Positions 1-32,883 of a stretch of 32,883 bases of DNA are shown here, one piece after another (position 1 is the first letter of the stretch; each line of letters begins with the position of its first letter). The notes under the pieces are model-generated. The model was not told where the DNA came from and searched no databases. It saw only the letters and a list, made by a program, of their open reading frames with translations. Origin of the DNA: Candidatus Asgardarchaeum abyssi. GTDB lineage: Archaea > Asgardarchaeota > Asgardarchaeia > Asgardarchaeales > Asgardarchaeaceae. The stretch covers positions 1 through 32,883 of the forward strand of contig JBECUL010000023.1 of NCBI GenBank assembly GCA_040225955.1, in the 5' to 3' direction. Both the position numbers and the translations under genes were made by a program.

Positions 1-112
1 TCGTAAGCTGAAGCGGTTCAATAATATGGCGGAATTGGGTAAGAGGGTGCTGTTGGAGGTGACATAAAAAATAAAAGGGAGTAACGAGAACGGGTTATAG
101 AGCGACGAAGTT
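1..112 (+). mobile_element. Probable right end of an insertion sequence: 3' end of a putative transposase ORF (2..67, ...RKLKRFNNMAELGKRVLLEVT*) and terminal inverted repeat GAGCGACGAAGTT (100..112)
   Basis: GC is higher than in the flanking DNA. An open frame ends in TAA at 65-67. The 13-mer at 100-112 is the exact reverse complement of 32830-32842 at the other contig end. Transposase identity is inferred, not recognised. Confidence 0.6.
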
Positions 113-114
113 TT

Positions 115-517
115 TCATAGAAAATAAAAGTCAGCTATTTCAAAATAACCGTCTCTATTACCGTCTTTAAAATAGCCGTAAAATGCGAATACTGCTTTTG
201 AATAATTGTAAATCTCTATTTCAGATATATGAGGATAGGTGTTATAATAGATTATAGCACTACGTTCAATTCTAAATTTAACGTAATCATTCTCCTTACT
301 AAAATTTAATATTCTAACCACAATGTCACTCTGTTCGGAATATTCAATTTTTTCCGTGTTATTAAAGATTATAATATAAACTATGGGTTGCCTTGTAATT
401 ATAAGTACTTCCTGTTGAAATAAATTCTTCTTGCTGTGAGTTATTGAACCATGAAACAAACATGCACAACAACAATAATAATACAATTACTACGGCGAAT
501 GCTTTTCTTAACGGCAT
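115..517 (-). pseudogene. Frameshifted, probably IS-truncated gene for a secreted or membrane-anchored protein
   Basis: ATG at 517 opens MPLRKAFAVVIVLLLLLCMFVSWFNNSQQEEFISTGSTYNYKAT (signal/anchor helix) and stops at 362-364. Removing one C from the CCC run near 385-387 joins it to the 115..486 frame (IVYIIIFNNTEK...), which ends 2 nt from the IS repeat. Confidence 0.6.
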
Positions 518-617
518 CTCATTTATATATCCTTAAAATCTTGCTTAAAAAATCTATCATTAATGCAGAGTCATTATAATTCACTTTTACTTGATCACGG
601 TTAATGTCTACAACTAC

Positions 618-2339
618 TTAAGATTCCTTGAGCACTAATTCGCTTTTCGGTCCAATCCGTATTATTTTACTAATACGAGTAATATCGGTATTCTTAAGTA
701 GAGCATTAATAATCTCTCCAGAGCTATGAAACGGAATGGCAATACTTGGCCTTAACTTTTTAATAACATACTCGATTTGTTTCATATCTGCGTGTGATGC
801 CAATACATAATTTGGATGTATTACATTAAATATTCTATTCTTTATTTCTATCTCTTTTTCAATAATGCGATATGTACCAAATTCATGATGTTTAATGCGG
901 ATATGCCTTTTTCCATTTATAATTTCTTTACCTATTCCTTCTCTTTGAGCCCCCGTCAGAACCAATAAACAATTTTCTCTTTCTGAAATTTTAACTAAAT
1001 AATTTGTAATAGGCGGACGAGTTAAATCATGAGGATGACTTATTATGATGCTACTTTCCCCTAAAGCTTTGATCATATCAAGAGGTTTTCTTATTTCCTT
1101 ACGCATAACACTTGAAAATGGGTCACGTTCTTTCTCAATAAGTTCTTTGATGGAAACTGCTTGATCATCCTTCCTGTACTTTATGAATTTCATAAATTCG
1201 ATTATTCTTGGCTCCATATAGACGCTTGGCTTCCATCCCTTCCTTGTGAAATATTCAAAAAGTTTAAGATATAATGTCAAGTCGTAGCTTCCAGGTGTTG
1301 TGCTTATTAGAACGTTACCATTTGTTTTAAGTGTGTTCTCAATTTCGGATAGTAGTTTCTCAAAAATTACGTTATCTGGCGGCATTTCAATATTTCCAAA
1401 AGTGGAGTCGAAAAGTAGAACATCTATTGGACTATTTATTTTATCGATACTTTCTCTACCTCCGCCCATTGGTGGTCTATCTCTCAAAAAGAAATCCCCT
1501 GTATAGAGAAATCTAAAGTCTTCAACTTTTATAAGAATCATAGCTGAGCCTGGCAGATGCCCTGATCTATAAAAAGTTATTGTTACATCTTTGGCGATTT
1601 TAATATCCTTTTCATAGGGAACCATGAAAACCTTTGAAAGAAAATTCGTAAGTTTTTCTTTATCTTTCCAGCTTCTAAATGCTATATAATCAGTGGTTGT
1701 AGCTGTCATCAAAATTGGGCCGCTATATCCACGCTCTACAAATTCTATTATTGACCCAGCATGGTCGATGTGGGCATGTGTTATAACTACAATGTCAACC
1801 AGATCATTTTCAATTAGATATTTTAGGCTATTCTTATCCATCGAGCAATCTAAAAGTATGTTAAATGTTCCTATTCTGAGAAGATACGCATTATTGTTGC
1901 TACTTGATGCAATAACTTGAAGTACAATGGGAGTCTTTATTGGAATATCAAATCGTAAACTCTCAAGATTATTAAATTTTGTACATTCGTCTACAAATTT
2001 TGAAATCTCACTAATTCTTAGCTCTACACCTGTTACGTAAGGATACCAGCCTACTTCCTTTGCTATTCTCCATCGTTTATTAAATATCTCTTGTGTTTCA
2101 ACACATCTAAAAGCAAGTATCCGAGCACTTGGATAGACTATTATCTCCTTTATTCCTCTTTTAGAATATTCTGGAATATACTTAGCATTTAGTATACGCT
2201 CTATTGCCTCCTTAAATGGAAGTTGGGGAATATTTTCCTTTTCGAGAAATCTTAAAACCTTAAAATATCTTCGTGTCTTTGGCGGATTCTTATCTCTAAC
2301 TCTGTAGGGTATACCATGTATTGTTCCAGATTCATCCAT
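618..2339 (-). CDS. Metallo-beta-lactamase beta-CASP ribonuclease (divergent aCPSF1/FttA-like paralog)
   Basis: Motifs LLDCS, THAHIDHAG, SGHLPGS, YTGD, DSTFG, SHAD and PFH. Start moved to ATG 2339, which has GGTGG upstream and avoids a 41-nt overlap with the neighbouring gene. Confidence 0.85.
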   Translation of the reverse strand: MDESGTIHGIPYRVRDKNPPKTRRYFKVLRFLEKENIPQLPFKEAIERILNAKYIPEYSKRGIKEIIVYPSARILAFRCVETQEIFNKRWRIAKEVGWYPYVTGVELRISEISKFVDECTKFNNLESLRFDIPIKTPIVLQVIASSSNNNAYLLRIGTFNILLDCSMDKNSLKYLIENDLVDIVVITHAHIDHAGSIIEFVERGYSGPILMTATTTDYIAFRSWKDKEKLTNFLSKVFMVPYEKDIKIAKDVTITFYRSGHLPGSAMILIKVEDFRFLYTGDFFLRDRPPMGGGRESIDKINSPIDVLLFDSTFGNIEMPPDNVIFEKLLSEIENTLKTNGNVLISTTPGSYDLTLYLKLFEYFTRKGWKPSVYMEPRIIEFMKFIKYRKDDQAVSIKELIEKERDPFSSVMRKEIRKPLDMIKALGESSIIISHPHDLTRPPITNYLVKISERENCLLVLTGAQREGIGKEIINGKRHIRIKHHEFGTYRIIEKEIEIKNRIFNVIHPNYVLASHADMKQIEYVIKKLRPSIAIPFHSSGEIINALLKNTDITRISKIIRIGPKSELVLKES

Positions 2340-2355
2340 TAGCGCCACCAATATA

Positions 2356-3612
2356 TTAGTCCTCAATGTTTTTCTCAAAGTATGTATATATCTCATAGAA
2401 ACTCAAGTCGTCACGAAGAATATCATCCTTCCAAGGTTCCATAATCATTTTCCTTGAAATAACTCTTATTAGGGATAATTTATTTTCATCAACACTTTGT
2501 TCTTTTGTTATCATAATTCCTCCGACGAGATATTCACCATCAAAGATGAACTTCTTGTATATCATCTTTCCGAGGTTCTTATATGTGAATATTTCATATT
2601 TATCATCTGTTCCAGTTGTCAGACCCGCTGCTAATATATTATATTTGCCTATTGTAAAACCGATAGCTGTTACTGTGCCCATATATTCACACGCTGGTTC
2701 AACAATATTATACGCTACCAATTCTCCTTGCTCCTTTGCAATCTCCCACCCTTGATGGGGCATATTTTTTCCGTAAATAACGTCATACACCTCAGCAACA
2801 TCACCGATGGCATATACATCTTCTACATTTGTCATAAAGTAATGATCCACAATGATTCCTTCTCCAACTTTAATTTTCGATTTTCTTAAGAAGTCTATAT
2901 TTGGAGTAAAGTTCTCATCAATAATTACAATATCCGCGGGTATTTGCTTTCCAGAGCTTAATTTTATACTTTTTTTCTTTCTATCAACATTGCTTATCTC
3001 AACATCCGGATAAAAGTTGACTCCCAAATACGAAAATAATTTTGAAATTACTATTTTTGAGAAATCATCAAAAAGGTTCCATGTCATATTTCCCTTTCTG
3101 ATGATAAGGCTCACGTTTTTATTGATATCCACTAATTCAGCAGCTAATGTAAATGATGATTGATTACCGCCAATTATTACTACATTATTCGCCGTTTTAA
3201 GAGCACTCTTTATGCTTTTTGCATCATCCATCGTCTTTAAATAATACGTTGGAAGTTGAAAGATTTTTTGATTTATTTTTGAAATTGGTTTGCTTCCGCT
3301 GGCAATAATAAGTTTATCGTATCCATAATATTCTCCGTCAGATAATCGAATTTCATAATTATCGGTATCAATGAATGTTACCGTACCAAATATTATGTTA
3401 ATGTTATTTTCCTCATAAAAGTCAAGATCTGTTAGAAGTATGTAATCTTCATCCACCTTCCCTGATATGAAAAATGGTAGGTCTCTCTTATCATAGATAG
3501 GATACTTTTCTTTCGTGAATATGTAAATTTCAGCGTTTTTGCGTAGTTTTCTTAAGCGAAGAGCAGCAGAGAAACCAGCGATACCATTTCCAATTATCAG
3601 ATAGGTCGCCAT
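2356..3612 (-). CDS. FAD-dependent pyridine nucleotide-disulfide oxidoreductase (NirB/rubredoxin reductase-like)
   Basis: N-terminal IIGNGIAG FAD motif, YDKLIIASGS, TNVEDVYAIGDVAE; the C-terminal YKKFIFDGEYLVGG resembles the NirB/rubredoxin-reductase C domain. Confidence 0.85.
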   Translation of the reverse strand: MATYLIIGNGIAGFSAALRLRKLRKNAEIYIFTKEKYPIYDKRDLPFFISGKVDEDYILLTDLDFYEENNINIIFGTVTFIDTDNYEIRLSDGEYYGYDKLIIASGSKPISKINQKIFQLPTYYLKTMDDAKSIKSALKTANNVVIIGGNQSSFTLAAELVDINKNVSLIIRKGNMTWNLFDDFSKIVISKLFSYLGVNFYPDVEISNVDRKKKSIKLSSGKQIPADIVIIDENFTPNIDFLRKSKIKVGEGIIVDHYFMTNVEDVYAIGDVAEVYDVIYGKNMPHQGWEIAKEQGELVAYNIVEPACEYMGTVTAIGFTIGKYNILAAGLTTGTDDKYEIFTYKNLGKMIYKKFIFDGEYLVGGIMITKEQSVDENKLSLIRVISRKMIMEPWKDDILRDDLSFYEIYTYFEKNIED

Positions 3613-3758
3613 ATCATATTCCTCTTCTGATGAGGGATTGATATTATCTCTCTAATGACATTTTTAATCTTTATCTCATTTATAAATTTAATTTATTAAA
3701 CGTAACAGTTAATAACTTATTCAGTATACTCACATACATAGATTCCATGGGGTTCTAA

Positions 3759-5858
3759 ATGGCAAAGTTGCTTATTGCTGAGAAGTACAAGGCTGGAAGA
3801 AAAATAGCTAATGCGCTAGGTAAGGTTAGTGTTGAGCAGTATTATGACGTGCCCCTCTTTAAAGTAAATGGTGGACAAATATACGTTCTACCATTAAAAG
3901 GTCATATATCGACATATACCACAATAGATGAATTTTCAAAGTGGAAGAAGTGCGACCCACGAGAGATAATAGTAAAAAAGGATGTTATTGTTAAAGTTTT
4001 TGAAAAGGATTTTGAGAAATACATAAAGGCTTTGCAGTTAATAGTTCCTAAATGTAGTGAAGTTATTATTGCAACAGATGCTGATGAAGAGGGGGAAAAC
4101 ATAGGCTTATTAGAAGGGTATGAGTTAATTAAGAAAATACGTCCTCTTCCAGTTAAAAGAATGTGGCTTCATACTTTAATTCCAGAAGATATCCGTGTTG
4201 CATTCTATAACACAATAGAACCAAAATGGTCATGGGCTTATGCTGTTGAAGCACGCAGGGTAATTGATGCCTTTATAGGATTCAGTAGCACTAGAGAATT
4301 AACTCTCGCTTTAGAAAATGCAGGCCTTCTCAGAAAAATTGGTACTCATGTTGCAAGTATAGGTCGTGTTCAAACAGCATTACTCTATCAAATATATCTT
4401 CGCGAAAAAGAAATCCGTGAATTTGTTCCCAAACCATTTTGGAATATTTATGCAACTTTAGACACGCCAGAAGGACTTTTTAAATTTAAGTATGAGAAAG
4501 GGCCTATTTGGTCTGAGTCTGATGCGAAGAAATTATATGATTCACTTAAGAATGAAAAGGTTGCTCACTTCTTAAATAAAGAGAGAAAAATAGTTAAAAT
4601 GAGTCCACCAACGCCATTAAATATAACCAAAGCATTAAAGCTTCTAACTAAGCAATTAAAAATAACTGCGGAGCGTGCTTTAAAAATATTGGAGGATTTA
4701 TACTTAGAGGAACTTATAACATATCCACGAACGGATACCGACAAATACAGTGAGAGCTTTAATCATTATATGAACCTCCAGAAATTTACTGAAAATCCCA
4801 TTTTTGGTAAATTTGCACAAAAACTAATCGAGCTAAAATGGTTAACACCAAATAATGGTCGTAATTTTGTAGGAGATCATGAACCAATAACACCCATTTC
4901 ATCAGCTACACCAGACAGTAAGAAATTTTATACAAAACTTCATTGGAATGCTTATGAAATTATTGTTCGTCATTATTTAGCTCTTTTTTATGATAATGCT
5001 GAAATAGAAAAAGGAACCTTACGAGTTACTATTAAAAACGAACCATTTATAATTTCAGGACAAAGAGTAGTTAAATTAGGATACTTAGAAGTGTACCCAT
5101 ATGACATACCTAAGTCATCACTTCTACCACCAGAACTACCAGATTATGTGGTAAAAGGCATGTCTCTTAAAAAGGATAAAACTAAACCACCTCCAAGATA
5201 TACTGAAAGCGATCTCATTTCCCTAATGGAAAAATTGAATCTAGGTACAAAGAGTACACGTCCTGAAATGATTGAGATAAACAAGAGACGAAAATACATT
5301 GTGAGAAAAGGTCAAACGCTTCGTATAACACCTATTGGACGGGCTCTTATGGAGATTTTGGAAAGAATCTGGCCAGAATTTGTCAATCCTTCTTTCACCG
5401 CAAAAATTGAAGAAAAACTAAAATTAATAATGGAACAAAAAGCAAATCATGAGGAAATAATAGAACAGACCAGAAGAGAATTTTTAGAATTATTCGATAA
5501 GCTCAGGCGAGAGAGAGAAACAATAATTGGAAAAATATCTGGAGCTGTTATCGAGAGCTTACGAGACGAAGCATTAATAGAATGTCCTTCTTGCGGATAT
5601 CCTATGGTTTTAAGAGGGGGAAGAAATGATTCTCGTTATCTTAAGTGCCTAAAATGCGGAAATGTCCTATTTTTACCTAAGCGTGGAACAATAAAAAAGA
5701 CTAAGTATAAGTGCAAAAAATGCAACACAACAGTGATAAAGGTCAATCTAAAGAACAAAAAAATAACATATTATTTATGCCCACTCTGCTATCAAACATT
5801 GGGTCCGTGCTTTAAATGTTCACAAATGGATTGTATTATAAAGAAGTTAAAGAAGTGA
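3759..5858 (+). CDS. topA: Type IA DNA topoisomerase (Topo III-like) with C-terminal Cys-rich zinc ribbons
   Basis: TOPRIM motifs IAEK, LKGH and ATDADEEGENI; SIGRVQT; catalytic LITYPRTD; DHEPITP; LGTKSTR; five CxxC pairs at the C-terminus. Confidence 0.95.
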   Translation: MAKLLIAEKYKAGRKIANALGKVSVEQYYDVPLFKVNGGQIYVLPLKGHISTYTTIDEFSKWKKCDPREIIVKKDVIVKVFEKDFEKYIKALQLIVPKCSEVIIATDADEEGENIGLLEGYELIKKIRPLPVKRMWLHTLIPEDIRVAFYNTIEPKWSWAYAVEARRVIDAFIGFSSTRELTLALENAGLLRKIGTHVASIGRVQTALLYQIYLREKEIREFVPKPFWNIYATLDTPEGLFKFKYEKGPIWSESDAKKLYDSLKNEKVAHFLNKERKIVKMSPPTPLNITKALKLLTKQLKITAERALKILEDLYLEELITYPRTDTDKYSESFNHYMNLQKFTENPIFGKFAQKLIELKWLTPNNGRNFVGDHEPITPISSATPDSKKFYTKLHWNAYEIIVRHYLALFYDNAEIEKGTLRVTIKNEPFIISGQRVVKLGYLEVYPYDIPKSSLLPPELPDYVVKGMSLKKDKTKPPPRYTESDLISLMEKLNLGTKSTRPEMIEINKRRKYIVRKGQTLRITPIGRALMEILERIWPEFVNPSFTAKIEEKLKLIMEQKANHEEIIEQTRREFLELFDKLRRERETIIGKISGAVIESLRDEALIECPSCGYPMVLRGGRNDSRYLKCLKCGNVLFLPKRGTIKKTKYKCKKCNTTVIKVNLKNKKITYYLCPLCYQTLGPCFKCSQMDCIIKKLKK

Positions 5859-5918
5859 GGTTTTAAACTTCGCTCATTGTCAAATAATAAAAATCTATGG
5901 ATCGTTATTGGGCAATTA

Positions 5919-6905
5919 TCAATACCCTAACTCTTTATTAATAATATTAATTAAAGGCTTTCCAAGAGCTAATCTATTTATATTTTCTGCGACTTGTTTT
6001 AATTGTTCCTCTTGTGACTCTTTAGTTTTCCATGCAATATGGGGTGTCATTATAACATTTCTGAGTTCATGGAAGGGATATTTAGATGGATATGTTTTTT
6101 CACCAGCTTTTTTAGGATATATGTACCAAACATCTAACCCTGCACCTCTGATAATTCCAGCCCTGAGCGCGGTATATAAAGCTTTTTCGTCAACAATATC
6201 GCCTCTAGAAATATTAATTAAATATGCAGATCTTTTCATGAGTTTCAATTCTTTTAAACCTATTAATCCTTTAGTCTCTTTCGTTCTAGGGACTGCTATT
6301 ACCAAAAAATCAGAATTTTTTAAAATATATTCTAAATCGCTTTTGTCCCCAAGAAAATCAAGTCCTAGTTCTTCCTTTAATTTCTCATCCTTTGTTCTTT
6401 TTATAGCAATAACTCTCATTCCAAGAGCTTTCCCAAGTTTAACAATAAGTTTCCCAACATGTCCTAGTCCTATGATACCAAGAGTTTTCCCCTTAAGTTG
6501 GGTGTTGAAAAAATCTTTCTTCTCATCCATCCAGTATCCTTGTCTAAAACTTTTATCGTAAGGTATAATATTTTTCGCAAGAGCAAGGATTAGTGAAATC
6601 GCATGTTCTGCAACAGCCACAGCATTCCCGTGGGTGTTTGCAATTAATATGTCTCTATCTTTTACTAGCTCTAATAATTTCTCTCTTACTCCGGCCCCAA
6701 AAACTTGGATCAACTTTAAGTTCTTTGCTTCATCGATCATTTCTTTTGTTAATCGACTGCCAAATACCATGTCTACATCTCTTATATATGGAATGACATC
6801 ATCTGGATTTATAGAGTCGATAGCTATGAATTCACAATCAACCTTAACGAGCCTTCTTAGATCATTTAAGAAGCGGGAGTAACCTCCTAGGAGCAGAACT
6901 TTCAT
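5919..6905 (-). CDS. D-isomer-specific 2-hydroxyacid dehydrogenase (SerA/glycerate dehydrogenase family)
   Basis: NAVAVAEHA, GKTLGIIGLGHVG, LINISRG, AGLDVW and TPHIA motifs. Confidence 0.92.
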   Translation of the reverse strand: MKVLLLGGYSRFLNDLRRLVKVDCEFIAIDSINPDDVIPYIRDVDMVFGSRLTKEMIDEAKNLKLIQVFGAGVREKLLELVKDRDILIANTHGNAVAVAEHAISLILALAKNIIPYDKSFRQGYWMDEKKDFFNTQLKGKTLGIIGLGHVGKLIVKLGKALGMRVIAIKRTKDEKLKEELGLDFLGDKSDLEYILKNSDFLVIAVPRTKETKGLIGLKELKLMKRSAYLINISRGDIVDEKALYTALRAGIIRGAGLDVWYIYPKKAGEKTYPSKYPFHELRNVIMTPHIAWKTKESQEEQLKQVAENINRLALGKPLINIINKELGY

Positions 6906-7039
6906 ATTAATCCCTTTTAATATTCGCTTTATTGCACTACATGATAACAGAAAATATAAACATTATACTTGAATATTATGTAATGGAAATCCTTAATTAA
7001 GTATCAATTAATCTTTTAGTTAAGTATTCTGACCCATCG

Positions 7040-7735
7040 GTGATTGTTGTGAATTGGGAAAGGATGGTAATTTATCTTAAAGATGTTTGGGTGAGTTTTT
7101 CATCAAATAATACAAATGTGAATATACTGAAAGGTACAAATCTTAAAGTGAATGAGGGGGAGTTCATAACTATAACCGGCCCTACAGGCTCAGGAAAGAC
7201 AACACTTCTATATACGATTGCAGGTATTATAAGCCCTGCTAAGGGGGATGTATATATTTACACAATGAAACTTAATACCATGAGTGAAGAGGCTAAAGCT
7301 TACCTTCGAGCTGAATATATGGGATTCGTTTTTCAAGATTATAATTTAATTTCATCATTCACCGTTTTTGAAAATATATTATTCCCTATGGAACTTCTCG
7401 ATGAGCCCCCTGATTTAGATTTTGCAAAGAGTTTAATCAAAAAGTTTGGGCTAAATGGTAAGGAGAATTTATTACCATATCAATTAAGTGGTGGTGAAAA
7501 ACAGAGAGTTGCTTTTGCTAGAGCTTTAGCAAACAATCCTCCAATACTGTTAGTTGATGAACCTACTAGTAATTTAGATGAAGAGAATAAAAAACGTATA
7601 AAAGAAATTCTTACAGAGCTAAAAAATGAGGGCCGAACAATAATTTTAGTTTCACATGATAGAAAGTTATGGCCTCTCTCAGATAGATTATACAAGTTAG
7701 AAAATGGGCGGTTAGTTGAATGTTCTTTAGGCTGA
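7040..7735 (+). CDS. ABC transporter ATP-binding protein (LolD/MacB/FtsE type)
   Basis: Walker A GPTGSGKT, GFVFQ, LSGGEKQRVAFARALAN, Walker B LLVDEPT, SHD. Confidence 0.95.
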   Translation: MIVVNWERMVIYLKDVWVSFSSNNTNVNILKGTNLKVNEGEFITITGPTGSGKTTLLYTIAGIISPAKGDVYIYTMKLNTMSEEAKAYLRAEYMGFVFQDYNLISSFTVFENILFPMELLDEPPDLDFAKSLIKKFGLNGKENLLPYQLSGGEKQRVAFARALANNPPILLVDEPTSNLDEENKKRIKEILTELKNEGRTIILVSHDRKLWPLSDRLYKLENGRLVECSLG

Positions 7736-9492
7736 TAATTAATGATATTATTAGAAAGAAATATGATAGTACTTTTTATATCATAGGTACAAGTCTTCCT
7801 TTGCTCAGCTCATTCATAATATCTCAGCTTTTAAGCTATTCACTAGGAACCTTAGAATTGATTCGGTCAATAAACATACCGTTAGCTTTTCAGAGAATAT
7901 TTCGGGATTTCTTTTTCTTTCTTTGGGTAATTTCTCTTTTTTCATCAATGGTATCAGCTTCAGCACTTAGTTATTTTATGGCTAAAAGTCGTCAGAGAGA
8001 CATATTTATAATGAAAGTCTCTGGTGCCACCACGGATGCTATTTACACTTTCTTTGTCTTTAGAATACTTTTTCTTTCTACATTTTCTTTCATCTTAGCT
8101 TTTATGATATGCTGTTTTTTCTCAATTTTTTCTGGCATGCCAATGTATAATTACTTGATGATTATCTCAACAATTTTCTTCTTTGTTACAGTATACTATG
8201 CTGGTTATAATGCTGCAGTAAAAGCTGTCCAGATGAAAACATCCCAATATTATCTTCCATCGCATTTAATTTCTCTCGCAGGAACAATATCTGGTGTTAT
8301 TGAAAGATTATCTTGGAAATCTAGGTATGCAATTAGATTGCTTAAAAAGGCTGGAAAGATTTCTAAATTCATAAGTTATTCAATTTTTATCAGCTTCTTC
8401 ATAGTAGCATTTACGTATTCTAGCTACTTTACTTTTATAGATACATCAGAGTACTATATCTATCAGTCTACAGGGAAAAATGTGGTTGCTATAGGAACTA
8501 CCGACATGGTTTTCTTTTATAAGGATTTTTTAAGTTTCAAATCAGAAACAAGAATAATCAACTTAAAGGAACAATTGCTACCAGAAATCTTAACAGATAT
8601 CATCTCAAATCTCTCATTTGTCGAACATATGGAAAAGCGATTAATTCTTTATGGTACTGTTAAGGCTATTGTAAGCTTTTCTAGCTCCACATCTCCATCG
8701 GAAATTATAAGAACATATACCAGGGACACTTATTTAGTAGGTGTTGATTTTAAAAACACAATAAGCAAATGGGTAATCTATGGATCCTATCCAAACGCAT
8801 CACATCATGTTCTAATTGGAGATACATTAGATACCTATCTCGTTGGAGAAGGGACATTAGATGCAATATATATCTTTGGATACAGATTCATAGCTACTGC
8901 AATATGTTTAACTATTGAAAATAGTGGAGACATTGTGTATATCAGCTTAGATGAATTAAAATCTCTATCTTCTATTAATGGATATAACCTTCTGCTTGTT
9001 CAACTGTCTAAAATAACTCCAAGTTTTATTAGTGAGCTCTCTTCTATCGTAAACTCTGCTGGTTTAAATTTCATAATAATCGACGATATAGTAAATGAGA
9101 ATATCAGTGCGTTATATCAAATTTGGCAACACGCATTATTAGTTTCTCTAGCAATAGTAATATCGATTCTAATTGTAATAAGTACATTTATTCATGTGGA
9201 GCTAAAATTAAGTTCGGATGATCTTAGAAATATGTTTCTCATTGGGGCATGTAAAAAAAGTATATCTGATATCTCATTCACGATAGGCATGATTAGCGTA
9301 ATTCAAATATTTATTCCAGCATATGTGCTAGGAAGTATTCTTGGCTTTATAATTCTATTTAGGCAAGCATTTTTAACTTATACATCACTGTTTATAGAGG
9401 GCCTTACGTTTTTATTACTTCTTGCAGTATTTGTTACACTATTTAAGCTAATCTCACTTCTGGTATTTAAGAAGAGCAGAATTGAACTTTAG
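7720..9492 (+). CDS. FtsX/MacB-like ABC permease
   Basis: Multiple TM helices; two FtsX-type signatures (RQRDIFIMKVSGA and DDLRNMFLIGA) flank a large soluble domain; overlaps the ATPase gene. Confidence 0.8.
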   Translation: MFFRLIINDIIRKKYDSTFYIIGTSLPLLSSFIISQLLSYSLGTLELIRSINIPLAFQRIFRDFFFFLWVISLFSSMVSASALSYFMAKSRQRDIFIMKVSGATTDAIYTFFVFRILFLSTFSFILAFMICCFFSIFSGMPMYNYLMIISTIFFFVTVYYAGYNAAVKAVQMKTSQYYLPSHLISLAGTISGVIERLSWKSRYAIRLLKKAGKISKFISYSIFISFFIVAFTYSSYFTFIDTSEYYIYQSTGKNVVAIGTTDMVFFYKDFLSFKSETRIINLKEQLLPEILTDIISNLSFVEHMEKRLILYGTVKAIVSFSSSTSPSEIIRTYTRDTYLVGVDFKNTISKWVIYGSYPNASHHVLIGDTLDTYLVGEGTLDAIYIFGYRFIATAICLTIENSGDIVYISLDELKSLSSINGYNLLLVQLSKITPSFISELSSIVNSAGLNFIIIDDIVNENISALYQIWQHALLVSLAIVISILIVISTFIHVELKLSSDDLRNMFLIGACKKSISDISFTIGMISVIQIFIPAYVLGSILGFIILFRQAFLTYTSLFIEGLTFLLLLAVFVTLFKLISLLVFKKSRIEL

Positions 9493-9554
9493 TATTAATT
9501 ATGGGAAGAAAAATAAAAATATATCATACTCTTCTTTACTAATGCTAAGTACAT

Positions 9555-10259
9555 ATGATTAAAGAATTAATGGGATTCGCAATGAAAATATTGAGGAATG
9601 TTGAGAGCCTCTTTTGGAAGATAGTTGACTATTACGAAAAATGGAATAAAACTTCTTGCCAGCAACGCTTGGAAGTCTTAACTTTGGAGGAAATACCTTG
9701 TACTGCATTCCTTAAGATATTTGATAAGATTACTATGAAATTATTATCTATCTCTATTCCTGGTTTTTCTTGCGAAGCTTCTAAGGAAGGAGATTCATAC
9801 ACGTTCATTTTTAACTTAGAAAAAGAATTCTTCATATACTCTAACGGAAAGATCGTCGTTAAACGATGCGAAAACGATAAAGAACTGAGGGCTCTAATTT
9901 CTAAATTAATCCCAAACATAGATCCATGTAAGGATATTGGAAATATTAGATATACAGTTCCTTGTGCAGAAGTTCTCCCTCGATATGAAGCATATATTTT
10001 AAATAGATTGATTGATGTTGATGAGGTTATTAAGCATATAGAGACAATAAAACCAGAGTTTCATAGATTAGAGCATAGGAAAATAGTCTTTTTGGATAAA
10101 CAAATAATTAATGGAACTATAGCATATCACTTTATATTGAAATTTACGTGTCGAGATAATAAAGTATCAAGCATATTCTATGAAAAGTATCCAATTCTAG
10201 TTAAACTAGATGCTCCGATAATAATATTTAAAGAGATAATTTCCATAATTAAAGGTTAA
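9555..10259 (+). CDS. Hypothetical protein with a possible TBP-like fold segment
   Basis: 234-aa ORF; FFIYSNGKIVVKRCENDKELRALISKL resembles the TBP-fold IFxxGKxVxxG-helix pattern. Confidence 0.55.
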   Translation: MIKELMGFAMKILRNVESLFWKIVDYYEKWNKTSCQQRLEVLTLEEIPCTAFLKIFDKITMKLLSISIPGFSCEASKEGDSYTFIFNLEKEFFIYSNGKIVVKRCENDKELRALISKLIPNIDPCKDIGNIRYTVPCAEVLPRYEAYILNRLIDVDEVIKHIETIKPEFHRLEHRKIVFLDKQIINGTIAYHFILKFTCRDNKVSSIFYEKYPILVKLDAPIIIFKEIISIIKG

Positions 10260-10315
10260 TAAGATTTAATGCATGTCATTTTATTTATCAGCACTAATAT
10301 CAAATTAACTTTTAA

Positions 10316-10933
10316 TTATGACTTAATCGGAAGACCTAGTTTATCTAGTAGTTTTTTTAGTTCTATCATGTCATTTACAAAAAGATACTCCATTTGTCTA
10401 TTGTATAGCACAGCTGCTGGGTGGAACGTGGGGTATATATAAATCTGTTGAAATATGATATCGACTTTTAGGACCTGACCGTGAAGTTTCGTAATTCCTT
10501 TAGGAGTAAAACCGAATTTCTTTAAAATGTATTTGGTTGAGTGATTGCCTAGGGTGATAATAACCTTAGGGCTCATAAGAGTTATTTGTTTTTCTAAATA
10601 TGGAGAACATGCCTCTATTTCTGATTGCAGAGGATCACGATTATTAGGAGGCCTACATTTTATAACATTCGTTATATACACTTCTGACCTATCAACCCCT
10701 AATTTTTCTCTTAAAATTTTCTCAAGTAGTTTTCCAGCAGCTCCGACAAATGGACGCCCCTCTATATCTTCTTGTCTTCCAGGGGCTTCTCCTATAAACA
10801 TAACACCTGAGAATGGATTTCCTTCTCCTGGAACAGCATTTGTTCTTCCTTTATGAAGAGGACACTTTTTACAGTTTAGTATTTCACTATTTAATTCTTC
10901 TAATTTTTTCATTATTTCTTCTTTATCTGCCAT
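10316..10933 (-). CDS. udg: Family 4 uracil-DNA glycosylase ([4Fe-4S])
   Basis: CKKCPL, GEAPG, GRPFVGAAG, TNVIKCRPPNNRDP, C, and TFHPAAVL motifs. Confidence 0.95.
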   Translation of the reverse strand: MADKEEIMKKLEELNSEILNCKKCPLHKGRTNAVPGEGNPFSGVMFIGEAPGRQEDIEGRPFVGAAGKLLEKILREKLGVDRSEVYITNVIKCRPPNNRDPLQSEIEACSPYLEKQITLMSPKVIITLGNHSTKYILKKFGFTPKGITKLHGQVLKVDIIFQQIYIYPTFHPAAVLYNRQMEYLFVNDMIELKKLLDKLGLPIKS

Positions 10934-10940
10934 ACTATCA

Positions 10941-12107
10941 CTACCTAAACTCTGCTAATAGCTCCATTTCAAGAATTTTCAGGTTTTCTATTACTGATTT
11001 TTTAACAGTAGAAAATATGACAAGAAGAGAAAGTACTAAAAGAAAAGCAGCAATACTTGTTGCTACAGTAAATGAAATTAGAAGTATTGTTATATTAGTT
11101 ATCTTATAAATGAATATTAGTGCTGATATTGAAAGGACAATAGAAATTAAGTATGGTGCAAAAACTATAAAAAGAAGTTCATATAGCGTTATTTTTATTA
11201 TATCTTTATTTGTCCAACCTATAGTTTTCATAACACTAATTTCCATTTTTCTACGAACATTTTCAGATTTCCATATGGCGTAATATCCAGCACTGCCAGT
11301 AAACACGATTATAAATGAAATTATGATCCCCGCGCGTGATATGATATAAATTAAAAGTTGTCTGTAATATGGTAAATTAGTTAAACAAACAATGCTAAAT
11401 GTAGTAGTTAGCGTCGTTGAAAGCATAGTGATCAGGGATATTAAAAAAAGTAATATATACAGAATAGGATTTCTTAATATTCTCCTAAGAGCGTAATATC
11501 TGTATTTATTAAATGATGATAAAAACTTCCATGACATCTCGTAAAAAATAGGAACATGAGAAAGCGCAGTAACTATTGGTATCTCAGCTGCTTTCATGGC
11601 CACATAATAGGATAATAGTGTGGGGAGTAAAAGCCCAATAATAAAAATAAATCCGCTCCATGCTGTATAGGGATATTCTCTAGAAAAAGGATATGCGCCT
11701 ATATAAATACGCCAACCAAATATCAGTGATATGACAAAATTTGATCCAAAAACAACACCGATTAAACTGCCGGCAAATCCTAAAAGAGCCCCTTGTAATA
11801 CAAATAAGTGTAAAATAAATTTATTTGGATATCCTATAGTTTTTAGCACGCCTATTATTTCACGACGATCAATAAACATATTAAACATTATGAAAAACAC
11901 AAAAATAGATCCCATAAGTAAAGAGGATAGCCCCATTATTAGTATCATATTTTCTAAGATAATTGCTCCTGGCACATGGGTTAGTACATTATGAAGAATT
12001 CCGGATGCAGTTAATGTTCCTGTGCCAGCTGCTAATGCGATCACAGCTAAGCTTGTTTTTCCTCCTGCTCTAATTAACATCCTTTTTGTAAGTAGAAGCA
12101 ATTTCAT
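10941..12107 (-). CDS. FtsX-like ABC permease (two FtsX repeats, little soluble domain)
   Basis: RREIIGVLKTIG and RKMEISVMKTIG signatures; about 8 TM segments; 4-nt overlap with the ATPase gene. Confidence 0.85.
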   Translation of the reverse strand: MKLLLLTKRMLIRAGGKTSLAVIALAAGTGTLTASGILHNVLTHVPGAIILENMILIMGLSSLLMGSIFVFFIMFNMFIDRREIIGVLKTIGYPNKFILHLFVLQGALLGFAGSLIGVVFGSNFVISLIFGWRIYIGAYPFSREYPYTAWSGFIFIIGLLLPTLLSYYVAMKAAEIPIVTALSHVPIFYEMSWKFLSSFNKYRYYALRRILRNPILYILLFLISLITMLSTTLTTTFSIVCLTNLPYYRQLLIYIISRAGIIISFIIVFTGSAGYYAIWKSENVRRKMEISVMKTIGWTNKDIIKITLYELLFIVFAPYLISIVLSISALIFIYKITNITILLISFTVATSIAAFLLVLSLLVIFSTVKKSVIENLKILEMELLAEFR

Positions 12108-12829
12108 CTTTCAAAGACACCTTTCCGTAGTGTTCCATTCTCTAATTGATAGACCTTATTTGCATATCTTAAAATATTTAAATCATGTGTTACTACTACC
12201 AATGTCTTTCCCAACTCTTTATTGATCTTATGAAAGATTTCACTTATTTTCTGAGAAGTCCTGACATCTAAATTCCCAGTTGGCTCATCAGCTATTAATA
12301 TTTGAGGGTTATTTGCTATAGCACGTGCTATAGCAACTCGTTGCTGCTCTCCTCCAGATAATTGGTCTGGAAAACGATTATAATACTCCGGGCCAAGACC
12401 TACAAGTTCGAGCACTTTAACAGCTCTTTCATAAGTGCGATATTTAATTGTCCTAACTCCTATTTTTCGCTCTATAACATAAATACGCTCACTCTCAGGG
12501 TATATTAAATCAAGAGCTAACTCAACATTTTCTATAACTGTTAACTCAGGAACTAAATAGAAAAATTGAAAAACAAAGCCAATATAGTGCCTTCTAAAAA
12601 ATGTTAATTCGTTCTCACTCATCTTCGACAGTCTATGACCAGCAACTATGACCTCACCCTTCGTAGGTTTATCGATTCCAGAAATTATATTCAGTAGTGT
12701 AGTTTTACCAGCACCTGATGGACCAGTTATTACAACGAAATCTCCCTTATCAATGGTTAAATTTATAGATTTAAGAATGTATTTTGAATTATATTTTTTA
12801 TATATGTCTATCAATTCTATGATACTCAA
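12104..12829 (-). CDS. ABC transporter ATP-binding protein (LolD/MacB type)
   Basis: GPSGAGKT, IGFVFQF, LSGGEQQRVAIARA, ADEPTGNLD, VTHD. Confidence 0.95.
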   Translation of the reverse strand: MSIIELIDIYKKYNSKYILKSINLTIDKGDFVVITGPSGAGKTTLLNIISGIDKPTKGEVIVAGHRLSKMSENELTFFRRHYIGFVFQFFYLVPELTVIENVELALDLIYPESERIYVIERKIGVRTIKYRTYERAVKVLELVGLGPEYYNRFPDQLSGGEQQRVAIARAIANNPQILIADEPTGNLDVRTSQKISEIFHKINKELGKTLVVVTHDLNILRYANKVYQLENGTLRKGVFER

Positions 12830-12902
12830 TGCAATCCCTCGTGAAAGTCAATGATTTGATATCAACAAATATATAGAGTTATTCTATTGAAAAACTTTTT
12901 CG

Positions 12903-13496
12903 GTGAGGGAAATGCTTAAGCCAATAAAAAGAGAATTTTATAACAGACATACTGTTTCTGTTGCTAAAGAACTACTCGGTCATTTTCTAGTTAGAAAAAT
13001 TGGAAATGACCTAATTGTTGGAAAAATTGTTGAAGTTGAGGCTTATCGTGGAGAGGATGATCCAGGGAGTCATGCGTACAGAGGTGTGACTCCTAGGACA
13101 AAAATAATGTTCGGCGAGCCAGGACATGCATATGTATACCTAATTTATGGAATATACTACTGTTTAAACGTAACAACGGAACCAGAGGGACAAGCGGGTG
13201 CTGTACTAATACGAGCTGTAGAACCAATACAGGGTATTGAAATCATCAAGAGGAACAGGAAAGTAGATAACCTAAAGAATTTAACAAATGGTCCAGCAAG
13301 AGTTACTATGGGTTTCGATATAGATAAACGATTTAATGGAATAGATATGACAAAGTACGGTCCGCTATTTATAGCTGAAAATCCAAGAAAAGGCAATTTT
13401 GAAATTGTTGAGAGACCGAGAATTGGAATTAAAGTTGGGCTTGATAAGTTATGGAGATTTTATATCAAGGGGAATCCATTTGTTTCTAAATTATAA
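12903..13496 (+). CDS. mpg: 3-methyladenine DNA glycosylase (MPG/AAG family)
   Basis: VAKELLG, IVEVEAY, DPGSH, YVYLIYGIYYCLN, AVLIRAVEP, NGP and RIGI...WRF motifs. Confidence 0.93.
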   Translation: MREMLKPIKREFYNRHTVSVAKELLGHFLVRKIGNDLIVGKIVEVEAYRGEDDPGSHAYRGVTPRTKIMFGEPGHAYVYLIYGIYYCLNVTTEPEGQAGAVLIRAVEPIQGIEIIKRNRKVDNLKNLTNGPARVTMGFDIDKRFNGIDMTKYGPLFIAENPRKGNFEIVERPRIGIKVGLDKLWRFYIKGNPFVSKL

Positions 13497-13565
13497 CTCA
13501 AAAAGTTTAATTTCGAATAGTACTATTATTAACATAATAAATCAATGTATAATATGTGATTTCTT

Positions 13566-14666
13566 ATGGAATTAAAAGACTCTCATACTTTCTCAAAAAT
13601 GGATGATGTGCGTTTAGTATATCCTTTCCCAGCTATTGTTGGTCAAGAGCTTTTAAAACGAGCTTTAATATTACTAGCGATAAATCCAAAAATTGGTGGT
13701 CTACTAATACGTGGAGAAAAGGGTTCTGGTAAGAGCACTGCTGTTCGAGCGCTGGCTGAGTTATTACCAGAAATAGAAGTTGTTGATGGCTGTCCATTCA
13801 ATTGCAATCCTCACGATATAACAAATATGTGCGAAAATTGTAGAACTAGATATCTAAGTGGTGAAAAATTGCCTACTAAACGGAAACGTATGAAAATAAT
13901 CACATTACCCCTAGGAGCTACCGAGGATAGAGTTCTAGGAACAATAGATATAGAGGCTGTATTAAAAGAAGGAATTAAAGCCTTTCAACCAGGAATATTA
14001 GCAGAAGCTAATCAAAATATATTGTATATAGATGAGATAAATTTGCTACCAGATCATATAGTTGATGATATTTTGGATGCCGCAGCATCTGGTTGGAACA
14101 CTGTCGAAAGAGAAGGCATCTCAGTTACGCACCCAGCCCGATTTATTTTGATTGGGACGATGAATCCTGAGGAAGGAGATTTGAGACCACAATTATTAGA
14201 TAGACTTCCTCTTTCTGTAACTATTTATGGAACTTATGATGAGAGAGAAAGGGTTGAGATAATTAAAAGGAATATGATGTTTATTGAGGATCCTATTAAC
14301 TTTAGAGAGAAATATAATGAGGAGATTCAAAAATTACGTAAGAAAATAGAAGAGGCTATAGCTCTTCTTCCTAGAGTCAAAATTGATGACTTCTATTTAA
14401 TGATAATAGCAAAAATGTGCACTAAATTGAAAGTAGATGGTCATAGACCAGATATAATAATAGCTATTACTGCAAAAACAAATGCTGCATTTGAGGGAAG
14501 AGAAGAAGTAAAAATTGAAGATGTAGAGATTGCATCGCTGCTTGCATTAGGCCATCGTACAAGAAGTGGAGGTTATGAAGAACCAGCTACTCCAAATCAA
14601 ATAAGAAGCGCACTAGTAGAGGCAGCCAAGGAGATTGAGAAATTTTTTCGTGAAGACAAGAGGTAG
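13566..14666 (+). CDS. Mg/Co-chelatase subunit I-like AAA+ ATPase (ChlI/BchI family)
   Basis: [61 protein letters not shown]. Confidence 0.93.
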
Positions 14667-15975
14667 TAGAATCTCACTTCTAGATTCTCGTGAGGCAAAG
14701 ATAAAAGACTTTAAACTTCCATACAAAGAAGACGCTAAAAAGGTAAAAGGGTCTTTACCATCAAGAGACATATCTGGAAAAACTAGAATTCCATTATCGA
14801 TAATTAAAACACCACCAAGAAAAGTTGGAAGGAAGGGTTATTTTTCATATTCCATACAAGCTATAACAAGAAGTGTAAAGAGACTGGGAGGAAAGATTGG
14901 TAGGCTCTGGAGTCATGAAAAAACAGAACATTTTCTAATTACACAATATAAAGATGAAAGCCGAAAAATTCCGCTTGCTAAAATCGTACCTGGCTTAGAG
15001 GAAGAAATTAAAGATAGCACTATCAGTAGTGCCCTAATTCTAAAAAAATTCATTGAAAAAATTCCAATGGACTACCCAAGAAAAACAAAATTTAGATGGC
15101 CTCTTAAATCAGTTAAGGAATTAAGAGGAGAGATTGGTCGAAGGGAAATTATAGTAAAGACTCGAAAAGGAAGAGCTTTTGGATACGAAAAGGCCAAAGA
15201 AATTAGTGACCTTGCTATACTTCCCACAATAAGAACAGCTATTATTAGGCGATCTCATCTTTTTAGGCAAGGAAAAATTGCTGTTTCAACAGACGATTTG
15301 ATGGGTTATCGTTATAAATTCAAAGCCAAAGTTACAATTATTTTAATTTTAGATACCAGTACCTCTATGATGCCACATATAATAACTCTTGCAGATACAT
15401 TATCTATTATTCAGAAAGACATTAAGATGTATAGAGATAGAGTGTGTGTAATTGCTGTTCAAGGTAAAAAGGCTAAAGTAATAATTCACCCGACGACAAA
15501 TATCTATATTGTACAGAGAGCTGTTAGAGAGATGCCTATAGGAGGATCATCTCCATTGGCAGATGGCCTCCTTAAGGGATTACAAATCATACGACATGAA
15601 AAAAGGAGAAATTCAAATATTATTGCTCTGCCAATAGTTATTACTGACGGCCTTGCAAATGTACCACTTTACGATAACGAAAGTTATAAGGAGATTGATA
15701 CTGGGTATCCAGCGCAATTAGATGTTCTTAGAATTGCAAGGCTTTATCGACATGAAGGAGTTCCAATAGTAGTAATAAATCCGATTGAAAATGATGAGTG
15801 GATTTCAAGAGGCTTTATATCCCCAACACTATTAGCTAAGAAAATTGCAGAGATTACTAACGGTTCTTATTATGGATATAAAACTGGCTTTTTCAGAACA
15901 ACTCTAACAACAAATGAACTCACATCGGTTTTAAGAGAAGAAATTAGAAAAGCAAAAATTAGAAGTGCTGGTTAG
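14635..15975 (+). CDS. VWA-domain protein (ChlD C-terminal-like)
   Basis: PTIRTA motif, [30 protein letters not shown]. The start is uncertain (TTG 14635 or GTG 14650), or the frame is reached by frameshifting. Confidence 0.85.
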
Positions 15976-15988
15976 TTTTTCATATAAT

Positions 15989-18352
15989 TTACATTCTTTC
16001 AAGTGGTTTTATACCTAAAAGGTTAAGTGCATTCCTTAAGACTATCCTTATTGAATCAACGAGTTTTACACGTGCTTTTTCAAGCTCTTTATCCTTAATA
16101 TTTAATACTTTTATCTTTGAGTAAAAATCAGAAAACATCAAAGCTAAAGATATTGCATACTGGCAAATTAAATCCGGTCTCAAAGTTCTTGCTGCTGTAT
16201 CGACAACACTAGGAAATTCCGACAGCTTTAAAATGATTCTCTTTTCGATCTCTGTATTTAACTTTGAATAATTAATTTCCTTTGGAACCTCTCTTCCCCA
16301 TTCTCGTAATATGCTACAAGCTCGTGCATGAGAGTATTGTATAAATGGAGCTGTATTTGCCTCTAATTTCAATGCTCTAGTTAATTCGATATCAAATGTT
16401 AAGCGCTTAGTTGGGGCAATATTCAATAAAGAGAACCTAATGGCACCAACAGCAACTCCTTCAACTATTTCTTTTAGTTTCTTTTCCTCTATGTCTTCAT
16501 ATTTTTTAAGGAGTATCTTTCTTTCTTCTAATAAAGTTCTAATCTCATCATATGTGCGGACTAATGCTATCTCGTAAAGTTCATCTATTGTTATATATCT
16601 TCCACGACGCCCTGCCATAGAGAAACCGGTTAAATCTACCATCTCATAATGTGCTGGATGAAACTTTTCAAGTATATCATGATATCCCATAAGGATCATA
16701 GCTGCGGCAACTTGCCTCTGAGGCAATTTTTGTTCAATTCCAATAACATTATAGACCTCATCAACCTTAAGAGCCTCAAACTTCCATAAAGTGTACGCAA
16801 TGTCACGTGTTGTGTATAATGTAGATCCATCAGATCTGCGTAAAACTAACTTTGGAGGAAGAAGCTCATCTAGCTTGCCTTCCTTTTTGGCTTTCTCGAT
16901 ATCTTTTTCCGATATACCAAAAACCTTTCTTACGTCTTCTCTTTCAAGACAGGCTCTTGGAAGATCCAAAATAACAGCTTTGGATGGAGGATCTTCATAT
17001 ATCAAATAACCAGATTTACTAAGACGTTTAAAGACCTCATCAACATAGCCCTGGAATATTAAATCGCTTTCCCAATCAAAAGAATCAAAGTGTATATCTA
17101 ATTTACTTAATGTTTCTTTAAATCCCTCTATTGTAAGTGAAGAGATTGTTCTAATAATTCTCTTTATTTCATCATTTCCTCTCTCATACTCAATTAAGAT
17201 CTTAGATATTTCTTGATCTATATTAGAAATTTGATATATTTTCCAATAAAGTTTCGAATATAGATCAGGGAACTTAACTTCAAGTTCCTTAGCAACATTT
17301 AGTAAATCTTGTATTTCATAAAATTCATTTAATAATGTGAAGGTGCCGACCTCAAAATCACCCCCACCATTAACAAATGCATTAAATACGTCTAAGAAAT
17401 CATTAAGAAAATCGTATTTTTTCCTAAGTTCTTTAAAGAGTTTACCCTGAAAAATATTCGTTTGGACTTCATTAATAGCGTTTTTTAATTGATCTATATA
17501 ATAGATCCAAGAATGTATAGATTTTGTCATTTCACTAATAATTGAAATTGTAACGTAAATGGGTTTTATCTGTCGTTCTAATTCTTGTATATTCTCATCT
17601 TCTAACTCCTTTTTAATTAGTATAAGAGTTTTCAAGAAAGATTTCCTAAAGTTTGTACAATTCTTAATAATCTGATCCCTCAAGCGATTTATCCTTTCTT
17701 TTATTTTCTTTAGCTCTAAAATTGTATTTGTTATTGCGTAAAGCCCACCAATCCAATGATCTGGTTTTATATCATTCTTATAACCTTCCGTATGCATATA
17801 TCCAAAACTTGTAATCGCTACTTGCAACCCAACATCATTAATATAGAAATGTCTTACTACGTCCGCGCCAAGAAATTTAAAAATCCTAGCTAACGTATCT
17901 CCAAACACAGAATTACGACCAGATCCTATATGCAGAGGATGTATGGGGTTAGCACTTGTGTGCTCAACCATTATCTTTTTTCCTTTTAGCTGATTCATTG
18001 ATCCATAAGTATGATCCTTATTTGAAATACTTGTAATAACCAGCTCGCTCACCTTTTCAGAATCTAAGACAAAATTGACAAAGCCACCTATCACGCGTAT
18101 CTCCTTTATCAGAGGATTTTTTTTCATATCTATGTTCTCTTTAATAGTATTTGCAACATCTTCTGGTTTCATACCGACTCTTTTTGCAATAGCAAAAGAA
18201 GATGGCGTACAGAGATCACCATGCTTTAGATCCTTTGGCTGTCTTATTATGACCTCTAACTTAAACTCAGAGCCAAATATTTTCCTTAAAGAATCGACTA
18301 CAGCATTTTTACAATAGTTCATAAGATAATTTAGTGGATCATCGACAATCAC
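15989..18352 (-). CDS. argS: Arginine--tRNA ligase with a large internal helical insertion
   Basis: HGDL, VEHTSANPIHPLHIGSGRN (HIGH), RSDGSTLYTTRDIAY, MAGRRGRY, PFIQYSHARACSIL (DALR), C-terminal LLGIKPLERM. Confidence 0.95.
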   Translation of the reverse strand: MIVDDPLNYLMNYCKNAVVDSLRKIFGSEFKLEVIIRQPKDLKHGDLCTPSSFAIAKRVGMKPEDVANTIKENIDMKKNPLIKEIRVIGGFVNFVLDSEKVSELVITSISNKDHTYGSMNQLKGKKIMVEHTSANPIHPLHIGSGRNSVFGDTLARIFKFLGADVVRHFYINDVGLQVAITSFGYMHTEGYKNDIKPDHWIGGLYAITNTILELKKIKERINRLRDQIIKNCTNFRKSFLKTLILIKKELEDENIQELERQIKPIYVTISIISEMTKSIHSWIYYIDQLKNAINEVQTNIFQGKLFKELRKKYDFLNDFLDVFNAFVNGGGDFEVGTFTLLNEFYEIQDLLNVAKELEVKFPDLYSKLYWKIYQISNIDQEISKILIEYERGNDEIKRIIRTISSLTIEGFKETLSKLDIHFDSFDWESDLIFQGYVDEVFKRLSKSGYLIYEDPPSKAVILDLPRACLEREDVRKVFGISEKDIEKAKKEGKLDELLPPKLVLRRSDGSTLYTTRDIAYTLWKFEALKVDEVYNVIGIEQKLPQRQVAAAMILMGYHDILEKFHPAHYEMVDLTGFSMAGRRGRYITIDELYEIALVRTYDEIRTLLEERKILLKKYEDIEEKKLKEIVEGVAVGAIRFSLLNIAPTKRLTFDIELTRALKLEANTAPFIQYSHARACSILREWGREVPKEINYSKLNTEIEKRIILKLSEFPSVVDTAARTLRPDLICQYAISLALMFSDFYSKIKVLNIKDKELEKARVKLVDSIRIVLRNALNLLGIKPLERM

Positions 18353-18438
18353 ACTTAAGCACCCACCTTAGAAAATAGATTAATAATAGTCTTTTTAATT
18401 TTGCTTTTGCAAAAACAAAAAGAAAGTGAATGATTTTC

Positions 18439-18585
18439 TTATTTTCCTAATTTTTTTAGTGCCTTTCTTATTCTTCTTGCAGCTTGAGAGAAATCGATGT
18501 ATTTATCTTCCCTCTCTAAAAATTCTGTAATATGATTTCCACGTGATTTAACAATTTTCTTTATAAAAGTAGTATCGTCCTCCAT
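18439..18585 (-). CDS. Small hypothetical protein (48 aa, MEDDTT...RRIRKALKKLGK)
   Basis: ATG at 18585 preceded by GGGGT; Lys/Arg-rich helical C-terminus. The upstream extension in the ORF track looks non-coding. Confidence 0.5.
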   Translation of the reverse strand: MEDDTTFIKKIVKSRGNHITEFLEREDKYIDFSQAARRIRKALKKLGK

Positions 18586-18779
18586 AGTTTCGAAACCCCA
18601 AACTACAATTATGTTTTTATTCTTGACATTTTTATTTATGGATTTAGTATGAATTAAATTTTTCGCACATTTTTTAGCAACAAAAGACACAAATCATATC
18701 TTTTAAATTTATCTTAGGCGGCTTTGTTATTTTTCCAACAGCTTATTGATTTATACTAGCGTGACTGTTATAAAGATGG

Positions 18780-18920
18780 ATATGTCCGCCTGCTCCTGGA
18801 CGATGTCTCATTAATCGACATCGCCAGGCCAGCAGGCGGTCATCGTGTTGGCGGATGGTCAGCCGCTGGATCATCAAGGTGCGGTTCGCACCACTCACCA
18901 GCGTACACGAGATCCGCCGA
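18780..18920 (-). ncRNA. Two-hairpin box H/ACA guide sRNA
   Basis: GC island in an AT-rich spacer. Hairpin 1 (18918-18850): GGCGGAU/AUCCGCC stem, open pocket, CGCUGG/CCAGCG stem, K-turn (UGA / UUGAUGA), GGUGCG/CGCACC stem. Hinge ACACGA (18848-18843). Hairpin 2 (18839-18786): CCGCC/GGCGG stem, then CGAUGUC/GACAUCG capped by GA-UUAAU-GA (K-loop). ACA at 18785-18783. Both ACA boxes lie 15 nt from the base of their upper stems. Confidence 0.8.
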
Positions 18921-18937
18921 TTCCTCTAATTATTAGG

Positions 18938-18946
18938 TAATAAAAA
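18938..18946 (-). promoter_or_regulatory. Candidate TATA box (TTTTTATTA) for the H/ACA RNA
   Basis: Lies about 20-28 nt upstream of the first hairpin on the minus strand; the AT-rich background makes this weak evidence. Confidence 0.3.
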
Positions 18947-19169
18947 TAGTAATTTTAATTTTTCTTGGTCTAAAAATTATAAATTTTGTAAACTAACTAT
19001 ACGGAATTAAGGCTAATAACACATAGGAGAAAATGATAAATTTGAAAAAATAAGATTAACTTTACTAAAATAATGAGTTTATTGAAAGATTAAAGTTTTG
19101 TTAAAGGTTAAAGTAAAGTATTTATGTAGCGGATAATGAGATAATAATACTGAATAAGGAGGCCCTTTC

Positions 19170-19991
19170 TTGCCAATCGCGTTAGTAGTTCCTGTGGGGA
19201 TTTATGTTCAAAGGGTTTTGAAGGGGATATTGGATAAGATAACATTGGGGATTTCCAAGATTTATTTACTAGTGCAAAGCGGAGAGGATGAGTGGGCAAG
19301 AAAAACACATGAAAACTTAAGGAAAATCCTAAACATGTTAGGACCTCTAAAAAGCGTTACAAAACCTGTTGAGGTAAAGGACTTTACTGATTATACAGCT
19401 TGTTTTGAAATACTGTACAATCTGGTTAATCACTTGCATTCTGATAAAGACGTTAGCGAAATCTTCGTCGATATTACATCATCAACAAGGATATGGACCG
19501 TTGCAGCTACTTCCGTTGCCTCGCTTTTTAAAAATGTGAAGATATATTATGTTACAAAAGGTGAACCTCCAGAGAAATTATCTATTGAACAAAGATACCC
19601 TGAATGGGCAATTAATGATGAAGGAAGAGAGATTATTGAGATTGTACCACCTTTTTCTAATATTGAGGAAGTATTGGAAGATGAAATAGCCAAAAAGATT
19701 TTAATGCTTCTGTATCATCATCCAAATAATCAGTTTATCTCCCTTAGGGATTTAGCTCTCAAATTAGGTATTGCTAAGGGTAGAGAAAGAGTTAAAAGAA
19801 GTGATAAGTTAAAGCTGAGGAGGAAACTCTATAAGTTGAGGAATAAGGGGCTTATTTATATTCAACAATATACTGGTAGAGCGTTAATAATAAACTTAAC
19901 ATTATTTGGAAGAACATTAGCTCAAGTTTTAATAAAAAATCACAATGAAGGAGGCGAGGATGATGACAAATTATCCAGTAACGCCAGTTAG
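19170..19991 (+). CDS. CARF-like (DUF6293/Csa3-type) domain plus winged-HTH transcriptional regulator
   Basis: N-terminal VVPVG strand; IFVDITSSTR motif (CARF D-x-T/S-x-G-x-R/K-like); KIYYV; C-terminal wHTH (SLRDLALKL...LYKLRNKGLI...LTLFGR). Confidence 0.75.
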   Translation: MPIALVVPVGIYVQRVLKGILDKITLGISKIYLLVQSGEDEWARKTHENLRKILNMLGPLKSVTKPVEVKDFTDYTACFEILYNLVNHLHSDKDVSEIFVDITSSTRIWTVAATSVASLFKNVKIYYVTKGEPPEKLSIEQRYPEWAINDEGREIIEIVPPFSNIEEVLEDEIAKKILMLLYHHPNNQFISLRDLALKLGIAKGRERVKRSDKLKLRRKLYKLRNKGLIYIQQYTGRALIINLTLFGRTLAQVLIKNHNEGGEDDDKLSSNAS

Positions 19992-20220
19992 ATTACCAAA
20001 AAATGATTTAGAATTAATTGATTATCTTATTAAGCGAGGGGAATTTAAAAATAGATCGGAATTTATTCGATTTGCTATAAAATTAACATTAATAAAATTT
20101 ATTGAGAAAATAGCCTCTGAGAGCTTTATGAATAATAGTAATAGCCCAGTAACACAAAAAGATCTTGAATATTTTAAGAAGATGGCTAAGGAATTTGAGT
20201 CTTTGATTATGCGCAAATAA
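19960..20220 (+). CDS. Ribbon-helix-helix (CopG/Arc/MetJ) transcriptional regulator
   Basis: VRLPKNDLELIDYLIKRGEFKNRSEFIRFAI; GGAGG upstream of ATG 19960. Confidence 0.85.
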   Translation: MMTNYPVTPVRLPKNDLELIDYLIKRGEFKNRSEFIRFAIKLTLIKFIEKIASESFMNNSNSPVTQKDLEYFKKMAKEFESLIMRK

Positions 20221-20305
20221 GAACTTTTTTATTATTTTTCATACTATAATTTAAAATAAATAACATCATAATTTTGTTTTTATAATTCACTCTTGGTGAA
20301 AAAGT

Positions 20306-21934
20306 ATGTTGTTTAAAAAAGATTGGAAAACATGGGAAGAAATAGTCAAAGAATGGAACGACCTTACAAACGAATTATTCAGATACATGGATAAAGCCGC
20401 AGTTAGTAAAATTCTAAAGCTTTCAGCAAAAATAGAAAAATTAGCCAAAAAGCATAGTAAAAAATTGTATCATGAACATTATACTATGCTAATTTCTCTC
20501 CTAGAACAATTATCTCAATATGGAGTTATAATAATTCGTGAATCTACACGAGAGGACCTCATGTGGAATTTTCAAAACTTAGTAGCACAAATACATTCCC
20601 TTTTAAATGATATTGTCTATTGGTTAAGGTATAAGCAACTATCTCCTAAACAATTTCAAACGGCTATGGCCACTCCGCAATATTACTATCCACAACATAC
20701 ACCATATACTTCAATGCCATATTATTCCATGGGATACACAATGAGCCCCATGAATCCCTATTACTATGCGCCAGGTTATTATGTTCCCTACCATCAAAGA
20801 GGTGGAGGTTTATCAGGACTCTTAGCATTACTTCTTCTGTATCGATTACTCTCAACACCTATGTACATGAGAGCATATCCAACTCCAACATATAGAGTTG
20901 CTACAAGGCCTCCAACAATAGATCCAAATATATTCTATAATGCAGTCTCTGATTTAAAGGCTACAATTGAACAGAATGCAGATTTTGTCAAAAAACAAGT
21001 AGGCCCTGATGGTTATAATAGGATAAAACAACAAGTTGATCAGCTCTTTAACTTGGCATTACAAGGAAAACAGACAGGTAGATTGTCTCCAGAAATTCTA
21101 CAGCAAGCAAATACAATAGTCAATAGGCTAATTGTGGATGCTAAACCATTAACAAAAGCAGCATTGCCATACATCATGGCAAGTATAAAATCATTAGGCG
21201 GAGCTATAGATGGAATTTTACAAAGAATAAGGACTAAAGGTATTATTGATTCTCAAGATTATTATCATTTACAGTCCCTCTATGGTCAGATGGTCAGCTT
21301 ATTACGTAGCTTGCCCCAGGATATTATTAAGAATATAGACCCCAATCTACTAAGTAATTCTCAAAGATGGATAACACAATATGGTAACCTCCTAAAGCAA
21401 ATTCAAGGAAATATAGGGAAACCTATTCCACCAAGCATAATAAATAACTTTCAACATATAGTTTCTGAGATTAATACCCATTCTGCAAGGTACATTTCGC
21501 AACTACCTGCTCAATTTCAGAATATACTTAATAAATCAACGCTTTCATCATTCAGAACAGGACAATTTGTTAATCCTCTAGCTCCTCTGTTTCAAAAGCA
21601 GATAAGCGCACCAACTCGATTACCTCAGTTACCAAAGGTGCATTTTCCAACAATACCTAGAGCAGTAGGTCAGCCTCCTAAGGTTTCAATACCTCAAGTA
21701 AAGGTACCCCAAATAAGGCTGCCAACTATACCAACCCGAGTTCCTCAAGGTATCAAGCCTCCTACAGTACCACCTGTCGCTATACCTAAAGTAAAACTTC
21801 CTGCTACTGGAAAGGCCGTTCAAGGACTATTTTCTGGGTTGTCATCACTCTCAAGGATGAATGTAAGAGTGGATTCAGCCATATCAGATGTTGGTAAAGT
21901 AATTGCAAGTTTATTAGGTGGAAAAAAGAAGTAA
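20306..21934 (+). CDS. Hypothetical low-complexity protein (helical N-domain, Tyr/Pro-rich tract, hydrophobic helix, Gln-rich helices, Pro-rich repeats)
   Basis: 542-aa ORF, GGTGA RBS, stop abuts the next ATG; no recognisable family. Confidence 0.8.
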   Translation: MLFKKDWKTWEEIVKEWNDLTNELFRYMDKAAVSKILKLSAKIEKLAKKHSKKLYHEHYTMLISLLEQLSQYGVIIIRESTREDLMWNFQNLVAQIHSLLNDIVYWLRYKQLSPKQFQTAMATPQYYYPQHTPYTSMPYYSMGYTMSPMNPYYYAPGYYVPYHQRGGGLSGLLALLLLYRLLSTPMYMRAYPTPTYRVATRPPTIDPNIFYNAVSDLKATIEQNADFVKKQVGPDGYNRIKQQVDQLFNLALQGKQTGRLSPEILQQANTIVNRLIVDAKPLTKAALPYIMASIKSLGGAIDGILQRIRTKGIIDSQDYYHLQSLYGQMVSLLRSLPQDIIKNIDPNLLSNSQRWITQYGNLLKQIQGNIGKPIPPSIINNFQHIVSEINTHSARYISQLPAQFQNILNKSTLSSFRTGQFVNPLAPLFQKQISAPTRLPQLPKVHFPTIPRAVGQPPKVSIPQVKVPQIRLPTIPTRVPQGIKPPTVPPVAIPKVKLPATGKAVQGLFSGLSSLSRMNVRVDSAISDVGKVIASLLGGKKK

Positions 21935-22387
21935 ATGGGTGATAATATGAGTGAAGAAAGTATCAAATTCCCAATTAAAAATTTAAAAATATATGATGAA
22001 TATGTACCTGTTTCAGCGGATATAAGCGTTAGAGAAGCAGCAAGAATAATGAGAGACTACGATATACCAGATTTAGTTATAGTCGACGAAAATAATGAGC
22101 CTCAGGGAATAGTAACAGCATTTCACTTAGTAAAAACTGTGCTTAGTGACGAAAATAAAAACCCAGATACTATAAAGATTTCAGAGATTATGGTTAAGGT
22201 TGACCCGCTTGATGCAAATACAGACTTACTTGACGCAGCTAATTATGTAAACGAGAAAAAACTGCCATTAGTTCCAGTAGTTGAAAATAGACAACTAATA
22301 GGAGTACTAACCACAGCTGACATTCTTTATGGATTACAAATGGTGTACGGAGCAGCTGAAGAGGAGAGTGAAAAAGAAAGAAGCTAA
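21935..22387 (+). CDS. CBS-pair protein
   Basis: SVREAARIM...LVIVD...GIVT and LLDAA...VPVVE...IGVLTTADIL repeats. Confidence 0.92.
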   Translation: MGDNMSEESIKFPIKNLKIYDEYVPVSADISVREAARIMRDYDIPDLVIVDENNEPQGIVTAFHLVKTVLSDENKNPDTIKISEIMVKVDPLDANTDLLDAANYVNEKKLPLVPVVENRQLIGVLTTADILYGLQMVYGAAEEESEKERS

Positions 22388-22425
22388 GAAAAAACCCTTA
22401 AAATTTTTATATTTTTTAAATTTAT

Positions 22426-24033
22426 ATGTTTCTAGGATTCATAGGAGGCTTTTTCGTGTGCATAATACTTACGATAAATATCACACCAAGGAAGGCTGTT
22501 TATAGGAAATTTGATGAGGTTACATTTAATATTAAAATAAAGAATATTTGTACTAAGCTTATTCATATCAAATCTGTGGAGAATGTAATTCCTGAGGGAT
22601 TTAAGCTTTATAAGGTTTCTCCCTCTGGGTTAAAACAACGCTTCAATGAAAGAAAAAGAAGTATAGCTATTAAGAAGGATTTATCGACTCATGAGGAATT
22701 TGAAATAAATATATTAGCAATAGCAGTAAATGAAATAAAATCCGTCTTTGCGCCCATTGTAAAGGCGGATAGGAAAACATATAAAGTAGAAGGAATTCCT
22801 ATAAATATAACTCCACCATACATAGTTACTCAAGAGCCATTTGCAATATCAGGAGATATCGCAATAGAACCTGAAGGTAGGCCTGGAAGTACAGTAAATC
22901 TAATTCTTTCAATAAAGAACAACATGCCTGATGTTGTCTCAACTGTAATACTCTATGATGTGATACCTAAAGATATTGTTTCGGATATATTTTTTGAATT
23001 GGGCAAGGTAGAAGGGCTAAGAATAAATGATACAAGTATTGCTATCTTTAAAAACTTCGATCCAGGAGTCCCACTTAAAATTATAATTCCTATGAAAATT
23101 AAATCATTTTCAGAACTTGAGAAAATGTTTAAAGATCTCTCAACGATGGCATTTATAAAAAGAGAAATAAAACCACAAGTCTTATGTAAATTTGGAGAGG
23201 TTGTTATTAGAAATCCAGAGAATGTTACTTTCTACGGCAACAAAGTAATCACTATAGATCTTAAACCAAAATTAGATGTTAAATTATTTGTAAATGGGAA
23301 AACAGCATTTGATGTGACAGATGTTATTGCTGGTAAGAATGTTAAATTTTTATATCTAATTAAAAAAATAGGTGGAACGATAGAGAATATTAAAATTATT
23401 GACTTCATACCAAAGAACTTTGAAATCAAAAAAACACCTTCCAACATAATGGTAGAGGAGGACGAAAGTGGAATATATATGTTAACCATACCTAAAATGA
23501 AAAGTGATAAAAAGAAATTATCATTTTTGGTTACCGTATCTAAAGATGTAGGAGTATACGCGATAAATCCTCAAGTAAAAGTACAGCAACTTGGTCTTGA
23601 TTTGCCGTTAGGTACATTTAAAATTAGAGTAATTAAAGAGAAAGCCGAGTTTGTATATGATGTAGAATATAGTAGAGTCATGCCAGTCCGGATTGGTGAT
23701 AAATTTGATATTCTCATAAAAGCAAAAAACAGTGGAGACGATTTCGCAGAGAATATTTACATCAGAAATTTACCTGTTGATTTCTTGGACCTACGAAATA
23801 TTAGAGTGACTTTTCCTGAGATCAAAACAATACCAATAGAAGATCTTGCTACAACGCAACTTATTAAAAAACTCAAACCAAAAGGAGAGATTCACATAAT
23901 AATATCTGCAATAGCAAAAAAGATACCTGAGGAGACATTAAGTCTCGAGTTCGTATGGATGGACAAAAACAAAAAGGAATTTTTGGATACCATCTACCTA
24001 GAGAATTTAAAAATAAAGGAAAGAGAGGTATAA
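22426..24033 (+). CDS. Tandem Ig-like beta-sandwich protein (DUF11/CARDB-like, about 4 repeats)
   Basis: Repeated motifs F-x-I-x-I-K-N...I-x-[DE]-x-IPxxF (ENVIPEGF, YDVIPKDI, IDFIPKNF, RNLPVDF). The true start may be GTG 22456, after GGAGG. Confidence 0.6.
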   Translation: MFLGFIGGFFVCIILTINITPRKAVYRKFDEVTFNIKIKNICTKLIHIKSVENVIPEGFKLYKVSPSGLKQRFNERKRSIAIKKDLSTHEEFEINILAIAVNEIKSVFAPIVKADRKTYKVEGIPINITPPYIVTQEPFAISGDIAIEPEGRPGSTVNLILSIKNNMPDVVSTVILYDVIPKDIVSDIFFELGKVEGLRINDTSIAIFKNFDPGVPLKIIIPMKIKSFSELEKMFKDLSTMAFIKREIKPQVLCKFGEVVIRNPENVTFYGNKVITIDLKPKLDVKLFVNGKTAFDVTDVIAGKNVKFLYLIKKIGGTIENIKIIDFIPKNFEIKKTPSNIMVEEDESGIYMLTIPKMKSDKKKLSFLVTVSKDVGVYAINPQVKVQQLGLDLPLGTFKIRVIKEKAEFVYDVEYSRVMPVRIGDKFDILIKAKNSGDDFAENIYIRNLPVDFLDLRNIRVTFPEIKTIPIEDLATTQLIKKLKPKGEIHIIISAIAKKIPEETLSLEFVWMDKNKKEFLDTIYLENLKIKEREV

Positions 24034-24072
24034 TATTATTTTATTTTAAATTTAATTCTTAATGTTTTATGT

Positions 24073-24678
24073 TTAATATCTAATTTCTACTTTTTTATTC
24101 AATCTCAAAATTGAATTTGGCAGAAATTCTATTAAGCAATCAAAGTTCTCCGAAAACTCCTTAGGGGTGAAGCAAATTGGCCTATAAGTTCCTTCAATAA
24201 TATAATCAAATAAATAAACTCTGATTTCTTTTTCTAAATCTGCTAACATCGGAATCGCTAAATAAAAATCAGAAATATTGCGTCGATATTGTTTAGAGCC
24301 GATATGTTGCTTTTTGAAAAAAATGGAGGGCATTAAAAAAAGCAATGAGATATTATCTTGGTGATCTAGTTGTCTATTTAAGTTATTAAATATAGCCTCT
24401 AGATGCTCAAAAGTTTTAGGTGAGTAATAGTGAATAATTTGCTCCTTTATATAACTTACATTGACTCCAATTCTATTTGCAATGCTTACAAGCTTATTAT
24501 AATTAAAAATATGAGAGAAGTCCATAATCACAATTTTTCCATGCATATTTTCAACAATTTCAACTATTAATTCGTATAGGAAAATGTGGAAATCTGAGTT
24601 TTGACATACTCCTACGGCAAGACTATAACATTCCGATAAATTCATATTTTGTAAAACTATAGGCAATATAGATTTCAA
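24073..24678 (-). CDS. Degenerate RadA/Rad51-fold protein lacking Walker A
   Basis: GKIVIMDFSHIFNYNKLVSIANRIGV...IKEQI resembles the Rad51 'AxYIDTExxFRPERLxxIAxRxG...VLDNI' segment; no GxxxxGK[ST]. Confidence 0.55.
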   Translation of the reverse strand: MKSILPIVLQNMNLSECYSLAVGVCQNSDFHIFLYELIVEIVENMHGKIVIMDFSHIFNYNKLVSIANRIGVNVSYIKEQIIHYYSPKTFEHLEAIFNNLNRQLDHQDNISLLFLMPSIFFKKQHIGSKQYRRNISDFYLAIPMLADLEKEIRVYLFDYIIEGTYRPICFTPKEFSENFDCLIEFLPNSILRLNKKVEIRY

Positions 24679-24706
24679 AATCTTTCACCAGGGAGAGATA
24701 TTAAAA

Positions 24707-25591
24707 ATGCATATATTTATTTTTGGGATTTTCCCTGAGGATTCAGGGAAGACAATAGTTGCTCAAGGACTTTTAAAACTTTTAAGTGAAAAATATTCGG
24801 TGGATATAGCACCGTTTAAACCCATATCTGGTCATAATTACTGGAGGCAATATGAAACAGTAATTCTAAACAAGAGGTTAGGTATGCTTTTTGGATCAGA
24901 CATTTATAGAATGATGAGTACTGCTAGATCCTCTGTGAATATGGATGAAATATGCATTCATAATCCCATTACATTTTTATTCTCACCAGTTGATATTAAC
25001 AAAGCCTTAGAATTAAGGATGGAAATAGATCAGCTTCTAGACGAAACATTTAGTAAGAATTTAATTTTAACAAAGCTAACAAAAGTTACTTTCAGCAACG
25101 ATAAAAAAGTTGAAAACATATACTTCTTTAACGAGTCACTAGCAAACAGACTAATTTTTGATAACGAGTTAGTAACTATTCTTAAAAATAGTGAAAATTC
25201 CGAACTTAAAATAATCACCGATTCGATGGATGCTGTATATTTTATAAAAGATCATGGAGATGAAAGTATTGCTTCTTGCTTCAAATACCTTAGTAAGAAA
25301 TTTTCATACATTCTAACTGAAAGTTTTAACAATGCTGTATTACCATGGTCAGGGGTTTTGGAATCAGATATTCAAATTGCAGTAGCTCCAGGTTACATCT
25401 TCATTTTTGAAAAGGATTTATTCATCAGAACTATAAAAAACCTTATAAATTTCTATGGAGCTGAAATCACAGCACCAAAATTGTTTAGAGTTATTACTCC
25501 AAAACAAAAAATAAGAATCCCACTAAGATTCGATGACAAAAATATTGATGTTCTAGATGACGTAGTAAAGATTATACTTAATGCGGAATAG
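24707..25591 (+). CDS. Archaeal predicted P-loop ATPase/GTPase (COG4028-like)
   Basis: GIFPEDSGKT, FKPISGHNYW, GSDI, NP, ILTESFNN, VAPG motifs. Confidence 0.75.
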   Translation: MHIFIFGIFPEDSGKTIVAQGLLKLLSEKYSVDIAPFKPISGHNYWRQYETVILNKRLGMLFGSDIYRMMSTARSSVNMDEICIHNPITFLFSPVDINKALELRMEIDQLLDETFSKNLILTKLTKVTFSNDKKVENIYFFNESLANRLIFDNELVTILKNSENSELKIITDSMDAVYFIKDHGDESIASCFKYLSKKFSYILTESFNNAVLPWSGVLESDIQIAVAPGYIFIFEKDLFIRTIKNLINFYGAEITAPKLFRVITPKQKIRIPLRFDDKNIDVLDDVVKIILNAE

Positions 25592-25650
25592 TAAAAATAT
25601 AAAGGACCTTTCAATTTAAAAGAGTAAATATTTCATTTACTATAAGAAGG

Positions 25651-26505
25651 GTGTTCAAAATGAAGCAAAACATAGCAATTCAACTCCAAAATGAGGAGAA
25701 AAAGATTGCAGAAAAAATGGGAAAAATAAAACACAAAATATTGATTTTTAGTGGTAAAGGTGGTGTTGGTAAATCTACAGTCTCAGCAAATCTTGCATTT
25801 GGATTAGCGCATAAGGGATTCTCAGTCGGAGTTCTAGATGCTGATTTCCACGGCCCCGATATACCATTATTAATGGGAGTGCAAGACAAAAAGCCAACTG
25901 TAGATGCTGAAACAAATGAAATAATACCAGTCATTGGACCTCTTGGAATAAAAATAATGTCAATCGGCTTTTTAATTGACGATCCAAACAGACCAGTTGT
26001 TTGGAGAGGGCCTTTGAAACTTAAAGCTATTAGAGAGTTTCTTATGAATGTAAAATGGGGTGAAATGGACTTTCTAATTGTCGACTTCCCACCAGGTACA
26101 GGAGACGAGATTTTAACAGCTATGCAATCCATCCCAAATATTGACGGAACAATAGTCGTAACAACGCCTCAAGAAGTTGCATTACTCGATTCAAGAAAAG
26201 CTGTTACAATGTCAAAATTGCTAAATGTACCACTATTAGGAGTAATTGAAAACATGGCAGGGTTCATATGTCCTCACTGCGGCCAGAAAACGTATATATT
26301 CGGTATAGGTGGAGGTGAAAATGCCGCAAAACAGCTTGGCGTAGATTTTCTTGGACGATTACCATTAGATGTTAGAGTTCGTGAGTTATCTGATGAGGGA
26401 AAGCCTTTCATTATTGAATATCCAGAAGCTGAAGTTTCCCGAGCTTTTATGGAAATAGTAGATAAAATTTTAGAAAAAGTTGGAAAAAAGGATAGCAGCA
26501 ATTGA
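25651..26505 (+). CDS. mrp: Mrp/NBP35 (ApbC) Fe-S cluster carrier ATPase
   Basis: SGKGGVGKSTV, DADFHGP, VVWRGP, DFPPGTGD, VTTPQ, ENMAGFICPHC. Confidence 0.95.
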   Translation: MFKMKQNIAIQLQNEEKKIAEKMGKIKHKILIFSGKGGVGKSTVSANLAFGLAHKGFSVGVLDADFHGPDIPLLMGVQDKKPTVDAETNEIIPVIGPLGIKIMSIGFLIDDPNRPVVWRGPLKLKAIREFLMNVKWGEMDFLIVDFPPGTGDEILTAMQSIPNIDGTIVVTTPQEVALLDSRKAVTMSKLLNVPLLGVIENMAGFICPHCGQKTYIFGIGGGENAAKQLGVDFLGRLPLDVRVRELSDEGKPFIIEYPEAEVSRAFMEIVDKILEKVGKKDSSN

Positions 26506-26534
26506 GACAGATAACCAAAACGGAAAAATAAAAA

Positions 26535-28004
26535 TTATTTTTCTCTTAACATAGCAATCATTTTTCTATATTTTTTGGTAATTATTAATGACATTGCTAT
26601 AAAAAACGCAAACAGAACTAAAAGATCTTCTATTGACATAATTATATACAAGCAATATACGGTTATTGTAAGACCTATGAGGGATAAAAGAAACGAGTAG
26701 GAATATCTTAAAATCTTTAGCTCAGATATTTTATATCCTCTAAAGTCAATTAAAAGTAGTATTGACGTTACAATAAGCAGTAAAGAAATTCCTAAAGCCT
26801 CGTTAGATAACATAAAAAGAATCTGAAAAGAGGGATTTTTCTCTTTAAATAGTAATAGCTGAACTATGGAAACTATAAATGATACTATTGAAATCATAAA
26901 AACGTTAAAAATATAGAATGCACATGCTACTTCCTCGATATGCGTTTTTAATTCATTATTTGTAAAAATTGTATCTGCTTTCCAAAATGCAATACCGCAC
27001 CTTTTAACAGTATTAATTAGTCTACGATAATTTTTTCTAACTTTTAGCTCTTGAATGGCATCCTTAGCCGTTTTTCCAGCCAATAAAGCAAAAGAAAAGT
27101 ATATAGTAATACCTAGATATATAAAGGATAATACTGTATGGATTAATCCATAAATAGAATATCCAAAGAGACCAATTGGAAAGATAGGGAGCTCCAACAT
27201 GCCCAAATCAAAAGAACATACTAGAAAGTATTGTAGATTGTTAGAGGAATTATATATATTTACACCAACCCACAATTCTGTCTTAGAATAAGCCAATCCA
27301 ACAAATTTGACAACATCCAATTTCTTATTTGAAATAATAGAATCTGTGACATTTAATATTTGTATAAATGTACCCTTTGCAATATCAAATTTTTTAACTA
27401 CCCCATTACCATCAATTATCCAAGGGGCACCTTTAACTATATCCAAATCTATAAAATGATCTTTGTATTTTTCAGTGCTAAGTGTTAAATTATATATTAA
27501 ATTGAGTGTTGAATTAAGAAGGAATAAACCAGTAGTATTTTTTTGATAATCATTATAAACAAACCAGAAGTTGCCCTCATATATTGCCATTGCTGTAAAA
27601 AAATACGATTCGGATATATTTTCTAAGCTTATTATTTTTTCTGGAGTTTGAGTTCCATTAGGAATTATTATAATATACGAAAATGTACTTTGATTTTTCC
27701 ACAAAAAATAATATCGATCATTATAAAAAAAGACATCCTCTATTTCGCCATCATTTATATCGAAAGTTAAATTTCCAGTAATTTTTCCTTTCTCAGGGTT
27801 TATAAAGAAAATTAAGTTAGGATGGTAAGATAGAGTAACTAAGTTTTTTTGAGCCCAAGTAAGTTTTTTCCCAAAGAAATTATTAATTGTGATTCTCTGT
27901 GTAGGCCAAATTTTCGTAGACCCGGTTGCAATAGTTGGTGTTATTAACGAAAGTATTACTATGAATGACAGAAAGAGAGGAGAGAGCTTCTTAATATTCA
28001 ACAC
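26535..28004 (-). CDS. Membrane protein: signal peptide, extracellular beta-propeller-like domain, about 5 C-terminal TM helices
   Basis: Signal peptide; many NxS/T sequons; blade-like motifs (KKLTWA, TAMAIYEGNFW, DLDIVKGAPW, GLAYSKTELW); hydrophobic C-terminus. Confidence 0.65.
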   Translation of the reverse strand: MLNIKKLSPLFLSFIVILSLITPTIATGSTKIWPTQRITINNFFGKKLTWAQKNLVTLSYHPNLIFFINPEKGKITGNLTFDINDGEIEDVFFYNDRYYFLWKNQSTFSYIIIIPNGTQTPEKIISLENISESYFFTAMAIYEGNFWFVYNDYQKNTTGLFLLNSTLNLIYNLTLSTEKYKDHFIDLDIVKGAPWIIDGNGVVKKFDIAKGTFIQILNVTDSIISNKKLDVVKFVGLAYSKTELWVGVNIYNSSNNLQYFLVCSFDLGMLELPIFPIGLFGYSIYGLIHTVLSFIYLGITIYFSFALLAGKTAKDAIQELKVRKNYRRLINTVKRCGIAFWKADTIFTNNELKTHIEEVACAFYIFNVFMISIVSFIVSIVQLLLFKEKNPSFQILFMLSNEALGISLLLIVTSILLLIDFRGYKISELKILRYSYSFLLSLIGLTITVYCLYIIMSIEDLLVLFAFFIAMSLIITKKYRKMIAMLREK

Positions 28005-28022
28005 ACTCCTAGATGATATTTA

Positions 28023-28631
28023 TTAATCAGAGCTTAATTTTATAAGCTCTTTACGTATGTAAAACATGCGCTGAATAACAGAAATATTAGTAGCAATAGC
28101 AATTATTATGATTACCCAATTTACAGCTGATATTCCTAGAAAGTCCACGGGAAAATACTCTATTAAAAGAATTCCAATACAAATTAAAAGTATACGTTCT
28201 GGTCTTTCGATTAAACCTACCCCGCTCATTTTCAGATGCATTATTTCACCTTTAGCTCGAGCATAACTTGTTAAGAGACTGCCAATAAGTGCCAAAAGAC
28301 CCCAAATAGTATCGATTAGATTAGAATATATTAAGGCCGCGAATATAATAGCATCAGAATACCTATCCAGAACAGAATCCAAAACTTCACCAAATTTTGT
28401 AACTTGACCTCTTATTCTCGCAACTAACCCGTCTACCATATCAAAAAAACCAGAAACTAAAATAAATAATACACTTAGTAAAAAACTCGAATTAAGGATA
28501 AAATATGCAGCTATAAATGAAGATATCAGACCTAAAACAGACAGAATATTTGACGAAATAGGTAACTTTGCAAGAGCTCGTCCTATGGGATTCAACTTTC
28601 TTTCAAAAAATTTTTTCCATCGATTTAACAT
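28023..28631 (-). CDS. pgsA: CDP-alcohol phosphatidyltransferase (archaetidylinositol phosphate synthase-like)
   Basis: DMVDGLVAR...GEVLDSVLDRYSD signature, SYARAKGE, GLIERPER. Confidence 0.9.
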   Translation of the reverse strand: MLNRWKKFFERKLNPIGRALAKLPISSNILSVLGLISSFIAAYFILNSSFLLSVLFILVSGFFDMVDGLVARIRGQVTKFGEVLDSVLDRYSDAIIFAALIYSNLIDTIWGLLALIGSLLTSYARAKGEIMHLKMSGVGLIERPERILLICIGILLIEYFPVDFLGISAVNWVIIIIAIATNISVIQRMFYIRKELIKLSSD

Positions 28632-28655
28632 AATCCCACCTATATGAAATAAAAC

Positions 28656-28874
28656 TCACCTAAGTGCTTCCATGAGCTCACGATATTCAGAATTTATTTT
28701 AGTTTTAAATTCTAGAATTTTCTTAGAGGATAAGCGTATTGTTACTTCCTGTATAAGATCTTTTGCTTTATTCTCTAGTTGTGAAAATCGTAAAGCTAAG
28801 TCTCTCTTTCTTAAAATCTTACGATAAATGTCCTCATGAGATTTCAATTTATAATATTTTTGCACATTGTTCAT
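28656..28874 (-). CDS. Small hypothetical helical protein
   Basis: ATG 28874 with GGTG upstream; co-oriented 25 nt before pgsA. Confidence 0.5.
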   Translation of the reverse strand: MNNVQKYYKLKSHEDIYRKILRKRDLALRFSQLENKAKDLIQEVTIRLSSKKILEFKTKINSEYRELMEALR

Positions 28875-29099
28875 AGTGAACACCATTATTTTTAAAAAAT
28901 AATTTTGGAATATATATATTATCATGACTATATGACCATTATTTACTACTTAATTAAAAAATAGTATGAATAAAGTTAAACCAGCAAGTTTTATATTGGT
29001 TGGGTATGATATATAATAGATATATATGTTAATTAGTTTAAGTTTAGTTTAGAGAATTAAGAAACTAAATTTTAATCATACCCTATCTTAGATGGTAGG

Positions 29100-29777
29100 G
29101 TGAAATTAATGATAAATGCAGTTTATTTCATTAACGGAATTAGCGGCGTTACATTATTGTCAAGATTATATCGTAGGATAACAATAGATGAGCAGTTAAT
29201 TGGTGGTTTTCTGCAAGCGCTTTCTCAATTTATTAAGGAGCTTATAAAAGATGGAGAATCGGAAATCGAGGAGAGATTAAGAAAAGCTGACATTAGAGGT
29301 GTTGTTGAAACGGAAGTAAGGGAGATTCATCTTAGAGGTTACGATTTGATATATGAAATGAGACATCCAATAGTGGTTGTTGCACTTATAGATGAAAAAG
29401 ATGATGCATTGCAAGTTAGGTCTGCTTTAAAAGTTTTATTGGAAAGATTCATGGAGAATTATAGAAATACCATAGAGACGCCAATAATAGACAAATATCA
29501 AGAGTTTATCCCTATAGTTGACGAAGTTCTTAAAAATGGTAAAGTTGGCTTAATCTTTCCAGTAAAGAAAGGAAAAGCGTCGGAGAATATTTTAGCGAAG
29601 ATGGGATATATAACTGAGGATGAAAGCAAGGTTCTAAAACTCTGTAATGGGAAATTGACTGTTGATGAAATTGCTAAGGAGTTAAACATGGCTGTGAGAG
29701 ACGTATGGAAAATTTTTGAGAGTTTAAAGCGTAAAGGCTTACTTGAATTGAAACATTATGATGAGGTTGAGGTTTAA
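29100..29777 (+). CDS. Longin-like domain plus C-terminal winged-HTH protein
   Basis: AVYFINGISGVTLLSR...IDEQLIGGFLQALSQFIKEL (Asgard longin-type pattern); LCNGKLTVDEIAKELNM...FESLKRKGLL wHTH. Confidence 0.75.
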   Translation: MKLMINAVYFINGISGVTLLSRLYRRITIDEQLIGGFLQALSQFIKELIKDGESEIEERLRKADIRGVVETEVREIHLRGYDLIYEMRHPIVVVALIDEKDDALQVRSALKVLLERFMENYRNTIETPIIDKYQEFIPIVDEVLKNGKVGLIFPVKKGKASENILAKMGYITEDESKVLKLCNGKLTVDEIAKELNMAVRDVWKIFESLKRKGLLELKHYDEVEV

Positions 29778-29818
29778 ATACGAAGTATGTTAAATTAGGT
29801 TTATGTAGAGGGATTTTT

Positions 29819-30472
29819 ATGGCATATGGTGAGTATTCCGTAATGGAAACGCTAGCAATTGCACTTTGGGCGGGAGTTGTTAGTTACTATTGGGAGCTTT
29901 TTGGATATTATTTGCTTATAAAATGGTACAGAGATAGAAAAACGTATGAAATATCATTTGCGCTATTTTTCCTATTTATGGCCGTCGGACGTGTATTTTT
30001 TGTTATGTACGATTTTTATATAAGTGATATTTTCTGGTGGAGACTCGGTACATTTTTCCAGTGGCTTGGGCTAACAATAGTTGCTGTAACATTGACACTA
30101 TTTCTTTTCGAAAAAAATATTTTCAAATACACCTTTATCACACCACCTATAATCATTTCTTTCGCTATCTTAGCTACACCTTCGGATTCCATTAATGTAC
30201 TTAGAATGTACTTAGGGTTCATCTTTGCTCCAATTTACGCACTTTTGATTCCAGGGTTATTTTTCTATTTAGCATATAGACTACACGGAAGACTGCAAAT
30301 AGCTACATTTTTACAGGGACTTGGCTTTTTGGTATTATACATGGGACGTGTCTTACATGCAAGTGTCGTTAAAGAAATACTCTCACCAGCAATTTATTTA
30401 TTGGTTGCGCCAGCAATAGTAATTCTAGCGCTGCTATTCATAGTTATGGGCATACAAATGATACCAGAATAA
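29819..30472 (+). CDS. Seven-transmembrane-helix membrane protein
   Basis: Seven hydrophobic segments with short loops in 217 aa; no Lys in helix 7. Confidence 0.75.
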   Translation: MAYGEYSVMETLAIALWAGVVSYYWELFGYYLLIKWYRDRKTYEISFALFFLFMAVGRVFFVMYDFYISDIFWWRLGTFFQWLGLTIVAVTLTLFLFEKNIFKYTFITPPIIISFAILATPSDSINVLRMYLGFIFAPIYALLIPGLFFYLAYRLHGRLQIATFLQGLGFLVLYMGRVLHASVVKEILSPAIYLLVAPAIVILALLFIVMGIQMIPE

Positions 30473-30477
30473 TATTT

Positions 30478-31557
30478 TTATTCATCTTCATTTTCAAAAA
30501 GATACTTTCTCTTAAAAAATAATAACGTAGACCTTGCTGCCTCCCGCACCAAATCATCTTCGTCTTTTAATAAATTTATTAGATATGGTATAGCCTTCTT
30601 TATTCCAAGTTTTTTTATCGCATTGATTGTAGCCATTCTTACACTTATACTTGGATTATGTAATTGATTAATTAAAGTAGAGATTATTGTCGAATCTCCA
30701 ATTCTGGCGAGAACTTCGATAATGGTAGATTTTATTTCATCATCTTTTTCTTTTTCAAGAGCTTTAAGTAGGTATTTTACACTTTCCGAATCTTTAACCT
30801 TTCCTAGAGCAAGAACGCTCTCATAACGAACATTAACATCTTCATCAGACAAACCTTTAATGAAAATCTCTGTTGTATCCACAGATCCTATTTTTCCAAG
30901 AGCCCAAATGGCCGACGCCCTTATCTCTGGATTAGAATGCTCTGATAGCTTTATTAAAAAGCTTTTTGCACTTACCTCCTTTAAATTCCCTAAAGCCCAA
31001 ATAGCACCCTCTATGAATACTTCATCCTCACCTTTCTCCCGAATTAAGTTAAAAATCAATCGACTAGCTTTGCGGTCTCCTATACTCCCTAATGCTTCAG
31101 CAGCTAATCTTTTCACTTCTTTGTTACTATCTGATAGTAAATTAACAATATGTGGCACTGCTCTAACTTCTTTTAAATGTCCAAGGACTTCGCATGCTAG
31201 TCCTCTAACAAGAACATTTTTACTTTCTAGGAAAGGTAATATATCTGCATAACAACTACGGTCGGCCAAACTAATGATCGCATCATTAATTTTTTGAATT
31301 ATTTCATCATCTTTCTCAGTCTCTAATGCGAAAAATAAATATTTTAATGCTTTAGGGTTGCCAATGTTGACAAGACCCTTAATTGAATAATATCTAACAT
31401 CCGGGTTTTCATTCTTTAAGTTTTCTATAAAAATAGGAAATGCCCTCATATCACCTAATTCGGATAACGCCTCGATACCACACTGTTTTAACCATGGGCT
31501 TTTTGATTCAGCCCACTTATAAATCTCATCAAGAAAACTTTTTGACATAGGAGTCAC
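30478..31557 (-). CDS. HEAT/PBS-lyase repeat protein
   Basis: About 11 repeats of ~31 aa of the form VR..A..ALG.lG...A...L...L.D. Confidence 0.92.
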   Translation of the reverse strand: MTPMSKSFLDEIYKWAESKSPWLKQCGIEALSELGDMRAFPIFIENLKNENPDVRYYSIKGLVNIGNPKALKYLFFALETEKDDEIIQKINDAIISLADRSCYADILPFLESKNVLVRGLACEVLGHLKEVRAVPHIVNLLSDSNKEVKRLAAEALGSIGDRKASRLIFNLIREKGEDEVFIEGAIWALGNLKEVSAKSFLIKLSEHSNPEIRASAIWALGKIGSVDTTEIFIKGLSDEDVNVRYESVLALGKVKDSESVKYLLKALEKEKDDEIKSTIIEVLARIGDSTIISTLINQLHNPSISVRMATINAIKKLGIKKAIPYLINLLKDEDDLVREAARSTLLFFKRKYLFENEDE

Positions 31558-31868
31558 TCACACAGTGGTATTGGTATGACACTTACAAAATTCAAAAATT
31601 GTTTTTGATTTAATTTTTTCTGCTTTTAAAAGATTTTCGTACATTTGCTTTGTTGACCAAAACAATGTTATATTGAAGTTGTGAATTGGATTTTAGAGCA
31701 ATATTATGATATCGTATATAACACATTTATCAGCGATATTATTATAACATTACGCAACCATTCATTGAATTGTTCAACAAAGCACGTACATTGAGAATAA
31801 AGTATCATTGCAATGAAAATAATTGCATTCGTATTCCAACATTCATAATAATGAAAAATATTTATTAC

Positions 31869-32672
31869 TTACGGTAACTCTTTTTCTTTCATTCTTTCTA
31901 TTCTTCTAATTCTTTTCTGGACATCTTGTGGTAATGAGATGTCCTCCTCACGAAGCCAGGTTGGCCTAACTAAACGCATACCTACGCCATCTATTATAAC
32001 AATTTCCCACATGTTTAAACTATGGTCAGTCTGCCTACATTTTTCGACTAACAGATATCTTTTTAGAACTCCTTTCTTGACAGATCTTCTAAACCTAATT
32101 ATTGCGTCTGCAATGTGTTCTATACCGAATCCAAATGCTGCAGATGTTGTTATTGCATACTGAGATGTTGCGACAGTAGTAAACTTCCAACTATACACAA
32201 TCTTCTTGAGGATGTAACTCTGAGCTCTTGCAGTAGCTGGAGCAGATAGCCAAAATGCGCTCATAGAGTCTATTACAAGTCTAGCATGTTCATATCCCAA
32301 TTCCTTCTTAGCTTCTATTATTTTATTCTTTAAATCATCTATATCCAAAGATTTAAGACTCCATCTATCTTGTGGTTTCATAAGTGCGTCAATAATGATT
32401 AATTTTTTTTCTTCCATGTATTTTTCAAAATCAAATTTAAATTGCTTAGCTTGTCTAATGATGGATTCTCGACTTTCTTCTGTTGTAACATAAACACCAG
32501 CTTGGCCTTCCTTTAACCCTTGACCAATAAAATGAAGACTAAATATAGTCTTTCCCGTTCCAGGTTCACCAACCGCTGCCACTAGAAAGCCTCTAGGGAT
32601 TCCCCCTTGAAGTATTTTATCTAATTCTGGAATTCCTGTTTTTAAACGCTCAATCTCAGACATTAATCTCAA
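31869..32672 (-). CDS. Single-domain KaiC/RecA-superfamily ATPase (crenarchaeal PAE1156-like)
   Basis: TGIPELDKILQGGIP, GEPGTGKT, VYVTTEES, RLVIDSMSAFW, SQYAITTS.AFGFGIEH, VEKCRQT. Confidence 0.92.
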   Translation of the reverse strand: MRLMSEIERLKTGIPELDKILQGGIPRGFLVAAVGEPGTGKTIFSLHFIGQGLKEGQAGVYVTTEESRESIIRQAKQFKFDFEKYMEEKKLIIIDALMKPQDRWSLKSLDIDDLKNKIIEAKKELGYEHARLVIDSMSAFWLSAPATARAQSYILKKIVYSWKFTTVATSQYAITTSAAFGFGIEHIADAIIRFRRSVKKGVLKRYLLVEKCRQTDHSLNMWEIVIIDGVGMRLVRPTWLREEDISLPQDVQKRIRRIERMKEKELP

Positions 32673-32829
32673 CCTTTAGCCTTTTGATATATTTTCCTTA
32701 ACTTAATTTATCTCTCTTCTAATATAATTAATAATACTCCTTTTCATTTTAATTTTAGCAAAAGAATAAATAATTATTTTATTTCTTATTCATGAAGAAA
32801 TTGGAAATAGTCTGATATGAAAAACTTAT

Positions 32830-32883
32830 AACTTCGTCGCTCGTTTTCTAATATTTAAAGAGGGTGCGTGTGGCCGCCGGCTT
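32830..32883 (+). mobile_element. Probable left end of the same IS type: terminal inverted repeat AACTTCGTCGCTC followed by a TATA-like element and GC-rich sequence
   Basis: 32830-32842 is the reverse complement of 100-112. The sequence inward of the repeat differs from the left copy, so these are the two different ends. GC rises abruptly at the contig edge. Confidence 0.6.

Follow-up and report, generated by a model that had tools for sequence, protein, structure and literature searches.

A conserved double-hairpin H/ACA small RNA of archaeal type upstream of argS in the Asgardarchaeia

The minus strand upstream of the arginyl-tRNA synthetase gene (argS) in an Asgard genome carries a conserved, uncatalogued archaeal double-hairpin H/ACA small RNA, an assignment that follows from its fold, from the retention of all 35 of its base pairs with covariation, from motifs that stay constant among homologues, from the four partner proteins encoded in the same assembly, and from its presence as a single genomic copy. 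In our judgement it is quite probable that the GC-rich island concerned encodes a box H/ACA RNA of the archaeal sort, built of two guide modules. It lies on contig C23 of a 189-contig, 2.6-Mb assembly, and this contig, a stretch of 32,883 nucleotides, is referred to here as the window. The RNA provides a well-supported, covariation-tested example of the H/ACA class from a deep, thermophile-like Asgard lineage, of a kind that standard annotation misses, and no papers on Asgard H/ACA RNAs were found in the literature searched.

Anatomy of the RNA

The island stands out sharply in base composition, with a GC content of 0.49-0.59 at 18750-18949 against 0.20-0.27 in its flanks and 34% in the assembly overall. 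The minus strand at 18783-18918 forms two hairpins, each made of a lower stem, an internal loop and an upper stem; this core, supported by the fold, the CM matches and the pairing, extends from the first base of the hairpin-1 lower stem (P1) to the terminal ACA. The fold of the minus strand at 18775-18925 reaches -75.7 kcal/mol, against a mean of -50.9 for shuffled sequences (z = -6.2), and 0 of 200 shuffles is as stable. An initial annotation, made from the sequence of the window, had described exactly such a minus-strand GC island with two hairpins, and the description is upheld by the GC contrast, the fold and the 35/35 pairs kept among homologues.

Hairpin 1 begins with the P1 5' strand GGCGGAU (18912-18918, minus strand, as for all elements of the RNA), which pairs with AUCCGCC at 18850-18856 and shows compensatory double changes in 5-6 of its 7 pairs. 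The pocket above it is bounded by the 5' guide strand CUCGUGUA (18904-18911), with an invariant core CGUGU, and by the 3' guide strand GCUGACC (18857-18863), in which CUGA is invariant. The upper part of the hairpin (18864-18903) comprises P2 (CGCUGG/CCAGCG), a K-turn (5' UGA; 3' bulge GAU plus GA) and a 6-bp apical stem, GGUGCG-AAC-CGCACC, and a single spacer A precedes the ACA box. The hinge, ACACGAUGAC (18839-18848), is composed of ACA box 1 (18846-18848), CGAUGA and the first base of hairpin-2 P1, and is identical in 4/4 homologues while the flanking stems have diverged. Hairpin 2 (18786-18839) has a 9-bp P1, CCGCCUGCU/AGCAGGCGG, a pocket with strands GGCCUGG and UCCAGG, a 7-bp P2, CGAUGUC/GACAUCG, and the K-loop GA-UUAAU-GA at 18808-18816, with double changes in 5/9 pairs of P1 and 6/7 of P2. 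The terminal ACA box (18783-18785), invariant in the four homologues, follows immediately 3' of this lower stem, and beyond it the sequence is T-rich and variable.

In both hairpins and all four homologues the ACA starts 15 nt beyond the final base of the upper stem. The exact 15-nt spacing claimed in the initial annotation holds for hairpin 2, and for hairpin 1 it holds only if the invariant C-G pair is taken to close P2, the distance otherwise being 16. The K-turn of hairpin 1 is built on its apical side from the canonical stem and a G-U/A-U pair, followed by a 3-nt bulge (GAU; AAU in one homologue) and the sheared pairs; on the P2 side come the sheared G-A and A-G pairs, then a U-U (or U-A) pair, then P2 itself. 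Its orientation is that expected for archaeal H/ACA RNAs. The K-turn had been read before as UGA / UUGAUGA and is indeed present, with 5' U-GA-GU facing 3' UUGAU-GA-U, but the conserved sheared G-A pairs use the P2-proximal GA (AUGA), the distal GA being AA in one homologue; the K-loop reading GA-UUAAU-GA stands unaltered, its GA..UGA being invariant in all four. Hairpin 1, hairpin 2 and the HgcG consensus all have seven stacked pairs separating the pocket from the G-A pairs. Recognised as invariant sequence motifs, the K-turn and K-loop of the two hairpins are probably of the type bound by L7Ae.

The element is present once in the genome. A strict descriptor was set to require perfect stems, a lower stem no shorter than 7 bp, a stem of 5-8 bp topped by GA..GA, and ACA at a ruler distance of 14-16 nt. 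It finds 8 matches in the 2.6-Mb genome versus 2 in the reversed genome, the two hairpins of the RNA being the only GC-rich ones; a relaxed form, with an ANA/CNA box and mismatches allowed, gives no enrichment (19 matches versus 17 in the reversed genome). Upstream of the RNA, a TATA-like A/T-rich element, TTTTTATTA (18938-18946, minus strand), lies 20-28 nt before the first stem and, read from the sequence, is a candidate promoter; similar A/T-rich boxes also precede the homologue loci.

Conservation and covariation

Three further Asgardarchaeia-type assemblies carry syntenic homologues, in each case upstream of argS. They were reached through the neighbouring proteins, and a CM built from the single window sequence and its hand-read structure matches each at the syntenic intergenic locus, with 94 bits for L034 (identical to L035), 90 bits for L036 and 166 bits for L045. 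In each of the four loci the RNA lies between a CARF-like gene and a conserved ORF of about 48 residues, with argS next in line. Across the four-sequence alignment every pair (35/35, or 140/140 pair cells) remains a standard pair, 19 of the 35 show compensatory double changes, and 0 of 500 shuffles reaches the observed pairing or covariation score; when the partners are slid by 1-3 columns as a control, pairing falls to 34-48%. A three-sequence alignment gives the same covariation outcome. P2 of hairpin 1 covaries, with GC replaced by AU at two pairs, and the pocket-closing helix of that hairpin shows no covariation.

Against this drift of the stems, the CGUGU and CUGA cores, the 5' UGA and 3' AUGA, the GA..UGA, both ACA boxes and the hinge stay invariant, and conservation of the hairpin-1 guide strands holds between lineages with only 62-63% identity in ArgRS. 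The four homologues amount to about two independent lineages, the window being close to L045 and L034 close to L036. Two conditions that had been set for the H/ACA reading, namely covariation with preserved ACA and K-turn positions in relatives and the absence of dispersed copies of the MITE or repeat kind, have both come out in its favour, and together with the genes for Cbf5, Nop10, Gar1 and L7Ae they support the proposal of an unannotated two-hairpin box H/ACA-type RNA.

Farther afield the RNA was not recovered. BLAST against 60 Asgard species genomes gave no match, the single-sequence CM gave no believable match in 150 Asgard species genomes, and an exact pattern of guide cores plus hinge had zero matches in 185,579 species genomes; the available relative species genomes are all related at phylum level only. 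A CM match of 23.6 bits in one of them (G078) was discarded as chance, its sequence being coding-like, of 50% GC, and with a fold z of -0.5. At the loci of ArgRS relatives of 45-46% identity (L037, L038) no homologue of the RNA was found. An Rfam search, also proposed at the outset, placed every family below its gathering threshold, and the sole weak match was to HgcG/Pab40 (RF00064; 24.4 bits, E 5.6e-5, against a gathering score of 77).

Contigs from four marine-sediment or hydrothermal-vent metagenome runs cover 18300-19300 and differ from it by 10 substitutions and 2 indels in this 1 kb, of which 1 substitution falls in the RNA, too few to test constraint. At window position 18856 the assembly has T and the contigs of all four runs have C. 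In the RNA this variant is A70 versus G70, either of which pairs with U14, in the second case as G-U.

Hairpin 1 as a guide

Since its guide strands remain constant while the stems drift, hairpin 1 is read as an active guide, predicted from sequence to address one fixed site. The few guide changes that do occur (A22 to G, an A-to-G change seen in the 5' strand of L045 and compatible with a target U; G63 to A and C68/69 to U in the 3' strand; and U16 to C) all allow pairing with one fixed sequence, and the intersection of the guide variants gives 5'-GGUYRGU-U-N-URYRYGGG-3' as the putative target. This refines the substrate first proposed, GGUCAGC-U-N-UACACGAG, and, the rejected C86:2128 complement described below aside, no such site was found in the sequences scanned.

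By elimination, the site most likely lies in 23S rRNA, and the lineage's own 23S is missing from the assembly. With that gene unassembled, a whole-genome scan yielded no accepted target for either pocket. Scans with full pockets and with cores of the lineage's own 16S 5' fragment, and of 10 LSU and 10 SSU rRNAs of relatives, gave no target, and neither pocket has a site in the near-complete 16S supplied by JGI contig L040, which is 97.9% identical to C110, the contig carrying that fragment. A joint scan with the four guide variants over 11 LSU rRNAs (one partial) and 13 SSU rRNAs (12 from other lineages plus the near-identical own-lineage 16S) did not rise above position-shuffled guides, which equalled or exceeded the real result in 48/200 cases for hairpin 1 and 169/200 for hairpin 2. 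The scan of rRNA and genome that had been set as a check on the H/ACA proposal has yielded no accepted site in near-identical 16S, genome or relatives' rRNAs, a point against the guide reading so far as these sequences go. An attempt to recover the own-lineage 23S through ORFs called inside rRNA genes led only to more distant operons, with 16S 80-83% identical.

Two candidate sites for hairpin 1 were rejected. C86:2128 offers a 17/17 complement where about 0.01 would be expected and is antisense to a trmO-like gene, and in the 23S 2570-2578 region just one guide strand fits. The degenerate motif can be checked directly once the 23S rRNA of the lineage is recovered.

Some observations on the rRNA genes themselves deserve record. 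The first ~380 16S rRNA positions lie at a contig end (C110:5085-5485, L039) with a GC content of 0.67 in a genome of 34% GC; the whole-genome rRNA search missed this fragment, and the 210 nt upstream of it form a GC-rich leader. The 16S of L040 is at most 85% identical to every other Asgard 16S compared. In another archaeal MAG (GCA_054010215.1), 16S, tRNA, 23S, 5S and RNase P RNA stand in one row at L042:183-5410.

Hairpin 2 and its pocket

The pocket of hairpin 2 presents a different picture. Its guide strands differ between lineages, and in 4/4 homologues they are complementary to each other; the minimum free-energy fold closes the pocket in every homologue and is favoured over the open form by 10-13 kcal/mol. 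The pocket-closing helix contains one compensatory U-A to C-G change, and in the four sequences its covariation is not above shuffles (234/500). Because the strands are self-complementary in all four homologues, the guide role of hairpin 2 is uncertain: its substrate may itself be a small, variable triloop hairpin, or the module may have lost its guide function. As read from the window, its predicted target would be 5'-YYUGGR-U-N-YYRGGYY-3', and the form common to all lineages YUGGG-U-N-YYGGGYY. A lead to a substrate, and no more than that, is the base of 23S helix 63, where the 5'-guide side pairs 7/7 in the nearest relative and about 0.1 such sites would be expected by chance. The conserved 23S peptidyl-transferase stretch GCUGGGUU..AGACCG, which the initial annotation had put forward as a loose fit to this hairpin, was rejected, as by our own pairing count it fits the 3' guide alone (5-6/6 pairs), the 5' guide pairing at only 3/7.

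Genomic context and protein partners

Cbf5 (468 bits), Nop10, Gar1 and L7Ae are all encoded in the assembly, each above its curated cut-off. Given that every sequence-level feature of an archaeal H/ACA guide is present, two Cbf5-Nop10-Gar1-L7Ae modules on one RNA would be expected. By the known mechanism of the family, the RNA, presumably expressed, would bind one protein set on each hairpin, with Cbf5-Nop10-Gar1 on the lower stem and ACA box and L7Ae on the K-turn of hairpin 1 or the K-loop of hairpin 2. The strands of the internal loop would then base-pair with the substrate RNA, flanking an unpaired U-N, and the target U, positioned 15 nt from the ACA, would be placed in the active site of Cbf5 and converted to pseudouridine.

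On the same strand and downstream of the RNA lie a small ORF and then the arginyl-tRNA synthetase gene (15989-18352); divergent and upstream are an HFX_2341/CARF-like gene and then a ribbon-helix-helix gene. The top ArgRS relatives are from Candidatus Asgardarchaeia (63% identity), an Asgard class, and from Njordarchaeales (37%). The small ORF (18442-18585, minus strand; MEDDTTFIKKIVKSRGN...), of about 48 residues, is 57-92% identical in the four loci and belongs to no Pfam family. The ArgRS itself (15989-18352, minus strand) has 787 residues, of which about 265 separate the N-terminal domain (15-96) from the catalytic-domain match (362-644), and ordinary archaeal ArgRS of about 650 residues align to just 56% of it.

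Elsewhere in the genome, another H/ACA-like locus, C15:21357-21607 (minus strand, L047), comprises three GC-rich hairpins and precedes a toprim/dnaG-type gene; its Rfam matches are weak (HgcG 33.6 bits, HgcE 20.6 bits), and CCA, not ACA, follows its first hairpin. Many GC islands of about 180 nt are also scattered through the assembly, among them C3:13009-13194, C3:45232-45416, C11:19332-19509, C13:1945-2124, C14:44128-44311, C46:15447-15630 and C64:1065-1248, and these are possibly a repeated structured RNA or element.

The hinge and alternative readings

The invariance of the hinge over 10 nt is new, and it extends past both the ACA and the ANANNA pattern. The earlier reading of ACACGA as a fit to ANANNA is correct and the hexamer is invariant; an archaeal ACA box at 15 nt accounts for it just as well, and ACACGA is foremost just that, an ACA box at the archaeal distance. 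With about two independent lineages, an H-box-like function and some other constraint on the hinge are indistinguishable. One possibility for the constraint is the complementarity of ACACG in the hinge to CGUGU of the hairpin-1 guide. Nor is the layout new by itself, as archaea are known to have guides with two hairpins and an H box had already been assigned to sR-h45, and for the same reasons, together with the archaeal nature of the K-turn and K-loop, the intermediate between archaeal and eukaryotic architectures envisaged by the initial annotation is not established.

A related account would make the RNA a eukaryote-style bipartite H/ACA RNA, in which the hinge is an H box anchoring the 5' Cbf5, the protein sets communicate, and hairpin 2 is mainly architectural. 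The order of hairpin, 10-nt hinge, hairpin and ACA tail suits this account, as do the identity of the hinge in four homologues whose loops, tails and spacer vary, the complementarity of the hairpin-2 pocket in all four with its one compensatory U-A to C-G change, and the finding that sR-h45 depends on its hinge ANA only when both stem-loops are present (PMC7075261). However, an ACA box suffices to explain the hinge, whose ACA keeps the usual archaeal distance of 15 nt; conservation continues beyond ANANNA into UGAC; the archaeal K-turn and K-loop are both present (PMC7991803); covariation of the pocket-closing helix does not exceed shuffles (234/500); only about two independent lineages are represented (the window with L045, and L034 with L036); and Euryarchaeota also have two-hairpin guides. 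We therefore consider the account unlikely, and place no greater trust in its extension to the class, whereby the Asgardarchaeia H/ACA particle would be an obligate two-hairpin unit with an H-box-like anchor in its hinge and a non-guiding hairpin 2. If that were true, the particle would represent an early form, equipped with a K-turn, of what became the eukaryotic hairpin-hinge-hairpin snoRNP; if neither the hinge nor the hairpin-2 pocket is special, the RNA is an ordinary archaeal guide.

Its constant place, on the same strand upstream of the ~48-aa ORF and argS in all four loci, also invites the thought that the RNA is an L7Ae-binding structured leader, or cis-regulatory RNA, of these two genes and not a Cbf5 guide, and the failure to find a target in near-identical 16S or Asgard rRNAs agrees with it. 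Yet two ACA boxes fixed at 15 nt and conserved guide strands in internal loops are needless for a leader, an AT-rich spacer of about 195 nt with T-runs separates the RNA from the ORF, and a relative with a 45% identical ArgRS has argS without the RNA upstream, all of which renders a leader improbable. Still more improbable, to the point of refutation by single copy and covariation, is that the island arose by chance as a GC-rich palindrome, is a mobile repeat or represents the 51-codon ORF (18743-18898) that overlaps it: the genome holds one copy, and the syntenic conservation, the compensatory changes and frame-breaking indels of 2, 1 and 3 nt all speak against such origins. An archaeal double-hairpin H/ACA sRNA remains the preferred reading.

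Comparison with known systems

It is established that the motifs of archaeal H/ACA sRNAs number one to three, that an ANA box (usually ACA) follows each of them, and that this box lies 14-16 nt 3' of the top of the pocket (PMC2377435; PMC7991803). The window RNA displays the corresponding hairpin anatomy, the K-turn and K-loop motifs and the ACA ruler, in a genome with the four protein genes. Its nearest counterparts are the two- and three-motif RNAs of Thermococcales, Pab35, Pab105 (HgcE in Rfam) and Pab40/HgcG, which likewise have tandem hairpins with a pocket and a K-turn or K-loop, and whose ANA at 14-15 nt from the pocket is comparable to the ACA at 15 nt found here (PMC2377435). The K-loop GA-N5-GA resembles the Pab40/HgcG consensus, the GA...AUGA form being common to both, and here as in the Thermococcales RNAs the RNA forms a GC-rich island, preceded by an AT-rich putative promoter region. 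Resemblance does not extend to sequence homology (24.4 bits to HgcG and no match to HgcE); in the HgcG consensus the next hairpin follows directly after the ACA, whereas the hinge here is an invariant 10 nt; and the targets of the Pyrococcus guides have been mapped, whereas the scans described above gave none for the window RNA.

The two-hairpin guide sR-h45 of the archaeon Haloferax likewise carries sheared G-A motifs in both of its hairpins. Its hinge box was called an H box fitting ANANNA by its authors, who found the hinge ANA to be required only in the double stem-loop context (PMC7075261). Its linker is 56 nt long and dispensable and its hinge box is AUA, in contrast to the 10-nt invariant hinge with ACA of the window RNA, and, as a further difference, helix 69 and the 2572 region of the Asgard 23S sequences examined suit neither pocket of the latter.

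Eukaryotic box H/ACA snoRNAs share the hairpin-hinge-hairpin-tail order, the hinge fitting ANANNA and the 15-nt distance from pocket to box, while the K-turn and K-loop are archaeal features (PMC7991803). The window RNA has both, and eukaryotic snoRNAs are without them. On the upper stem of eukaryotic H/ACA RNAs, Nhp2 takes the place of the sequence-specific L7Ae, and in many eukaryotic snoRNAs one hairpin is mainly architectural. To our knowledge eukaryotic H/ACA RNAs are always two-hairpin, and it is on the question of why they are so that the short invariant hinge and self-complementary hairpin-2 pocket of this Asgard RNA bear.
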